From Dehalococcoidia bacterium (GTDB taxonomy: Bacteria; Chloroflexota; Dehalococcoidia; Lucifugimonadales; UBA2962), in assembly GCA_965116605.1 (NCBI GenBank), contig OZ220697.1, forward strand, positions 1,439,013-1,503,012: DNA of 64,000 bases. Direction: 5' to 3'. The position numbers were made by a program, and so were the translations under genes. The notes under the pieces are model-generated. The model saw only the letters and a program-made list of their open reading frames with translations. It did no database searches and had not been told where the DNA came from. Shown piece after piece: positions 1 through 64,000 of this stretch; the first letter of the stretch is position 1, and each line of letters begins with the position of its first letter.

Positions 1-662
1 AATCCTTTGCTAGAAACCTGCTCAGCAAATTTTCCAAGTATGAAATCCGAGATCCGAAATCTCATAAGCTCCGAAAACTGCTTTGCATCAATTTGTGACA
101 TATTTCGTAGCATAGAAAGAGTGCGCAATGAGGTTCTGCCGGGCGTTTCCACTTCACCGGCCAAAATCCTCGCCCAAATCATCTGCATGTCCTTTGATGA
201 AACATCTTGAACGCCGTCGAAGAAGCGGGCAGTCCAGTCAGGATCCGGTTCGGAATCGGGAACATCCTTATCGCCAAGTTCATCCGCAGCACTTTGCACA
301 ACGGATGCTGTATTTGCCATTCGTTTTCGACCTTGAAACTCGATGGATTGGGTAATGTATTCGGCAGTGATCTCGATTGTGCCGCGCCCTGACACGGTGG
401 TTGTGTCAAGGGACTGTCGAGCCTCGGCTTGCGCCTCGGCAATGATTGCCAGGGCTTGCCCGCGAGATTCCGCTTCGATGCGACGCACTTCCGCCCCGTA
501 GCGAGCGGAGGTGAGCCTAGCCTGACCCTCCTTGGACGCTCTCCAATTGGCAAGCATGGGACCCGCGACTGCTCCTACTCCCGCAGCGGCATAGTCCAAG
601 AGCTTCTTGATTCCAGAAACCTGTAGCTCAAATCCAGGCACCTTCGCCTTCAGATCAGCCAT
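1..662 (-). CDS. DUF2806-domain protein (3' end runs off the left edge; absent from the ORF track)
   Basis: Hand translation from ATG 662 (GGAAGG RBS upstream) is open to base 1: MADLKAKVPGFELQVSG...EPDPDWTARFFDGVQDVSSKDMQMIWARILAGEVETPGRTSLRTLSMLRNMSQIDAKQF, matching the DUF2806 signature. Confidence 0.8.
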   Translation of the reverse strand, partial: MADLKAKVPGFELQVSGIKKLLDYAAAGVGAVAGPMLANWRASKEGQARLTSARYGAEVRRIEAESRGQALAIIAEAQAEARQSLDTTTVSGRGTIEITAEYITQSIEFQGRKRMANTASVVQSAADELGDKDVPDSEPDPDWTARFFDGVQDVSSKDMQMIWARILAGEVETPGRTSLRTLSMLRNMSQIDAKQFSELMRFRISDFILGKFAEQVSSKG

Positions 663-1336
663 TGTCTGTGTCCTTCCATCTGTTGTGATTCCGTCATGCA
701 CTATCTCTCGATCTGAATGCTGTAGTCTCCAAGTTGGCCAAGAGAGCAGCCTCCACGTGCCGTTTGTCGATGGTCGTCACGGTGTTCCTAGCCCAGCGCG
801 CTTGCGTCACAGATAGCTCGCTCGTGACCCGCATGAGCTTGACACGAATACAATCTCGTCCATACCCACTTTCGCACTTGATTGGTCCAATAGAGCGCGA
901 CGAACGCCCTGTCCATTCGATTTGTTTCCATATGCCCTTGAGAGTACTCTAATGAGAGGTTGATGAATCGATTGGCGTTTCTCAAGGGACTCCGGCGCCA
1001 GACCCAACGTCCCTGGTTCTCTGGGATCGAGTTGCCTCGCCACGGACTCGTCCGACAGGTCGACCTAATGGCCTCGTAGAACACACTATACGATCATTAA
1101 ATCGCACCCATCTGGACCCTTGTATGTGGGGTACCAAGTACGTTCCAACGATCATGTGCGCTTAGCGCGTGCCAATATCCCTACCAGTTCCTATGCGGTT
1201 AGTCTCGCGGCTCAACCAACGACGTCAACTTCCTAGCACAAATTGGCCCCCAGCGTAAGGGCCTGCAAGGGATTACCTTCGAAGTTCGCAGCGTTCAAAC
1301 TGGAACCCTGGGCACCTGTACCAGGAGACGCGAACG

Positions 1337-3373
1337 CTGCCAAAGACAACGAACCCACAGCTGATCGGGCTGGTCCAGGAATACCTGAAAGCCTACGCAT
1401 GGCGCCACGGCCAAGGGCGCACGGCCGAAAGGTTCGGCGTATCGCGCCACACGGTATGGCGCTTCCTCAACCGTGGCCACGCCGGGCGCCGACTGCCCCG
1501 TGTCGTGCTGGACGTCTTCGGCGGGGATCTCGGTGCACTCATATCCGCGACGTGGAAGCTCAACGGCGCCAGCCCGAGCCTGGCGCTCGACCGTAACCGT
1601 CCTTCCCTGCCGGGGCGGCTCAGCGAAACACTCACGCTACTGTGCGCCACACCCCTTGCCGCGGTGGAGGAGCTATCGAGCCTTGAGCGTGTGCCAGACT
1701 CGACCCTCCGCGACCGGCTGGCCAGGCTAACCGAGCGAGGACTCGCCGACTCGATACAGCACCGGCTGAGCGCGCTCGGGCCCCACCCACGGCGCCGGTA
1801 CTTCCCGACCGAGAAGGGTATCAACACCGCGGCCGCCGAAACGGAGGAACGAGAGGACATGCTGGAGTTGTACCCCGTCTCTCGTCAGTGGCTGAGGCTA
1901 CTCGCCGAACGGCTCGACGCCGTGGCGGTGCTATACCACGCAGCCGCCATGATCGCGGATGCCGATCCGAGCGGCGATCCCGCGAGGGTGGACCACTACC
2001 GCCACGGACCCTATGACCTGCTGATTACCCTGTCGGGGAACCGTTCGATCGGCCTGATCCGCCACGGGCCTGCCCTGCCCAATGCCAACCTTCGCTACCG
2101 CCTCAGGAGCAAGGAGCATCTGGGGTACTCCGAGGAGCCCCTCGTCACACTGGTGCTGACCCACTCCACCCAGGCCATGCGCAGGGCGATACGCTCGCTC
2201 GGCGACCCACTGGAACACGGGACGACGCTGGTGGCCTGCGAGCAGGAGCTGCTGGCCGGCGGCGCCAGCTCCTACGTATGGCAGCTGTGCGGAACCGGGA
2301 GGGACGATGACCCTCCCGACCTCATCAGCCCGGACATTAGGCTTGCGGCCATCGTCAGGTGGTCCGGCTGGCTGGTCGACCGGTCCGACTACCCTGGGTG
2401 GGAAAGGCCCGCGGTCGACCCCGAGTCCCTCTATTCTCCCGACCTGCGTGCAACCATGCCCGAGCCGTCAGTCCAGCTCCGGTCAACTCTCGCGGTGCAG
2501 CTGACGCGCGCGGAGAAGGATGCGCTCGACCTGATCTCCTCATGGCCTCTGTGCACGCGCAGACAGCTCGCAGGCCTGATGGGAGGAGTCACGCGCCACC
2601 GAGTGGGCCAGGTGCTGCGGTCTCTCATGCATCGCTCCCTGGTGAGACCGGACGGACCGCACCACGTTCTCACAGACAAGGGGCTGACTTACCTCGCACG
2701 CCGCGACCGCGCTGCGGTCGGCCCGACCCTCGACCGCTGGAGCCCCGAGCCTGACACCGAACGCGCGCTCCCGGGTTCCGGAAGCCTTCCCCCCTACGAG
2801 GGCAGTTCGCTCCGGGCTATCGCCAACCAACCGAGTCACCAGACCGGCATCACCGACCTTGCCGCGGCCCTCACCGCCGAGGTCGCCCGCTCACCCGACC
2901 ACGACCTGTTCGACCTTCAGCCCACGTCGCGTTCATCCGTAGCCTACCGTCACAAGAGGAAACGCTACGTAATTCACCCGGACGCCTCGTTCGTGCTGGA
3001 ACACCGGGGAGAGCGTCGTCCGTACTTCTTCGAGTTCGAGCGACGCGCAACTACCCCAAAGCGGGTGCCGAAACGCCTCAGGTCCTACCGCCGGTACTTC
3101 TCCAGTGGCTGGGCTGAACTCGACCACGACGGCGAACCACCCATCGTGTTGTTCGTGTTCGAATCCGACGACGGTGAGGACGCCTTCCTGGCCGCTGCCG
3201 CCAGCGTCCGGCATGCACCGTTCTTTACGTCCAACCTCAAGGTGATCGCCTCACGTGGCGTACTGGGTACCTCATGGAGACTCCCGGCGCCAGACCCGCC
3301 TGACCGACTGGATCTGGCCTCCTTGACACAGTTCCCAAATGTCCCCCAAAGCCGTGACCGACGCTTCCTGTAG
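1337..3373 (+). CDS. Replication-relaxation (Replic_Relax-like) family protein with N-terminal HTH and duplicated wHTH/nuclease-fold module
   Basis: C-terminal half has H..GITDL...IHPDASF...YFFEFER...LRSYRRY...PIVLFVF. Frame is open from 1259. AGGAG (1323-1327) precedes CTG 1337, which adds the HTH TAERFGVSRHTVWRFL; the ORF track starts at GTG 1505. Confidence 0.7.
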   Translation: MPKTTNPQLIGLVQEYLKAYAWRHGQGRTAERFGVSRHTVWRFLNRGHAGRRLPRVVLDVFGGDLGALISATWKLNGASPSLALDRNRPSLPGRLSETLTLLCATPLAAVEELSSLERVPDSTLRDRLARLTERGLADSIQHRLSALGPHPRRRYFPTEKGINTAAAETEEREDMLELYPVSRQWLRLLAERLDAVAVLYHAAAMIADADPSGDPARVDHYRHGPYDLLITLSGNRSIGLIRHGPALPNANLRYRLRSKEHLGYSEEPLVTLVLTHSTQAMRRAIRSLGDPLEHGTTLVACEQELLAGGASSYVWQLCGTGRDDDPPDLISPDIRLAAIVRWSGWLVDRSDYPGWERPAVDPESLYSPDLRATMPEPSVQLRSTLAVQLTRAEKDALDLISSWPLCTRRQLAGLMGGVTRHRVGQVLRSLMHRSLVRPDGPHHVLTDKGLTYLARRDRAAVGPTLDRWSPEPDTERALPGSGSLPPYEGSSLRAIANQPSHQTGITDLAAALTAEVARSPDHDLFDLQPTSRSSVAYRHKRKRYVIHPDASFVLEHRGERRPYFFEFERRATTPKRVPKRLRSYRRYFSSGWAELDHDGEPPIVLFVFESDDGEDAFLAAAASVRHAPFFTSNLKVIASRGVLGTSWRLPAPDPPDRLDLASLTQFPNVPQSRDRRFL

Positions 3374-3676
3374 GGGCCTATGCTAGAAGCGTCCGGATAC
3401 TCTCTTGCATCGCGTGTTCGACGTGGACTCCATCCGGCTCCCCAGCCCAAATGGCTCATCTTCGGTCGCCGGTGCCGTTTTGTCCCCTTCGTGTCTGCCC
3501 CTTTGAGCGCACCCGTGGGGAACTTGTTGCAGTTCTAGGGGCCCGTTTGCCCTTCGCGGGTACCGAGGATTCGGTCCTGTCTTACGGAGCCCGAGTCGTG
3601 TGGGGTGCTTGACGTATCGTCGGTAACGCTCTGCGAGGCAAATGGAATACCAGGACTGTCGAGGGGGAGGTGAGGT

Positions 3677-4088
3677 ATCCGTCTGATTACGAAGGCTCAG
3701 GCCTGCAATGAGTTCAAGGTGTCTCTGTCCACGTTGGACCGGTGGATTGACGCCGGCCGGGTCCAGGTCAGGAAGGAGCCACACGGCCAGCGCCACAGGG
3801 TTTACGTCGTCATGGGAGAGTGCGGGGCTGATGGCGAAGGTGTCCCGGGTGTGAATACTTGTGGCGGAGAGGAGATCATGCCAGGAGGTGCTCCTACCGA
3901 AAAAGTCTCGTTGGCTGTTGCCCAGGAGCGGGTGCGGGGCCTCGAGGAGATGGTGGAGCAACTCAAAGCAGAGCGTGAGCGCCTACGCTCGCCTTCTAGA
4001 CGAGTTTCGGGCGGGTTGCCTTGTCGCGGCGGCAACCAAGAGACAACATCCATGGTGGAGACTCTGGGAGGGATTGAATTGGTGGTAG
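3677..4088 (+). pseudogene. Excisionase/MerR-like HTH + coiled coil + C-terminal PWWRLW protein, frameshifted at ~3983
   Basis: GGAGG RBS (3666-3670) then ATC-RLITKAQACNEFKVSLSTLDRWIDAG (HTH). Removing one C at ~3983 joins ...EQLKAERER to YARLLDEFRAG...KRQHPWWRLWEGLNWW*. Confidence 0.65.
3984..4014 (+). repeat. 31-bp direct repeat, copy 1 (partner at 9414-9444)
   Basis: tacgcTCgcctTCtagacgagtttcgggcgg vs tacgcCAgcctCAtagacgagtttcgggcgg: 27/31 identical, with an 18-bp exact core. Confidence 0.85.
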
Positions 4089-4196
4089 AATCGCAGCCTT
4101 GTCCGTGCTCACAGACACCCCCGCTGCCGGCTGTCCAAACCGGTTCACAAACTCACCAACACCCATCAAACGACTGCATAGAATAGGAGCGACCTA

Positions 4197-5945
4197 ATGT
4201 ACCACCCTGGAGGAACCATTAGAGAAACGTTACGGTGCATCGAGAGGAACGAATACGTCCTTCCGGCGATCCAGCGAGAATTCGTGTGGAGTCCCGACCA
4301 AATATGTGCACTGTTTGACAGCCTCATGCAAGGCTACCCATTTGGGGAATTCCTATTCTGGGAAATTGAAGCGGACCGCGCTGCAGACTACAGATACTAC
4401 GGTTTTGTCCTCGACTACCATCAGCGAGACAATCCTCACTGCCCTGAAGCACACATCATGCCGGGTAGGCCGATTACAGCCGTGTTGGATGGCCAGCAAC
4501 GACTGACCGCATTCAATATTGGGCTGCGCGGCTCAATGACGGTCAAGCGACCGTATAAGTGGTGGAGTAGCCCGGATGCCTTTCCTCGCCGAGTTCTGGC
4601 ATTAGATCTGTTGGCATCTCATGAGGCTGATGAAGAAGGTAATCGATATATTTTCGAGTTCGTAGATGAAGCTCGGATTGGGCGCGACAGGGAGCGCTTG
4701 TGGTTTAGAGTGCCCGACATCCTAGCAACGCAATCCGGGCCACCCATGCTTAAGTGGTTGACCGATAGGGACCTTGGCGACGAACAGTTGAATCTTGCTT
4801 TTGAACGGCTTGATCGATTGTATCAGGCAGTTCACAATGACCAGACGGTCTGCTACTACGAGGAGAAAACGCAGGACATTGAGCACGTCCTTAATATATT
4901 CATTCGTCGGAACAGTGGCGGGACCGTTCTCTCTTACTCAGATCTCCTGCTTAGCATAGCCACGTCTCAGTGGGAGGAGCTAGATGCCCGGAAAGAGGTT
5001 CACCAACTGGTTGACGATCTGAATCGTGTTGGACCAGGACTCGGCATAACGAAAGACTTCGTATTGAAAGCGGGCTTGATGTTAACGGACATAGCTAGTG
5101 TCGGGTTCCAGGTACGGAATTTCACCCATGCCAATATGGCGGTTCTCGAAAAGAATTGGTCAAAGATTAGTTCAGCCCTGACGGAAACGGTGCAACTAGC
5201 GGCAGGTTTCGGCTTTGACAGCAAGAGCATCCGAGCTCATAGCGCCCTCATGCCGATCGCATACTACATATATCAGCAAGGAGCGCCTTCAGATTTTGAT
5301 GTCCATAGTAGATACGAACACGACCGTCAGGCTATACGAGGCTGGCTCATACGTTCCATTCTGAAGGCGTCCGGTATCTGGGGAAGCGGTTTGGACACCT
5401 TGCTCACTGCACTTCGAGACGTTCTCAGAAGGACCGGCAGTGGGCGCTTTCCGGCGGCCGAGCTACGTCGCGTTATGACACAGCGAGGTAAGGGTCTAGA
5501 GTTTTCGGAGGAGGAAATCGAGGATCTAGCTGATATGTCTATCAGTGACCGTCGCGCTTTTGCTTTGCTGACATTGCTGTCGCCTTCCATAGATCTGCGT
5601 ACACATCATTTCCATATCGATCATATTTTCCCCAAGAGCCGCTTTACGAGAGCGCGCTTGCGCAGAGCCGGGGTGGCCGATGAGGAACATGACGTTTATG
5701 CAGACTGTGCCAATCGCATAGCAAACTTGCAGCTGCTTGAAGGAATACCAAATGTTGAGAAACGCGCCAAAATGCCAGCAGAATGGATGCACGAGCATTT
5801 TGCAGACGAACAGGCCCGCCAGCATTACAAGCAGTTGTACTTCTTGGGCGAAGTTCCGGGACAAATGACCGGCTTCATGACCTTCTATGAGGCACGCCGA
5901 GAGAAGTTGCAGAAAAGAATTGAGCAAATGGTGAATTCTGTGTGA
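4197..5945 (+). CDS. GmrSD-like DUF262 + DUF1524/HNH restriction endonuclease (putative type IV, modification-dependent)
   Basis: LPAIQREFVW, LFDSL..GYPFG, VLDGQQRLT and IFIRRNSGG (DUF262); HIDHIFPKS...NRIANLQLL...N (HNH-like DUF1524); AGGAG RBS. Confidence 0.85.
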   Translation: MYHPGGTIRETLRCIERNEYVLPAIQREFVWSPDQICALFDSLMQGYPFGEFLFWEIEADRAADYRYYGFVLDYHQRDNPHCPEAHIMPGRPITAVLDGQQRLTAFNIGLRGSMTVKRPYKWWSSPDAFPRRVLALDLLASHEADEEGNRYIFEFVDEARIGRDRERLWFRVPDILATQSGPPMLKWLTDRDLGDEQLNLAFERLDRLYQAVHNDQTVCYYEEKTQDIEHVLNIFIRRNSGGTVLSYSDLLLSIATSQWEELDARKEVHQLVDDLNRVGPGLGITKDFVLKAGLMLTDIASVGFQVRNFTHANMAVLEKNWSKISSALTETVQLAAGFGFDSKSIRAHSALMPIAYYIYQQGAPSDFDVHSRYEHDRQAIRGWLIRSILKASGIWGSGLDTLLTALRDVLRRTGSGRFPAAELRRVMTQRGKGLEFSEEEIEDLADMSISDRRAFALLTLLSPSIDLRTHHFHIDHIFPKSRFTRARLRRAGVADEEHDVYADCANRIANLQLLEGIPNVEKRAKMPAEWMHEHFADEQARQHYKQLYFLGEVPGQMTGFMTFYEARREKLQKRIEQMVNSV

Positions 5946-6185
5946 TATTCCCTGTGTTGATTCAGCTATTCGAGCGCGTCGCTCTCGCTGAGGCATTCAG
6001 AGAGCAGACTTGATGCTGATGGGTTACGAGCCATGATTGGGCGAGCCAACTGTACGCCTTAGCCGAAGCTGCCGGGTCGCGCTTTAAGGCCGGTGGTGGC
6101 TTCGCTGCACGCTCTGACTCCGTCTGCAGCCATGACCACACGGCTGACCTCACATCCATTGCGGCGATGCGGTCGATCTTATTGG

Positions 6186-6368
6186 ATGCCGACCGAGGAG
6201 GAATTGTTGGCCTTGGTGAAAGCTGATCGATGTGCTAGGTGCGACGGCGTGTTTGATGAATCGAATCGCAAACATGTCGATCATACGGTTCCTTTGATTG
6301 CTGGAGGACAGCACGGAGGCAATCTTCAGGCTCTCTGTATGCACTGCAATCTGAGGAAGGGCGCGTAG
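6186..6368 (+). CDS. Small HNH endonuclease (possibly a truncated remnant)
   Basis: CARC...HVDHTVPLIAGG..GGNLQALCMHCNLRKG is a Zn-binding HNH motif; start is uncertain. Confidence 0.7.
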   Translation: MPTEEELLALVKADRCARCDGVFDESNRKHVDHTVPLIAGGQHGGNLQALCMHCNLRKGA

Positions 6369-6437
6369 TGTGCTCTCGGTTCGGATCTGGATAGGTGAAG
6401 GCTCCGGTTTTGATGGCGGGGCCTTTGCTTGCCCATC

Positions 6438-6520
6438 GGGCGTGAACGTCAACTCGGAGGTGAGAGTCCCCTACCCATCCTGACGAAGGAGAAGGCGTAG
6501 CGAAGCGCAAGGCCGTCGAG
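6438..6520 (+). ncRNA. Probable 5' remnant of a group II intron (start of domain I)
   Basis: GGGCGTGAACGTCAACTCGGAGGTGAGAGTCCCCTACCCATCCTGACGAAGGAGAAGGCGTAGCGAAGCGCAAGG resembles, from memory, bacterial group II intron 5' ends (GUGYG start, GAGGUGARAGUCC hairpin). No RT ORF or domain V follows. Confidence 0.5.
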
Positions 6521-6931
6521 GTCGCATCCCTGAGGCCACGGCGGGCATCGGATATCAACAGCTCCAGACCGCTCAGGGCTACGCCGCGCACCGACCGCTG
6601 ATACTACAGCCAGACGGCTCCATCCCCGCTGGTCTTCTCTCTATGACATCCTCGCCTTTGGGCGGTGTGCCCTTTCTCGCGAGATCTTCAGGTTCATTTA
6701 ATGGTCCACGGAGAAGTTACACCGCCCGCCCGCTTCCACACCCTTCGAGGCTACATCCGATGTCAATAGTTCCGCCTCTTTTAAGGCCAGGAACACCGAC
6801 AGCTTACGCTTTAACAGCCTGTCTTCGTTCTCACCCGAGTAGAGTGCCTATGAATACATCCGCAGTGTAGTCACCACATACTACAACACACATCGACGCA
6901 TTCTGCTCAGTGAACAGACGTGTCCCCACGA

Positions 6932-7354
6932 CTAAGTATTAGAAGACAATCGAGCGAATTTAGTACGCCAGGCTTCTGCCTCTTCACGTCTAGTCAAGTT
7001 TGAGATCGCTGTCTCAACTTCCGCTTCGAACTCTCTGAGTGCCTTAAATCGGTGTACGTTTTTTAGAAACCCGTGATAATCTCTAATTCGATACTGAGAC
7101 TCTAGAATTGCCGAGACATCATAGCCGACAGTAATTTGATGTTTGTGGATCAACCCCAACAATTCGCCAGGCCTTGACCTAATCATTTGCTTGGCCATAA
7201 TGGCCAGAGCCTCACTGAATTCATTCAAAGACAGTCCCAATCGCCGGCAGTACCTGAAGCCTTGCTTAAATTCTCCTTCTTCGAACAGAGCCGCTATCTC
7301 GTGCGCTTCGATGTTCTCGCGCTCGCCTTTTTTTGGTTTGAACTCTCTCAACAT
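6932..7354 (-). CDS. Hypothetical all-alpha protein, operonic with the upstream helicase
   Basis: 140-aa ORF with an AGGAG RBS overlapping the helicase stop; 12-bp gap; no recognisable motif. Confidence 0.7.
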   Translation of the reverse strand: MLREFKPKKGERENIEAHEIAALFEEGEFKQGFRYCRRLGLSLNEFSEALAIMAKQMIRSRPGELLGLIHKHQITVGYDVSAILESQYRIRDYHGFLKNVHRFKALREFEAEVETAISNLTRREEAEAWRTKFARLSSNT

Positions 7355-7366
7355 GAACGCACACTC

Positions 7367-8920
7367 CTAAGGCACCTGGATTACGATCAGTCGGTCTCGG
7401 GCCCTCGTGAGCGCCACGTACACGTCAATTGCGTGTCCCACCTTGCCAACCCTGTTCCCAATTGGCGGCGTGCAGAGTATTATTGCGTTCCTCTCGTGAC
7501 CCTTGATCTCCCTAGGCGATGTCATCAAAACGTTTTCCCCTTTTTGCAGATCAAACGAGACCCTTATCCCGAATATCTCGAGTTGGTTTGCGACCCGCCG
7601 CATCTGCTCTCGTAGGTGCCCGTTGAAGATCAGTCCTATGTCGCTGTCCTGGTAGTCTCTCTGGAGGGACCTAACCGCCCCTGCAATCCTAACCCCGAGG
7701 TCCTCCCTGTGCTTAACCACCTCTGAAACGACCTGCCCTGCTTCGAAAAGAGGCAAGTTCGAGTTCAGCTCACCGGGAAGCACACCGCTGAGGGCACTTC
7801 TATAGAAGTCGATGATTTCTCGCGAATTCCTATAATTGATATAGAAAGGCATCCTGTCGATTTTGGGGATAGCGTCCAGACTGGAGTGCCAGGATTCTAA
7901 CCTACTCTTGAAGCGGGCCGAATCTCCTGCACGGATATTTCCTCCGATCTGGTTGAGGTCAAAGAACAAAGTCATGCCGGTGTTCTTATCCGAAAGTGCC
8001 TGACCCAAATAAGAAAACCAAGCGGGAGTAAACTCCTGTCCCTCATCAATGACGATATGCTCGACCTCTTCTGCGAGTTCAACAAGGTCATCTCGCGAGT
8101 TGGGCACTAGGAAGTAGCAGTCTGTAGTAGTGCGCTGCACCAGGCGCTCCAGCATATCCTTTGATACCGCAAGAATTCTTTTATTGGCACACACAAAACC
8201 AACCGAGTGCCCCAAGGAAGCAAGGTCTCCCAGGCGATGCCAAGCACACACGGTTTTCCCAGTGCCCGCCGAACCTTGAATGGCGACTCTGTGCTGGGCC
8301 GGAAGTTCTACTACGTACCTTTGGGAGGGGTGCAGATAGAGTTCCCAGTGTGCTTTGTCGCCTCTCAGCGCGGCCTCAAAGTCTTTGTTGTCATCGTAAA
8401 CGGTGTACTTTGACCGAGGAATCGTCAACCCGATTGTTTCGTAGAGGGAGAGGGCCAAGCTTTGTATCCTGGTGTCTACCACGTCCAGAGCGTCGACGAA
8501 TTCATCCTCGTCCGAGACTTCTCTAAAGGCGCCCACCTGATCTTGAGGAAGGCCTAGCGCAACGAGCGCATCGAATACGTGCCTTGCCTGTATTTTGTCA
8601 TAGACGATGCCGTATAGAACTTCTAGGCTATCGTTTCTATTGATATGGGCAGCATCCGCCAAATCGTGTTTAACGACCCTAAATGCTTGAAACCGTTCTC
8701 CTTCGATGGTACACAGCATGCGATAATTCATATCCACTGAAATCGAAATAAATGGAGAAGATTTCAGTCGGTGGACCCGCCAACCTGGCATAGCATCAGC
8801 TCTCACGGATCTTGCATCCTGTCTCTGTGCTGTTCGAAGAATCGTTCTGCATTTCCTTTCCAGACCAGATCGCAAGCTGGATAGGTCAGACAGAAAGTCT
8901 TCGGAGACACTGACTTCCAT
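7367..8920 (-). CDS. RelE/ParE-like N-terminal domain fused to a compact superfamily-1 (UvrD-like) helicase/ATPase
   Basis: Walker A GSAGTGKT, Walker B IVIDEGQE, NYRNSREI and YVALTRARDRL. N-terminus MEVSVSEDFLSDL...HRL...SISVDMNYRML...VVKHD is RelE-like. ATG 8920 has a GAGG RBS. Confidence 0.75.
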   Translation of the reverse strand: MEVSVSEDFLSDLSSLRSGLERKCRTILRTAQRQDARSVRADAMPGWRVHRLKSSPFISISVDMNYRMLCTIEGERFQAFRVVKHDLADAAHINRNDSLEVLYGIVYDKIQARHVFDALVALGLPQDQVGAFREVSDEDEFVDALDVVDTRIQSLALSLYETIGLTIPRSKYTVYDDNKDFEAALRGDKAHWELYLHPSQRYVVELPAQHRVAIQGSAGTGKTVCAWHRLGDLASLGHSVGFVCANKRILAVSKDMLERLVQRTTTDCYFLVPNSRDDLVELAEEVEHIVIDEGQEFTPAWFSYLGQALSDKNTGMTLFFDLNQIGGNIRAGDSARFKSRLESWHSSLDAIPKIDRMPFYINYRNSREIIDFYRSALSGVLPGELNSNLPLFEAGQVVSEVVKHREDLGVRIAGAVRSLQRDYQDSDIGLIFNGHLREQMRRVANQLEIFGIRVSFDLQKGENVLMTSPREIKGHERNAIILCTPPIGNRVGKVGHAIDVYVALTRARDRLIVIQVP

Positions 8921-9413
8921 TATTGACCTCCGGTCTCTTCGAATAGACTCATCGGCTCCATTTGCTCTTGACCTTTGGCCTTCGCGCAACGTGGAACCTT
9001 AACGGATCTCTCCGGCATGTCTAACTGCGACGAATAGTGACGGACTACAACCTTAGCTTGCTGTCGTATTCCCGGGGTTTGTATCACGCTTCCACATCGC
9101 CAGAGTCCACGGAAAAATCAGCTGAGGATTCCCAGCTGCCGAAGCCTGTGCTTGCGATCTACCTACCTGCTGCATTGCCGGCCTCTGTCGAATCCTTCGA
9201 GCCACCGCCTACCTCATCATCGCAAATCAGGCAGATCTTAGACGAACAGGCCACGACGGCGACTACCACTCCCTGAGCCAAAAGGACTGGATTGTCACTT
9301 GGACCGGCGATACAACTGCCTTCTCACTTGCTGGGGCGGGAGAGCTACATGACCACCCTGAACCTGCTAGTGAAGGATGTTGACTCAGTCAGGTCTACTG
9401 GAACGGTTCAGGG

Positions 9414-9444
9414 TACGCCAGCCTCATAGACGAGTTTCGGGCGG
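9414..9444 (+). repeat. 31-bp direct repeat, copy 2; decayed paralogue of the 3' part of the HTH/coiled-coil gene
   Basis: Translates YASLIDEFRA vs YARLLDEFRA in copy 1; followed by RQRLWG vs RQHPWW. Confidence 0.75.
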
Positions 9445-9627
9445 ATCTAGGGGCGTCATACGGGGGATGGCGCGACAACGCCTTTGGGGATTTGCGCTAC
9501 TCGTGACACGTCGATCAAGTCGGCTGGGATGTCCTGGTAAGCCCAACGCTGTCAGCCAAGTGGCTTGTATGTCGACGTTACAAAGACCGACCCTCGCCAT
9601 TGGCATCAGGTGCTTTCGAGCGGCTCC

Positions 9628-10449
9628 CTACCTCACTACCGGGAAATACCTGGACCTAAGGTAGTTGAGGTAGTCGGCGCCAGCTTGCTGGGAATCCCTG
9701 AGCCTCTTGAAAACCTGCTGATACGTAAGCACCCTAAGCCTGACTTCACACCCCACTCGTTCCTCAAACAGGTCGATTTCCCGCCTGTGAGCTACCAGCT
9801 CCCCCCCAAACCAGTCGTAATAGATGTAGTAGAGACTGAACTGATCGCCCTTCTGTGTGGCCAGCCCAAGCGCGTGCTTGAGGAGTTGCCATGGGTCTAG
9901 GTACTCGAACCGGTGTCTGCCGTCACGCAGATCTTCGGCAAGCTTCTGGCAGGCGGGCAAACCCTTCTCATCCCAGAGATCTCTGGATTCCGGAAAGTAC
10001 GACGATTTGAAATCGGACTTCCCCGTGGAGGAGAGTTTCAGATGCTCGGTAAACTTGGCCTCGATCGCGTGGACAAAGTGACTGCTGTCGGTTAAGGCCA
10101 CGTCAAGATGGGGAGGCGTGCCTCCCAGTCCGGTACGGAATTGCGCCTCAAAGTCCAGAGAGCACCCATCTAAGGGATCAATGCCCAATGCCGACAGGAG
10201 GGGAGTCTTGTCCCTGCAGGTCCAGTGGTCGAAGAAGTTTACAACCAACGCCGAAGACGAATGTAGCGCCTTCGTGTGCCCGCTCAGTTCCTTCCCAGCT
10301 CCTCTTTCGAAAGCTTGTAGCGCACTATCGGAAAGTGGTTGCCACAGGTTGGCCTCAGCCTGTGGCACGTAACCAAGCGAGTCGAATGGGATTCCCATCA
10401 ACTTCGCCCAATGCTGCTGACCGTTCCTTATCTCATGTTCGGCGCTCAT
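9628..10449 (-). CDS. PGN_0703-like PD-(D/E)XK putative restriction endonuclease
   Basis: LHSSSALVVNFF...FEAQF...PPHLDV...AIEAKFTE...QLLKHALGL pattern; ATGA overlap with the upstream EEP gene. Confidence 0.7.
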   Translation of the reverse strand: MSAEHEIRNGQQHWAKLMGIPFDSLGYVPQAEANLWQPLSDSALQAFERGAGKELSGHTKALHSSSALVVNFFDHWTCRDKTPLLSALGIDPLDGCSLDFEAQFRTGLGGTPPHLDVALTDSSHFVHAIEAKFTEHLKLSSTGKSDFKSSYFPESRDLWDEKGLPACQKLAEDLRDGRHRFEYLDPWQLLKHALGLATQKGDQFSLYYIYYDWFGGELVAHRREIDLFEERVGCEVRLRVLTYQQVFKRLRDSQQAGADYLNYLRSRYFPVVR

Positions 10450-11405
10450 CCTATTGGGGTTCCAGTTGGTTGGCGCCTATGCCTCGAAGATTGACGGGTA
10501 CCAACGCTAGCGGAGGGTTGTCTGTTTGCAATCTTGATCAGTAGGCGGCAATGGTCGCTTGCGCCCCACTCTTCAGCAGAATTCATGGCCCGGACATTGA
10601 TGTCCTCGTGAAAGCCGCGGGAGGCGAAGACGTAATCGAGTTGATTGTTGCTTGCCGTCTCGGGGCTTTTGCCGGGTAGGTAGTAGGTGACGACGTTCCG
10701 CGAATCCACGGGTTCGCCCGTCGCCGACGTCTCCGCCTGCCGACCATTCGGTACCTGCGGCCCCATGAACTCCAGCCCGATGGCGGTCATCCTTTCGAAA
10801 ACGGACTGGTATCGCGCCTCCCAATAGGGGTCGCCGCTGTCGCCATAGCCGTGCGCTATGTTGAGGTCGCCGGCGGCCACTATGCGATGGGACCGCGGGT
10901 CTTCGTGGCCGATGAAGGCTGAGAGGTCAGAGATGATCCGGTGAACGGAAGAGTCGGCGTATCCAAAGCTCCAGGCCGTCTTGACGCTTGGATGAGTTCC
11001 GATCCAACGGCCGTACATCGAGACTGCAATGAATGGTCCGGCCGAGCCGTCACGAGGCGTTATGCGGGCCGCCGCAATGGTCCCGATCCCGCTCACGGCG
11101 ATCTCGTCTGGCTCTGTCCAGCCTATCGGACTGACTTGCTTGAACCACTCAACTTCGACCCTGTCCGATAGCTTCACCACCATCGGCCAGCGGTCGTACA
11201 GCTTCGGGTACCGGTCTTCGAACCAGCGTGAGTTCCAGACGTGCGAGTCCCAGTGCTCCGCGGAGCCGGTATCCACACTGCCGGCCACATCTGACGGTGG
11301 GCTGACCGCCTCCTGCAGCAGTGCGACGTCGGCGTCCATCCGCAAGAGCTGTCGCCAGGGCTCTTGGCGTGTAGCGATGTTCCAGCTCACTACCGTTACT
11401 GCCAT
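10446..11405 (-). CDS. Endonuclease/exonuclease/phosphatase (EEP) family protein
   Basis: VVSWNI, DVALLQE, AGDLN, QLDYVF and SDH motifs; GGAGG RBS. Confidence 0.9.
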   Translation of the reverse strand: MAVTVVSWNIATRQEPWRQLLRMDADVALLQEAVSPPSDVAGSVDTGSAEHWDSHVWNSRWFEDRYPKLYDRWPMVVKLSDRVEVEWFKQVSPIGWTEPDEIAVSGIGTIAAARITPRDGSAGPFIAVSMYGRWIGTHPSVKTAWSFGYADSSVHRIISDLSAFIGHEDPRSHRIVAAGDLNIAHGYGDSGDPYWEARYQSVFERMTAIGLEFMGPQVPNGRQAETSATGEPVDSRNVVTYYLPGKSPETASNNQLDYVFASRGFHEDINVRAMNSAEEWGASDHCRLLIKIANRQPSASVGTRQSSRHRRQPTGTPIG

Positions 11406-12161
11406 TTCATCCTCCGATGGTCTTGCGATTTGCGTCGACGATTAAGAGCCCAAGGTTGTCATGCACCTCGTGATGGTCCGGTTCTGCCCCTTGGGCGCTC
11501 CAATCAGGTTGATCATCAACTTGATGCCACAGCGTGGATGGCCTTTGCAAAACCCGTCTCACGGGACATTAGCAAGTACCGCTGCAACCGCGACAATCGT
11601 TTGAGGCCTCGGCTAGGTTACCCGATGACGCCAAGGACACGGCACCTCAGTCCGTACCCTTGGGGACACTAGTCGCGGTTCATGTGATGACAATACTCGG
11701 TAGGAACTTTACCGGCTCAGCCGAAGGCTCTAGGAGGAATCGCGAAGTCTGGACCCCGTTTCGAGTCCAGAACGAATGAACAGGCAGCCTTTGTTCATCG
11801 AGACGCCCAAGTTGCCGGACACAACCAGACGTTTCATATGAGAACGCCCTTACGAGGGCTTAATGCTGACTGCAAGCACCTACATAGTGGTAGTCACGCC
11901 ACGAGACAGAAGCCGACTCTATGGCCCTATGGGTCCAAGACGCAAACGAGCGGAGGTGTTGGAAGCATGAAGAACAGGCAAACGAAAACCCTGGGATCCA
12001 GAACCCATGAGCGGGCTGGCAAGACACAGATTGTGTCCCCTAACTTGAGTCCCGGAAAAAGGCGCCAAGGACCACGATCGCCGCATGGGCATGCCGGTGC
12101 GCGGAATCGCAACCCAGAGCTGGAAACGCGAGCACGCGGCGGCTCCGGCAATGGAAGTCAG

Positions 12162-12380
12162 TTGGAGAGCACAAAGGCCCTATACCGTTTTGAAAATGAG
12201 AGATACTACCGGACCAGCGATCCGGAACTAACCGTGATTGCCAGTCGAGGAACCCTGGCCAAGTGGCGATGCATGGCTATCGGCCCGCCATTCATACGCT
12301 TCGGCGGTCGTATCCTCTACTTGGGCAAGGACCTGAACGACTGGCTTGACCAGCATCGCGTCAAGACCTTTCAGAATTGA
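12162..12380 (+). CDS. AlpA/excisionase-like small winged-HTH protein (start uncertain)
   Basis: SRGTLAKWRCMAIGPPFIRFGGRILYLGKDLNDWL is an excisionase-type HTH plus wing; located ~600 bp from the att end. Confidence 0.7.
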   Translation: MESTKALYRFENERYYRTSDPELTVIASRGTLAKWRCMAIGPPFIRFGGRILYLGKDLNDWLDQHRVKTFQN

Positions 12381-12903
12381 CGATATGGTCGTGAAGACCT
12401 TGTGAAGACGGAAGCAAGCGACTGCCCTCCTAGAAGATGAAGCTGCATCTGTCCAGAACTGTCGCATAGGCCGATCGGCTGAGGCGGTGGCTGATAGGGC
12501 CGGTGTGGTGTCACCCAAAGGCGCGGCCGGGCTCAATGCATTGATGCGTTAAAGCAAGTGGAGGAGCCTCTTTCCCCCTGAGGGCACTGCCCAAGCCAGC
12601 GGTCACGAGTCAACGACACCAACCTGTCCCCGGTCTCCACAATCGAGAGCATCGCAGCTAAGGGTCTCTAGCTAAAGCCTGCTGACATGCCGCCGCGATT
12701 CCCCGTCGTATGCAAGCACCCCGGAGACTAGGTCTATGGACTAGCCTCCGCCAAATCCTGCAACTCGATTGGCGGGCCTGGAAGCTAATGGCGAACCAAG
12801 GCGGAGAAGGCTATGTCCCTTCCTGACCCTTGTTCCTTCCCACGCGATATCGACCGGCAACGGTCCCAAATTATCTAGCAATCTTGGTTTTTCAGGGCTC
12901 GCT

Positions 12904-12925
12904 TTGTTGACTAATTGTTGACTAA
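12904..12925. repeat. Tandem 11-bp direct repeat TTGTTGACTAA x2, putative integrase arm-type sites
   Basis: Exact tandem repeat ~50 bp inside the island from the tRNA 3' end. Confidence 0.65.
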
Positions 12926-12974
12926 TTCGATCAGGCCGATTTCTCCATTCGGCCATTTGACAGTCTATAGACGG

Positions 12975-13047
12975 AGCCAACGGGCGGACTCGAACCGCCG
13001 ACCTGCTGTTTACGAAACAGCTGCTCTGCCGACTGAGCTACGTTGGC
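12975..13047 (-). tRNA. tRNA-Thr(CGT), CCA not encoded
   Basis: GCCAACG-TA-GCTC-AGTCGGCA-GAGC-A-GCTGT-TTCGTAA-ACAGC-AGGTC-GGCGG-TTCGAGT-CCGCC-CGTTGGC-T folds as a full cloverleaf; followed by CCG. Confidence 0.97.
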
Positions 13048-13407
13048 CCTTAACCGGTGCCTGCACTCGCTGAGGAAGTGAGCGCAGAGGATCCTGCGGC
13101 GGACGTCCCACACGGCACCTGTGGTGTCGTATGGCTATCACGGCAGGCCACCCGTACAACGATGCTAGCATGGCCCGGCTGCCCTGACACGCTCTTAAGA
13201 TTCACATTCCTGTCGGATACCCAATCTGATGTAGAAAGTGCGTCTGTGAGAACAAGCGAATCCTAAATCCGACTTGGACCCATCAGTGGCTAGACGCCGA
13301 TAGGCGCCTAACGTTCGTTCCTCGGACCCGGAATTGCAGCGGATCCGGCGGAGGTCGCGACCGAACCTTACGTCCCTGTGGATTCGCAGGCCATCTTGAA
13401 AAGCACC

Positions 13408-14547
13408 TCAGTCAATGACGCGCTTTGCGATGATATCCCGCATGATCTCTGAGCTTCCCGCCGCGATCGTCCAGAGCCGATAGTCCCGGGCGAAGCGCTC
13501 GACGGGCGTCTCACGCACATAGCCGTAGCCGCCATGTAACTGAACGGCGTCGTACCCAACCGCGACGGCCGCCTCAGTGGCGAATAGCTTGGCCATCGAA
13601 ACCTCTTTCGCGCACTCCTCGCCGGCGGCGAAACTTGCTGCGGCGTGGTACGTCAGGCCGCGGGCCGCCTCGATGCGCGTCGCCATGTCGGCGACCTTGT
13701 ATCGGATCCCCTGCATCTCAGCGAGGGGACGTCCGAACGCCTCACGTTGCCTGACATATGCCCTGCTGTCGTCCAGCGCCTGGTCCGCGGCGGATACGCT
13801 CATCACGGCCGCCATAAGCCGCTCGCGCTGCAGACCGGACGCGAGTTGGTAAAAGCCCCTGCCCTCCTCCCCCAGCAGGCTGGTCGCAGGCACGCGCACG
13901 TCGTCGAAAGCTATCTCGGCCGTGTCCGAGCTCAGCATGCCAGTCTTCTCGAGCTTACCTGCGACCGTTACCCCAGGCGTACTGCGCTCGACCAGGAACT
14001 GCGACAGGCCCCTGTGGCGCGGCTCCTCCAGGGAAGTCCGCGCAGCCAGAAAGTAAAGGTCACCATAGACACCGTTGGTTGTGAACGTCTTGGCACCGTT
14101 GATAATCCAATCGTCGCCATCCCTGACCGCGCCGGTCGAAATGCCCGCCATATCCGAGCCGGCACCCGGCTCGGTGATCGCAAGGGCGCATACGGTTTCG
14201 CCGCTGGCGATGCCCGGCAGGTAACGCTCCTTCTGCTCGTTCGTGCCCAGCGCAACAAGCCACGGCGACGACATGTCCGTGTGGACGATGACGCTGAAGG
14301 CAACTCCACCGGCCCGGCACCGCGCCAGCTCCTCGGCAAGCACCACCGACATCCAGAAGTCGCCGCCCCCACCCCCGTACTCGACAGGGAATTCCACGCC
14401 CAGAAAGCCGAGCTCGCCCAGCCTGCGAAACAGCGTCCTGGGGATCCTGCCGGCCTCCTCCCAGTCGGTGACGTTCGGCTCGATCTCCTCGCGTACACAG
14501 CGACGCGCCGCGTCGCGGAACATGCTGTGATGCTCGCCAAAGGGCAC
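13408..14547 (-). CDS. Acyl-CoA dehydrogenase
   Basis: ALAITEPGAGSD, WIINGAKTFTTNG, RQREAFGR and VQLHGGYGY motifs. Confidence 0.95.
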   Translation of the reverse strand: MPFGEHHSMFRDAARRCVREEIEPNVTDWEEAGRIPRTLFRRLGELGFLGVEFPVEYGGGGGDFWMSVVLAEELARCRAGGVAFSVIVHTDMSSPWLVALGTNEQKERYLPGIASGETVCALAITEPGAGSDMAGISTGAVRDGDDWIINGAKTFTTNGVYGDLYFLAARTSLEEPRHRGLSQFLVERSTPGVTVAGKLEKTGMLSSDTAEIAFDDVRVPATSLLGEEGRGFYQLASGLQRERLMAAVMSVSAADQALDDSRAYVRQREAFGRPLAEMQGIRYKVADMATRIEAARGLTYHAAASFAAGEECAKEVSMAKLFATEAAVAVGYDAVQLHGGYGYVRETPVERFARDYRLWTIAAGSSEIMRDIIAKRVID

Positions 14548-14551
14548 TTCT

Positions 14552-16192
14552 TCAATCCCCCCTGAGTCGGAGCTCGCTTCGCCTGATCTTGCCGCTCACG
14601 GTCTTCGGCAGCTCGGGCACGAACTCGATCTGACGGGGGTACTTGTAAGGGGCTGTGACACTCCGAACGTGCGCCTGAAGCTCAGCAGCCAGCTCATCCG
14701 AAACCTTAGTCCCGGGTACCACCACCACGAACGCCTTTACGATCTGGCCACGCACCGGGTCGGGCCTGGCCACCACGGCCGTCTCGGCCACCGCGGGGTG
14801 TCCCATCAGCGCGGACTCGACCTCAAAAGGTCCGATTCGGTAGGAAGCGCTGATGATCAGGTCGTCACCACGACCAACGAACCAGAAATAGCCGTCCTCG
14901 TCGCGAGTGGCCATATCACCGGTGAAATACCACTCTCCCCTGAAGGCTCTCTCGTTTGCCTCAGCGTCGCGCCAGTAGCCGGGAAACAGTCCTACGGGGC
15001 GATCCGGCGATACCCTGATCGCGATCTCGCCCTCCTCTCCGGCAGGCAACTCCTCCCCTTCCTCGCCCACGATCGCCAGCTCAAAGCCGGGGCAGCTGAC
15101 TCCCATCGACCCCGGCCTGTACTCCATCCCCGGGAATGTCGCCGCCATCAGCGTCGACTCGGTCTGCCCGTATCCCTCCCAGATGTGCAGGCCTGTTCCC
15201 TCGCGCCAGGTGTCGATCACCTCGGGGTTCACAGCCTCGCCGGCGCCCACGGTGTGGCGGAGCGCCCTTGGACTGAAGCCGGCCAGGTCCTGCTGCACCA
15301 TCATGCGGTAGGCGGTCGGAGGCGCAAAGAACGTCGTGATCGGAAACCGCTCCAGCACCTCCAGTGTCAGGCCGCCGTCAAAGCGACCGCGCTGGTCCCA
15401 CACGAAGATCGCCGCCCCCATGTTCCATGGGCCGAAGAAGCTGGTCCACGCCGCCTGGGCCCAGCCGGTGTCAGAGAGCGTCCAGTGCAGATCGGTCGGT
15501 CGGTTGTCGAGCCAGAATTTGCCGGTCGCAACGTGCCCGATCGGGTAGCTGGCATGGGTGTTGGCAACCATCTTGGGATTGCCCGTCGTGCCGGAGGTGA
15601 AGTAGATCACCAGCATGTCCGAAGAGGGGTTCCGCGGATTGGGCAGATCGGCCGATGCCGAGCTCAGGAGGCTCTCATATTCCGTCCAGGGACCCTGCTC
15701 CCCTACCACGACCACGTCCTTAAGGCCGGGGCACCGGGGCTGAACCTGCTTTACCTTGTCGTAGTTGTCAGCGTCGGTGAAGGCGATCGAAGGCTCGGAC
15801 GCACCTATGCGGTAGGAGATGTCCCTGGTCGTCAGAAGCGTCGTGGCCGGCACCGACACAAGGCCTGCGCGAATGCATCCGAGCATGATCTCCCACCACT
15901 CGATGACCCGGTTGAGCATGATGAAGACCCGGCCGCCCTTCTCGATGCCCAGCCCGGTCAGCGCATTGGCGACGCGTTTTGAGCGCATGGACATCTCCCG
16001 GAAGGTGACTTCCCGCACGGTGCTGCCGTCGGGAGCGAGCCATACCATCGCGACCTTGCCGGGATCCTCCGCCCACCGGTCGAACACCTCGAAGGCCCAG
16101 TTAAACCGCTCCGGCACGTCCTGTCTGAAGGTCCGGTAGGTCTCAGCGTAATCGCCCACCTGGTACGCTGCCGCACTCCCCTCCGACGTCAT
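14552..16192 (-). CDS. Medium-chain acyl-CoA synthetase (AMP-binding)
   Basis: IYFTSGTTGNPK, EGYGQTE, YFTGD, GRGDD and LPKTVSGKIRR motifs. Confidence 0.95.
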   Translation of the reverse strand: MTSEGSAAAYQVGDYAETYRTFRQDVPERFNWAFEVFDRWAEDPGKVAMVWLAPDGSTVREVTFREMSMRSKRVANALTGLGIEKGGRVFIMLNRVIEWWEIMLGCIRAGLVSVPATTLLTTRDISYRIGASEPSIAFTDADNYDKVKQVQPRCPGLKDVVVVGEQGPWTEYESLLSSASADLPNPRNPSSDMLVIYFTSGTTGNPKMVANTHASYPIGHVATGKFWLDNRPTDLHWTLSDTGWAQAAWTSFFGPWNMGAAIFVWDQRGRFDGGLTLEVLERFPITTFFAPPTAYRMMVQQDLAGFSPRALRHTVGAGEAVNPEVIDTWREGTGLHIWEGYGQTESTLMAATFPGMEYRPGSMGVSCPGFELAIVGEEGEELPAGEEGEIAIRVSPDRPVGLFPGYWRDAEANERAFRGEWYFTGDMATRDEDGYFWFVGRGDDLIISASYRIGPFEVESALMGHPAVAETAVVARPDPVRGQIVKAFVVVVPGTKVSDELAAELQAHVRSVTAPYKYPRQIEFVPELPKTVSGKIRRSELRLRGD

Positions 16193-17352
16193 CGACTCGC
16201 TCCTGCCCCGACGTGCCCGAAGGCGCCGTCCCCGATCATCGATGCGATCTGCCCGGTGTCATACCCGAGCTCGGCAAGCAGCGCCTTGGTGTGCTCGCCG
16301 GGGCCCGGGGGTCCGTCCGTCGGCCCCACAGACTCGCCCGAGACCTTGAACGGCTGGGTGAGGAAACGCTGTAGGCCCATGTCGACGAACATGCCCCTTG
16401 ACCTGAAGTGGACCGAGTCGACAAGGTCGGCGAGCGAAGTCACCCGCGCGGCCGGCACGTCGGCCACCTCCAGGGCCTCCTCCCATTCCCGTGACGTCCG
16501 GGACAGGAACGCGTCCTGGACCGCACAGGTCAGCGACTCTCCCCGCTCCACCCTCTCGGCAAATGTCAGGCCGGCCAGGTCGTCCAGTCCCGATGCCCCG
16601 CAGAACCTGCGCCAGAAGTGGTCCTCGTCCACGATCCCCAGGCTGAACCAGCTCCCGTCCGAGCACTGGAATATCCCGTAGTGCGGTATGAAGGTCACGT
16701 TGGGTCTTCCCCCCGCTTCGTCCGTGCCAAGCCGACCTACCTCCGGCGCAAGCAGGGCGAGGGTGGAGTCGGCCATCGAAAGGTCAATGTACTGGCCGGT
16801 GCCCCTTGCGTGGCGCCCCACGACGGCCGCCAGCACCGCCACGGCAGCGTACAGACCGGAGGCCAGGTCGGAGATCAGTATCGGAGGTAGCCATGGCCGC
16901 TCGGAGATCTGCATCTGGGCGCTCAGGTGACCGGCAATGGCCGCGAAGTCAACGTCATGGGCCGGCCGGTCGCGCCAGGGCCCGTCCTGGCCGAAGCCGG
17001 AGATCGAGCAGTACACGAGCCCGGGGTTGCCTGCCGAGAGGGTCTCGTAGTCGGCACACAGGCGAGCGGCGACGCCCGGCCGCCAACCCTCAAGCACGAT
17101 GTCTGATCCCCGGACAAGGCGGCAGAGCACCTCCCTGCCCTCGTCAGTCTTAAGGTTGAGCAGGATACTGCGCTTGCCGCGGTTGATCCCCGACCACATG
17201 CCCGGGCTCTGGCGCAGCGGGTCCCCGGTGGGAGGCTCTACCTTGATCACGCGGGCCCCCAGGTCGGCGAGTATGGTCGAGCAGAACGGACCGGGTACGT
17301 TTACGGTCATATCGACGACGGTGAGGCCCCGCAGAAGGCCCTTGGACATCAT
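16189..17352 (-). CDS. Family III CoA-transferase (CaiB/BaiF)
   Basis: PGPFCSTILADLGARVIKVEPP, NRGKRS, YCSISGFGQDGP and ISDLASG motifs. Confidence 0.93.
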   Translation of the reverse strand: MMSKGLLRGLTVVDMTVNVPGPFCSTILADLGARVIKVEPPTGDPLRQSPGMWSGINRGKRSILLNLKTDEGREVLCRLVRGSDIVLEGWRPGVAARLCADYETLSAGNPGLVYCSISGFGQDGPWRDRPAHDVDFAAIAGHLSAQMQISERPWLPPILISDLASGLYAAVAVLAAVVGRHARGTGQYIDLSMADSTLALLAPEVGRLGTDEAGGRPNVTFIPHYGIFQCSDGSWFSLGIVDEDHFWRRFCGASGLDDLAGLTFAERVERGESLTCAVQDAFLSRTSREWEEALEVADVPAARVTSLADLVDSVHFRSRGMFVDMGLQRFLTQPFKVSGESVGPTDGPPGPGEHTKALLAELGYDTGQIASMIGDGAFGHVGAGASR

Positions 17353-17371
17353 TTCACCCAGGTCCCTTCCA

Positions 17372-18307
17372 CTACCCCGAGGGGCCGGACTCGCAAACCT
17401 CGCGCTCCCGGTCGGACAGCTCGACCCCGATCGCCGAGACGGCGGCCTCCAGCTGATCGTCCGTCCTCATGCCGACGATCACGGCATCGAGCCTCGGCTG
17501 CTCGAGCAGCCAGGCAAGCGAGGTCTGGGTCAGCGTGTGGCCGGCCGCATCGGAGGCGACCTTTAGCCTGTCAACGAACTCGAAGGCCTCCTTGCGCCAG
17601 TACAGTCTCCTGTAGTTCATTCCGGTCGCCATCTTGTCGTCTTCACGGAGCTGGCGGCGGTCGAGGAACTTGCCGGCGAGCAGGCCGGCCGCAAGGGCGC
17701 CATACGGGTAGATGCTGATGTCATCGTCAACGCAGAACGGAACCACCTCTGCCTCGATGTCGCGCTCAAGCAGGTTGTACCGGGGCTGGATGCACTCGAA
17801 GCGGGCCAGTTTCCTTACATCGGCCGTCCACTGCGACCGCGCGATCTGCCACGCCGGGAAATTCGAGCAGCCAAGGTAACGCACCTTGCCCTGCCGGACG
17901 ATGTCACCAAAGGCCTCCATCGTCTCCTCGACGGGCGTGATGGGATCGGGCTTGTGCGCATAGAGGATGTCGACGTAGTCGGTGCCGAGCCTGCGCAGGG
18001 TGCCCTCGATCTCGTGCATGATGTGCTTTCGACTCAGGGTGGCGATGTTGAGGTCGATGGGGCCCGCGCCCACCTTGGAGGCGACGATCGTCTCGTACCG
18101 CCGCCCTTTCAGTGCCTTGCCTATGATCTCCTCGGTCCGGCCCTCGTTGTATGAGTTGGCGGTGTCGAGGAAGTTGACCCCGTGCCCGATCGCCCGGTCG
18201 ATCAGCGCCACCGACTCGCGCTCATCGAGCCTCTGGCCGAACGCAACGCTGCCGACGCAAATGCGGGACACGAACAGGCCGGTGCGGCCCACCCTGCGGT
18301 AGTCCAT
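17372..18307 (-). CDS. Aldo/keto reductase
   Basis: MDYRRVGRTGLFVS, FLDTANSY, LGTDYVD, GKVRYLGCSN and QPRYNLL motifs; start adjusted to ATG 18307. Confidence 0.93.
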   Translation of the reverse strand: MDYRRVGRTGLFVSRICVGSVAFGQRLDERESVALIDRAIGHGVNFLDTANSYNEGRTEEIIGKALKGRRYETIVASKVGAGPIDLNIATLSRKHIMHEIEGTLRRLGTDYVDILYAHKPDPITPVEETMEAFGDIVRQGKVRYLGCSNFPAWQIARSQWTADVRKLARFECIQPRYNLLERDIEAEVVPFCVDDDISIYPYGALAAGLLAGKFLDRRQLREDDKMATGMNYRRLYWRKEAFEFVDRLKVASDAAGHTLTQTSLAWLLEQPRLDAVIVGMRTDDQLEAAVSAIGVELSDREREVCESGPSG

Positions 18308-18437
18308 GGTCCCTGCCCCTAACCCTCTCCCCTGCGGCAGACGGGAAGACCAGGGCATGGCTTGCCCGCATGCAGGGGTGCCAAGGTGCACATCCAGGCG
18401 TTAGGTATTCGAGTGCAGGTGTCCATCGATTGCAGAT

Positions 18438-19496
18438 CTATCCGAAGGCCAGGGCGCGTGCCGGGTTCCGGACCAGGATCTTATCCAACAGGTCTTCCGA
18501 GAAGCCGCGGCTCCTCATGCGCGGAACTATGGACTCCAGGATGTGGGCAAAGCCGGGCCCGCCGTAACGCATGTAGTGGATCAACGAGCAGCGGTCCTGG
18601 GCGACCAGCAACTGGTTTTCGTAGCCATGCTCTACAAGGTGCTCCAGCCGCTCGATCCGCTGCTCGTCCGATATCTGCATACCGACGCGCCCAAGATACT
18701 CCTGGTTCGTGCTCTCATAACCGAACAGGTCGTGCTGGATGTAGCAGCCGGATGAGGCCAGGTCCCGCAGCACCCCCAGGTCCCTGACCGTCGGCCCGAT
18801 ATGGCCCATGACGACCTGCGTCGCCTCCGCTCCCGCCTCCAGCAGGGTGTCCAGTATCCCGGCCGGGCTCCTGTCCGTAAAGCCAGGATGGATGGTGATC
18901 GGAGCGCCGGTCCTGGCCGACGCACGAGCGGACGCCCGCAGGACCCTGGTGATGTTATCGTCGAGCGGGAACATGCATCCGATCTCACCGATCACACCGC
19001 AGCGAACGCCGGTGTCGCCGACCCCGATGGTGATGTCCCGGACGATCTCCTCCTCGATCTCGCCCTCCTCGCGCCGGTCCATGTCCGGAGGGTGGAAGAG
19101 CGGGATGTAGTAGCTGCCGCCCATGACGACGTTCAAACCGGTGGCACGGGATATGCGCGTGAGCGCGAGCGGGTCGCGTGCAATGCCGATGCTGGTCGTG
19201 TCGACCATGGAGTCGCCGCCGGCGTACCGAAAGCGCAGCGCCTCCTCGATGGCCAGCCTCTCGTCGAGCACCCGCAGGTTTGCATGGTTGCGGAACCAGA
19301 GCCGCCCCATCGCGCCGAGGATGTCCATCGTCACGGGCACGTCCTCGTGGAAGCGTACCGATGCCTCGTCGGCCTGGACGAAGTAGCCGTCCAGGTCGAT
19401 CAGCAGGTGCTCGTGGGTCAGCGTGACCCCCATCTCGCCGGGCTCTATAGGCCCGAGCACGGTGAGCACCTTCCCCTTCATTTCGCCGTCCGCCAA
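18438..19496 (-). CDS. Phosphotriesterase-like amidohydrolase (PTE/PHP family)
   Basis: TLTHEHL, GVIGEIG, PITIHP, VMGHI and AQDRC metal-ligand motifs; TTG 19496 with an AGGAGG RBS. Confidence 0.9.
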   Translation of the reverse strand: MADGEMKGKVLTVLGPIEPGEMGVTLTHEHLLIDLDGYFVQADEASVRFHEDVPVTMDILGAMGRLWFRNHANLRVLDERLAIEEALRFRYAGGDSMVDTTSIGIARDPLALTRISRATGLNVVMGGSYYIPLFHPPDMDRREEGEIEEEIVRDITIGVGDTGVRCGVIGEIGCMFPLDDNITRVLRASARASARTGAPITIHPGFTDRSPAGILDTLLEAGAEATQVVMGHIGPTVRDLGVLRDLASSGCYIQHDLFGYESTNQEYLGRVGMQISDEQRIERLEHLVEHGYENQLLVAQDRCSLIHYMRYGGPGFAHILESIVPRMRSRGFSEDLLDKILVRNPARALAFG

Positions 19497-19560
19497 CTCG
19501 ATATTCCTCCTCTCAGCCGGGACGAGTTTAACACTCACTCCCCCTTATAATGGGCGCGCT

Positions 19561-20333
19561 ATGCCGACCCGCGAGATGGACGGAAGAGTCGCTCTGGTCA
19601 CCGGCGCCAGCACCGGAGTGGGCGAGTCGACCGCACGCTCCTTCGCCCGCCGGGGCGCCGCCGTCGTCACCATAGCCCGTCGCCAGACCGAGGGCGAGGG
19701 GGTCGCCCGCGGCATCCGCGAAGATGGAGGTCGGGCCCTATTCGTCCAGGGAGACGTTTCAGTCCCGGGGGATGTCGCCGCCGCCGTTTCGCAGGGGGTC
19801 GAAAAGTTCGGAAGACTGGACTACGCGGTCAATAACGCCGGCATCACGGGGGAGACGGCCGTCACCGCGGAGGCCACCCTGGAGAATTTCGACGCGGTGA
19901 TGGCGACCAACCTGCGGGGCGTCTTCCTCTCGATGAAGGCCGAGATACCGGCGATGCTGGAGGCCGGAGGAGGAGCGATAGCAAACGTTTCTTCCGGGGT
20001 CGGGGTCTACGCGGTGCCGACCATGCCCGCGTACGTCGCCAGCCGGCATGCCGTCGTCGGCCTGACAAAGGCCGCCGCCCTCGAGTACGCCCCTTCGGGC
20101 ATCCGGATCAACTGCATTTGCCCGGGAAGCATCGCGACGCCGATGCACTACAAGCTGTGGGACGACGGGCGCGGCCCCGAGGAGACAGACCAGTACATCG
20201 GCGACCTGCACCCGGCGGGCCGGGTGGCGAGCCCGGAGGAGATCGCCGACACGTGCGTGTGGCTCTGCTCGGAGGAGGCCTCCTACGTTACCGGCCCGCC
20301 CCTGGTAACGACGGGGGCTGGGCATCCCGCTAG
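19561..20333 (+). CDS. SDR oxidoreductase with a 1-bp deletion near 20308
   Basis: TGASTGVG, NNAG and Y..SRH (R at the YxxxK lysine). The canonical end DGGWASR* lies in another frame (stop 20333); the ORF-track end overlaps the next gene. Confidence 0.85.
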
Positions 20334-20383
20334 CTACCGCCGTCCCGCGCCATCCGGACCTTTCGATCTCCCCGAACTGCTAG

Positions 20384-22630
20384 CTAGTCACCCCCAGCCG
20401 CCACGATGGCCTGCGGGGTCATGGGAAGCTCCCTCAGGCGCGTCCCCGTGGCGTTCTTGATCGCGTTTGCGACCGCGGCGAGCGGGGCCGAGATGCTCGC
20501 CTCCCCGACACCCTTGACCCCGTAGGGATGGTTGGGGTTGGGCACCTCGACAAGGACCGTCTCGATCATCGGCAGGTCGAGCGAGGTCGGCATGCGGTAG
20601 TCAAGCAGGGAGCTGTTCTGCATCGCCCCGTCGTCATCGAGCCAGTATTCTTCATTGAGCGCCCATCCAATGCCCTGTGCGATGCCTCCCTGGATCTGCC
20701 CCTCGACGTAGGAGGGGTGGATCGCCGTGCCGACGTCCTGGAAGGCCGTAGCGCGCAGGATGTCGGTCTTGCCAGTCTCCTGATCGACCCTGACGTCCAC
20801 GATCAGCGCCGAGTACGATCCTGCCGATCCGCCGGGGTTGAGGTTGGCCCGGCCGACGATCGGTCCGCCGGTGTCGTTGGCCGCGGACGCGATCTCCTTG
20901 AAGGTCATCCTTAGCTCGGTGTCCGAAACGTGTCGGACCTCGCCGCCGGCGTACTCGACCTCGCCCGCGTCAACGCCCCAGATATCTGCGGCCCTCTTGA
21001 TCAACTGGCGCCGTATATCGTGCGCCGCCTCGTAAGCCGCCCATCCGGACTTGTAGGCGACGCCGCTGCCGCCGGTATTTGACGTGTATCCGATCGTCTC
21101 GGTGTCGCCGACGGTCGGCAGGACATCCTCGACCGGCAGTGAAAGCACCTCGGCGAACATCTGCGCCACGGCCGTCCTGCTGCCGCCGATGTCCATCGAT
21201 CCCTCGATCAGCGACACGCGCCCGTCCGCGAGCACGTTGCCGACCGCGCAGGCCGGCCCCGAGTTGTTGCGGCAAAAGCCCAGGCTGACGCCACGCCCCA
21301 CACCATCACCCTCTATTGGGGCCACGTAGTGGGGATGAGACCTGACCGCCTCCATGGTCTCCAGCGCCCCGATGCGCCCGTTCATCACGCCGTCCGCCCG
21401 CCGGTCTCCCTCCGTCGCCGCGTTCAGGACACGAAGGTCCATCGGATCGATGCCAAGATCCTTTGCCAGCTCATCGATCACCGACTCGACCGCAAACGCG
21501 ACGATCGGGGCGCCGGGTGCGCGGTAAGGGGCGACCTTGGGCTTGTTGTCGACCACGTCATAGGCGTCGATGCGAACGTTATCGATCCTGTATGGAGCGA
21601 ATACCGCCGCCGCCGCCGCCGTGATCGGAGAGGGCGGGAACGCCCCGGTCTCAAATGCCACAACCGCCTCACCCGCAGTGAAGCGGCCTTCCCTGGTGGC
21701 GCCGATCCTGATGCGTACGTGGCTGCCGGAGGTGGGCCCGGTGGCCTCGAGCACCTCGGTGCGGGACATGGTCAGCTTCACCGGTTGGCCGGTTTTCTTG
21801 GAGAGCACGGCGGCCAGCGGCTCAAGGTAAATGGGCAGCTTGCCTCCGAAACCGCCCCCGATCTCCATCGGTATTACCTTCACGTCCGAGACCGGCAGGC
21901 CGAGGATCGACGCGACCTGGTCGCGGATCCCGAAGTGGCCCTGGCTCGAGCACCAGATCGTGAGCTTGCCGTCCGGGGACCAGCTGGCGGTGCCGTTCTG
22001 GGGCTCAATGTAACCCTGGTGGACGGAGTGGGTCCTGAACTCGCGTTCGATAGTCACCTCGGCGGACCCGAATCCGGCCGAAAGGTCTCCAAGGGCGTAC
22101 AGCTCCCGGCCCACGACGTTGGGCGGAAAACCCTCGACCGGACCCAGGCTGTAGGGCTCCATGTCCTCGTGCAGCACCGGGGCGTCGGGCTTCATCGCCG
22201 ATTCGACATCCAGCACGGCGGGAAGCGGCTCGTACTCGACATCTACCAGGTCGAGCGCCTCCTGGGCGGCATGCAGGCTGGTCGCAGCCAGCGCCGCGAT
22301 CGCATGGCCCTTGTAGAGCGCCTTGCCCCGCGCCATGACATTGGACGAGTGGTTGTGTCCGGGCACTATGCCGGTGCCGACCGTGGGACCCGGCACAAGG
22401 TCCGCGGAGGTCATCACGGCCCTGACGGCCGGGTGCGCCTCCGCCCTCTTCGTGTCGATCGAGAGAATGCGGGCGTGGGCATGGGGGCTGCGCAGCACCG
22501 CCCCGAAGAGCATGCCGGGCAGGCTCACGTCGGCGCCGAAGCGGGCCTTTCCGGTCACCTTGTCGGCGCCGTCGTGTCTGACCGGGCGGGTGCCCACAAC
22601 CTTGTAATCTGGCTTGGTCTCGGTGGTCAT
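20384..22630 (-). CDS. Xanthine dehydrogenase/aldehyde oxidase family molybdopterin-binding large subunit
   Basis: KVTGKARF, RSPHAHARI, IGGGFGGK, YRAPG, EGQIQGG and GVKGVGE motifs. Confidence 0.93.
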   Translation of the reverse strand: MTTETKPDYKVVGTRPVRHDGADKVTGKARFGADVSLPGMLFGAVLRSPHAHARILSIDTKRAEAHPAVRAVMTSADLVPGPTVGTGIVPGHNHSSNVMARGKALYKGHAIAALAATSLHAAQEALDLVDVEYEPLPAVLDVESAMKPDAPVLHEDMEPYSLGPVEGFPPNVVGRELYALGDLSAGFGSAEVTIEREFRTHSVHQGYIEPQNGTASWSPDGKLTIWCSSQGHFGIRDQVASILGLPVSDVKVIPMEIGGGFGGKLPIYLEPLAAVLSKKTGQPVKLTMSRTEVLEATGPTSGSHVRIRIGATREGRFTAGEAVVAFETGAFPPSPITAAAAAVFAPYRIDNVRIDAYDVVDNKPKVAPYRAPGAPIVAFAVESVIDELAKDLGIDPMDLRVLNAATEGDRRADGVMNGRIGALETMEAVRSHPHYVAPIEGDGVGRGVSLGFCRNNSGPACAVGNVLADGRVSLIEGSMDIGGSRTAVAQMFAEVLSLPVEDVLPTVGDTETIGYTSNTGGSGVAYKSGWAAYEAAHDIRRQLIKRAADIWGVDAGEVEYAGGEVRHVSDTELRMTFKEIASAANDTGGPIVGRANLNPGGSAGSYSALIVDVRVDQETGKTDILRATAFQDVGTAIHPSYVEGQIQGGIAQGIGWALNEEYWLDDDGAMQNSSLLDYRMPTSLDLPMIETVLVEVPNPNHPYGVKGVGEASISAPLAAVANAIKNATGTRLRELPMTPQAIVAAGGD

Positions 22631-22643
22631 GCTTCCTCTTTCG

Positions 22644-23564
22644 CTAGTCTATGCTGCGCCAGTCGGCGCCAACCTCATCGTATCGGCGGTGAAGCTCTTT
22701 AACCAGTTCCGGGGCAAGCGCGGGCCGTCCGCCGACGAGTTCGATGTTGGATTGCATGTGGGCGGGATTGCGGGTGCCCACGATGGCCGTGTGCACCTCG
22801 GGGTGGGCCAGAACGAATCCCAGGGCCGTCTCGATGTGGTTCTCGGGCTCGGCGTCGACCGGGCCCAGGGCCCTCATCTTCTCGGCCCTCTGGCGCAGCC
22901 TGCGCGCAACGGTGTTCTCGTAGTGGTCCTCGGGACGGAAGGCCCTGCCCCACATGGCGTTTCCCACCGGACGCTTTGCGATTATCCCCATGTTCGCGGC
23001 CGACGCCATCTCGAAGATGCCGTACCTGGCCCTCTGGTCCATTATGTGAAAGGCAGTCTGCAGCGTATCGAAAAGGCCGCTCTCTATCGCCCAGATCGCC
23101 TCCTCGTTCTCCTGGCTGTATCCGATGAACCTGGTCTTACCCTGGCGCTTTATGTCCAGCACCGCCTCGATCACGTCGTCAGGCGGCTCTCCGAAAACGT
23201 CGTAGGCGTGAACCTGCAGCAGGTCGACGTAGTCCGTCCTTAGCCGCCTGAGGCTGCGCTCGATATTCCTTCGGACGGTATCTCCGGTAAACCGCGGCCA
23301 ATCCGTGCCGTAGGAGGGATGCCCCGCCTTGGTCGCCAGTATGAACTCGCTGCGCCTGTGGGAGACCGTCTGCCCTATAAGGTCCTCGCTGATGCCATAG
23401 CACTCGGCGGTATCCAGGAAGTTGATTCCGCCATCAAGTGCGGTGTTTAGCACGCGGCCCGCTAGCTCGGTCTCGCCCTCGCTGAGCTGGACCCCGATCT
23501 CGACGAGCCCTACGCCCAGACGACTTACCCTGAGCCCGGTCTTGCCGAGCGTGACCATCTCCAT
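22644..23564 (-). CDS. Aldo/keto reductase
   Basis: LGKTGLRVS, FLDTAECY, SLRRLRTDYVD and GKTRFIGYS motifs; ATG 23564 with a GGAG RBS. Confidence 0.9.
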   Translation of the reverse strand: MEMVTLGKTGLRVSRLGVGLVEIGVQLSEGETELAGRVLNTALDGGINFLDTAECYGISEDLIGQTVSHRRSEFILATKAGHPSYGTDWPRFTGDTVRRNIERSLRRLRTDYVDLLQVHAYDVFGEPPDDVIEAVLDIKRQGKTRFIGYSQENEEAIWAIESGLFDTLQTAFHIMDQRARYGIFEMASAANMGIIAKRPVGNAMWGRAFRPEDHYENTVARRLRQRAEKMRALGPVDAEPENHIETALGFVLAHPEVHTAIVGTRNPAHMQSNIELVGGRPALAPELVKELHRRYDEVGADWRSID

Positions 23565-23693
23565 ACATATCTCCCGGCGCCGCCCTTGGCCGGCACACGC
23601 CACGGGCGATTTTATATAAGGGCCGCAGCGCCCGGCAAAGTGTCGGCCGCCCGTCGATGGTAGACCTGCGCACGGCCCGATAAGATGCCGGTC

Positions 23694-25034
23694 ATGCGCC
23701 CTGTGTCCCTGAGATTCCTCGCCGTGGCCGCAGTGCTGGTCCTGGGCTGCGGCGCGGCGTGCGCCGACCCGTCGGGATCATCGGAGAGCTCGCTCGGGAC
23801 CGGCGAGCACCTTGGGGGAATCGCCTGGTCGGACGAATTGGCCGATGGGAGCGGGATGACGGCCCTGGCCGTCGGTCCGGACGGATCGGTGTACGCGGCG
23901 GGATGGACCACCCTCCCCCTGTCGGAAGGCGCCGGCCAGGGCGGCAGGGATGCCTTCGTTCGGAAATACTCGGCGGCCGGCCAGGTCATCTGGACGCGCC
24001 AGTTCGGGGCGCCCGGGGACGACAACGCAGAGGACCTTGCCGTCGACCGCCGTGGCAACGTATACGTTGCCGCGCGAGTTGATGGACCCGTCGGCGCGAA
24101 CCCGAGCGGCGGCGGAAGGGACGGGTTTGTCGTCGCCTACGATCCCGAAGGTGTCGAGCTGTGGTCGCTGCAGATAGGCACCGACCAGGTCGACTGGGCC
24201 GACGCCGTGGCCGTGGCCGAGGGAGGACAGGTCTTTGTATCGGGGTCCACCTCGGGCGTCTTCCCCGGCCAGCGCAACCGGGGCAGCTCGGACAATTTCC
24301 TGGCCCGCATCGACCCGGGCGGGGACCTCTCCGCCGTGCTGCAGTTCGGCTCCGAGGAGGGCATGGGAGCAACGGCTCTCTCGGTTTCCGACGGGCGCGT
24401 CTACATGGCCGGCTCTACCCTGGGACCGCTGTCCGCCGATCCCGTCGGCGATGAGCACGCCGGCTCTTCAGATCTGTACCTGAAGATATTCGACCTTTCG
24501 GGAAGCGAGCTGTGGACGTGGACCTTCGGGTCAAACCATGCCGACAGCACGCTGGACCTCACCGTGGACGCGGGCGGCGCCATCGTCCTCGTGGGCACCA
24601 CCCGGGCGGTGCTTCCCAACCCGGTCATCGGGATCGGAAGCCGCGTCGGCGGCTTTCTCGACGCGTTCGCGATCGGTCTTAGCGCAGATGGGCAGATAGC
24701 GTGGGTGAGGCAGTTCGGGACAGATGACTGGGACGTGGCATCGACCGTCTCGCCGGGCGGGGACGGCAAGCTCTACGTGGCCGGGCGAACCAAGGGCTCG
24801 TTTCCCGGGCAGGCCGCCCGGGGCGGATACGACGTGTTTGTTAGCGCCATGGATTCCCAGGGGCGAACCCGGTGGAGCAGGCAGATGGGCTCGGCGGTCG
24901 ACGACGTCGCCTACTCCGTTGCCGTGGGGCCCGAAGGCGGTCTGTTCCTGGGCGGCTCGGGAGGCCTGGTTGGCGGCGGAACCACGGAGGTCGAGCGAGG
25001 CTGGATCATCCACATGACCGCCCCCTCCGAGTAG
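23694..25034 (+). CDS. Secreted/lipoprotein beta-propeller (SBBP-like repeats)
   Basis: Signal peptide with a VLGC lipobox-like site; repeated 'WxRQFGxxxxD...LAVD..GNVYVAG..DAFV' blades. Confidence 0.8.
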   Translation: MRPVSLRFLAVAAVLVLGCGAACADPSGSSESSLGTGEHLGGIAWSDELADGSGMTALAVGPDGSVYAAGWTTLPLSEGAGQGGRDAFVRKYSAAGQVIWTRQFGAPGDDNAEDLAVDRRGNVYVAARVDGPVGANPSGGGRDGFVVAYDPEGVELWSLQIGTDQVDWADAVAVAEGGQVFVSGSTSGVFPGQRNRGSSDNFLARIDPGGDLSAVLQFGSEEGMGATALSVSDGRVYMAGSTLGPLSADPVGDEHAGSSDLYLKIFDLSGSELWTWTFGSNHADSTLDLTVDAGGAIVLVGTTRAVLPNPVIGIGSRVGGFLDAFAIGLSADGQIAWVRQFGTDDWDVASTVSPGGDGKLYVAGRTKGSFPGQAARGGYDVFVSAMDSQGRTRWSRQMGSAVDDVAYSVAVGPEGGLFLGGSGGLVGGGTTEVERGWIIHMTAPSE

Positions 25035-25149
25035 AGGCCGGCCCGGGGAGCGCTCCGCAAACACCGGAAAATGCGCCGTAAGTTCGCTTGTAGGCCTATT
25101 CGCCTCGTGCGCAATATGTTCTCGTGACTGAGGTCGCATCGACACGACC

Positions 25150-26277
25150 ATGAGCGGCAGCTTCACTTTCGCCCGATTCTTCGACCAGCTAATCGCCTGG
25201 GAGTCTCTGTTTGCCCTGGCGGTGCTGGCGGCCTTCGCCGTCGGCGCGTTCGTCCTTCGCATCTTCCTGAACGTGGCAGCCGGCCGCCTGGAGAGCCGGG
25301 GACCTGACAGCATAGTTCCGGACATGCTGAAGGCCGCCCGCCTTCCGGCGATCCTGTTCGTCCTGATCCTGGGCCTCTACCTTGCCATAATCTCGCTACC
25401 GATCGAGGGCTCCGGGTGGCGTAACGTCGCTACGCAGGCGTGGAAGATCGGCATAGTGCTGGTGATGGTGCAGGCAGGCGCCAGCGCCGTCGACTTCTTC
25501 GTCAAGTGGTACATCAGGGTGGTTGCCCCGAAGACGGAGACGGCGCTGGACGACGTGCTGCTGCCCCAGGTCCGCCGCTTCCTGCTGGTGGTCGTCTACG
25601 GCGTCGGCGGGCTCATCGTACTTGACACCCTGGGCATCACGATCAGCCCCCTGCTCGGCGGCCTTGGGATCACTGGCCTCGCCGTTGCCCTGGCGCTTCA
25701 GCCGACGCTGGGAAACTTCTTCGCCGGCACGTACGTCCTGTCAGATGGGGCGCTTAACGTCGGCGACTTCATAGAGCTGTCGGGCGGGCCCTCAGGGTAT
25801 GTCGTCGAGGTCGGCTGGCGTAGCACCAAGATACAGACGGTCTACAACAACCTTGTAGTCATCCCGAACTCGGTTCTGGCCGACACCATAGTTACCAACT
25901 ACCAGGCGCCGAGCAACGCCATAAGCGTGCTGGTGCACTGCGGTGTGAGCTATGACAGCGACCTAGAGCAGGTCCATGACATCGCCCTTGAGTGCTCCCG
26001 AAAGGCCGTCCGGGAAAGTCCGTCCGCCACGGACTTCGACCCTGTCGTGAACTTCAACAACTTCGGCGATTCCAACATCGACTTCTACGTGTTCGCCCAG
26101 GCTAACGACCGCATCGCGGGCTTTGCTCTCAAGAGCGACATCATCAAGGAGATGCACGCGCGCTTTACCGAGGAGGGCATCGAGATCAACTATCCGGTGC
26201 GCAAGCTGGTCTACGAGGGTGGCCAGAAGCTCCCGGTCGAGATCACCGGCGTCCGGGGCCCCGGCGAAGGCGCCTAG
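25150..26277 (+). CDS. Small-conductance mechanosensitive channel (MscS family)
   Basis: GLGITGLAVALALQPTLGNFFAG, VGDFIE, GWRSTKI, IPNS and GIEINYP motifs. Confidence 0.92.
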   Translation: MSGSFTFARFFDQLIAWESLFALAVLAAFAVGAFVLRIFLNVAAGRLESRGPDSIVPDMLKAARLPAILFVLILGLYLAIISLPIEGSGWRNVATQAWKIGIVLVMVQAGASAVDFFVKWYIRVVAPKTETALDDVLLPQVRRFLLVVVYGVGGLIVLDTLGITISPLLGGLGITGLAVALALQPTLGNFFAGTYVLSDGALNVGDFIELSGGPSGYVVEVGWRSTKIQTVYNNLVVIPNSVLADTIVTNYQAPSNAISVLVHCGVSYDSDLEQVHDIALECSRKAVRESPSATDFDPVVNFNNFGDSNIDFYVFAQANDRIAGFALKSDIIKEMHARFTEEGIEINYPVRKLVYEGGQKLPVEITGVRGPGEGA

Positions 26278-26329
26278 CTCCCCCGCCTCGATTCCACTCA
26301 CCGGCCGCCACCAGCCGGAGAGCAATCCC

Positions 26330-27142
26330 CTACTTGGCCGTCTGGCCTCCGTCCAGGTAGACGATCTGCCCTGTCATGTAGTCGGAGGCGGGACTGGCAA
26401 GGTAGACGGCAAGGAGGCCGAGGTCCCGCAGGTTGCCGGGCACGCCCATCGGTATTCGGGCCATCATGCGAGCTCTCTCGTTCGGGTCGTCCCCGCCGAG
26501 ATCATTCATGCTGGTCCCGAACTCTCCCGGACCTATTGCGTTAACGCGGATGCCATAGGGAGCCCACTCCAGGGCCAGCACGCGGGTCAGCATATTGAGC
26601 GCCGCCTTTGAGGAGTTGTATGCCACCTCGTACTCGAATGCCTGATGGGCGTTGTTCGAAGAGATGTTGATGATCTTGCCGTAGCCGCGCTCAAGCATGC
26701 CCGGCGCAACGGCCCGGCACCCGTACATTGCGGCGCTCGTGTTCGTCGCAAAGACGACGTCCCATTCCTCATCGGTGAATGGGAGATCAGCGATGCGGCT
26801 CACCCGGGGCGGTCCCAGCTCCCTTCCCGGCAGCGGCACCAGAGGAACGCCAATGTGAGCGCCAGCGTTGTTTACGAGGATATCGACCGGACCGAGGCGG
26901 TCCGAGGTTACCTCCACCGCACTGTCCACATCGGAGGACCTTGCCACGTCCGTCGGTATGGCCACCGCCCGCCGACCCAGTTCCCGGATCTCCCCGGCCA
27001 CGTCCTCGATCTCCGAAGCGGTGCGGGCGACCACGGCCAGATCGGCACCGGCCTGCGCCAGGGTCAGGGCGATAGTGCGACCTATGCCCCGGCCTCCGCC
27101 GGTGACCAGCGCCACCCGGCCATCAAGTCTCAACTCATCCAT
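26330..27142 (-). CDS. SDR oxidoreductase
   Basis: TGGGRGIG, NNAG, YNSSK, IRVNAIGPG and YLDGG motifs. Confidence 0.92.
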   Translation of the reverse strand: MDELRLDGRVALVTGGGRGIGRTIALTLAQAGADLAVVARTASEIEDVAGEIRELGRRAVAIPTDVARSSDVDSAVEVTSDRLGPVDILVNNAGAHIGVPLVPLPGRELGPPRVSRIADLPFTDEEWDVVFATNTSAAMYGCRAVAPGMLERGYGKIINISSNNAHQAFEYEVAYNSSKAALNMLTRVLALEWAPYGIRVNAIGPGEFGTSMNDLGGDDPNERARMMARIPMGVPGNLRDLGLLAVYLASPASDYMTGQIVYLDGGQTAK

Positions 27143-27213
27143 CAACGGCCCACCGGTCCCCGGCGCGGGCGCCGAAGCTGCTTACTGATCCCGTCCGATC
27201 CCGTCCGGGGTAC

Positions 27214-28488
27214 CTAGCCACCGAGGGCGGCGTCCACCTTGTTCAGGGCCCGGGCCATGGCCCGGGCATGACCCTCGTCCATGTTCATGTGAAAGTTGAA
27301 AAGCAGCGTGCGGCCGAGCAGGTCAAGCGTCTGAGGGCACATGTCCCGCTCGTATTCGACTTCGCCCAGGTATGCCGGGTCCTTCCACGGATAGCCGGAG
27401 GGATGATGCGAGCGCTTGTTCATGACCGATTCCCAGGCCGTGTAGATGTGCCGGTCCGGTATCCCGTCGTTGAATATGGCTCCGGCATCCACGCCTTCTG
27501 CCTTGAGGGCATGGACGTAGCCCCTTGCCAGGGCCCCGTCGGAGACGATGACGCCCGCTGAGACCCCGGTATCTCCCTCCGGGTCGTCCACGTGCTGGAG
27601 CCGGTACGCGCGGGGCTCGTCGAGCTCACTTAGAAAGGCGCGTTTTAGCTGCCTCTGGTGGGAGAGGATATCCTCTATCTTGGCCAGTTGGACGCGGGAT
27701 ACCGCGGCGATCAGCTCGCTGGGCCGAAAGCCCGCGCCCGGAAAGCTCTCGGCATCCCAGTCGATCGAGCGGGTGTCCTGTCCCTGCCAGAGCGGCAGGC
27801 CCGGATCGGACGCGTAGCCGGCGCGCTCGAACAGTTCGGTGTCGTCGGTGAACACCACACCGCCCTCACCGGCGCTGATCGTCTTGTAGAAGTTGAGGCT
27901 CCAGGCGGCGATGTCCGAATAGGTGCCGACGCGCTTTCCCCTGTACTGTCCACCGACGCACTGGCAGCAGTCCTCAATGACCTTGAGGCCGTGCCTACCC
28001 GCGACCTCCAGAAGGTCGTCGAGCCTGTTCGGCACCCCCCTCATGTGCACCGGCACTACGGCCCTCGTGTGCGGGGTGATTCGCCGCTCAACGTCGGCGG
28101 GATCGAGACCAAGGGACTCGTCTATGTCGGCCATGACCGGAACGGCCCCGGCCCCCACCACGGCACAGGGGGTGGCCATGTAGGTGTAGGAGGGGATGAT
28201 CACCTCGTCGCCGGGTCCGATGCCGACGGCCTTCATCGCACAGATCAGGGCGCTGGTCCCCGAGTTGACGATGAGGGCGTGCCTCACCCCCAGGAACTCG
28301 GCGACCTCCTGCTCGAAAAGGTTGCTCTGGCTGTCCGGGCGGTACCGGAACAGGTTCTGCTCCTCCAGTACGGCCGCGGCCGCTGCAACCTCGTCGGCTC
28401 CAAAGACGCTGGGGCCCGACACCCCGTCCGGAATCGGGTCGGTCACTACGGGAGAGCCTCCGTCTATAGCCAGTCTTCCATGATCCAT
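27214..28488 (-). CDS. DegT/DnrJ/EryC1/StrS PLP-dependent aminotransferase
   Basis: NSGTSAL, GPGDEVI, IEDCCQ and SLNFYKTISAGEGG motifs. Confidence 0.92.
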   Translation of the reverse strand: MDHGRLAIDGGSPVVTDPIPDGVSGPSVFGADEVAAAAAVLEEQNLFRYRPDSQSNLFEQEVAEFLGVRHALIVNSGTSALICAMKAVGIGPGDEVIIPSYTYMATPCAVVGAGAVPVMADIDESLGLDPADVERRITPHTRAVVPVHMRGVPNRLDDLLEVAGRHGLKVIEDCCQCVGGQYRGKRVGTYSDIAAWSLNFYKTISAGEGGVVFTDDTELFERAGYASDPGLPLWQGQDTRSIDWDAESFPGAGFRPSELIAAVSRVQLAKIEDILSHQRQLKRAFLSELDEPRAYRLQHVDDPEGDTGVSAGVIVSDGALARGYVHALKAEGVDAGAIFNDGIPDRHIYTAWESVMNKRSHHPSGYPWKDPAYLGEVEYERDMCPQTLDLLGRTLLFNFHMNMDEGHARAMARALNKVDAALGG

Positions 28489-28641
28489 CTCTCGCCTCCC
28501 GCTACCTGTCTAAGACGCCCGGATGCAATCCCTGCCGACCCCATCCCGTCGACCGGCTCCCCGCGGGAGCCCGCGGCCTCTAGCGTGATTCCATGGGTCC
28601 CGAGCTCGCCTGCTCTACAGTCCGAGCAACGGTTCCCGGGC

Positions 28642-29127
28642 CTACTCCAGGGTTACGATCCGGTCGCCGCCCTGTACCTGATTGCCGGACTGGACGTGCA
28701 CCTCTCGAACGATGCCTGCCCACTCCGCACGAAGCGTCTGCTGCATCTTCATCGCCTCGAGCACGCAGACCTCGTCTCCGGGAACAACCTGGTCCCCCTG
28801 TTTCACCGCGACCGAGACGATGATGCCCGGCATCGGAGAGCTGAAGACCTTGGTAGGGCCCGCCGGCGGGGCGTGCACAGGCGGCGAGGGAGCTGCCCTT
28901 GCCGGGGTATCGGGCCTGGTCTCCCGTCGCTCAACCGCAGGGGCGGGCGCCTTCGCGGGGACCGTCGGTGCGGCCGCGGGCAATTCCGCGACCTCCTGGC
29001 CGGCGCTGGGAAACTCCACCTGGACTGGCTCTCCGTCGACGATCACCTCGATGGGGTCGGCGTCGATGTCGAGCACCTCCACGTCGTGCCAGCTATCCCC
29101 GATCTTGATGCGCAGCCTTGTACCCAT
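28642..29127 (-). CDS. Stand-alone biotin carboxyl carrier protein (decarboxylase-type)
   Basis: N-terminal beta-hairpins, Ala/Pro linker, SPMPG and biotinylation motif EAMKM. Confidence 0.93.
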   Translation of the reverse strand: MGTRLRIKIGDSWHDVEVLDIDADPIEVIVDGEPVQVEFPSAGQEVAELPAAAPTVPAKAPAPAVERRETRPDTPARAAPSPPVHAPPAGPTKVFSSPMPGIIVSVAVKQGDQVVPGDEVCVLEAMKMQQTLRAEWAGIVREVHVQSGNQVQGGDRIVTLE

Positions 29128-29142
29128 GTGCCGTGCGACCCG

Positions 29143-30303
29143 CTAGCCGAGCAAACTGATGAACACGCCAGCGACCACCGCCGACCCTATCACACCGGCG
29201 ACGTTCGGCCCCAGGGCGTGGTGCAGTAGGAAATTGTTCGGGTTCTCCTGCTGTCCCATGTGGTGGGAGATGCGGGCCGCCATCGGCACAGCAGACACCC
29301 CGGCCGACCCGATGAGCGGGTTGATCTTCTCCTTGAGGAACAGGTTCATCCCCTTGGCAAACAGGATGCCTCCCATGGTCCCGCAGGCGAAGGCGACCAG
29401 CCCCAGCCCCAGTATCAGCAGCGTTTCGATGGAAAAGACAAGTTCCGCCCTGAGTTGCGTACCAACGGTCAGCATCAGGAATATCGTAGCGATGTTGAGA
29501 AGCTCGTTGGAGGCGGCCTGCGTCAGCCTGGGCACCACCCCGCTCTCGCGGAACAGGTTGCCGGCCACGAACATCGCAACGAGCGGGGCCGCCCTGGGAA
29601 CGATGAGCAGGATGATGATCAGCAGGATCACCGGGAACACGAGCTTTTCGGCCTTGGACACCTCCCGGGTGGGCTTCATGACGATCTGGCGTTCCTTCTT
29701 GGTCGTCAGGAGCTTCATGAGCGGGGGCTGGATGAACGGCACGGCCGCCATGTACGTGTAGGCGATCACCGCGGTGATGCCCAGGATCTCGGGCGCCAGC
29801 TTGGCCGAAAGGAAGATGGTCGTCGGCCCGTCAGCCCCGCCGATGATACCGATCGAGGCGGCCTCCCCCAGAGTGAAGCGCCCCGGGTCCAGCTGCGTTA
29901 CGCCCAGCGCACCCCAGAATGCGATGAAGATTCCCACCTGCGCGGCGGCCCCGAGCAGGAGCGTCCTGGGGTTGGCGATCAGCGGGCTGAAGTCCGTCAG
30001 CGCGCCTATGCCGATGAAGATGATCGGTGGCAGGATGTTCCAGAACGACAGCCCGTAGTGGAATATCACGCCCAGGATGCCGGCGTCCTGGACCCCGGTA
30101 CCCTCGGTGGGGGTTATCGCGATGCCCGTAAGAGGCAGGTTGACGATCACTATCCCCAGCCCAATGGGCAGCAGCTCGTAGGGCTCCCACTCCTTGAGGA
30201 CCGCCAGGAATATCAGCACCAGCCCGATGGCCAGCATGACCAGGTTCTGCCAGCTTATGTTGTAGAACCCCGAGGACCTGAGGAAATCGAAGAACTCGGT
30301 CAA
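29143..30303 (-). CDS. oadB: Na+-translocating decarboxylase beta subunit
   Basis: EPYELLPIG, IGALTDF, LLGAAAQ, IGIIGGADGPT, IGSAGVSAVPMAAR and GPNVAGVIGSA signature motifs. Confidence 0.95.
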   Translation of the reverse strand: MTEFFDFLRSSGFYNISWQNLVMLAIGLVLIFLAVLKEWEPYELLPIGLGIVIVNLPLTGIAITPTEGTGVQDAGILGVIFHYGLSFWNILPPIIFIGIGALTDFSPLIANPRTLLLGAAAQVGIFIAFWGALGVTQLDPGRFTLGEAASIGIIGGADGPTTIFLSAKLAPEILGITAVIAYTYMAAVPFIQPPLMKLLTTKKERQIVMKPTREVSKAEKLVFPVILLIIILLIVPRAAPLVAMFVAGNLFRESGVVPRLTQAASNELLNIATIFLMLTVGTQLRAELVFSIETLLILGLGLVAFACGTMGGILFAKGMNLFLKEKINPLIGSAGVSAVPMAARISHHMGQQENPNNFLLHHALGPNVAGVIGSAVVAGVFISLLG

Positions 30304-30333
30304 CTCAACGTCTCCCCGGCCCCGCGTCCCCGA

Positions 30334-30582
30334 TCAATTCTCGCCACGCCCGGAGGCCTCTCGCCTGGCCTTCAGCACACCCACCGCTACAACCGCGGCG
30401 GTGGCTCTCTGGCGTCGCAGGCGCCCTTTGCGCAGGGCGCGCTCGGCTCGCCAGCCCCGCAGGTAAGCGACGGTTGGTCCCAGGATCGTCAGTATGACGA
30501 GCAGAGCGGCCAGGAGGGCAAAGGCGGTGCCCGCACCAATCGCGGTCGTGGTTACGGCCTGCTCCAGAGAGGTCTCTTCGAT
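30334..30582 (-). CDS. OadG/MmdD-like single-TM membrane anchor (start ATC 30582 or TTG 30627)
   Basis: One TM segment (AIGAGTAFALLAALLVILTIL) plus the late helix AAVVAVGV typical of gamma/delta subunits; lies directly upstream of oadB; AGGAGG 6 nt before the ATC. Confidence 0.7.
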   Translation of the reverse strand: MEETSLEQAVTTTAIGAGTAFALLAALLVILTILGPTVAYLRGWRAERALRKGRLRRQRATAAVVAVGVLKARREASGRGEN

Positions 30583-30813
30583 GGCGTGCCTCCTCGGCGA
30601 GGGGTGGAGAATCCACGGTCCGGGCAACTCGCGCGACTCCCGCGTCGCCCGTGCAAAGGCCCGCCGGCGGAGCGGCGCGTGACGGTCGTGATTTTACACC
30701 AAGGCCCCCTCTCCAGCCACCGCCGAGCGCCCGCCGCCCGCAGGACAGGCCGATGTCTACCGCTGGTAACACCGGGGTCCGGGACATATAATCGGGGTTC
30801 CTTTGGAGGGCTT

Positions 30814-31593
30814 ATGAGCGCTGCCAGCACGCAGGGCCGGGTAGATTTCAACAGCGACATCGGCGAGAGCTTCGGCTCCTACAAGATGGGCCTCGACGAG
30901 GAGGTCATAGGCTGCATCAGCTCGGCAAACATCGCCTGCGGCTTTCACGCCGGCGACCCGGGATGGATGCGCCACACGGTCGGCCTGGCCGAGAAAAACG
31001 GCGTCGGAATAGGCGCTCACCCGGCCTTCCCCGACCTGCGGGGCTTCGGCAGGCGGAACATGGTCGTCGATCCGCAGGAGGCCCGCGACGATGTCGTCTA
31101 CCAGATAGGGGCCCTGACCGCCTTTACGAGGGGAAAGCGGCTCCAGCACGTAAAGCCTCATGGCGCCATGTACAACATGGCGGTAAAGGACGAGGCCCTC
31201 GCCCGTGCGATCTGCGAGGCTATACTCGAGGTCGATCAGCGGCTGATCCTGCTTGCCCTGTCGGGCTCGCGCTGGATCGAAATCGCAGAGGAGATGGGCC
31301 TTCGGGTGGCGCGCGAGGTCTTCGCCGACAGGGCGCTCATGCCCGATGGGGCGCTCGCCCCCCGCTCCCGGCCTGGGGCGGTGCTGCACGACGCGGACCA
31401 GATAGCCGAGCGCACTCTCAGGATGGTCACCGAGGGAACCGTCGAGGCGGTCGACGGGTCGGAGGTCGAGGTGGTGGCCGACAGCATCTGCCTGCACGGG
31501 GACACGCCCGGCGCCGTCGCGATGGCGCGTGCGGTGCGCGACACGCTCGAGGGCGCGGGCGTGCAGGTCGTGCCGCTTGAGGAGCTGGTGTAG
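30814..31593 (+). CDS. pxpA: PxpA (LamB/YcsF) family protein
   Basis: DFNSDIGESFG, ANIACGFHAGDP, GAHP, HVKPHGAMYN, EVFADR and ICLHGDTPGA motifs; TATAAT at 30787-30792 and a GGAGG RBS. Confidence 0.93.
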   Translation: MSAASTQGRVDFNSDIGESFGSYKMGLDEEVIGCISSANIACGFHAGDPGWMRHTVGLAEKNGVGIGAHPAFPDLRGFGRRNMVVDPQEARDDVVYQIGALTAFTRGKRLQHVKPHGAMYNMAVKDEALARAICEAILEVDQRLILLALSGSRWIEIAEEMGLRVAREVFADRALMPDGALAPRSRPGAVLHDADQIAERTLRMVTEGTVEAVDGSEVEVVADSICLHGDTPGAVAMARAVRDTLEGAGVQVVPLEELV

Positions 31594-31598
31594 ACGGG

Positions 31599-32357
31599 AT
31601 GTACGAAGCGCCCCGCTTCTTCGAAGCCGGCGATTGTGCACTGGTCGTCGAGCTGGGCGAGACGATCGACCCGGAGATCAACGACCGCGTCCGCGCGCTC
31701 ATGCAGGCCATCGAGCGCCTTGAGGCCCGGGGCATCTCCGACATCGTGCCCTCATACAGGTCGCTCATGATCACCTACGATCCCACCCGGACCTGCCGGG
31801 ACGACCTTGTCGAGATGGTCACACGGGCCGACGGAGACCTGGGCAAGGCCGGGATGGTCGATCGCAGGGTCGTGACCCTGCCGACGCTCTACGGTGGCGA
31901 ACACGGCCCAGACCTTGACCACGTTGCAGAGCACGCTGGAATCGAGGCCGACCAGGTGGTGTCACTGCACAGCGGGGTCGACTACCGCGTCTACATGATC
32001 GGCTTTGCACCCGGCTTCCCCTACCTCGGAGGCCTGCCGCAGCAGCTGGCGACCCCCCGGCTCGCCACGCCCCGCGTGCGCATTCCCGCGGGCTCTGTGG
32101 GGATCGCGGAGTCGCAGACCGGGGTCTATCCCGCGGCAAGCCCCGGGGGATGGCGCCTGATCGGCCGCACCCCGGTGCGGCTCTTCGACCCGGAGCGCGA
32201 TCCCCCCTCCCTGGTCGTCGCCGGGGACTACATAAGGTTTGCGGCCCTCGGATCCGAGGAGGAATACTCAAGGATCGCCGAAGAGGTGGAGGCCGGCGTC
32301 TACCGGCCGGACGTGGCGTCGGCCAGGACCCCGACCTCGGTGCCGGCGGGCGCCTGA
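31599..32357 (+). CDS. pxpB: PxpB (KipI/AHS1, carboxyltransferase-like domain)
   Basis: VPSYRSL, YGGEHGPDL, IGFAPGFPYLG, GSVGIA and SPGGWRLIGRT motifs. Confidence 0.93.
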   Translation: MYEAPRFFEAGDCALVVELGETIDPEINDRVRALMQAIERLEARGISDIVPSYRSLMITYDPTRTCRDDLVEMVTRADGDLGKAGMVDRRVVTLPTLYGGEHGPDLDHVAEHAGIEADQVVSLHSGVDYRVYMIGFAPGFPYLGGLPQQLATPRLATPRVRIPAGSVGIAESQTGVYPAASPGGWRLIGRTPVRLFDPERDPPSLVVAGDYIRFAALGSEEEYSRIAEEVEAGVYRPDVASARTPTSVPAGA

Positions 32358-32370
32358 GCGGATCGGATCC

Positions 32371-33486
32371 ATGAGCCGCCGAGTCATGGAGATACTGGAG
32401 CCGGGGCTCCTTACCACCGTACAGGACACCGGCCGGTTCGGCTACCAGCGATTCGGCGTACCGGTCTCGGGAGCCATGGACCTGTTTTCCCTGAGAGCCG
32501 CCAACGTGCTGGTCGGCAACGACCAGGGCGCCGCCTGCCTTGAGATGACGGTGGTCGGTCCGCGCATCCGATTTCTGGACGACGCGCTGATCGCGCTTAC
32601 GGGCGGAGACCTTGCGGTCCGGGTCGACGGCAGATCGGTTCCGAGATGGCAATCTATGCGGGTCAAAAAGGATTCGGTGCTGACCTCCGACAGCATGGTC
32701 GACGGCATGCGCGCCTACCTGGCCGTTGCCGGTGGCATTGACGTGCCCGAGGTGTTGGGAAGCCGCTCGACCTACATGGCCAGCCGGATAGGCGGACTGA
32801 AAGGTCGGGCGCTAAAGAGCGGCGACGTACTCTCCGCCGCACCCCCGGACCCGGCAAAGCGGCACGAAGAGCGCGGCCTTCCGGAAGACCTCGAGCCGGT
32901 GCACTACGGACACTCCCACGTCATCAGGGCCGTCGTCGGTCCCCAGACCCACGCCTTCAGGCGGGATGCCGTCGATACCCTCTTCGATTCGCGCTACGTT
33001 GTGTCCATCGACTCCGACCGGGTGGGCTACCGGCTGGAGGGACCGCACCTGAGACACGAGAACGGGGCCGACATCATCTCGGACGGCAGTCCCCCGGGGG
33101 CCATCCAGGTGCCCGCCAACGGCATGCCCATCGTACTGATGGCCGACCGCGGCCCAACCGGTGGATACGCAAAGATCGGGACCGTGATATCCACCGATCT
33201 CGGGCGTCTGGCGCAGGCCAGACCCGGCGATACGGTCGCGTTTCGGCAGGTCACGGTCGAAGAGGCGGTGGAGGCGCTGCTGGAGCAGGAGGCGCTGCTT
33301 TACGCTCTGGACCCGGAGATGCTTTCAGGCGCCCCGGAGCCCGTGGCGCGCGCGCTTACGGCCTCCGGCAGCCCCTTGTCTCCAGCCATTCAGGAGGCGG
33401 ACATTTCCCGCCTCGAGACCCGGGTGGCCCGCGCCAGCATCGGTGGAGAAACGCTCGCTGTAGAGATCCTGATCGAGCGCGACTGA
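32371..33486 (+). CDS. pxpC: PxpC (KipA/AHS2, biotin-dependent carboxyltransferase-like domain) with a C-terminal extension
   Basis: PGLLTTVQDTGRFG, GAMD, GSRST, SDRVGYRL, GAIQVP and GGYAKI motifs; ~50 extra C-terminal residues. Confidence 0.92.
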   Translation: MSRRVMEILEPGLLTTVQDTGRFGYQRFGVPVSGAMDLFSLRAANVLVGNDQGAACLEMTVVGPRIRFLDDALIALTGGDLAVRVDGRSVPRWQSMRVKKDSVLTSDSMVDGMRAYLAVAGGIDVPEVLGSRSTYMASRIGGLKGRALKSGDVLSAAPPDPAKRHEERGLPEDLEPVHYGHSHVIRAVVGPQTHAFRRDAVDTLFDSRYVVSIDSDRVGYRLEGPHLRHENGADIISDGSPPGAIQVPANGMPIVLMADRGPTGGYAKIGTVISTDLGRLAQARPGDTVAFRQVTVEEAVEALLEQEALLYALDPEMLSGAPEPVARALTASGSPLSPAIQEADISRLETRVARASIGGETLAVEILIERD

Positions 33487-33490
33487 CCCC

Positions 33491-34108
33491 TTGGGCTGGC
33501 TGCACGATTTATCGGAGTGGCTGCTGGGTTTCGCCGAGAGCGGGTGGGCCGTCGGCATCCTCGCGCTGTCGAGCTTTACCGAGTCGATCTTCAACCCCAT
33601 TCCGCCCGACGCCCTACTGATAGCCGTCGCTATCCCACAGCCTCACAACGCCATCCCGCTGGCCCTGCTGGTCACGGCCTCGTCGGTGGCCGGGGCACTC
33701 GTCGGTCACTGGCTGGGAAAGCGCATCGGCCGCCCGATAGCCGACCGGCTCTTCCCGGAAAGCTACATCACGAGGGCCGAGAGACTGTTCGAGCGCTACG
33801 GGGTCTGGGCGGTGCTGTTTGCGGCCTTCACTCCCATCCCCTACAAGGTTTTCGCGATCCTGGCGGGCGTGCTCGGGTTCGACCGGAGAATCTTCCTTAT
33901 CGCATCGCTCATTGGCCGCGGCGCGCGATTTCTCATGATCGGGGTCCTGATCATGATCTTCGGCGCGCGCATAGAGGCCTTCGTGACCGACAACCTCGAG
34001 GTCGTGACCTGGTCGGTAGGCGGTGCGGTTATCGGCGTCGTAATCGCCGTCACCGCCTACCGACTCTATCGTCTACGCAGGCCGTCCGCCGAGGGCCGGG
34101 CGTCCTAG
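33491..34108 (+). CDS. YqaA/DedA (VTT) family membrane protein
   Basis: ESIFNPIPPD, AFTPIPYKVF and GRGARF motifs; 4 bp after pxpC. Confidence 0.9.
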   Translation: MGWLHDLSEWLLGFAESGWAVGILALSSFTESIFNPIPPDALLIAVAIPQPHNAIPLALLVTASSVAGALVGHWLGKRIGRPIADRLFPESYITRAERLFERYGVWAVLFAAFTPIPYKVFAILAGVLGFDRRIFLIASLIGRGARFLMIGVLIMIFGARIEAFVTDNLEVVTWSVGGAVIGVVIAVTAYRLYRLRRPSAEGRAS

Positions 34109-35813
34109 CGCTCCAGCCAGGAGTTGGCGTAGTAGGGGAAGGCCTTGACCTCGAAGTTCTTGAGGGCAGCCGTAGCCGGGTAGATGCTGTAGAAGATACC
34201 CTCGTACAGCGCAGGGACGTTCTTGTAGAACTCTATCTGCAGCTCATCGAGTAACCGCAACTTCTCGGCATCGTCTGTCGCCTGGGCAAACTGCTTCCTC
34301 AACTCGTGGAGCTTTTCCACCGGGGGCGGGAACAGCGCGTGCTGCGCCCCTATGGCCTCGTGTTCCAGCGGGCTGGTGCTGTTCCAGTGCACGTCCCAGC
34401 TGGTCGCCACGCTGAAGCTCTCGACGTTTCCGAACCTGGTGACGACAGTCGCCCAGTCAAGGGCGGGCATGTCAACGTTCATGCCCATCGCCTCCATCTC
34501 GCTCTTTACGACAAAGCCCGTCGGCGTGATGGTCGAGTAGTCGGTCGGGTTCAGAGGATCAGGGTCTCGCCGGCGTAGCCCGCCTCGGCGAGCAGCCGCT
34601 TTGCCTCTTCCTTGTCGTTGCGGTTGTAGTACTCGTCCGCTCCCGCGTCGGTCTCCCACCTTGTCCCGCAGTAGAAGATCGCGGGGCACAGCGTCCAAAG
34701 CTCCGTCGGCCCGAGCGACGCCATCACGTTGGCGATGTCCAGACCCGTCTGGAAGGCGATGCGCGCGGTGACGTTGTCAAACGGCGGGTTGGCGGGTATG
34801 AGCAGGTTGCTCCTGTGGCCCGGCTTGTAGAGCGGCACCGTGAGGTCCGGGTTCTGGTTCACCCGGTCATAGAAGTCCAGGCCCGCTCCGTCGACCACGT
34901 CCCACTCACCGGTCTCAAGTCCGGCCAGCTTCGTCTCCTCGTCCGGCACCTCAAGCCAGACCAGCTCGTCGATGTAGGCCTTTACCTCGCCGGTGTACAG
35001 GCTCGCCGGCTCGGTCCGCGAAACGAATTCGTCGAAGCGCGCGATCGTTATTCGATCGCCCTGCGACCAGTCGACGAACTTATAGGGGCCTGAGCCGACC
35101 CACTCCGCCGCCGCCTCGCTTGCAGGTAGGCCCTCGTCGAGCCGGGTGGGCATGATGCGCGGGCTGCCATAGGGCTTAGCCAGGCTCATGATCACCGATC
35201 CGGTGGGCTCATTCAGGATGATCTGGAACGACCTGTCGTCGGTCACCACGAACGAGTCGTCGTCCTGGAACTCCCTCATCAGGCCCGCGAGCGCATACCA
35301 GCTGGGCAGCCAGCGCTCGTAGGTGGAGCGCACGTCGTCGGCCGTGACGGGGGTCCCATCGTGGAAGGTAAGCCCGTCACGCAGGGTGAAGCTCCATGTC
35401 AGGCCGTCGTCACTCACATCCCAGCTTTCAACCATTACCGGCTGGTCCTCGATGTTGGCATCCCAGCCGAAGAGGGTCTCGTACATGTGGGAGGCGACCG
35501 CCGTAGTCACATATGCCCCACTGAAGACCGGGTCCAGCGACGGAATGCTGGCCTGCGAGACCACCCTCAGGGTGCCGCCGAACCTGGCGTCCTCCATGGC
35601 ATCCATTGCATCGACCACCTCGGTCGGCTCCGGCTCCATGACATCCTCGACCATGGCCTCTGTAGTGGCGGTGGGCTGCGCCTCCATTACCTCCACGGTG
35701 GGCGTCGGCGCGACGGGCTCGGGCTCTGCTTCCTCGGAAGGCCCGCAGGCCACAACCGCGAACGAAAGCCCGATGACCAGGGCGAATAGTGCTGCAAAAA
35801 AGGTTCTTTTCAT
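34105..35813 (-). CDS. ABC transporter substrate-binding lipoprotein (family 5), split by a 1-bp deletion at ~34555
   Basis: Lipobox VVAC; FGGTL, LDP, FHDGTPVTADDV and GSGPYKF motifs. Adding one C joins GETLIL to LNPTDY...SWLER*. No permease genes adjacent. Confidence 0.88.
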
Positions 35814-36006
35814 GTATGGCTCCTTGCCAACTCGAATCCTAAGCGCCCCGGGTCGCTCCGACTTCCAAGCGCGATACTCCCACCGGGCAGCGGCGGTGTC
35901 AACTTCGTGCCGCTGATCACAAACGCCTTGGAGCCCGAAGAGGCCCTGCCGCCGCCGTCATCGACTTGGCCGGCCACGGAAGGCGCATTGAGAGGGGAAA
36001 GGACCC

Positions 36007-36848
36007 CTAAAGGCGCCAGGTAGAACGCAGGCGCGCCAGCACCGAGCGGTCAAGCCGTAGGTGATCGACGCGCGTCCTACCCCACCGAGCCAGCGGCGCA
36101 ACAGGTACGGGCAATATGTCGACCATCGATTCGAACACGAATTCGGCGATGACGGGCAGTGAGGCAACGTCCTCGGCGTTGTAGCGCACCAGTGTGTCCC
36201 GCGCACCGCGGTCGCCGCCCTCCCACATGTACCAAAGGCGCACCGCGTCGGCCCCGGCCAGCCCGGAAAGCTCGCCGCGGTCCAGCCCGAGTCGCCTCTC
36301 CACTACCTTCAGGCCACCGCGGTATCCGAGCCTCCTGAGCGGGTACATCAGGTCGATGTGAGGCCTGTGGCCGAACATTGGGCGACCGAAGAAATGCTCG
36401 AGGAACGGCAGGTCGAACGCCGCCCCGTTGAATGTCAGGAAAAGGTCATACTCTCTGAGCGCCGATGGTAGTTCGCGCAGGTTCTCGCCGGACACGAAGG
36501 CGCGAAAACCGGCCCTGTCCAGCACGCCGACCATCGTGACGTCCGATCGGTAGGGGGACAGACCCGTGGTCTCTATGTCAAGGAACGCGGCGCGGTCGCG
36601 AAAGTCCGGATAGAGCCGCCACTTCTCCGAGGGAGGCAGCACCCGATCGAAGTAGGCTGCGTCGCCACTGGCAAGCCGTTCCTGGCTCTCCTGGAGCAGT
36701 TCGCACAGTTCTCCGCGCCGGACCTCCACCCTGGCGGGCAGCCCGGGCGAGGAGATGAATTCACTCCAGCACGTAATCCCGGACCGCCAGATCTCCTCCT
36801 CGATCGTCCCGCCGACCCGGGCAGGTGTATGAAGGTGGAGGAGAGCAT
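36007..36848 (-). CDS. YprB/RNase_H_2-like DEDD exonuclease, 1-bp deletion at ~36817
   Basis: MLSSTFIHLPG(V)GG.IEEEIWRSGI..W N-terminus is split over two frames; FLDIETTGLS, TFNGAAFDLPFL and YNAEDV motifs. Confidence 0.85.
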
Positions 36849-37001
36849 GGAGTCGGGGCGCGGCGCCCTGCAAGGATAAGTGGTCTTGATCGCCGTGTCT
36901 CGCCCGCATTGGAAGGGCGCCCGGAGGGGACTCCCCGACGACCGTTACACTACGTGCCTGTCCGACAGTAGCCGCAAAGACCGGATTAAGGAGTTGTCGC
37001 G

Positions 37002-37958
37002 ATGACCGAGCGCGGAGTTAAACCGACCGAGGACGAGGTGCTGGGTTGGATGGACAGCCTGAGCAACTGGGGCAGATGGGGACCTGAGGACGAGCTAGGG
37101 GCCCTTAATCTGATCACTCCGGAGCGGGTCCGCCGCGCAAGCGCCCTGGTCAGGGAAGGTGTCTCGGTCACCTGCTCCCGGCCGCTCGACACCAACAACG
37201 ACGCCGAGGTCTATCGGCCCACCGTGCGCCTGATGCTCGAGAGCGGCGAGGGCTGGACCCACCACGAAAAACACACTGACTTCAGGATCCAGGCCGCCCT
37301 CGAGTACGTGTCGATGGTCTACCACGGCTACCACATCACCCACCTGGACTCGACCGCCCACTTCTTCTGGAACGGCCAGATGTACAACGGTCGACCATCG
37401 TCTCTTGTATCCACCAACCAGGGGGCGACCGTGTGTTCAGTCGACACTGCCCGCAACGGCATAGTCGGCCGCGGCGTGCTGGTGGACGTTCCCCGCGTCC
37501 GCGGGATCAATTGGCTCGATCGGTCCGACGGGGTGATGCCCGGGGACATACTCGCCGCCGAGGAAAGCTGCGGCTTTACGATCGAGCCCGGCGACATCCT
37601 GTTCATACGCACCGGCCAACTCCGTCGCACCCTGACCGAGGGGCCCTTCAACCCGGTCGTCGATGGATCCACCGCCTGTCAGGCCGCCTGCCTGCCTCTT
37701 ATGCGCGAACGGGACGTGGCGGTCCTGGGCACCGACACGTCAAACGACATGCTGCCCCCACCCTACCCGACCGTGACCAACCCGATTCACCAGGTGGGCC
37801 TGATCCACATGGGGGTCTGGATACTGGACAACGCAAACCTAGAGGACCTGGCGGCCGAGTGCGCGGCGCGCAATCGATGGGAGTTCCTGGTCACGATGGG
37901 GCCCCTGCGCATAGTCGGGGGCACCGGCTGCCCGGTAAACCCGATAGCGATCTTCTAG
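37002..37958 (+). CDS. Cyclase (kynurenine formamidase-like) family metallohydrolase
   Basis: SNWGRWG, HGYHITHLDS..H, GRGVLVD, GDILFIRTG and GGTGCPVNP motifs. Confidence 0.9.
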   Translation: MTERGVKPTEDEVLGWMDSLSNWGRWGPEDELGALNLITPERVRRASALVREGVSVTCSRPLDTNNDAEVYRPTVRLMLESGEGWTHHEKHTDFRIQAALEYVSMVYHGYHITHLDSTAHFFWNGQMYNGRPSSLVSTNQGATVCSVDTARNGIVGRGVLVDVPRVRGINWLDRSDGVMPGDILAAEESCGFTIEPGDILFIRTGQLRRTLTEGPFNPVVDGSTACQAACLPLMRERDVAVLGTDTSNDMLPPPYPTVTNPIHQVGLIHMGVWILDNANLEDLAAECAARNRWEFLVTMGPLRIVGGTGCPVNPIAIF

Positions 37959-37992
37959 GGCGGAGTTGTGCACCCGGGCGGCGGCGGCAGTC

Positions 37993-38742
37993 TCATCTCG
38001 CCGTCAGCCCACCGTCCACGACCAGATGTGAGCCGGTCACATAGGACGACTCGTCCGAGGCCAGGTAGAGCGCCGCGTACGCAATCTCGGCCGGCTCTGC
38101 CAGCCTGCCGAGCGGCACCCTGGCGGTGGACATTGCCCTGCCCTCCTCGCTGGCCAGGTTCTCTGCGATCATCTCCGTCTCTACTGGCCCCGGCACCAGG
38201 GTGTTGGCGCGGATGCCGTCGGCGGCGTGCTGGACGGCCGTGTGCCGCGTAAGCGAGAGCAGGGCGGCCTTGGAGGCGCCGTAGGCGCCGCCCCTCTGGC
38301 TGCCGACCAGCGCGGTGGTTGAGGCGACGTTCACGATCGAGCCCCCGCCCCGCTCGCGCATCACGGGGACCACGCTCCGGGTCCCCAGAAAAGCGCCGCG
38401 GGCATTTACCGCCATAATGCGCGCCCACAGGTCGGCGTCGACGTTCTCTACGGGCTCGGTCTGGTAGATCCCGGCGTTGTTGACCAGCACGTCGATGGAC
38501 CCGAAACGATCCACCGACTCCCGCACCGCCACCTCCCAGTCCCGCTCTTCCGACACGTCCAGCGGCAGGAACAGGGCGGACCCCCCGCCCGCCGCAATCC
38601 CGGACACGACCCCGTGACCCCGCTCCTCCTCAAGGTCTATCACCACCACCCTGGCCCGCTCGCCCGCAAATAGCCTGGCCTGCGCGGACCCGATGTCGCC
38701 CGCCCCGCCGGTCAACAGGGCGACCTTGTCGAGCAACCTCAA
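37993..38742 (-). CDS. SDR oxidoreductase
   Basis: TGGAGDIG, NNAG, YGASK and VVDGG motifs. Confidence 0.92.
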   Translation of the reverse strand: MRLLDKVALLTGGAGDIGSAQARLFAGERARVVVIDLEEERGHGVVSGIAAGGGSALFLPLDVSEERDWEVAVRESVDRFGSIDVLVNNAGIYQTEPVENVDADLWARIMAVNARGAFLGTRSVVPVMRERGGGSIVNVASTTALVGSQRGGAYGASKAALLSLTRHTAVQHAADGIRANTLVPGPVETEMIAENLASEEGRAMSTARVPLGRLAEPAEIAYAALYLASDESSYVTGSHLVVDGGLTAR

Positions 38743-38806
38743 CGCCGCCTCCCGCGCAGATCGATGCGTAAGCGGAACCAGGCGGACCCTGATCCAGGCG
38801 TGAAGA

Positions 38807-39550
38807 TCACTGGGCCGAGTAGCCCCCGTCGACCACGTACTCGGAGCCGGTCACGTAGGACGAGTCGTCCGAGGCCAGGAACATGACCACTTTCGCCACC
38901 TCCTCGGCGGAACCCATGCGTTTCATCGGCACCCTCGAGAGCACCAGGGGTCCCTGCTCCGGATCCTCCATTATGAAGTCGACCATCTTCGTGTCGATCA
39001 GGCCCGGGTGCACCGAGTTGACGCGGATCCCCTCGGCGGCGTAATGGAGGGCGGAGCTCTTTGTGAACAGCCTGACCGCCCCCTTGGAGGCGGTGTAGGC
39101 TCCCTCCAGTGTGTTCCCCACCAGGCCGGCGGTGCTGGAGATGTTGATGATCGATCCGCCTCCCGACCGCCGCATGGACGGGACAACCACCTTGGTCCCG
39201 AGGAACACGCCCCGGGCGTTTATGGCCATTATGTCGTCCCATTCCTCGACCGGGGTCTCGTGAATGACCGTCGTGCGGAAGACCCCGGCGTTGTTGACGA
39301 GCACGTTTACCGGGCCGTAGCGGTCCTCGGCCAGCTCCACCGCCTTTACCCAGTCTTCCTCCCGGGTCACATCGAGGGAACAAGACAGGGCCTGACCTCC
39401 GAGATCCTCGATCTCCCTTGCGACCGACTCCCCGCTCACCACGTCCCCGATCACGACCCTGGCACCCTCGGAGGCGAACATCTTCGCCTCTGTAGCGCCC
39501 ATCGCCCCGGCGCCCCCGCTGATTATGGCTACTTTCCCCTCAAGCCTCAT
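38807..39550 (-). CDS. SDR oxidoreductase (3alpha,20beta-HSD-like)
   Basis: SGGAGAMG, NNAG, YTASKGAVR and IRVNSVHPG motifs; GAGGAGG RBS before ATG 39550. Confidence 0.92.
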   Translation of the reverse strand: MRLEGKVAIISGGAGAMGATEAKMFASEGARVVIGDVVSGESVAREIEDLGGQALSCSLDVTREEDWVKAVELAEDRYGPVNVLVNNAGVFRTTVIHETPVEEWDDIMAINARGVFLGTKVVVPSMRRSGGGSIINISSTAGLVGNTLEGAYTASKGAVRLFTKSSALHYAAEGIRVNSVHPGLIDTKMVDFIMEDPEQGPLVLSRVPMKRMGSAEEVAKVVMFLASDDSSYVTGSEYVVDGGYSAQ

Positions 39551-39654
39551 TTCACTACCCTCCTCGTCTCGGCCGCGCCATCTTCGGCGGACGGCCGGGC
39601 TCACCTGACCCTAGCTTAGCGTCGCACAGCTGGCCCGCTAAACCCCTGCGCACC

Positions 39655-40419
39655 CTACCGGGCGGTCCAGCCCCCATCGATAACCAGCTCGGCCCCTGTC
39701 ATGTAGGACGATTCGTCGGAGGCCAGGAACAGCACGCCGTAGGCGATCTCTTCCGGCTCGGCCATTCGGCCCATTGGGTGCTCGGTGTCGAACCGCTTTA
39801 CGTGGGCCGGCTGGTATGCCTCCCACAGCATCGGGGTATCGACGGGACCCGGAAAGACCGTGTTGACCCTGATGCACTCTGAGGCGAACTGCATGGCCGC
39901 CGAGCGGGCAAGGCTACGCACCGCCCCCTTCGAGGCGTGGTAAGCAGCGGCAAGTTCGCCTGCCGCGATGGCGGAAATCGAAGCAACATTCACGATCGAA
40001 CCGCCCCCAGCGGCCCTCATCGACGGAACGGCATGCTTCATGCCCAGGAAGACGCCCGCGGCGTTGACGGACATCAGCCGGTCCCACTCCTCGATCGTCG
40101 TCTCGGCGATTCGATGGGGCGAGAGGATGCCGGCGTTGTTGACCAGCACATCGAGTGAGCCGAACCTCGATGCGGTAGCCCGAACCGCCTGCTCCCAGTC
40201 AGCCTCCCTGCTCACGTCGAGGGGGTAGAACATGGCCGTTCCTCCCCCGTGCTCCTCGTTTATCCCGCCGGCCACGGCCACTCCCTCGCCGGCGAGAGTG
40301 TCGCAGACAACCACCTTCGCGCCCTCGCCAGCGAATATCCTCGCCTCGGCCGAGCCCTGTCCTCGCGCCGCGCCGGTTATCAGCGCCACCTTGCCCTTCA
40401 GCCTGCCGTATCCACTCAC
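39655..40419 (-). CDS. SDR oxidoreductase (3alpha,20beta-HSD-like)
   Basis: TGAARGQG, NNAG, YHASKGAVR and VIDGG motifs; GTG start 7 nt after TAGTAT. Confidence 0.9.
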   Translation of the reverse strand: MSGYGRLKGKVALITGAARGQGSAEARIFAGEGAKVVVCDTLAGEGVAVAGGINEEHGGGTAMFYPLDVSREADWEQAVRATASRFGSLDVLVNNAGILSPHRIAETTIEEWDRLMSVNAAGVFLGMKHAVPSMRAAGGGSIVNVASISAIAAGELAAAYHASKGAVRSLARSAAMQFASECIRVNTVFPGPVDTPMLWEAYQPAHVKRFDTEHPMGRMAEPEEIAYGVLFLASDESSYMTGAELVIDGGWTAR

Positions 40420-40487
40420 AAAACGCATACTACCGCCGCCACCGACCCTGCTTCAACGATCTCCGTGAGCGAGACGGGCTCAAGCGG

Positions 40488-40516
40488 TTGACCGAACGAA
40501 AGTTCTGTTCTAAACT
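40488..40516 (+). promoter_or_regulatory. Sigma70-type promoter TTGACC-N17-TAAACT with a LexA (Cheo-type) box GAAC-N4-GTTC in the spacer
   Basis: TTGACC 40488-40493, GAACGAAAGTTC 40494-40505, TAAACT 40511-40516. Confidence 0.75.
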
Positions 40517-40538
40517 TGTTCTAATGGAGGGAAGCCAA

Positions 40539-40799
40539 GTGACGGTCAACCAGCTTCAGATGCCTGGCATTGCGGACCTGACCTACGCCGGCGCTGGCCC
40601 CAACGAATTCGAACCCGGTCAGCGGGTTCTGTATCTCGGCAGGGTCAGTGGCGGGCCCAGGTACGGGTCCAAGGGGATCGTCCGCGAGGTGCGGGGACGC
40701 AAGGCGGTGGTTGAGATTGAGGGGCGGCGAAGGCGCCGGCGGACGGACGTCTGGCACATACCCTACTACTTCCTGGCCGTGCCCGGCCGGGCCGCGTAG
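40539..40799 (+). CDS. Small hypothetical SH3-like protein, putatively SOS-induced
   Basis: GGAGG RBS then GTG; 86 aa MTVNQLQMPGI...FEPGQRVLYLG...GSKGIVREVRGRKAVVEI...VWHIPYYFL. Confidence 0.75.
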   Translation: MTVNQLQMPGIADLTYAGAGPNEFEPGQRVLYLGRVSGGPRYGSKGIVREVRGRKAVVEIEGRRRRRRTDVWHIPYYFLAVPGRAA

Positions 40800-40905
40800 A
40801 CACCGAAGAGCGGCCCGGGTTCTCGCGGCTCATCGGGTGGTCTCGTGCCCGGCGGAACGCGGGTCGGCCGGCGGCAACTCCCCATCACCCATGCCGGTGC
40901 GGCGG

Positions 40906-41802
40906 TCAATCCTCCTGGCTTCGCTGGGCCTTAAGGAAGTCCTCTAGCTCGGCAACCATGGCCTCCGGGCTGGGCATCGTCCCCTCCCGCCTCCCTGCCG
41001 GAGCCTGCCGATCGTAGCGTCGCTCCAGCATCTTCACGTACTGCGCGACGTCCTTTTCGCCTGAGATGGCCCTGTCGACCTCCGTCTCCCAGACCACTCC
41101 GCCCTGTCTCAGCTCGCTCAGCTCATCGTCCAGCAACATCGTCGGATCTATCACGTCCCTCAGCCCTGCAAGGAGCGCATGCGTCGCCTTCGGGTTCGGT
41201 GAGGTCGTCACGTAATGGGGTGAGTGACCCCACAGGCTCACGTACGGGATCGACCTGCTGGCGCACGCGTCCATGAGGGCGGTGTGGATGCCCGCCGGAC
41301 CCTCGTAGCCGGACTCGAGTATGCCAAGTTCACCCAGGCGCTCGACATACCCCTGGGTGGTGGCCACCCCGGTGATCTTCGTTTCGCGCGAGTGGGGTAC
41401 CGCGTCCATCAGTGCCCCGAGGGTCACGATCGCTTCCACGCCGAAGCGCTCGGCCTCCGACAGCAGTATCTCGGTGTAGGATCGCCAGCGCAGGTTTGGC
41501 TCCGTCCCCAGAAACAGGAGCAGGTGAGGGTCGCGGCGTTCTGGATCCGAGTAGGAGAACTCGCTCTCGGGCCATGACATTCCCCTTCGCCCCGACTTGT
41601 CTACGAAGGTGTGGGGACGCACCTCGGTGAGCACAAAGAACGGGTCGGGGTCGATCTCGGCGTACGCCGTGGCCTCTGTCAGTCGGGCAAGGAACCTGAC
41701 GGCGTTGGTGGAGGCCTGGGCGGCGTCCGGCCACCCCGCGAAGGACGCCACAAGGAAGCGAGCCTGGTGCCGCGGTCGCTCGTGGACTACTAGACCCTCC
41801 AT
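40906..41802 (-). CDS. PAC2 (proteasome assembly chaperone-like) family protein
   Basis: SFAGWPDAAQAST, GTEPNLRW, LGALMDAVPH, YEGPAGI, SLWGHSPHY and YVKMLE motifs; ATG 41802. Confidence 0.88.
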   Translation of the reverse strand: MEGLVVHERPRHQARFLVASFAGWPDAAQASTNAVRFLARLTEATAYAEIDPDPFFVLTEVRPHTFVDKSGRRGMSWPESEFSYSDPERRDPHLLLFLGTEPNLRWRSYTEILLSEAERFGVEAIVTLGALMDAVPHSRETKITGVATTQGYVERLGELGILESGYEGPAGIHTALMDACASRSIPYVSLWGHSPHYVTTSPNPKATHALLAGLRDVIDPTMLLDDELSELRQGGVVWETEVDRAISGEKDVAQYVKMLERRYDRQAPAGRREGTMPSPEAMVAELEDFLKAQRSQED

Positions 41803-41892
41803 CCCATCACGATAGCACGGTAAGGCGCGGGCCGCCGAAAGCGGAAAGAGGTTACGATGACGCCGCACACAAGGCATCCAGGAGCATCGACC

Positions 41893-42827
41893 ATGGCCGA
41901 GCGAACCATTGGAGTAGTAGTAGAGGACGGAACCCCGCAGGGCATCGTTTCGACGATACGGCGATTGGAGGGAGCGGGGGTGCCGGCGGCCTGGATGACC
42001 TCGGCCGCAGGGCCCTGCGATGTCCTGACCGTTTACGCCGCGGCAGTCGTTCAGACCGAGCGAATCAGGCTGGGCACATCCGTCGTCCGCAACTGGTCGC
42101 GCCACCCGATCACCCTGGCTGAGCAGGCCCGGGCGGTGTGGGACCTCGCCCCGGGCCGCCTTGCACTTGGCGTGGGGCCGGCCCACAAGGCCTCCATGGA
42201 GCACGACTTCGGCCAACCATACGACCGGCCCCTGGGACACCTGGAGGAATACGTAAGGGTCCTCAAGGATCTGCTGCAGGGTGGCGAGGTGCACTGGAGG
42301 GAAGCTTTTACACGGCCCGGGCCAGCGCGGGAGGCGGGGTCGACATCCCCGTCCACGCATCGGCGCTGAGGCCCAGATCTTTCGAGCTGTGCGGCAGGGC
42401 GGCCGATGGGGCCATCACCTGGGTCTGTCCGCTCGATTACGTCCGGGACCAGGCCCTGCCGACCCTTCGCCGGGCCGCGGCTGCCGCCGGGCGCAAGGTC
42501 CCTGCGATGATAGTCCATGTGCCCGTATGCCTGACCGAGGACGCAAGCGAGGCGAGGGGCGCTCTCAGGGAGCGGCTGGGCTATTTCCCGGGGTCGACCA
42601 ACTACTCGCGGATGTTCGATCTGGCCGGCTTTCCCGGCTCGGACAAGACCGGATGGACGGACGAGCTGGCAGATGCCGTCATGGTGCACGGCAGCGCGGC
42701 GACCGTCTCCCGCAGGCTCGATGAAGTGTTCGGCTGGGGAGCGGATGAACTGGTCGTAACTGTCCTTGGAGACGGGGACCAGTGGGACCGGACCGCCGCC
42801 CTGCTTGCAGAACTGTCGCAGGGATGA
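41893..42827 (+). CDS. LLM-class flavin/F420-dependent oxidoreductase, 1-bp deletion at ~42296
   Basis: TERIRLGTSV..RHP...GRLALGVG. Restoring one G (tgg gag gga) joins to SFYTA...ASALRP...ADGAITW...GADE. Confidence 0.85.
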
Positions 42828-42843
42828 GAGGCCGCCGCGGCAC

Positions 42844-43401
42844 CTAGCCCGGGAGATCCAGGACGCCTGCGGCGCCCAGGGTCATGCAGAGCCCCGCTAT
42901 CGTCTTGGCGTCCCTTATCTCGCCGTCCGCCACCATGGCCCGGGCCTCGGAAGCAGGCACCCTCACCACCTCGGCGATCTCGAATGGATCGGGCGTAAGG
43001 GGCGAGGGACGCAGGTCCCTGGCCAGAAACAGGTGCAGGTACTCGGTGAGGAAGCCGGGGGCGGCGTAAAAGCCCCCCAGAGACCTGAGTTCTCCGGCGG
43101 CCAGACCGGTCTCCTCGCGAAGCTCCCGCTGTGCCGTTACGGCCGGCTCTTCGCCCCTTTCCATCTTTCCCGCTGGCAGCTCAAGGAGAACGCGCTTTGC
43201 CGCGTGCCTGTACTGCCTGACCATCACGACGTTCCCGAACTCATCGACCGGGACGATGGTGACCGCATCCGGGTGCTCGACGACCTCGAACCTCGCCGCA
43301 GAACCATCCGGGAGGCGCAGCACATCGACCGTGACGGTCATGATGCTGCCGCCAAAGACCACCTCCCGTGATACGGGATGCGCCGGGTCAGGACCTGTCA
43401 A
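42844..43401 (-). CDS. NUDIX hydrolase (ADP-ribose pyrophosphatase-like)
   Basis: VRQYR, ELPAGKMERGEEPAVTAQRELREETG Nudix box and DAKT motifs. Confidence 0.92.
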   Translation of the reverse strand: MTGPDPAHPVSREVVFGGSIMTVTVDVLRLPDGSAARFEVVEHPDAVTIVPVDEFGNVVMVRQYRHAAKRVLLELPAGKMERGEEPAVTAQRELREETGLAAGELRSLGGFYAAPGFLTEYLHLFLARDLRPSPLTPDPFEIAEVVRVPASEARAMVADGEIRDAKTIAGLCMTLGAAGVLDLPG

Positions 43402-44245
43402 CGATTCCCAGGCGACGGGTCAGGCTTGCATAGAAGTCGTGCGGCGGCCTGAGCCTTACGAAACGCGCACAATACGGGCTCCGGCGGATGCTCACGACAT
43501 CGCCGGGACCGAGCCGGGACACCGGGAAGCCGTCCACGCTCAGGAGCGTGTCGGCCTCGTTGACGACCTTAAGGTCCACGACCGTGTCGCCGGGCAGGAC
43601 CAGTCCCCTGTTCAGGCACATGTGGGGGGCAACGGGCAGCAGAACGATGTCCTCCAGCCGGGGGCTTACCAGGGGCCCCCCTGCCGCCATCGCGTATCCG
43701 GTGCTGCCGCTGGCGGTCGACACCATCACGCCATCGGCCCTGTAGACCGTCAGCTCGGCCTGGTCGACGCTGGCCTCAACGTTGAGAAGCCTCGCGCTCT
43801 GTCCGCGGCTGAGCACGACCTCGTTTAAGGCATCGGCGTAGGGGACCGTGGCACCCGAGGTCAGCGTCACCCGGACCCTGACCATCATCCGCTCGTCGAT
43901 CCAGGCACCCTGCGCTTCGCCGCGTACGTAACACGCTATCCCGGCCTCCGCATCGTCCACGTCCAGCTCGGACATGAAGCCGACCTTGCCCAGGTTGATC
44001 GAAAGGATCGGCACCTCGTAGGGAGCGGTGACCCGGACGGTCCTCAGGATGGTGCCGTCGCCGCCCGAGATTACCAGAACGGAGGTCTGCGAGAGCTCTT
44101 CCTGCCGCTCGGTGACGCTGTCGGCGGGAGAGGCCCAGGCGATATCGGCTATGTCCAGCGATGCGATGAGGGAGTGGACCAGGTCACGCGCCCTGGGCAT
44201 CTGTCCGTTGTAGACGAACCCGATGCTGGCCTTGCTGTCGTTCAT
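43388..44245 (-). CDS. nadK: NAD kinase
   Basis: GGDGT, NLGKVGF, ALNE and ADGVMVSTASGSTGY..AAGGP motifs. Confidence 0.93.
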   Translation of the reverse strand: MNDSKASIGFVYNGQMPRARDLVHSLIASLDIADIAWASPADSVTERQEELSQTSVLVISGGDGTILRTVRVTAPYEVPILSINLGKVGFMSELDVDDAEAGIACYVRGEAQGAWIDERMMVRVRVTLTSGATVPYADALNEVVLSRGQSARLLNVEASVDQAELTVYRADGVMVSTASGSTGYAMAAGGPLVSPRLEDIVLLPVAPHMCLNRGLVLPGDTVVDLKVVNEADTLLSVDGFPVSRLGPGDVVSIRRSPYCARFVRLRPPHDFYASLTRRLGIVDRS

Positions 44246-44272
44246 AGGAGAGGACTGGGTTTCCGCCCCAGA

Positions 44273-45775
44273 TTACATCACTGGTCCGATGCTCAGCACC
44301 TCTGCCGCCGTCTTGGCCATGCGGATGAGCGGAGTCGGATAAACTCCGAAGAACAGGAGCGCGGCAACGCTCACCCCGAGGGCCACATGAAGCGGCCTTT
44401 CGCCCTTGACCGGGCGTGCCTCAGTCGGCTCGGACAGGTACATCACCTTTATCACACGCATGTAGTAGTAGGCGGAGACGACGCTGTTCAGCGCTCCGGC
44501 CAGCACCAGCCACGAAAGGCCGCTGCTGGCCGCGGCGCTGAATATGTTTAGCTTGATCATGAACCCCACGGTAGGTGGAACGCCCGTCAGGGAGATCAGG
44601 GCGAAGGCGAGCGCGGCGGCAAGCCATGGCGCGCGCCTGCCCATTCCGGCCATGTCCTTGATGCGGTCGCTCCCGACCCGGTTGGAGATAGCTATCACCG
44701 CGGCAAACGCCGCAAGATTGGTGGCCGCGTAGCCGACCAGATAAAACAGCACGCCGGCCGGGCCTTCGGCAGTGCCGCCAGCAGGGTCCCTGGCGGTGAC
44801 GGCCGCCAGGCCGACCATGATGTAGCCCGCGTGCGCAATGGTCGAGTATGCCAGCAGTCGCTTCATTCCCCGCTGTGCGATCGCGACGAAATTGCCCAGG
44901 GTCATCGACATGATCGCCAGCACGGCGAAGATGGCGCTCCATTCGATGCTGACCAGAGAATCGGGAAAAGCCACGTAGAAGACCCGCAGTATCACCGCAA
45001 AGCCGGCCGCCTTGCTCGCCACTGACAGGAACGCCGTTACCGGCGTAGGGGCCCCTTCGTACACGTCCGGCACCCACATCTGGAACGGGACGGTGGAGAT
45101 CTTGAATCCGAATCCGGCGATGATGAACACGATCCCGAGCAGGAGGGCGTACCCGCCTAGTGGCTCTGCGCCGGTGCTTACGCTGAAGATGCCGCGCGCT
45201 ATCTCGCCCAGGTCTGTACTGCCGGCAAAGCCGTACACCCACACCATGCCGTAAAGCAGCAGGGCCGAGCTCAGGGCGCTCAGGATCAGGAACTTCATGC
45301 CCGCCTCGGTGGACCGGCTGCTGCCGGCAAGGGCCACCAGGGCCGCAAGCGGCAGCGCCGTCAACTCCAGGGCGATGTAGATCGTGATCAGTTCCAGTGT
45401 CGAGCCGAGCAGCATCATGCCCGCCACCGACAGGAGGATCAGGGAGAAATACTCGGCCCTGAGGGTGTCGAAGCGGCGGACGTACTCGGTGGACATCAGC
45501 ACGACAACCGCCATTGAGCCGGCGAGAAGGAACTTGATGAACAGGCTGAACTTGTCCACCGAGAGAGTCCCGAATACGCCCGTCACCGCCGGGTCGCCAT
45601 GGTCCAGGTCGATCCAAAGCGCGGTCGTCAGCGCCAGCGCCGCAACCAGACCGGACACCACCAGGATCGGCAGGACTTTTCGGTCCTTTGCGAGAAAATC
45701 GACGAGCAGGATCAAGAGCGCCACGCCGACAAGGCACAGCTCGGGAGATAGCAGGTAGATGTCGTAGGCGGTCAC
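44273..45775 (-). CDS. nuoN: NADH-quinone oxidoreductase subunit N
   Basis: EAGMKF, FKISTVPFQMWVPDVYEGAP and KRLLAYSTIAHAGY motifs. Confidence 0.95.
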   Translation of the reverse strand: MTAYDIYLLSPELCLVGVALLILLVDFLAKDRKVLPILVVSGLVAALALTTALWIDLDHGDPAVTGVFGTLSVDKFSLFIKFLLAGSMAVVVLMSTEYVRRFDTLRAEYFSLILLSVAGMMLLGSTLELITIYIALELTALPLAALVALAGSSRSTEAGMKFLILSALSSALLLYGMVWVYGFAGSTDLGEIARGIFSVSTGAEPLGGYALLLGIVFIIAGFGFKISTVPFQMWVPDVYEGAPTPVTAFLSVASKAAGFAVILRVFYVAFPDSLVSIEWSAIFAVLAIMSMTLGNFVAIAQRGMKRLLAYSTIAHAGYIMVGLAAVTARDPAGGTAEGPAGVLFYLVGYAATNLAAFAAVIAISNRVGSDRIKDMAGMGRRAPWLAAALAFALISLTGVPPTVGFMIKLNIFSAAASSGLSWLVLAGALNSVVSAYYYMRVIKVMYLSEPTEARPVKGERPLHVALGVSVAALLFFGVYPTPLIRMAKTAAEVLSIGPVM

Positions 45776-45865
45776 GGCCGGTCCCTCACGGAATGCAGGT
45801 CCGCACGCCCTGTAAAGATCCCGGCAATCGCATCATCGAAGAGAACAATCACTGGCGATTCGCCC

Positions 45866-47386
45866 CTAACGCATTCCGACCTGCGCGCCCGTAACGTCCT
45901 GCACGATCGGCTCGATGCCGATTGCGAACACGTCGGATATGAACGCCGGATATATGCCGAACAGGATGATCGGCACGATCAACAAGACCATGGGGATCAG
46001 GTCGGTGCGGGTCGCGTCCGGGAGCGTGGACCATCGCTCCATGCGCGGTCCGAACATAGCCCGCTGAATCATCCACAGGATGTAGCCGGCCGTGATGACC
46101 ACCCCGAAGACCGCGAGCACCGTCGGCCAGCTCCAGACCGGGAAGGTGCCCAAGAAGACCAGGATCTCGGCCGCAAATCCGCTCGTCCCAGGAAGGCCAA
46201 GAGAGGCGAATCCGGCGATCAGGAAGCCCACCGCTATCAGCGGCATGCTGCCGGCCAGGCCGCCCAGGTCCGGTATGTACCGGGTGTGTGCGCGGTCATA
46301 TACCAGACCCACCATCAGGAACATCAGGCCGGTGATAGTGCCGTGGGTGAACATCTGCATCGCCGCACCGGTGAGCCCGATGGCGCCCGTCTCCGCCGAG
46401 GCCGCCGCGATCGCCGACAGGCCGATCAGCACGTATCCCATGTGGCTGATGCTGCTGAACGCGACGAGCCGCTTCATATCCGTCTGCCGCAGGGTGACCA
46501 CCGCACCGTACAGGACGTTTATCACGCCCGCTGTGGCCAGGAGCCAGGACAGGTCCGCCATGGTATCGGGCATCATCGCCGCGGTGACCCGGATCATCCC
46601 GTAGCCGCCCATCTTAAGCAGCACGCCGGCGAGCATGACGCTCACCGCCGTGGGCGCGTCGGTGTGGGCATCCGGCAGCCAGGTGTGAACCGGCCAGACC
46701 GGAAGCTTTACGGCGAAACCGACGAATAGCAGCCCGAAGATCGCCCCTACGGGCAGCGCGAGCTTTGCGCCACCCTGGATCAGGCCCGGCATTGCGGTCA
46801 TGTCGAACGTGCCAAAGGTGACGAACAGGGCAAGGATTCCCACAAGCATGAAAGCGCTGCCGATAAAGGTGAACAGCAGGAACTTCATGGCCGAGTACTC
46901 TTTGCGGCCACTGCCCCAGGTGGAGATCAGGAAGAACATAGGCACGAGCTCGAGTTCCCAGAAAAGGAAGAACATGAGGAAATCGAGCGCCGTGAACACG
47001 CCTAGCACGGCGGTCTGCAGGACCAGCAGCCAGACGAAGTACTCCCTCACCCGGTGCTTGATTCCCCAGGAGGCATACACGGCGGCCATCCCGAGCAGCC
47101 CGGTCAGCAGGACCATGGGAGCACTGAGCCCGTCCACGGCCAGGAAGTACTCCACGTTGAAAGAGGCGATGGGCACCCAGTCGGATACCCGGTCCACCAT
47201 CTGCAGCCCGCCCGCGTCGCGGTCGTAGCTCGCGAATACGACGATGCTGAGCACGAGCTGTGCCAGGGCCACTATCCCCGCGGCCCATTTCACCTGACGG
47301 TCACTGCGGGCGAGCAGCGCTATCGCCGCGGCAGCGACCAGCGGAAGGAAGACCAGGCTCGTCAGTAGTCCGTTCACGCCGTCCAT
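45866..47386 (-). CDS. nuoM: NADH-quinone oxidoreductase subunit M
   Basis: FWELELVPMF, KLPVWPVHTWLPDAH and LGLPGTSGF motifs. Confidence 0.95.
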   Translation of the reverse strand: MDGVNGLLTSLVFLPLVAAAAIALLARSDRQVKWAAGIVALAQLVLSIVVFASYDRDAGGLQMVDRVSDWVPIASFNVEYFLAVDGLSAPMVLLTGLLGMAAVYASWGIKHRVREYFVWLLVLQTAVLGVFTALDFLMFFLFWELELVPMFFLISTWGSGRKEYSAMKFLLFTFIGSAFMLVGILALFVTFGTFDMTAMPGLIQGGAKLALPVGAIFGLLFVGFAVKLPVWPVHTWLPDAHTDAPTAVSVMLAGVLLKMGGYGMIRVTAAMMPDTMADLSWLLATAGVINVLYGAVVTLRQTDMKRLVAFSSISHMGYVLIGLSAIAAASAETGAIGLTGAAMQMFTHGTITGLMFLMVGLVYDRAHTRYIPDLGGLAGSMPLIAVGFLIAGFASLGLPGTSGFAAEILVFLGTFPVWSWPTVLAVFGVVITAGYILWMIQRAMFGPRMERWSTLPDATRTDLIPMVLLIVPIILFGIYPAFISDVFAIGIEPIVQDVTGAQVGMR

Positions 47387-47390
47387 ATCC

Positions 47391-49382
47391 CTAGCGGAAC
47401 AGCAGGTAGATCCCGAATATCACGAGCAGCCCGACGGATATCACCGTCCCGTAGCCCTGGAGCTGTCCCGTCTGCAACTGCGCTATCGCCCGGCCGACGT
47501 TGCGGCCGAGCCGGTCAAGCGTCCTGACCACGCCGTCGACCAGGTTCTTATCCAGCCAGTCCAGTGACAGGGCGAAGCGACCGTAAAAAAGCCTGCGGAT
47601 TATCAGGCCCTCGTATAGCTCGTCCACGTAGTACTTATGGACCAGCGCGCGATGCAGCGGCTCGGCCGGCCCTAGGCCTCCCATCCGCCCCCTGGACCTG
47701 AGAACGTGCATCAGGTAGGCCAGCGCGATGCCGCCGACCGCCAGCAGGCTGGTGACCAAGGCCAGACCGCGGCTGAAGTCCTTTACGGCTACGTGGCCGG
47801 CGGACAGGGACTCGTGGGGCGGGCCTATGTTGACGAACTCGGCGAACCAGTGCAGGGGAACCACCCGCAGATCGGTCAGCGGATTGACCAGCCAGCCGAC
47901 CGCGAGCGTGGCGAGGCCGAGCAGGACCAGCGGAAATACCATGCTGGGAGGCGACTCGTGCGGCTCGGCGTCCCCGTGAGCATCGGCCTCGGGGTCGGCC
48001 GCGGCACCGCCCCTGTACTCGCCCTCGAAGGTCATGAACAGTGCGCGGAATATGTAGAAGGCGGTCATGAACGCGGCGACCAGGCCCAGCCAGAAGACCA
48101 CCTCCGCGTCCCAGGTTGTGCCCGCCCGCGCGTAACCCAGAATCTCGTCCTTGCTCCAGAAGCCCGCGGTGGGGGCTATGCCGGCCAGGCTGAGGGCCCC
48201 GATGAGGAACGCCACCCAGGTCCACGGCATCCTCCTGCGCAGCCCGCCCATGTAGCGCATGTCGAAGGTTCCCCCGGCAGCATGGCTGACGCTGCCGGCA
48301 CCCAGGAAGAGCAGGGCCTTAAAGAATGCGTGCGTGAACAGGTGGAAGATCGCCGGACCGTACGCTCCCACGCCGAGCGCCAGCATCATGTAGCCGAGCT
48401 GGCTGATGGTCGAGTAGGCGAGAACCCGCTTTATGTCGTTTTGAACCAGTCCGATGCTGGCAGCGAATATGGCGGTCACCCCGCCCACGATCGCGACGGT
48501 CCGCATCGCCTCGTCCGAGGCCTCAAACACGGGGAAGAACCGCGCGACCAGGAACACCCCGGCCGCGACCATTGTGGCGGCGTGTATGAGCGCGCTCACC
48601 GGAGTTGGGCCCTCCATGGCGTCCGGCAGCCATGTATGGAGCGGCACCTGCCCCGACTTGCCCACGGCCCCGGCGAATATCCCGCCGGCCACCCATCCCG
48701 CTACCGCGCTGGTCATCACGCCGCCAACGGCGATCGCCGCGTGAAGGTCGGTCACGTCAAGCGGATTCAGTCCCTGGGCAGTGAAGGAGTCCGCGTTAAA
48801 GAACAGGTAGAGGATGGCCAGCAGGAACCCGAAATCGCCGACGCGGGTGACCACGAAGGCCTTCTTGGCCGCCGCCGCGGCGGAGGGCCTGTGGAACCAG
48901 AATCCTATGAGGAGGTATGAGCAGGCCCCGACGAGTTCCCAGAACACGAACATCTGGACCAGGTTCGACGACATGACCAGTCCGACCATCGATGCGGTGA
49001 ACAGGGACATGTAGGCAAAGTAGCGCGCGTAGCCACCGTCGCCCTTCATGTATGCCGTCGAGTAGATCTGGATGAGCAGGCTCACGCTCGTTACCACGAG
49101 CAACATAACGGCGGTGAGGCCATCCAGGACTATGCCCACGCTTATGTCCAGGCCCCCCACCGTCAGCCACGTGTGCGGCTCGAACTCCACGGCACCGTGA
49201 TTGCTCGCCACGCTCGCCAGCGCCCAGATCGCCAGGGCAAGGGACACTGCGATGGCCGAAATGGTCACCCACCCGGCCGCTCGCGCCCCGCTCCCGAGCA
49301 GCGGTCGCACGAACAGGCCGATGACCAGGAAAGAGGCCAACGGCAGCAGGAAGATCAGCCAGACGGCAATCTCGCCGATCAT
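47391..49382 (-). CDS. nuoL: NADH-quinone oxidoreductase subunit L
   Basis: GKSGQVPLHTWLPDAMEGPTPVSALIHAATMV, HAFFKALLF and GFWSKD motifs. Confidence 0.96.
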   Translation of the reverse strand: MIGEIAVWLIFLLPLASFLVIGLFVRPLLGSGARAAGWVTISAIAVSLALAIWALASVASNHGAVEFEPHTWLTVGGLDISVGIVLDGLTAVMLLVVTSVSLLIQIYSTAYMKGDGGYARYFAYMSLFTASMVGLVMSSNLVQMFVFWELVGACSYLLIGFWFHRPSAAAAAKKAFVVTRVGDFGFLLAILYLFFNADSFTAQGLNPLDVTDLHAAIAVGGVMTSAVAGWVAGGIFAGAVGKSGQVPLHTWLPDAMEGPTPVSALIHAATMVAAGVFLVARFFPVFEASDEAMRTVAIVGGVTAIFAASIGLVQNDIKRVLAYSTISQLGYMMLALGVGAYGPAIFHLFTHAFFKALLFLGAGSVSHAAGGTFDMRYMGGLRRRMPWTWVAFLIGALSLAGIAPTAGFWSKDEILGYARAGTTWDAEVVFWLGLVAAFMTAFYIFRALFMTFEGEYRGGAAADPEADAHGDAEPHESPPSMVFPLVLLGLATLAVGWLVNPLTDLRVVPLHWFAEFVNIGPPHESLSAGHVAVKDFSRGLALVTSLLAVGGIALAYLMHVLRSRGRMGGLGPAEPLHRALVHKYYVDELYEGLIIRRLFYGRFALSLDWLDKNLVDGVVRTLDRLGRNVGRAIAQLQTGQLQGYGTVISVGLLVIFGIYLLFR

Positions 49383-49577
49383 CTAGAGCTTCCTGAGTAT
49401 CTCGTCGGCCACGTGCTCGCGGCCCTTGGGAACCATCACTCTGTACGTAACCCTCTCACCCCAGGTGAGGATGTCGCCTTCCGGCAGGATCTTGGTGGGC
49501 AGCCCCTCCGCCTCCAGCGCCTCCTTCCACATCTCGGCCGCCATCAGGTTGGGAGCCTTTCGGTAGTCGGTAAACAC
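49383..49577 (-). CDS. Small DUF2007-like protein inserted between nuoK and nuoL
   Basis: 64 aa, APNLMAAEMWKEALEAEGL...YRVMVP...ADEIL; fills the nuoK-nuoL gap with 2-bp and 0-bp spacing. Confidence 0.75.
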   Translation of the reverse strand: MFTDYRKAPNLMAAEMWKEALEAEGLPTKILPEGDILTWGERVTYRVMVPKGREHVADEILRKL

Positions 49578-49579
49578 GT

Positions 49580-49933
49580 CTAGTGCTTCATCTCGTTTGC
49601 ATCGGATACAAAGACCGTCTCGCGGTTGCGAAACAGCGCTATGACTATGGCCAGACCGAGTGCCACCTCTGCGGCGGCCACGGTGATGATGAAGACCGAG
49701 AAGACCTGCCCGGTAAGGACCAGCCTTGCCGCCTCCTCGAGCGTCCCGACCGACTCGCCCGTCACCGCCCTGGGCAGGACGTAACGTGAGAGCGCCACAG
49801 CCGTGATGTTGACCCCGTTGAACATCAATTCAAGGCACATCAGGACCACGATCGCGTTGCGCTTGGTAAGCGCTCCGAACAGCCCTATGAAGAAGATGAT
49901 CGCCCCGACCAGGAGCATGCTTTCAAGGCCCAT
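49580..49933 (-). CDS. nuoK: NADH-quinone oxidoreductase subunit K
   Basis: LMCLELMFN, GQVF and AAAEVALGLAI motifs. Confidence 0.95.
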   Translation of the reverse strand: MGLESMLLVGAIIFFIGLFGALTKRNAIVVLMCLELMFNGVNITAVALSRYVLPRAVTGESVGTLEEAARLVLTGQVFSVFIITVAAAEVALGLAIVIALFRNRETVFVSDANEMKH

Positions 49934-50494
49934 CTATCGCCGCCTCAACAGGGCCAGGGCGCCCACCACTGCCGCCAGGAGAACGACCGAGGCCACCTCG
50001 AATGCGAGGACGTAGTCGGTTATCAGAAGGCCGGCTATGCCGGGAATCGTGTTGTCGTATACACGGCCGATCTCATCGGCCGCGGCACCGGATATCTCGC
50101 CGCTGGATGACGCCGCCTCGATCAGGACCCAGTCGGTGCTGTAGATGACGAAGGCCACGCAGGCCATGAGGAGACCGGCAATGGCGAGCATCGGGAGCCG
50201 CAGGGCATTGAACGGGCTGCCCTCCTCTACATCCCTGGTGGTGACTACGGCAAAGATGATCAGCACAGAGATCGCCCCCACGTAGATCAGCACCTGCACC
50301 ACGGCCAGGAACTCGGCCCTCATAAGCACGAAAAGGCCGGCTACGCCCAGTAGCGCGACGACCAAGAACAGCGCAGCCCTGAACACGTCCCTGAGGAGCA
50401 CGACGGCCAGGGCCGCCACGACGGTCGAGGCCGCTATCGCCCAGAAGACGATGTCAATTAAGAGGGATGCCTCGGTTCCTGCCCCTAGCTGCAC
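49934..50494 (-). CDS. nuoJ: NADH-quinone oxidoreductase subunit J
   Basis: AEFLAVVQVLIYVGAI and FEVASVVLLAAVVGA motifs; start uncertain. Confidence 0.93.
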   Translation of the reverse strand: MQLGAGTEASLLIDIVFWAIAASTVVAALAVVLLRDVFRAALFLVVALLGVAGLFVLMRAEFLAVVQVLIYVGAISVLIIFAVVTTRDVEEGSPFNALRLPMLAIAGLLMACVAFVIYSTDWVLIEAASSSGEISGAAADEIGRVYDNTIPGIAGLLITDYVLAFEVASVVLLAAVVGALALLRRR

Positions 50495-50576
50495 TACCTG
50501 GCTCCGCCCGCCGCAAGGAGGCGGTCACAAACGGTTTCAGCGGTGCGGCCCAGCGCGATTGATCTGCCCTGAGCGA

Positions 50577-51260
50577 TCACCGCTTCGCCCACCTGGCGCG
50601 CTGGTCATCCAGGGTCGGCCGCTCGTGTCGCCCCGCCGTGGACCACTCGACCTCGCCGGCCGCCCTGTGAGGGTCATAGCGTGCCGCGGCATGCTGGGGA
50701 CGGAACCATGTACTTGGTCGCTTTGGCTCCTTTATCAGCCTGTCCTTGCGGATGACCAGGTCGTTCCGCCTGTACTGGCCCTCCTCGAAGCCGCTGCCCA
50801 TGTGCAGGGCATCGTAAGGGCAGGCCTCAACGCAGAGCCCGCAGAACATGCATCGCCCGATGTCTATATCGAACACATCGAGGTGGTACTTCTGACCCTC
50901 CTGAACCTGCTCTCCAGACTCGCTGGTCACGATCTCGATGATTCCCAGGGGGCAGTATTTGGCGCAGCTGGCGCAGCCGGTGCAGCGCTGTTCGTACCAG
51001 GTGAATTCCTCTCCCCGAAAGCGCGGATGCTGGGGCAGCCTGTCGGAGACCGTGGCAAGACCGGCCATGGCCTTTAGCGCCTCTCCCGGGCGTTTGACCA
51101 GCAGCTGCAGGGGATTGACGCCGTCATGCTTGGCCAGGCCCAGAATGCCCACCCTCCTGTCCGGGTACTGGACCGAGGTCAACCTGCTGGGCAGGATGAG
51201 GTTCTTGGCCGTTACGATCAGCCCTTTTGCCATTCCGATTCCGTACATTTCAGTCGACAT
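50577..51260 (-). CDS. nuoI: NADH-quinone oxidoreductase subunit I
   Basis: Two 4Fe-4S motifs, CTGCASCAKYCP and CMFCGLCVEACP. Confidence 0.93.
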   Translation of the reverse strand: MSTEMYGIGMAKGLIVTAKNLILPSRLTSVQYPDRRVGILGLAKHDGVNPLQLLVKRPGEALKAMAGLATVSDRLPQHPRFRGEEFTWYEQRCTGCASCAKYCPLGIIEIVTSESGEQVQEGQKYHLDVFDIDIGRCMFCGLCVEACPYDALHMGSGFEEGQYRRNDLVIRKDRLIKEPKRPSTWFRPQHAAARYDPHRAAGEVEWSTAGRHERPTLDDQRARWAKR

Positions 51261-52491
51261 CCCTTACGGGCGACTCAGCCGGACGGCCGGCGCCGTACAT
51301 GTTCGCCAGAGGCAGGGCCTGCGGCCGCGGCCTGCGCATCCTGCCCCTGTTCAGCACCCTGGAGAGCACGGCGATCGTCGCAATCGTGCCAGCCCAGTTG
51401 ATGGCTGCCATTATCCACAGATCATTCCTGCTGAGGGTGCCGGTGACATCGTCGCGCAGGACCTGCACCTCCACGGCGATGGCGAAGATGTTAACTATTG
51501 CGAGCGGGAACAGGCCCTTCCAGGCCAGACCCATGATCTGATCCACCCTGAGACGCGGCCATGTCGCCCGAATCCACAGGAAGGCGCAGATCACTATGAA
51601 AGTCTTGATCACGAACCAGATGGTGCCCGGAATGGGACCCCATCCGCGCCAGCCGCTCAAGAACAGCGTCGTCACGATGGCCGCGACTATTATCGGAGCC
51701 ATGAATTCATTCAGCTGGAGGAGTGCGAACTTGATGCCGCTGTACTCGGTGTTGTATCCGGCCCCGAGTTCAGAGTCCGACTCGATCATGTCGAAGGGTG
51801 TGCGGCTCATCTCGGCGGTTGCGGCCGTCACGAACACGAAGAATCCAAGTGGCATAACCAGCAGGAACGGCACGTCCTGAGACAGCACAACCCCCGAGAG
51901 CGATAGTGTCCCCGCCCCTATCGCGACGGCGACTATGGACAGGCCCATCGGAACCTCGTAGCTGACCAGCATCGCCACCCCGCGCATCGCGCCGAACATC
52001 GCGTACTTGTTGCGCGAGGCCCAGCCTGCCATGAAGACGCCAAGGGTATTGACCGAGGTGATGGCCACGATGAAAACCAGCCCCACGTTGAGTTTGCCCA
52101 CAAAGCTTCCGCCGTGCAGGGGCAATACGGAAAAGACTATGAGGGCGGGAACCAGGAACACGATTGGGGCGATGTTGAAGACCAGTCGGTCCGCCCCATC
52201 CGGCACCGTGTCCTCCTTGGAAATCAGCTTGACAAGGTCGGCGATCGGCTGGAGCAGGCCAAACGGACCCCACCGATTGGGCCCCAGCCTCGATTGGAAA
52301 CGGCCCAGCGCGCGGCGCTCGAACCACGTGTAAAGGGCGGTCGAGAGTATCAGGGCATTGAGCACTACCGCGCCCAGAATCAGCGCCGTAATGACGAAGA
52401 CCAGCCAATCCAGGTTCTCCGGCATCAGGTCATCGAAGAAACCGTATATGCCCGTGAAGTCGAATCCTGCGCGCGCCACCGGAGCCTCCAC
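51250..52491 (-). CDS. nuoH: NADH-quinone oxidoreductase subunit H
   Basis: ERR...RLGPN..GPFGLLQPIAD..K, SYEVP and RTPFD..E..SEL..GY motifs. Confidence 0.96.
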   Translation of the reverse strand: MEAPVARAGFDFTGIYGFFDDLMPENLDWLVFVITALILGAVVLNALILSTALYTWFERRALGRFQSRLGPNRWGPFGLLQPIADLVKLISKEDTVPDGADRLVFNIAPIVFLVPALIVFSVLPLHGGSFVGKLNVGLVFIVAITSVNTLGVFMAGWASRNKYAMFGAMRGVAMLVSYEVPMGLSIVAVAIGAGTLSLSGVVLSQDVPFLLVMPLGFFVFVTAATAEMSRTPFDMIESDSELGAGYNTEYSGIKFALLQLNEFMAPIIVAAIVTTLFLSGWRGWGPIPGTIWFVIKTFIVICAFLWIRATWPRLRVDQIMGLAWKGLFPLAIVNIFAIAVEVQVLRDDVTGTLSRNDLWIMAAINWAGTIATIAVLSRVLNRGRMRRPRPQALPLANMYGAGRPAESPVRDVD

Positions 52492-53594
52492 TATCGATCA
52501 ACCTCCCCGAGCACGACATCTATGCTGCCAAATATCACTATCAGGTCGGCGATCTTCCAGCCCACGAGCAATTCTTTAAGCAGGGTGAGGTTGATAAACG
52601 ACGGTGCCCTGATATGCATGCGATAGGGCGATATACCGCCGTCGCTGACGATATAGAACCCGAGTTCCCCCTTCGGAGATTCGGTGCAATCGTACGCGTC
52701 TCCGACCGGCGGCCTGATCACGAAAGGCGCCTCCGTCCTTACCGGGCCGGGTGCGATCTGCTCGACGCACTGCCTGACGATGCGAACGCTCTCCCGCATC
52801 TCAAGTACCCTGACCAGGTACCGGTCGTAGGTGTCTCCAACAACCCCGATCGGCACGTCGAACTCCACCCTGTCGTAGATCTCATGCGGCTCTGCCTTGC
52901 GCAGGTCCCACTCCACGCCGCTCGCGCGCAGCACGGGGCCGGTCACGGATCCCGCGATGGCCCGCTCGGCGCTGATTATGCCCACGTCGCGAGTGCGGGT
53001 GAGGACGATCTCGTTCTCGGTGATCAGGCCCTCGAGTTCGTCCAGATAGCCAGGCATGGTCTCGATGAACTCGTCGAGCCGGGGCCAAAAGTCCTTGGGC
53101 GCATCCTGCAGCACCCCGCCGGGCCTCATGTAGCTGACGGTGATGCGAGCCCCACACAGCATCTCGAACATCTCCAGGATGCGCTCGCGCTCCCGGAAGC
53201 AGTAGATCAGCGGAGTGTGGAAGGCTCCCAGCTCGTCCAGCAAGAAGCCCGTGGAGATCAGGTGGCTCGCGATGCGCTGGAGCTCGGCCGAGATAACCCG
53301 AAGGTACATTGCTCGCTCGGGCACCTCGATCCCGGCAAGCCGCTCAACGGCACGCACGTAGGCGAGGTTGTTGGTCATCGCCGCCACGTAGTCGAGACGG
53401 TCGGTGAGCGTCACGATCTGCACGTAGTTGCGCTCTTCGGCCAGTTTCTCAGTGCCCCTGTGCAGGTAGCCGATCACGGGCTCGACGTCGAGGACGACCT
53501 CGCCATCGAACGTGACCCTTAGTCTGAATACCCCGTGCGTAGAAGGGTGCTGAGGCCCGAGATTGATCGTTACCGGCTCGGTCTTTAGAGGCAT
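52491..53594 (-). CDS. nuoD: NADH-quinone oxidoreductase subunit D
   Basis: NLGPQHPSTHGVFRL, GYLHRG.EK, ESPKGE and D..LGEVDR motifs; ATG 53594; no NiFe CxxC ligands. Confidence 0.96.
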   Translation of the reverse strand: MPLKTEPVTINLGPQHPSTHGVFRLRVTFDGEVVLDVEPVIGYLHRGTEKLAEERNYVQIVTLTDRLDYVAAMTNNLAYVRAVERLAGIEVPERAMYLRVISAELQRIASHLISTGFLLDELGAFHTPLIYCFRERERILEMFEMLCGARITVSYMRPGGVLQDAPKDFWPRLDEFIETMPGYLDELEGLITENEIVLTRTRDVGIISAERAIAGSVTGPVLRASGVEWDLRKAEPHEIYDRVEFDVPIGVVGDTYDRYLVRVLEMRESVRIVRQCVEQIAPGPVRTEAPFVIRPPVGDAYDCTESPKGELGFYIVSDGGISPYRMHIRAPSFINLTLLKELLVGWKIADLIVIFGSIDVVLGEVDR

Positions 53595-53640
53595 TTCAGA
53601 GGGAAGAGAAACCGCTCGCCTGGCAATACGCCTGCGGCTC

Positions 53641-54084
53641 TCAGCGTATGAAGTCCTTGCGAAGCGGATGACCCGGAAAGCCCTCCCACAGGAGTATCCG
53701 CTTGAGGTTGGGATGGTCGGTAAACGATACGCCCATAAGGTCCCAAACTTCCCTTTCCTGAAGGTCCGCGCCGGGCCACACGCCTGTAAGGGAAGGGAAA
53801 GAGGGCGATTCCCGGTCATAGCACCGGGCCTTGAGCACGAAGGTCGTATTCAGGCGCAGGGATCGAAAGTGATAGACCAGTTCAAACCACTCCACGTAGT
53901 CGACCGCCGAGATCGAGTTGAGCATCTGAAGGTCTATCTGCGGGTCGTCCCTGAGGAGCCTTCCGACGCGGACGAGATCGTCTGGGCGCACCCACACGTC
54001 GGTCTGGTTGAACCCGGTCACGACACCGTCCATCTCCGTCTCGATCCTGCCGGCGACCCACTCGCCGGAAAGAGAAATGGACAT
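53641..54084 (-). CDS. nuoC: NADH-quinone oxidoreductase subunit C
   Basis: EREVWDLMG..F..HPNLKRIL...GHPLRKDF motif. Confidence 0.95.
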   Translation of the reverse strand: MSISLSGEWVAGRIETEMDGVVTGFNQTDVWVRPDDLVRVGRLLRDDPQIDLQMLNSISAVDYVEWFELVYHFRSLRLNTTFVLKARCYDRESPSFPSLTGVWPGADLQEREVWDLMGVSFTDHPNLKRILLWEGFPGHPLRKDFIR

Positions 54085-54722
54085 TAACGGCCGGCGGCCT
54101 GGCCCGCGAGTGAATAGCGCTTGATCTTGTCGTGGAGCTGCATGACACCGTACAGGAGGGCGTCAGGCCTGGGCGGGCAACCGGGAACGTAAACGTCCAC
54201 CGGGACGATGTGGTTTACCCCGGGAACGACGCTGTAGGACTCATAGTACGGCCCGCCGCTGGTGGCGCAGACTCCCATCGAGATCACCCACTTCGGTTCC
54301 GCCATCTGCTCGTAGACGCGCTCGATGGCCGGGGCCATCTTCCAGGTCACGGTGCCGGCAACGATCATCAGGTCCGCCTGCCTCGGAGAGGCCCTGAAAG
54401 CCTCCATGCCGAAACGTGCGATGTCGAAACGTGACATCGCGCTTGCCATCATCTCGAAGGCACAGCAGGCCAGACCGAACGACAGCGGCCAGACCGCAGA
54501 CTTGCGCCCCCAGTTGATCAACGCGTCGACGGAGGTCACAGCGAGATTGCGCCGGAGGTCGTCGGGCACCTCTATGAGCGGCTCGGCGATCGGCTCGGTA
54601 TTGTTCGCCTTGAGGCGATTGATGTAGGCGCCCTCCTCGGCGTCGAGGGCGGCCGTAGCAGCATAGAGCGGAATGCGTCCGCCATCGAGATCGATGCGCC
54701 CGGCCTCCGGCCCCATGGTCAT
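54084..54722 (-). CDS. nuoB: NADH-quinone oxidoreductase subunit B
   Basis: [21 protein letters not shown] and VPGCPPRP motifs; ATG 54722. Confidence 0.96.
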
Positions 54723-54738
54723 TGGACAGCCTCGACGA

Positions 54739-55134
54739 CTAGGTCCATTCCAGGTCTCCCTTGCGAAACGCATAGAGCCAGCCGACGACCAGTATGGCCA
54801 CGAACACCGCCATCTCAATCAGCACGAAGAGACCGAACTGAGTGGAGAGGAATCCGAAGCTTGCCGCCCAGGGGAACAGGAAGACGACCTCGACATCGAA
54901 GATCACGAAGATCAGCGCGAATGTGTAAAAGCGGATGTTGAACCCGCTCCAACGGCCTCCTAGCGTCTCAAAACCGCACTCGTAGATCGCCTTCTTGACC
55001 GGGCTGGGCTTATGGGGTCTGATCTTGAGGACGGACAGGGCCCAGGATGCCATGAGCATGCCTGTCGGTACGGCGACCGCCAACGCCGCGATGATGGATA
55101 TTATTCCGTACTGGCGAAAGTAGTCGTCGAGCAT
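54739..55134 (-). CDS. nuoA: NADH-quinone oxidoreductase subunit A
   Basis: YECG, FVIFDVE..FLFPWA and KGDLEW motifs; ATG 55134. Confidence 0.95.
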
Positions 55135-55175
55135 CGGCGTTGAGGGCGCAGGCACGCGCCGCACGCGCGCGGCGC

Positions 55176-55221
55176 ACTATAGCACAGCGCCAAAAAATCT
55201 TTCAAGTGAAAAAATACACAA
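55176..55221 (-). promoter_or_regulatory. nuo promoter (TTGAAA-N18-TATAGT, extended -10) with an overlapping Rex-like operator
   Basis: Minus-strand -35 at 55200-55205 and -10 at 55176-55181; TTGTGTA-TTTT-TTCACTT at 55204-55221 matches 11 of 14 positions of TTGTGAA-N4-TTCACAA. Confidence 0.6.
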
Positions 55222-55245
55222 ACGGCACGTTCACCGACGGCTGTA

Positions 55246-55275
55246 TTGACACGGTTTTCGGCCCGATGCTACGAT
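55246..55275 (+). promoter_or_regulatory. Promoter of the isoprenoid/hopanoid operon (TTGACA-N18-TACGAT, TGn-extended)
   Basis: Perfect -35 at 55246-55251 and -10 at 55270-55275. Confidence 0.65.
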
Positions 55276-55390
55276 CTGGCATCGTAATACTATGTAGTGG
55301 TCTCTGAACCCTTCGACACCTGTACAAACGCCTAAACGCCCAACCTACGTGGGCGGTGCAGAGGCCTCCTCGTAAAAGACCTACCTAACG

Positions 55391-56506
55391 GTGGCAACTT
55401 CCGCTGACAGTACCAACGTGACCGCCGCAAAGGCCGACGCAACCAGTCCGCGCGAACTGCCGCCGATCTTCCACCGGTACCGTCAGGACCTTTCGGACGC
55501 GATCGAGGCGGGTCTGCGCCGCGGCTATGATGCGCCACCGGCGCATCCTCCGGAACCTATAGACGTGTACGGGGTACTGCGCTATGGGATGGGCCGGGCC
55601 GACGCTGCTGGACGGCCCATCGAGGCCGCCACGGGCAAGGCGATGCGGCCGACCCTGTGCCTGTTTGCGTGCGAGGCGACCGGAGGAGACCCTGTCCGGG
55701 CCATGCCCGCGGCGGTTGCGCTGGAGTACGTCCACAACTTCTCGCTCATCCACGACGATATCCAGGACGGCGACGAGACCAGGCACCACAGGCCAACCAT
55801 ATGGAAGATGTGGGGCGTGCCCAGGGCGATCGTCGCGGGCAACGTGCTGCGGACCCTGGCCGACATGGCGCTGTCCGATGCCGCGGCACACGGCCTGACC
55901 GACGACGACGTCCTCGAGCTCAGCGACACGCTGACCGGGGCCTACCTGGAGATGATCGAGGGGCAATTCCTGGACCTGTCATACGAGAGCCGAGGTGACA
56001 TCTCCCTCGACGAATACCTGGGCATGATTGCCCGCAAGACGGGCGCCCTCATCCGCTGCTCACTGGAACTGGGGGCCTACGTGGGCTCTCGCAACCCGGA
56101 AACGGTGGAGGCCTTCCGCCGGTGCGGTCGTGCACTCGGGCTGGTCTTCCAGGTCAAAGACGACGTCCTCGGCGTCTGGGGAGACTCCGATAGCACCGGC
56201 AAGCCAGTCGGAGCGGACGTTCGCCGCAAGAAGAATTCGTTCCCGGTGGTCCACGCCATGGCGAATGCTTCGGGTGCGGACGCCGAGACACTCGAGTACG
56301 TCTATGGAAAGGAAGAGCCGAGCGACGAGGATGTCGACGCCGTGCTCGAGGTCATGCAGCGGCTCGGCACTAGAGGTACGGCCGAGGACCTTACGGAGCG
56401 TCATGCATTACAGGCCCTGGACGCCCTGGCGCCGGTGGAGATGGCGCCAGCCGCCAAGCACCAGGTCGAGGAGCTGGCCCATTTCCTTCTCGTAAGAGAG
56501 CACTGA
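55391..56506 (+). CDS. Polyprenyl (FPP/GGPP) synthase
   Basis: GKAMRP, HNFSLIHDDIQD, GQFLD, KTG and FQVKDD motifs. Confidence 0.93.
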   Translation: MATSADSTNVTAAKADATSPRELPPIFHRYRQDLSDAIEAGLRRGYDAPPAHPPEPIDVYGVLRYGMGRADAAGRPIEAATGKAMRPTLCLFACEATGGDPVRAMPAAVALEYVHNFSLIHDDIQDGDETRHHRPTIWKMWGVPRAIVAGNVLRTLADMALSDAAAHGLTDDDVLELSDTLTGAYLEMIEGQFLDLSYESRGDISLDEYLGMIARKTGALIRCSLELGAYVGSRNPETVEAFRRCGRALGLVFQVKDDVLGVWGDSDSTGKPVGADVRRKKNSFPVVHAMANASGADAETLEYVYGKEEPSDEDVDAVLEVMQRLGTRGTAEDLTERHALQALDALAPVEMAPAAKHQVEELAHFLLVREH

Positions 56507-56596
56507 ACGGGGCCCGGTGGGCCCATAGCCGGGGGAGGCTCAGAGAACCCCTCGGCACAGCACTAAACGACAGAGGACGAGGGGAGGACATAACGG

Positions 56597-57622
56597 ATGA
56601 CAAGACCGATGGAGCTTGCGGTCCGCCTTGGCTGGTATGTGATGAAGAACAAGGCGGCCCGCCGCAAGAAATTCCCCCTGGTGACCATGCTGGAGCCGCT
56701 TGAGGCCTGCAATCTGGCCTGCGAGGGGTGCGGACGCATACGCGAGTATGAGTCGGTAATCGACCGCATGCTCACGGTGGAACAGTGCATGCAGGCCGTG
56801 GAGGACTCGGGTGCCCCCATAGTTTCGATCGCCGGAGGCGAGCCGACGATGCATCCCCAGATCGACGAGATAGTCGAGCGCATCGTCGCCACCAAGCGAT
56901 TCGTTTACATGTGTACCAATGCCCTGCTGATGGAACGGGTCATGAAGTCCATCCCCGCTTCCAAGTACTTCTGCTTCGTCGTCCACATGGACGGCATGGA
57001 AGAGGCCCACGACCGGTCTGTTTACCGCAAGGGCGTATTCAAGATAGCCGTTCGCGCCATGAAGGCCGCGCTGGAAAAAGGCTACCGGGTAACCACGAAC
57101 ACCACGATCTTTAACGGCGTCGACGAAGACGACATGATCGAGATGTTCAAGATGCTCACCGACATGGGCGTCGAGGGCTGCATGGTATCGCCCGGCTACC
57201 AGTTCGATTCGGTGCCCAACCAGGAACTGTTCATATCGCGCCGAAAGGCAAGGGAGGTGTTTACCCGCATTCTGGATCCCAAGCACGGGATCCGGTTCTA
57301 CAACAACCCCCTTTATCTGGACTTCCTTCGGGGCGAACGGGAGTACCAGTGCACCGCCTGGTCGAACCCTACCTACACCGTGTCCGGCTGGCGCGAGCCA
57401 TGCTACCTGCTCGGCGACCGCCACACCGAGCAGTTCGACGAACTGATGTCGGACGAGCTCTGGGAGCGCTATGGCGTCGGTAAAGACCCTCGTTGTGCAA
57501 ACTGCCTTATGCACTGCGGATTCGAGTCGGCCTCAATCTACGACGCCTTTGTCAACCCTGCCGCGGCAGCGAAGATGGTCGTGGGCGGGGCCGTCGGAAA
57601 CAGCGGGCTGGGCGCCGGCTAG
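56597..57622 (+). CDS. hpnH: Adenosyl-hopene transferase (radical SAM)
   Basis: MLEPL..CNLACEGC, IAGGEP, CTAW..P.Y...GW..PCY and CANCLMHCGFE motifs. Confidence 0.93.
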   Translation: MTRPMELAVRLGWYVMKNKAARRKKFPLVTMLEPLEACNLACEGCGRIREYESVIDRMLTVEQCMQAVEDSGAPIVSIAGGEPTMHPQIDEIVERIVATKRFVYMCTNALLMERVMKSIPASKYFCFVVHMDGMEEAHDRSVYRKGVFKIAVRAMKAALEKGYRVTTNTTIFNGVDEDDMIEMFKMLTDMGVEGCMVSPGYQFDSVPNQELFISRRKAREVFTRILDPKHGIRFYNNPLYLDFLRGEREYQCTAWSNPTYTVSGWREPCYLLGDRHTEQFDELMSDELWERYGVGKDPRCANCLMHCGFESASIYDAFVNPAAAAKMVVGGAVGNSGLGAG

Positions 57623-58416
57623 TGATAGGCATCGTGGCCGCCATAGGCAGGGAGATTTCCGACTTTTTGCGGGTCGGGAAGTTCGACCCTGTCAGGGGCC
57701 CGGAGGGCGTCCGCTTCTTCGAGTCGGCCCATCTGCCTAACGTCGTGCTCGCAGAGGGCGGTGCGGGACGGGACAGGGCCCAGCGAGCAACCCGGCTCCT
57801 GGTAGACGAGTACGACCCCGACCTGATCGTGTCTGCCGGATTTGCGGGCGCGGCCAAGCCCGGGGCCAGACCTGGAGACCTTTACGTCTGCAGCCGGATA
57901 CTGGCCCTTTGCGGTCCACCCACCACCTGGGGCAAGGAGGGCCCGATGTCGCGGACCCTGATAGACGAGGGCCTGATGACCAGGCTGTCGGAGGCCATCG
58001 GCGGAGTCGCTGGCGGCTGCGCCTGGGGCGAGTCCGTGACCGTCGATCAGATCGTCCACAGTCGCGCCCTGAAGCGTTGGATAGGTGAGAGCTTCGGTGC
58101 CGACGTCATTGACATGGAGAGCTATTGGGTGAGCGAGGTTGCGGTCGAGCGAGGCCTGCCCCACATGGTCGTCCGCAGCGTAATGGATCCCATGGAGCAG
58201 AACCTGCCCACCTTCGTGACGAAGGCGACCGAGCAGGACAAGTCTAGGACGCTCCGGGGCGGAGCCCGTCACATGCTCGGCAACCCCTCGGACCTGATTC
58301 CCCTGTTCAGGCTGTGGCACCAGGTGCGCCGCGCTAGTCGCCGGCTAGCCGACGCGCTGGCCGCCGTGGTCACCGCCGAAGCGTGGACCCCGGCCTACAG
58401 GCTGGGAACGACCTGA
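57622..58416 (+). CDS. hpnG: HpnG-like nucleoside phosphorylase (adenosylhopane nucleosidase)
   Basis: IGIVAA..RE, IVSAGFAG, IDMES and VRSVMD motifs; GTG overlaps the hpnH stop; lies between hpnH and shc. Confidence 0.75.
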   Translation: MIGIVAAIGREISDFLRVGKFDPVRGPEGVRFFESAHLPNVVLAEGGAGRDRAQRATRLLVDEYDPDLIVSAGFAGAAKPGARPGDLYVCSRILALCGPPTTWGKEGPMSRTLIDEGLMTRLSEAIGGVAGGCAWGESVTVDQIVHSRALKRWIGESFGADVIDMESYWVSEVAVERGLPHMVVRSVMDPMEQNLPTFVTKATEQDKSRTLRGGARHMLGNPSDLIPLFRLWHQVRRASRRLADALAAVVTAEAWTPAYRLGTT

Positions 58417-58423
58417 GGCCGCC

Positions 58424-60490
58424 ATGGTGAAGGCAATCGACAAGCCCGCGGCCATCCCCGCGCGTTCCATCGCCGAGAGCGCGAACCTGGACCAGGCTAT
58501 CTCCCGCACCCAGGACTACCTTTTCGCCGAGCAATACGGGGAAGGCTACTGGTGGGGCGAGCTGGAGTCCAACCCCACCATGGAGGCCGAGTTCCTCCTG
58601 CTAGACGAGTTCCTAGGACTCAGGAATCCCGACAGGCAGCGCAAGCTGGCCAACCATATCCTCGGACAGCAGCGCCCTGACGGTACCTGGGGCCAGTACT
58701 ACGGCGCCCCCGGTGACCTTTCGACCACGGTCGAGTGCTACTTTGCCCTCAAAGTGGCGGGAGTCTCGGCAGAGCAGTCTCTGATGACGAAGGCGAGGGA
58801 GTTCATCCTAAGGAAGGGGGGGGTTCCATCCACCCGGGTATTCACGAAGATCTGGCTCTCCCTGTTCGGCCAGTGGCGGTGGGAAGGCGTGCCGGTGATG
58901 CCGGCGGAGCTGGTCCTGATGCCTAACTGGCTCCCGGTCAACATATACGAGTTCTCCAGCTGGGCGAGGGCCACCATAGTGCCCCTGCTGATAATGATGG
59001 ACAGGAAGCCCGTTCGGCAGATTCCGGCCGAAGCGGCGATCCCTGAGCTTTTCCCCCAGGGTCCGGACGATACCGACTACTCCATCAAGAGGCCGTCGCG
59101 GGCGATAGGCTGGGAGGGCTTCTTCTACGCCGCCGACTTCCTGCTGCGCCTGGTGGAGAAGTTCCCCGTAAAGCCAGCCAGGTCTATGGCCATTCGAAAG
59201 GCCGAGCGCTGGATACTGGACCACCAGGAGGCGGACGGCAGCTGGGGAGGGATACAGCCGCCCTGGGTGTACTCGATCATGGCGCTGGTCACCCTGGGTT
59301 ACGGTTTGGACCACCCGGTGGTAAAGAAGGCCATCGACGGATTCGAAGGCTTCATGATCGAGGAGGGAGAAAGCCTGCGCGTGCAGGCCTGCGTTTCCCC
59401 GATCTGGGACACCGGACTGGCCATGATGGCCCTGCTGGACTCGGACGTCCCGGGGGACCATCCAGTAATTGTCAGTGCCGGCGAGTGGCTCCTCGACCAC
59501 CAGGTGGCAAGCGGAGGAGACTGGCAGGTCAAGGCGCGTGATGTTCCGACGGGTGGATGGGCTTTCGAATTTGAAAACGACACCTACCCTGACATCGACG
59601 ACGCGTCCGTAATAGGCACGGCCCTTTACCGCACCAGCCTGCCGGATGAAGAGGGCAAGGTTGACGCATTGTGGCGATGCGTACGTTGGATCGAAGGTAT
59701 GCAGAGCAGCAACGGTGGCTGGGCGTCGTTCGACAAGGACAACACCCGCACCTTCATCGCCCGCATCCCGTTTTCGGATTTCGGCGAGACCATAGACCCG
59801 CCCAGCGTCGACGTCACCGCCCATGTACTTGAGTTTCTGGGCACTCTGGGGCACGACCTAAACAGCGAGCAGGTAAGTCGGGGCCTGGACTACGTGTTGA
59901 GGGACCAGGAGCCGGACGGCTCGTGGTTCGGGCGCTGGGGCGTCAACTACCTGTATGGCACGGGCTCCGTCGTACCCGCGCTCAGGGCCATAGGAATGGG
60001 TCCCGAAGCGCAGCCGATCAGACGGGCAGTCGAATGGGTGGTCAGACACCAGAACTCCGACGGCGGCTGGGGCGAGACGCCAGCGTCCTACGTCGATCCG
60101 ACGCTGCGCGGCAGCGGACCCAGCACAGCGTCACAGACGGCCTGGGCCCTGTTGACCCTGCTCGCTGCCGACGAGGGAGACCACCCGGCAACCATCAGGG
60201 GTGTGGCCTACCTACTTGAGACGCAGGGAGAGGACGGCACGTGGGACGAGCCTCACTTCACCGGCACCGGATTCCCCGGCTATGGCGTCGGACAGCGACT
60301 CGAACGCCTTCCGATCGACGGTGAGCCAGGATTCCAGGGCCGCGAACTGCCGGCCGGCTTCATGATCAATTACCACATGTACCGCATCTACTGGCCGCTG
60401 GCGGCTCTGGGACGCTTCAGGCGGTGGAACAGGGAACAGCTCAAAAGGGCTACTAGCCAGTCCATTAACGGTCAAGCGCGCAAAGTCTAA
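58424..60490 (+). CDS. shc: Squalene-hopene cyclase
   Basis: Catalytic YPDIDD, SPIWDT, multiple QW repeats (Q..DG.W), GRWGVNY and TGTGFP motifs. Confidence 0.96.
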   Translation: MVKAIDKPAAIPARSIAESANLDQAISRTQDYLFAEQYGEGYWWGELESNPTMEAEFLLLDEFLGLRNPDRQRKLANHILGQQRPDGTWGQYYGAPGDLSTTVECYFALKVAGVSAEQSLMTKAREFILRKGGVPSTRVFTKIWLSLFGQWRWEGVPVMPAELVLMPNWLPVNIYEFSSWARATIVPLLIMMDRKPVRQIPAEAAIPELFPQGPDDTDYSIKRPSRAIGWEGFFYAADFLLRLVEKFPVKPARSMAIRKAERWILDHQEADGSWGGIQPPWVYSIMALVTLGYGLDHPVVKKAIDGFEGFMIEEGESLRVQACVSPIWDTGLAMMALLDSDVPGDHPVIVSAGEWLLDHQVASGGDWQVKARDVPTGGWAFEFENDTYPDIDDASVIGTALYRTSLPDEEGKVDALWRCVRWIEGMQSSNGGWASFDKDNTRTFIARIPFSDFGETIDPPSVDVTAHVLEFLGTLGHDLNSEQVSRGLDYVLRDQEPDGSWFGRWGVNYLYGTGSVVPALRAIGMGPEAQPIRRAVEWVVRHQNSDGGWGETPASYVDPTLRGSGPSTASQTAWALLTLLAADEGDHPATIRGVAYLLETQGEDGTWDEPHFTGTGFPGYGVGQRLERLPIDGEPGFQGRELPAGFMINYHMYRIYWPLAALGRFRRWNREQLKRATSQSINGQARKV

Positions 60491-60595
60491 TACATAGCCT
60501 AACTAGGCACGATCGATTGAGTGCCATGTTTGAGATATGGTAGGGTCAGGCCGACGAGCAGGATCGTGCGCGTTCGCCCGCCGGGAGGTCAGCAC

Positions 60596-61074
60596 ATGAG
60601 AGTGATCGAGGCGTCGTTTCGTACATGTCTCAGCACGCTTGAGGTCAGGATCTCCCACGCTCCGCAGTTCATCGACATCACCGACCGGGTATCCGAGGTG
60701 GTCGCCGATTCCCGGGTCCAAGACGGCATGGTGTGCGTCTTACCAAGCACACGACGCCGGCAACCGCTATCCAGGAGAACGAACCCCTCCTCATGACCGA
60801 CCTTGCGTCATTCGTTGAGCGCCTCTCGCCGCGGGGTGCCCACTACCCGCACAACGACTTCGGCGTGCCCACGGTCAACATGCGTGAGGATGAATGCCCT
60901 AACGGCCACTCCCGCTGCCAGCACCTGGTGCTGGCGGCTTCGCGGACGATGCCGGTCGTCGACGGTCAGATGACCCTGGGACAGTGGCAGCGCATCTTCG
61001 CCGTAGAGCGGGATGCCGACAAGGCACTTCAGATCGACAGTCGCCAGGTCGACGTGCAGGTCATGGGAATATAG
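60596..61074 (+). pseudogene. YjbQ (UPF0047) family protein, frameshifted at ~60740
   Basis: FIDITD...VCV(F)TKHTT...ENEP...HND...NGHSRC...LGQWQRIF..E.D; split over two frames and with atypical HTTP and HSRC motifs. Confidence 0.75.
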
Positions 61075-61179
61075 CGGACGGAATTGCGCGTCCCCGGCGT
61101 ACGGCCCGGGCGACGACGCTGGCCGCTTTCACCGCGGCGTGGGCGACGCCCTGATAACCTGAATCGCAAACGCCCGAAA

Positions 61180-62058
61180 ATGCATCCAGACATAGTCGAC
61201 GCCTACGACCACTGCGAGAGGTTGACAAGGGCAGAGGCTAAGAACTTCTACTACGCATTTCGCACCCTTCCCGCCGAGCGCCGGCGGGCGATATACGCCG
61301 CCTACGCCTACTGTCGTGTATGCGACGATATCGCAGACGGCGATGCCTCTCCGACCGAGAAGTCCAGGGGATTCGCAGCCCTGCGTGCCGAGCTGGACTC
61401 GGCGCTCGGGGGTCGCTCGGACGACCTCGTACTGGCGGCGGTGGCACACTCGGCGGCCAGATTCGGCTTTACCCGAGAGCACCTGCTGGAAGTGATCGAG
61501 GGAGTGGAGATGGACCTGGTCAAGACCAGGTTCGCGGATTTCGGGGAGCTGCGCGAGTACTGCTACAAGGTGGCCTCGGTGGTCGGGCTCATAAGCATAG
61601 AGATATTTGGCTACAGGGATCCGGCAGCGCGAAAATACGCGGTCGACCTGGGCCTTGCAATGCAATTGACCAACATCATGCGCGATATCCGGGAGGATGC
61701 AGACCGTGACCGCATATACATACCGCAGGACGAGATGGAGTCTTTCGGGTACGGCGAAGCGGACCTAAAGGCCGGAGTAATCGATGAGCGCTTCCGGGGG
61801 CTCATGAGAGCCCAGGCCGAGCGGGCGCGCGCCTACTTTGATAGCGGCTCACGCCTCTTCATCCTGCTCCGCCCCGAATCCAGGGCCTGCCCGGAGGTGC
61901 TCCACGCGCTTTATTCGGCCATTCTCAGCCGCATCGAAGGCTCCGGATTCGACGTGTTCAGCAGGCGGATCGGCCTGTCCACGCCAGAAAAGCTCCTGCT
62001 GATGGGCCGCCTCTGGACGATGAGCCTGGCCCGCAGCCTGGTGCCGCGGGGAAGATAG
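61180..62058 (+). CDS. hpnD: Presqualene diphosphate/phytoene synthase family (HpnD-like)
   Basis: NFYYAF..LP, YCRVCDDIAD, YCYKVASVVG and QLTNIMRD..ED motifs; located in a hopanoid cluster. Confidence 0.8.
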   Translation: MHPDIVDAYDHCERLTRAEAKNFYYAFRTLPAERRRAIYAAYAYCRVCDDIADGDASPTEKSRGFAALRAELDSALGGRSDDLVLAAVAHSAARFGFTREHLLEVIEGVEMDLVKTRFADFGELREYCYKVASVVGLISIEIFGYRDPAARKYAVDLGLAMQLTNIMRDIREDADRDRIYIPQDEMESFGYGEADLKAGVIDERFRGLMRAQAERARAYFDSGSRLFILLRPESRACPEVLHALYSAILSRIEGSGFDVFSRRIGLSTPEKLLLMGRLWTMSLARSLVPRGR

Positions 62059-62067
62059 TCAGCTCGA

Positions 62068-63081
62068 ATGGCCGCCACCACCCCACCCCACCCTTCGAGC
62101 GCCCTGATCCTGGCGCCGTTTTCGGCCGAAGCACGTACCCGGCTCTCACAGCGCATGGAAATTAAGTACGAGAGCTGGCTGGAGACCCTCAAGATCCACG
62201 ACCCGGACGAACTGGCCGAACGCATAAACGTCCTTGGGGCCACCGCCCTGATAGTCGAGACGGACTTCGTATTCGCCGAGACCCTCGAGCAGGTCAGCAC
62301 CCTGCGCTTCGTGGGGGTGTGCCGGGCGGCGCTGAACCATGTTGACGTGGACGCCGCAACCGAGCACGGGGTGCTCGTGGTCAACGCTCCGGCCCGCAAT
62401 GCCCGCGCCGTGGCCGAGCACGTGCTCGGTCTCATGATCGCGCTGGCCCGCCGGATCCCCGAGGCCGACCGCTACATCAAAGAGGGTTGCTGGAGGAGTC
62501 CGGTCGAACCCTACCTCAGCCTCCGCGGCATTGAACTGGGCGGCAGGAGCCTGGGCATAATCGGCCTGGGCGCGATCGGCAGGCACCTGGCCTCCATCGC
62601 CAGCGCCATCGGAATGGACGTGCTCGCCTACGATCCATATGTGACCAGGTACGGTGGCGGCGAGCTGACCGATCTCGAATCGCTGCTCGAACGGTCCGAT
62701 TTCATAGCTACCCTGGCTCCGGTCAACACTGAAACGACGGCGATGCTGAACGCCGAGGCACTGTCCCTGGTAAGGCCGGGTGCGTTCCTGGTTATAGCTT
62801 CCGGGATCGCGATCGCCGACCGGGCGGCCTTACTGGAGGCGCTCAGGGCGGGGCCCCTGGCCGGCGCGGCGATAGATGTCTTCGACACGCATCCGGTCGC
62901 TCCCGACAGCCCGCTGCTAAGCGCCGAGAATGTGCTCCTCACTCCTCACATCGCCGGCGCCACCGAAGAGACGATACATCGCCACTCCGAGATGGTCGCC
63001 GGCGACTTGATCCGATTCCTGGACGGCCTGATGCCGCTAAACGCAATCAACCCCAGGGCAATCGACCTGCCGGTTGCCTGA
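62068..63081 (+). CDS. D-isomer-specific 2-hydroxyacid dehydrogenase (SerA-like)
   Basis: NARAVAE, GIIGLGAIG, YDPY, GAAIDVF and LTPHIAG motifs. Confidence 0.9.
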   Translation: MAATTPPHPSSALILAPFSAEARTRLSQRMEIKYESWLETLKIHDPDELAERINVLGATALIVETDFVFAETLEQVSTLRFVGVCRAALNHVDVDAATEHGVLVVNAPARNARAVAEHVLGLMIALARRIPEADRYIKEGCWRSPVEPYLSLRGIELGGRSLGIIGLGAIGRHLASIASAIGMDVLAYDPYVTRYGGGELTDLESLLERSDFIATLAPVNTETTAMLNAEALSLVRPGAFLVIASGIAIADRAALLEALRAGPLAGAAIDVFDTHPVAPDSPLLSAENVLLTPHIAGATEETIHRHSEMVAGDLIRFLDGLMPLNAINPRAIDLPVA

Positions 63082-63101
63082 GATGGGGCAGGAGCGGGCC
63101 A

Positions 63102-64000
63102 TTGCCTGAGCAAGCAGTACTGGTCATAGACGCCGGTACGAGCTCCATCCGATGCCACCTGTTCGACGAGCGGGGCGTCGAAGTGGCGACAGAGCAGGCC
63201 TCCTGGCCTCCGTCGATAGCCCCGGCAGAGCTCCCACTGGCCCGGGAATTCAGGCCCGATTCGGTCCTGTACGGGGTGCACGAGCTCATCCGTCGCACTA
63301 TCGATCGGGCCAAAGTAGAGGTAGGGGCAGTCGCGGTCACCAGCATGAGGCAGGGAATTGCACTCCTGGACCACGACGACCAGGCTGTTTACCTGGGCCC
63401 CAACGTTGACTTGAGGGCCGTATTCGAGGGCGCCGCGATAGACGAGGCTCACCGGGAATTAGTCTACGCGACGACCGGCCACCTGCCCTCGTTCTTTTTT
63501 GCACCGGCAAAGCTCGTCTGGCTCAGGGACAACCGGCCGAGGCTGTTCGACAGGATCAGGACCGCGGTCACTATCCCGGACTGGCTGATCCTCCAGATTA
63601 CCGGCCTTCTGGCCTCAGAGCCCACTCTGGCCGGCGAGGCCGGTCTTCTCGACATTACCAGCAGAAGGTGGGCCACCCGGCTGGCCGAAACGCTGAACGT
63701 TCCGCTGGACGACAGCGTGCCCATGGTGGAGGCGGGGCGGGTCGTCGGTGGGGTAAATCGTCGGACTGCCCAGGAAACGGGGATCGCGGCTCGCACGCCG
63801 GTAGTGTCGGCCGGCGCGGACACCCAGTGTGCCGCCCTCGGCATGGGTGCCAACGAACCTGGCCAGGTCGCGGTCGTAGCCGGGTGGAGCGCGCCGGTTC
63901 AGCAGGTAACGGAACTGCCTATGCCATCGGCGCGAGGCGCCACGTGGGTGGGCTGCCATCTGGCCGGCCACAGGTGGGTGGCGGAGAGCAGCGCGTGGGA
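63102..64000 (+). CDS. FGGY-family carbohydrate kinase (LsrK-like), runs off the right edge; absent from the ORF track
   Basis: Hand translation from TTG 63102 (AGGAG RBS): VLVIDAGTSSIRC...AVTSMRQG...NVDLRA...PAKLVWL...DWL...GADTQCAALG...GWSAP, open to the window end. Confidence 0.88.
   Translation, partial: MPEQAVLVIDAGTSSIRCHLFDERGVEVATEQASWPPSIAPAELPLAREFRPDSVLYGVHELIRRTIDRAKVEVGAVAVTSMRQGIALLDHDDQAVYLGPNVDLRAVFEGAAIDEAHRELVYATTGHLPSFFFAPAKLVWLRDNRPRLFDRIRTAVTIPDWLILQITGLLASEPTLAGEAGLLDITSRRWATRLAETLNVPLDDSVPMVEAGRVVGGVNRRTAQETGIAARTPVVSAGADTQCAALGMGANEPGQVAVVAGWSAPVQQVTELPMPSARGATWVGCHLAGHRWVAESSAW

Follow-up and report, generated by a model that had tools for sequence, protein, structure and literature searches.

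Na+-translocating biotin decarboxylases are described for oxaloacetate (OadABG; PDB 6IVA/6IWW), methylmalonyl-CoA (MmdABCDE), glutaconyl-CoA (GcdABCD) and malonate (Mad) (PMC7274780, PMC7145394). In vitro work is cited for their reversal; for living cells, a 2026 survey still counts it among the things to verify (PMC13147460). PxpABC, the prokaryotic 5-oxoprolinase and one of the commonest prokaryotic repair enzymes, is described as ATP-dependent, with PxpB and PxpC "assumed" to phosphorylate 5-oxoproline (PMC13274462). The same source gives a Keq of 0.035 for conversion of 5-oxoproline to glutamate, which converts to +8.3 kJ/mol, i.e. the hydrolysis is uphill. A P. putida PxpABC paralogue is inactive on 5-oxoproline (10.1101/2021.12.09.472016), and the substrate of the PxpABC studied here is therefore uncertain. 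A cryo-EM structure from M. smegmatis shows a PxpC homologue with two carrier domains bound and a single biotin "positioned to participate in a carboxylation reaction" (PMC13012033).

The locus studied here brings genes of the two systems together, a pairing of oadB with pxpABC for which our literature search found no paper. It occupies positions 28642-34108 of the window, by which we mean the whole 64,000-nt stretch of contig OZ220697.1 that was analysed, and seven genes are confirmed where the earlier note placed them:

28642..29127, minus strand: stand-alone biotin carrier, 161 aa (PF00364; the AMKM lysine is Lys127)
29143..30303, minus strand: oadB, OadB-type Na+-translocating carboxybiotin decarboxylase beta subunit, 386 aa (PF03977, E 2.6e-142)
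30334..30582, minus strand: OadG/MmdD-like small subunit, 82 aa, with a transmembrane helix and an Ala-rich C-terminal docking helix
30583..30813: divergent intergenic region, 231 bp between the two starts
30814..31593, plus strand: pxpA (LamB/YcsF family), predicted ring-opening subunit (PF03746, E 6.8e-101)
31599..32357, plus strand: pxpB, carboxyltransferase subdomains C/D (PF02682)
32371..33486, plus strand: pxpC, carboxyltransferase subdomains A/B, extended by ~70 aa at the C-terminus (PF02626)
33412..33477, plus strand: terminal beta-hairpin in the PxpC extension (residues 348-369), which may serve in docking
33491..34108, plus strand: dedA/VTT membrane protein (PF09335)

The minus-strand operon of oadG-like gene, oadB and stand-alone carrier is thus as claimed, and pxpA-pxpB-pxpC-dedA run divergently from it across a measured 231 bp, for which ~230 bp had been given. 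The operon has no canonical alpha carboxyltransferase and, as also claimed, whole-genome searches placed no match to OadA, to an acyl-CoA carboxyltransferase or to biotin carboxylase (BC) inside the window; the absence of an alpha applies to the window only. The intergenic region contains TATAAT at 30787-30792, 5' of pxpA, and a minus-strand TAAAAT at ~30692-30697 spotted by eye, and a sigma-70 scan returned no full promoter. A DedA/VTT gene usually lies 3' of pxpC in the Dehalococcoidia lineage. The reading that we favour, by a modest step beyond even confidence, is that OadG, OadB and the carrier form a shared membrane-anchored hub that replaces the unfound BC, and that PxpBC docks on it and takes CO2 from carboxybiotin.

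All three subunits of the putative hub are recognizable. OadB, found as a single copy in the genome, scores 473.8 bits against TIGR01109 (cut-off 190.6). Aligned to PDB 6IVA it keeps E40, D203 (D158), Y229 (Y184), R304 (R259), N311 (N266), N373 (N328), G377 (G332), S382 (S337), N412 (N367) and S419 (S374), and so has the Na+-site and catalytic residues of a beta subunit (E40, D203, S382, N412 and others). The OadG-like protein has no match in Pfam or NCBIfam; it aligns with 24 homologues encoded 5' of oadB in relatives, and its pattern and position are those of a gamma/delta membrane anchor with a cytoplasmic docking helix. Its gene probably starts at a non-AUG codon (ATC) after AGGAGG. The carrier consists of an N-terminal double beta-hairpin anchor (residues 1-40), a Pro/Ala linker and a biotinyl domain with Lys127, and belongs to a family found beside BC in oadB-less relatives. 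The genome has just one further AMKM carrier, that on OadA, and a ligase is present, BirA, known by its motif only.

PxpA scores 377.6 bits against NF003814 (cut-off 226) and matches PH0986 with E 1.6e-95, PxpB scores 217.2 bits against TIGR00370 (cut-off 145.55) and PxpC 326 bits against TIGR00724 (cut-off 230.2), falling under the cut-off of the PxpC equivalog model NF045499 (268.7 of 500). Family membership and clustering are those of a 5-oxoprolinase, whose activity the 2017 discovery paper reportedly rebuilt from recombinant PxpA, B and C; this, like the ATP dependence described for the enzyme, weighs against the hub. The PxpC model (pLDDT 88.9) has Foldseek matches to YbgK, urea carboxylase and MSMEG_0435, with a TM of 0.94 to 5dud_A (YbgK fold). 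PxpC keeps invariant R217, Q246, D259 and G264-G265-Y266, aligned with positions in the urea carboxylase carboxyltransferase that we take to be catalytic. The region of the urea carboxylase general base Lys1605 did not align with PxpB, and the score against the urea carboxylase model TIGR02712 is far under its cut-off. A plainer account, which we hold to be unlikely, has the locus made of ordinary parts: the membrane subunits of an ordinary oxaloacetate and methylmalonyl-CoA decarboxylase, with its alpha genes elsewhere, beside an ATP-dependent 5-oxoprolinase, neighbours by inheritance or co-regulation. The PxpA and PxpB scores above NCBIfam cut-offs agree with it; the lack of a Walker A motif in PxpA, PxpB and PxpC, a weak test of ATP use, points the other way.

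Among 151 genomes of the order, with linkage defined as oadB and pxpC within 20 kb, both genes occur in 81 and are linked in 58 of these (54 divergent, 4 same-strand; 28 of 35 families), which is far above chance, so the pairing is conserved in relatives. Against a hub, linkage is broken in 10 of the 68 genomes that have both genes on one contig, oadB occurs without pxpC in 18 genomes and pxpC without oadB in 11. A linkage of separate origin occurs in Halobacteroidaceae, in 2 of the 3 genomes that contain both, with a PxpC that falls in another clade. In Natroniella, of which the named strain N. acetigena carries the linked arrangement, and in G215, the oadG-carrier-oadB genes run into the pxp genes, no MmdA was found, BC is present and the sole OadA-like gene adjoins it as pyruvate carboxylase. 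An assembly of ordinary parts leaves this second origin unexplained. Here PxpBC could act as the earlier note proposed, moving CO2 off an N-carboxy compound (allophanate, carboxyguanidine or similar) and onto the carrier for OadB to decarboxylate while pumping Na+, which would add a new class to the substrates of Na+-pumping decarboxylases. Carboxyltransfer is a reversible reaction, which also favours this direction.

For the locus itself we regard that direction as the least probable reading. The supposedly missing alpha is not missing: whole-genome profile searches find an OadA/PycB-like and a PccB/MmdA-type gene ~110 kb away, both scoring under the oadA and mmdA model cut-offs, and of the 58 linked genomes 44 also have OadA. 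A canonical alpha elsewhere beside this oadB is one of the findings that the earlier note named as refuting its proposal. PxpABC also occurs in 9 genomes with OadA in which oadB was not found (the PxpC tail was read in 7 of them), and tailed PxpABC persists in G046 and G053, where oadB was likewise not found. Hydrolysis of the lactam, uphill by ~8 kJ/mol for 5-oxoproline, cannot drive a pump, and there is no source of an N-carboxy substrate among the annotated window genes. The same alphas favour ordinary parts: of the 78 genomes whose carrier is oadB-linked, 64 have OadA, and a PF01039 match occurs in 151 of 151. The genome contains ICL and PPDK motifs and malate synthase and gave no match to PEPCK, PEP carboxylase or malic enzyme, so that forward OadA and OadB would be its only C4-to-C3 route.

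The search for oadA, mmdA, gcdA and accC suggested earlier thus succeeded for the OadA-like and PccB/MmdA types and not for BC, which, searched by two domains, has no match anywhere in the 96.65%-complete genome. The trio of BC, carboxyltransferase and carrier that would mark a urea or guanidine carboxylase is consequently absent from the matches. This BC-less genome has FabD, KASII motifs, the BirA motif and an AccD-AccA fusion, the last being with the OadA-like and PccB/MmdA-type proteins one of three further carboxyltransferases. In the order as a whole oadB and BC are largely alternatives: 73 genomes have oadB only, 47 BC only, 26 both and 5 neither, and by majority in 61 families the figures are 28, 21, 10 and 2. 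Of 140 full-length hairpin-type carriers listed, 79 lie beside oadB, 45 beside BC and 16 alone, and only 8 genomes have both arrangements. The earlier suggestion that an ion gradient replaces ATP fits this exclusion but is not proven by it, as OadA could supply carboxybiotin from oxaloacetate.

Several genomes separate the carrier from the pump. When 4290 frames were scored with an HMM built on the OadG helix, the BC tails of G046 (E 2.4e-5) and G017 (E 0.009) came out on top; against the hub, these are the only 2 clear tails in 35 BC loci searched, the rest being similar by eye only. In G046, pxpABC is divergent from a carrier without oadG or oadB there, BC with an OadG-like helix lies elsewhere, and the carrier nests inside the oadB-linked clade (99/97). 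In G053, with no oadB match, a soluble two-helix OadG remnant precedes the carrier. In both, carrier and docking helix remain alongside a tailed PxpABC, and family f41 has tailed PxpC and OadA without oadB; these cases favour PxpBC as a taker of CO2 from carboxybiotin. A Methylomirabilota genome, with BC and no oadB match, encodes a natural PxpB-PxpC-carrier fusion. Ordinary parts explain neither this fusion nor the G046 carrier beside pxpA.

The PxpC tail resembles the N-terminus of the carrier (hhalign probability 81%, E 1.2e-5) and by eye is present in 34 of 38 PxpC of the order. It is absent from G028 and G034, which have neither oadB nor oadA, and from the BC-linked second cluster of G049, and is ambiguous in G036; ordinary parts explain neither this carrier-like tail nor its absence from genomes that lack both oadB and oadA. 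Less favourable to a hub, the window PxpC has a shortened tail without the first hairpin seen in most relatives, and beyond the order the association of tail and oadB is loose (22 of 23 versus 17 of 27) and confounded by anaerobic lifestyle. The tail hairpin is predicted, and the isolated tail gave no fold match. A complex model of the OadG helix, carrier N-terminus and PxpC tail scores 0.48 against 0.02 for the best control, with contacts agreeing at least 71% and partner pLDDT of at least 44. Among solved complexes 116 of 157 reach the mark used, and among mismatches 2 of 215; only 18 of the 157 but both mismatches do so with a score no higher than 0.60, a range in which passes are often wrong. 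The model thus weakly supports hairpin docking of carrier and PxpC tail on the OadG helix, as in a PT/BT-type hairpin barrel, where beta-hairpins of several chains surround one helix.

The conserved linkage, the hairpin tail of PxpC, the natural fusion and the mycobacterial cryo-EM structure all support a functional link of PxpBC to the carrier/OadG module. This much of the earlier proposal is supported, and not that PxpBC is a missing carboxyltransferase feeding the pump. The docking evidence would fit equally well if PxpBC were a regulator that holds the biotin arm on the hub and throttles carboxyl flow or the pump, any lactamase activity being separate. The MSMEG_0435-0436 pair keeps biotin sequestered, makes propionyl-CoA carboxylase less active and showed no urea carboxylase activity of its own (PMC13012033), which also counts against the hub. 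Regulation nevertheless seems to us quite improbable, as PxpA adjoins pxpB/C in 33 of 33 pxpC loci read in the order, which points to a catalytic pathway, and PxpC keeps its invariant residues.

Because no ATP-using BC was found and the head-to-head pairing is conserved, we return to the pump module as a likely shared hub of CO2 on biotin. OadG, OadB and the carrier would stand in for BC and serve several carboxyltransferases, PxpBC being the fourth and an acceptor from carboxybiotin, not a CO2 supplier. Beta-hairpins of the carrier N-terminus and the PxpC tail would wrap the Ala-rich OadG helix. PxpBC would transfer the carboxyl group to a lactam ring nitrogen, most likely of 5-oxoproline, as urea carboxylase does on urea; PxpA would open the N-carboxylated ring, and the carbamate would break down to glutamate and CO2. 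Carboxybiotin could be supplied without ATP in two ways, both of which may occur: OadA could form it from oxaloacetate while OadB pumps Na+ on any surplus, or OadB could run in reverse on the Na+ gradient. A bolder version, possible but doubtful, is that a large Dehalococcoidia lineage replaced ATP-dependent BC by the reversed pump, a common carrier feeding fatty-acid synthesis through AccD-A, propionyl-CoA/pyruvate carboxylation and a biotin-dependent PxpABC lactamase. If so, CO2 would be fixed physiologically by an ion gradient, and PxpABC enzymes at large would N-carboxylate the lactam instead of phosphorylating it. One small gene set thus makes two questions testable: carboxylation by a Na+ pump in vivo, on which a whole lineage exchanging BC for OadG-OadB on one carrier family bears, and the energy source of PxpABC, where the locus, the natural fusion and the 2026 cryo-EM structure point to biotin.

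Compared with known Na+ decarboxylases, the locus has an OadB with all tested Na+ and catalytic residues and a small membrane anchor with a C-terminal helix, and its free carrier with N-terminal anchor and Pro/Ala linker resembles GcdC (PMC7274780, PMC7145394). It differs in an operon without alpha (two canonical alphas lie elsewhere), in its linkage to a urea-carboxylase-type carboxyltransferase pair, and in a carrier whose family partners BC in sister genomes, no BC being found here. With 5-oxoprolinase PxpABC (YbgL/J/K, KipI/KipA; PDB 5DUD, 3MML) it shares PxpA and PxpB above cut-offs and the YbgK fold of PxpC; the beta-hairpin tail beyond the part matching solved homologues, the linkage to carrier and OadB, and the proposed use of carboxybiotin in place of direct ATP set it apart. 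Transcarboxylase of Propionibacterium is built of 12S, 5S and 1.3S subunits; similarly, PccB-like and OadA-like carboxyltransferases on common carriers without BC can swap carboxyls between oxaloacetate and acyl-CoAs, to which the present system adds membrane OadB and a third carboxyltransferase type. Urea carboxylase/urea amidolyase (K. lactis; PDB 3VA7, 5I8I) has a homologous carboxyltransferase fold and the same proposed logic of N-carboxylation followed by hydrolysis (PMC5770610), whereas the locus has no BC domain, a split carboxyltransferase and PxpA in place of allophanate hydrolase, and by our reading of the alignment does not keep the D1321/Y1324 positions. The M. smegmatis long-chain acyl-CoA carboxylase with MSMEG_0435-0436 (PDB 9YX5) likewise has a PxpC/PxpB pair that binds carrier domains and biotin, but is soluble and ATP/BC-driven, with an inhibitory pair and no membrane pump. 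In the hairpin barrel that joins its AccA3 and AccE5 subunits, four beta-hairpins lie round the helix of a small subunit, a known docking device (PMC13612425) that the putative one of the locus would resemble.

The seven genes that the earlier note had placed at this locus are all confirmed in position.

28642-29127, minus strand, stand-alone biotin carrier
29143-30303, minus strand, oadB
30334-30582, minus strand, oadG-like gene
30814-34108, plus strand, divergent pxpA-pxpB-pxpC-dedA

The closest named records to their proteins are Dehalococcoidia MAGs, with a top identity of 76% in PxpC. In alignment, OadB retains all residues named as important in the available text on the Salmonella structure (PMC7274780). 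The oadG-like gene has no match in the family libraries searched; it aligns with 24 homologues located upstream of oadB in relatives, and its sequence reads as one membrane helix followed by an Ala-rich helix at the C-terminus. Its start codon is ATC (window 30582-30580, minus strand), preceded by AGGAGG. The equivalent position is ATC or ATA in 12 of 24 sequences and ATG, GTG or TTG in four others, and three relatives (loci L009, L017 and L030) have a stop codon in the same frame shortly upstream, with no ATG, GTG or TTG between it and the start position. As far as sequence can tell, translation likely begins at a non-AUG codon, which may keep the anchor subunit OadG at a low level. A scan for sigma-70 promoters and terminators at the locus found none. 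Elsewhere in the window, the coding sequence of a family-5 solute-binding protein (34105-35813, minus strand) is broken into frames 34551-35813 and 34105-34698, which overlap; a frameshift may be the cause, or an error of sequencing. On the same contig, around C1:2349363-2352761, the genes for the E2 and E1-alpha subunits of pyruvate dehydrogenase appear similarly split. Three short-chain dehydrogenase genes form a tandem at 37993-40428 (minus strand), and a fourth lies at 26330-27145.

Our neighbourhood survey shows that the linkage of oadB and pxpABC is conserved in relatives. Among the 151 genomes of the order, oadB is present in 99, pxpC in 92 and both in 81. The two genes lie within 20 kb in 58 of these 81 (54 divergent, 4 on the same strand), far apart on one contig in 10 and on different contigs in 13; linkage is seen in 28 of the 35 families having both. 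Since kin are not independent, the 58 genomes are not separate events, and the counts reflect old inheritance and retention. Judged by gene order and phylogeny, a second origin of the linkage is found in Natroniella acetigena and a further genome, G215. There, carrier and oadB stand directly upstream of the pxp genes on one strand (oadG was read in Natroniella), and PxpC falls in a clade apart from that of the window's order.

L111:493-8020, plus strand, Natroniella acetigena Z-7937: oadG-carrier-oadB, pxpA, two more genes (one a 263-aa frame without annotation, the other for a membrane protein resembling transporters), pxpB, and pxpC with the C-terminal tail described below

Three of the 19 genomes of the order of Natroniella have both oadB and pxpC, linked in two. 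MmdA was searched for in Natroniella acetigena and G215 and not found; their OadA-like gene adjoins an ATP-using biotin carboxylase (BC).

Independent pointers to biotin as a partner of PxpBC come from BC-containing pxp clusters (loci L045 and L150), from a Methylomirabilota locus in which PxpB, PxpC and a biotin carrier are fused in one frame downstream of pxpA (L151:5321-8266, plus strand), and from cryo-EM, in which, according to the accessible part of the report, MSMEG_0435-0436 holds the biotin of a carrier (PMC13012033). A functional connection between PxpBC and the pump module, as first proposed, is supported by linkage, tail, fusion and cryo-EM. Beside the L151 fusion lie a gene resembling glutamate dehydrogenase and an ABC transporter of the branched-chain type.

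The tail consists of ~65-70 extra C-terminal residues of beta-hairpins, recognized by eye in 34 of 38 PxpC of the order. It is missing in two genomes without oadB and oadA and in one BC-linked second cluster; one case is ambiguous. Its profile matches the N-terminal hairpins of the carrier with a probability of 81% and an E of 1.2e-5. In the window, where the tail is shortened, AlphaFold predicts a hairpin at its end; in one relative it predicts an all-beta tail. A three-chain model of the OadG helix, the carrier N-terminus and the PxpC tail scores 0.48 versus 0.02 for the best control, which is weak support, since many passes at this level are false. The profile match and these predictions suggest that the tail may be a docking-type element. 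Nor is it confined to oadB-linked PxpC: within the order, genomes in which the genes are unlinked, or which have no oadB match, carry it too. The isolated tail has no match in Pfam, nothing useful in the ESM Atlas (best 0.86), no Foldseek E below 0.001 and a best Z of 3.1 in VIA-align wide, which does not make it a new fold. A single C-terminal beta-hairpin on PxpC is also widespread at a distance from Chloroflexota, being seen by eye in 23 of 80 loci (L095-L164; anaerobic Bacillota, Synergistota and others), and alphaproteobacterial PxpC carry a different conserved, NLISG-like tail. The comparison of tail with oadB outside the order (22/23 versus 17/27), a loose association confounded by anaerobic lifestyle, covers 50 of the 80 loci, omitting 15 tailed Dehalococcoidia/Chloroflexota, 14 proteobacterial and 1 acidobacterial.

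Across the order, oadB only is found in 73 genomes, BC only in 47, both in 26 and neither in 5 (28, 21, 10 and 2 by family majority). Of 16 BC loci read in oadB-bearing genomes, seven pair BC with a carrier bearing N-terminal hairpins and nine are other carboxylases. The window's carrier family stands beside oadB in 79 cases, beside BC in 45 and alone in 16, among the 140 matches listed from 131 genomes (150 before removal of 10 OadA C-termini; 107 weaker ones lie outside the tally). A BC-carrier pair occurs in 3 of 86 OadA genomes among the matches listed, a count that excludes G012, G069 and G105, which are kept in the oadB/BC table; these genomes of family f13 hold an expanded OadA-related family of 10-13 PF02436 matches per genome, of ~500 aa. 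BCs paired with the hairpin carrier end in an Ala-rich helix resembling that of OadG, mostly by eye; the OadG-helix HMM is clear on 2 of 35 BC loci searched, and a match near pccB was set aside as antisense. Because of the exclusion, the shared carrier family and the helix likeness, we conclude that OadB and BC are alternatives, and that OadG-OadB and OadA jointly stand in for BC, whichever of the two charges biotin. The oadB-linked carriers of loci L010 (G006) and L023 (G052) have altered biotinylation motifs (AIKL and GAKE-like). Thermotoga maritima is the sole control genome without a BC match and one of two controls with OadB; OadA is also present, and the same swap may have occurred there.

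The genome containing the window, G000 (2.72 Mb, single contig, 96.65% complete), does not lack an alpha subunit, contrary to the reading in the earlier note of PxpBC as the missing carboxyltransferase: whole-genome search found canonical OadA-like and PccB/MmdA-type alphas.

C1:1356092-1357657, PccB/MmdA-type carboxyltransferase, from the profile search of G000

Downstream follow a small epsilon-like frame and an OadA/PycB-like protein that bears its own hairpin and biotin domain and adjoins frames reading as TCA-cycle genes. An AccD-AccA fusion lies at a separate place, and AMKM carriers number two in total. Since a search with two domains gave no match to BC in G000, yet AccD-AccA, FabD, KASII motifs, a BirA motif and methylmalonyl-CoA mutase are present, the cell likely needs carboxybiotin and must form it without the usual ATP step.

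The direction first proposed, with PxpBC loading CO2 onto the carrier for the pump, is probably wrong; natural deletions and lactam thermodynamics stand against it. Three deletions speak against supplying the pump as the purpose of PxpBC. In G046, pxpABC faces a carrier with no oadG or oadB between; the carrier nests among oadB-linked carriers in a tree, and a BC with an OadG-like helix is also present. G053 has no oadB match and a tailed PxpABC ~30 kb from the carrier, directly before which lies a soluble OadG remnant that lacks the membrane anchor and carries two docking helices in tandem (L201:4913-5686, plus strand). In family f41, tailed PxpC is retained, accompanied only by OadA and PccB. 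As these genomes are incomplete (96-99% for most), the claim is limited to oadB/oadG "not found". A peptide like the G053 remnant, with one helix, occurs in G024 (locus L202). Conversion of 5-oxoproline to glutamate is uphill by ~8 kJ/mol, from the published Keq (PMC13274462), so lactam hydrolysis cannot power a pump and must itself be driven, for instance by N-carboxylation. This agrees with PxpBC not feeding the pump if the substrate is a lactam. PxpBC would N-carboxylate the lactam by analogy with urea carboxylase, as outlined in the accessible portion of PMC5770610. The substrate here is uncertain because a P. putida PxpABC paralogue is described, in the text available, as without action on 5-oxoproline (10.1101/2021.12.09.472016).

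Two directions can be considered at OadB. G000 has a match to malate synthase, and ICL and PPDK by motif; searches for PEP carboxylase, both PEPCKs and malic enzyme gave no match. Running forward, OadA and OadB would be the sole route from oxaloacetate to pyruvate, since the glyoxylate shunt is present and neither PEPCK nor malic enzyme is matched. OadA could charge the carrier because malate synthase and ICL let oxaloacetate arise from acetyl-CoA, and its carboxybiotin could serve AccD-A, PccB and PxpBC as well. The same enzymes rule out that a lack of anaplerosis forces OadB into reverse. The ATP synthase c ring is presumably of the H+ type, going by its motif, and a Na+-type membrane pyrophosphatase (C1:1348012-1350045; L004:13-2043), ~6 kb from the pccB-oadA genes, might generate a Na+ gradient. 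For the reverse direction, pyruvate carboxylation costs +31.5 kJ/mol versus -46 for two Na+ entering, with use in vivo unverified, in the consulted part of PMC13147460. Three near-complete relatives (G077, G137 and G142; 96-98%, one contig each) have oadB and neither BC nor OadA matches; there, PccB acting on methylmalonyl-CoA might still donate the carboxyl group.

We therefore lean, by a little over even chances, towards OadG-OadB-carrier as a shared biotin hub standing in for BC, at which PxpBC docks and takes CO2 from carboxybiotin. That the lineage replaced the ATP-dependent BC by a Na+ pump in reverse, feeding carboxylations and a biotin-dependent PxpABC lactamase, seems rather doubtful. 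Among the matches listed, no paper links oadB or oadG with pxpABC; most subscription journals, supplements and the 2017 PxpABC discovery paper lie outside this coverage. Beta-hairpins around the helix of a small subunit are a known joint, as the accessible parts of PMC7274780 and PMC13612425 describe, and the oadGB-carrier/pxpABC arrangement is real, conserved and assembled from known parts.
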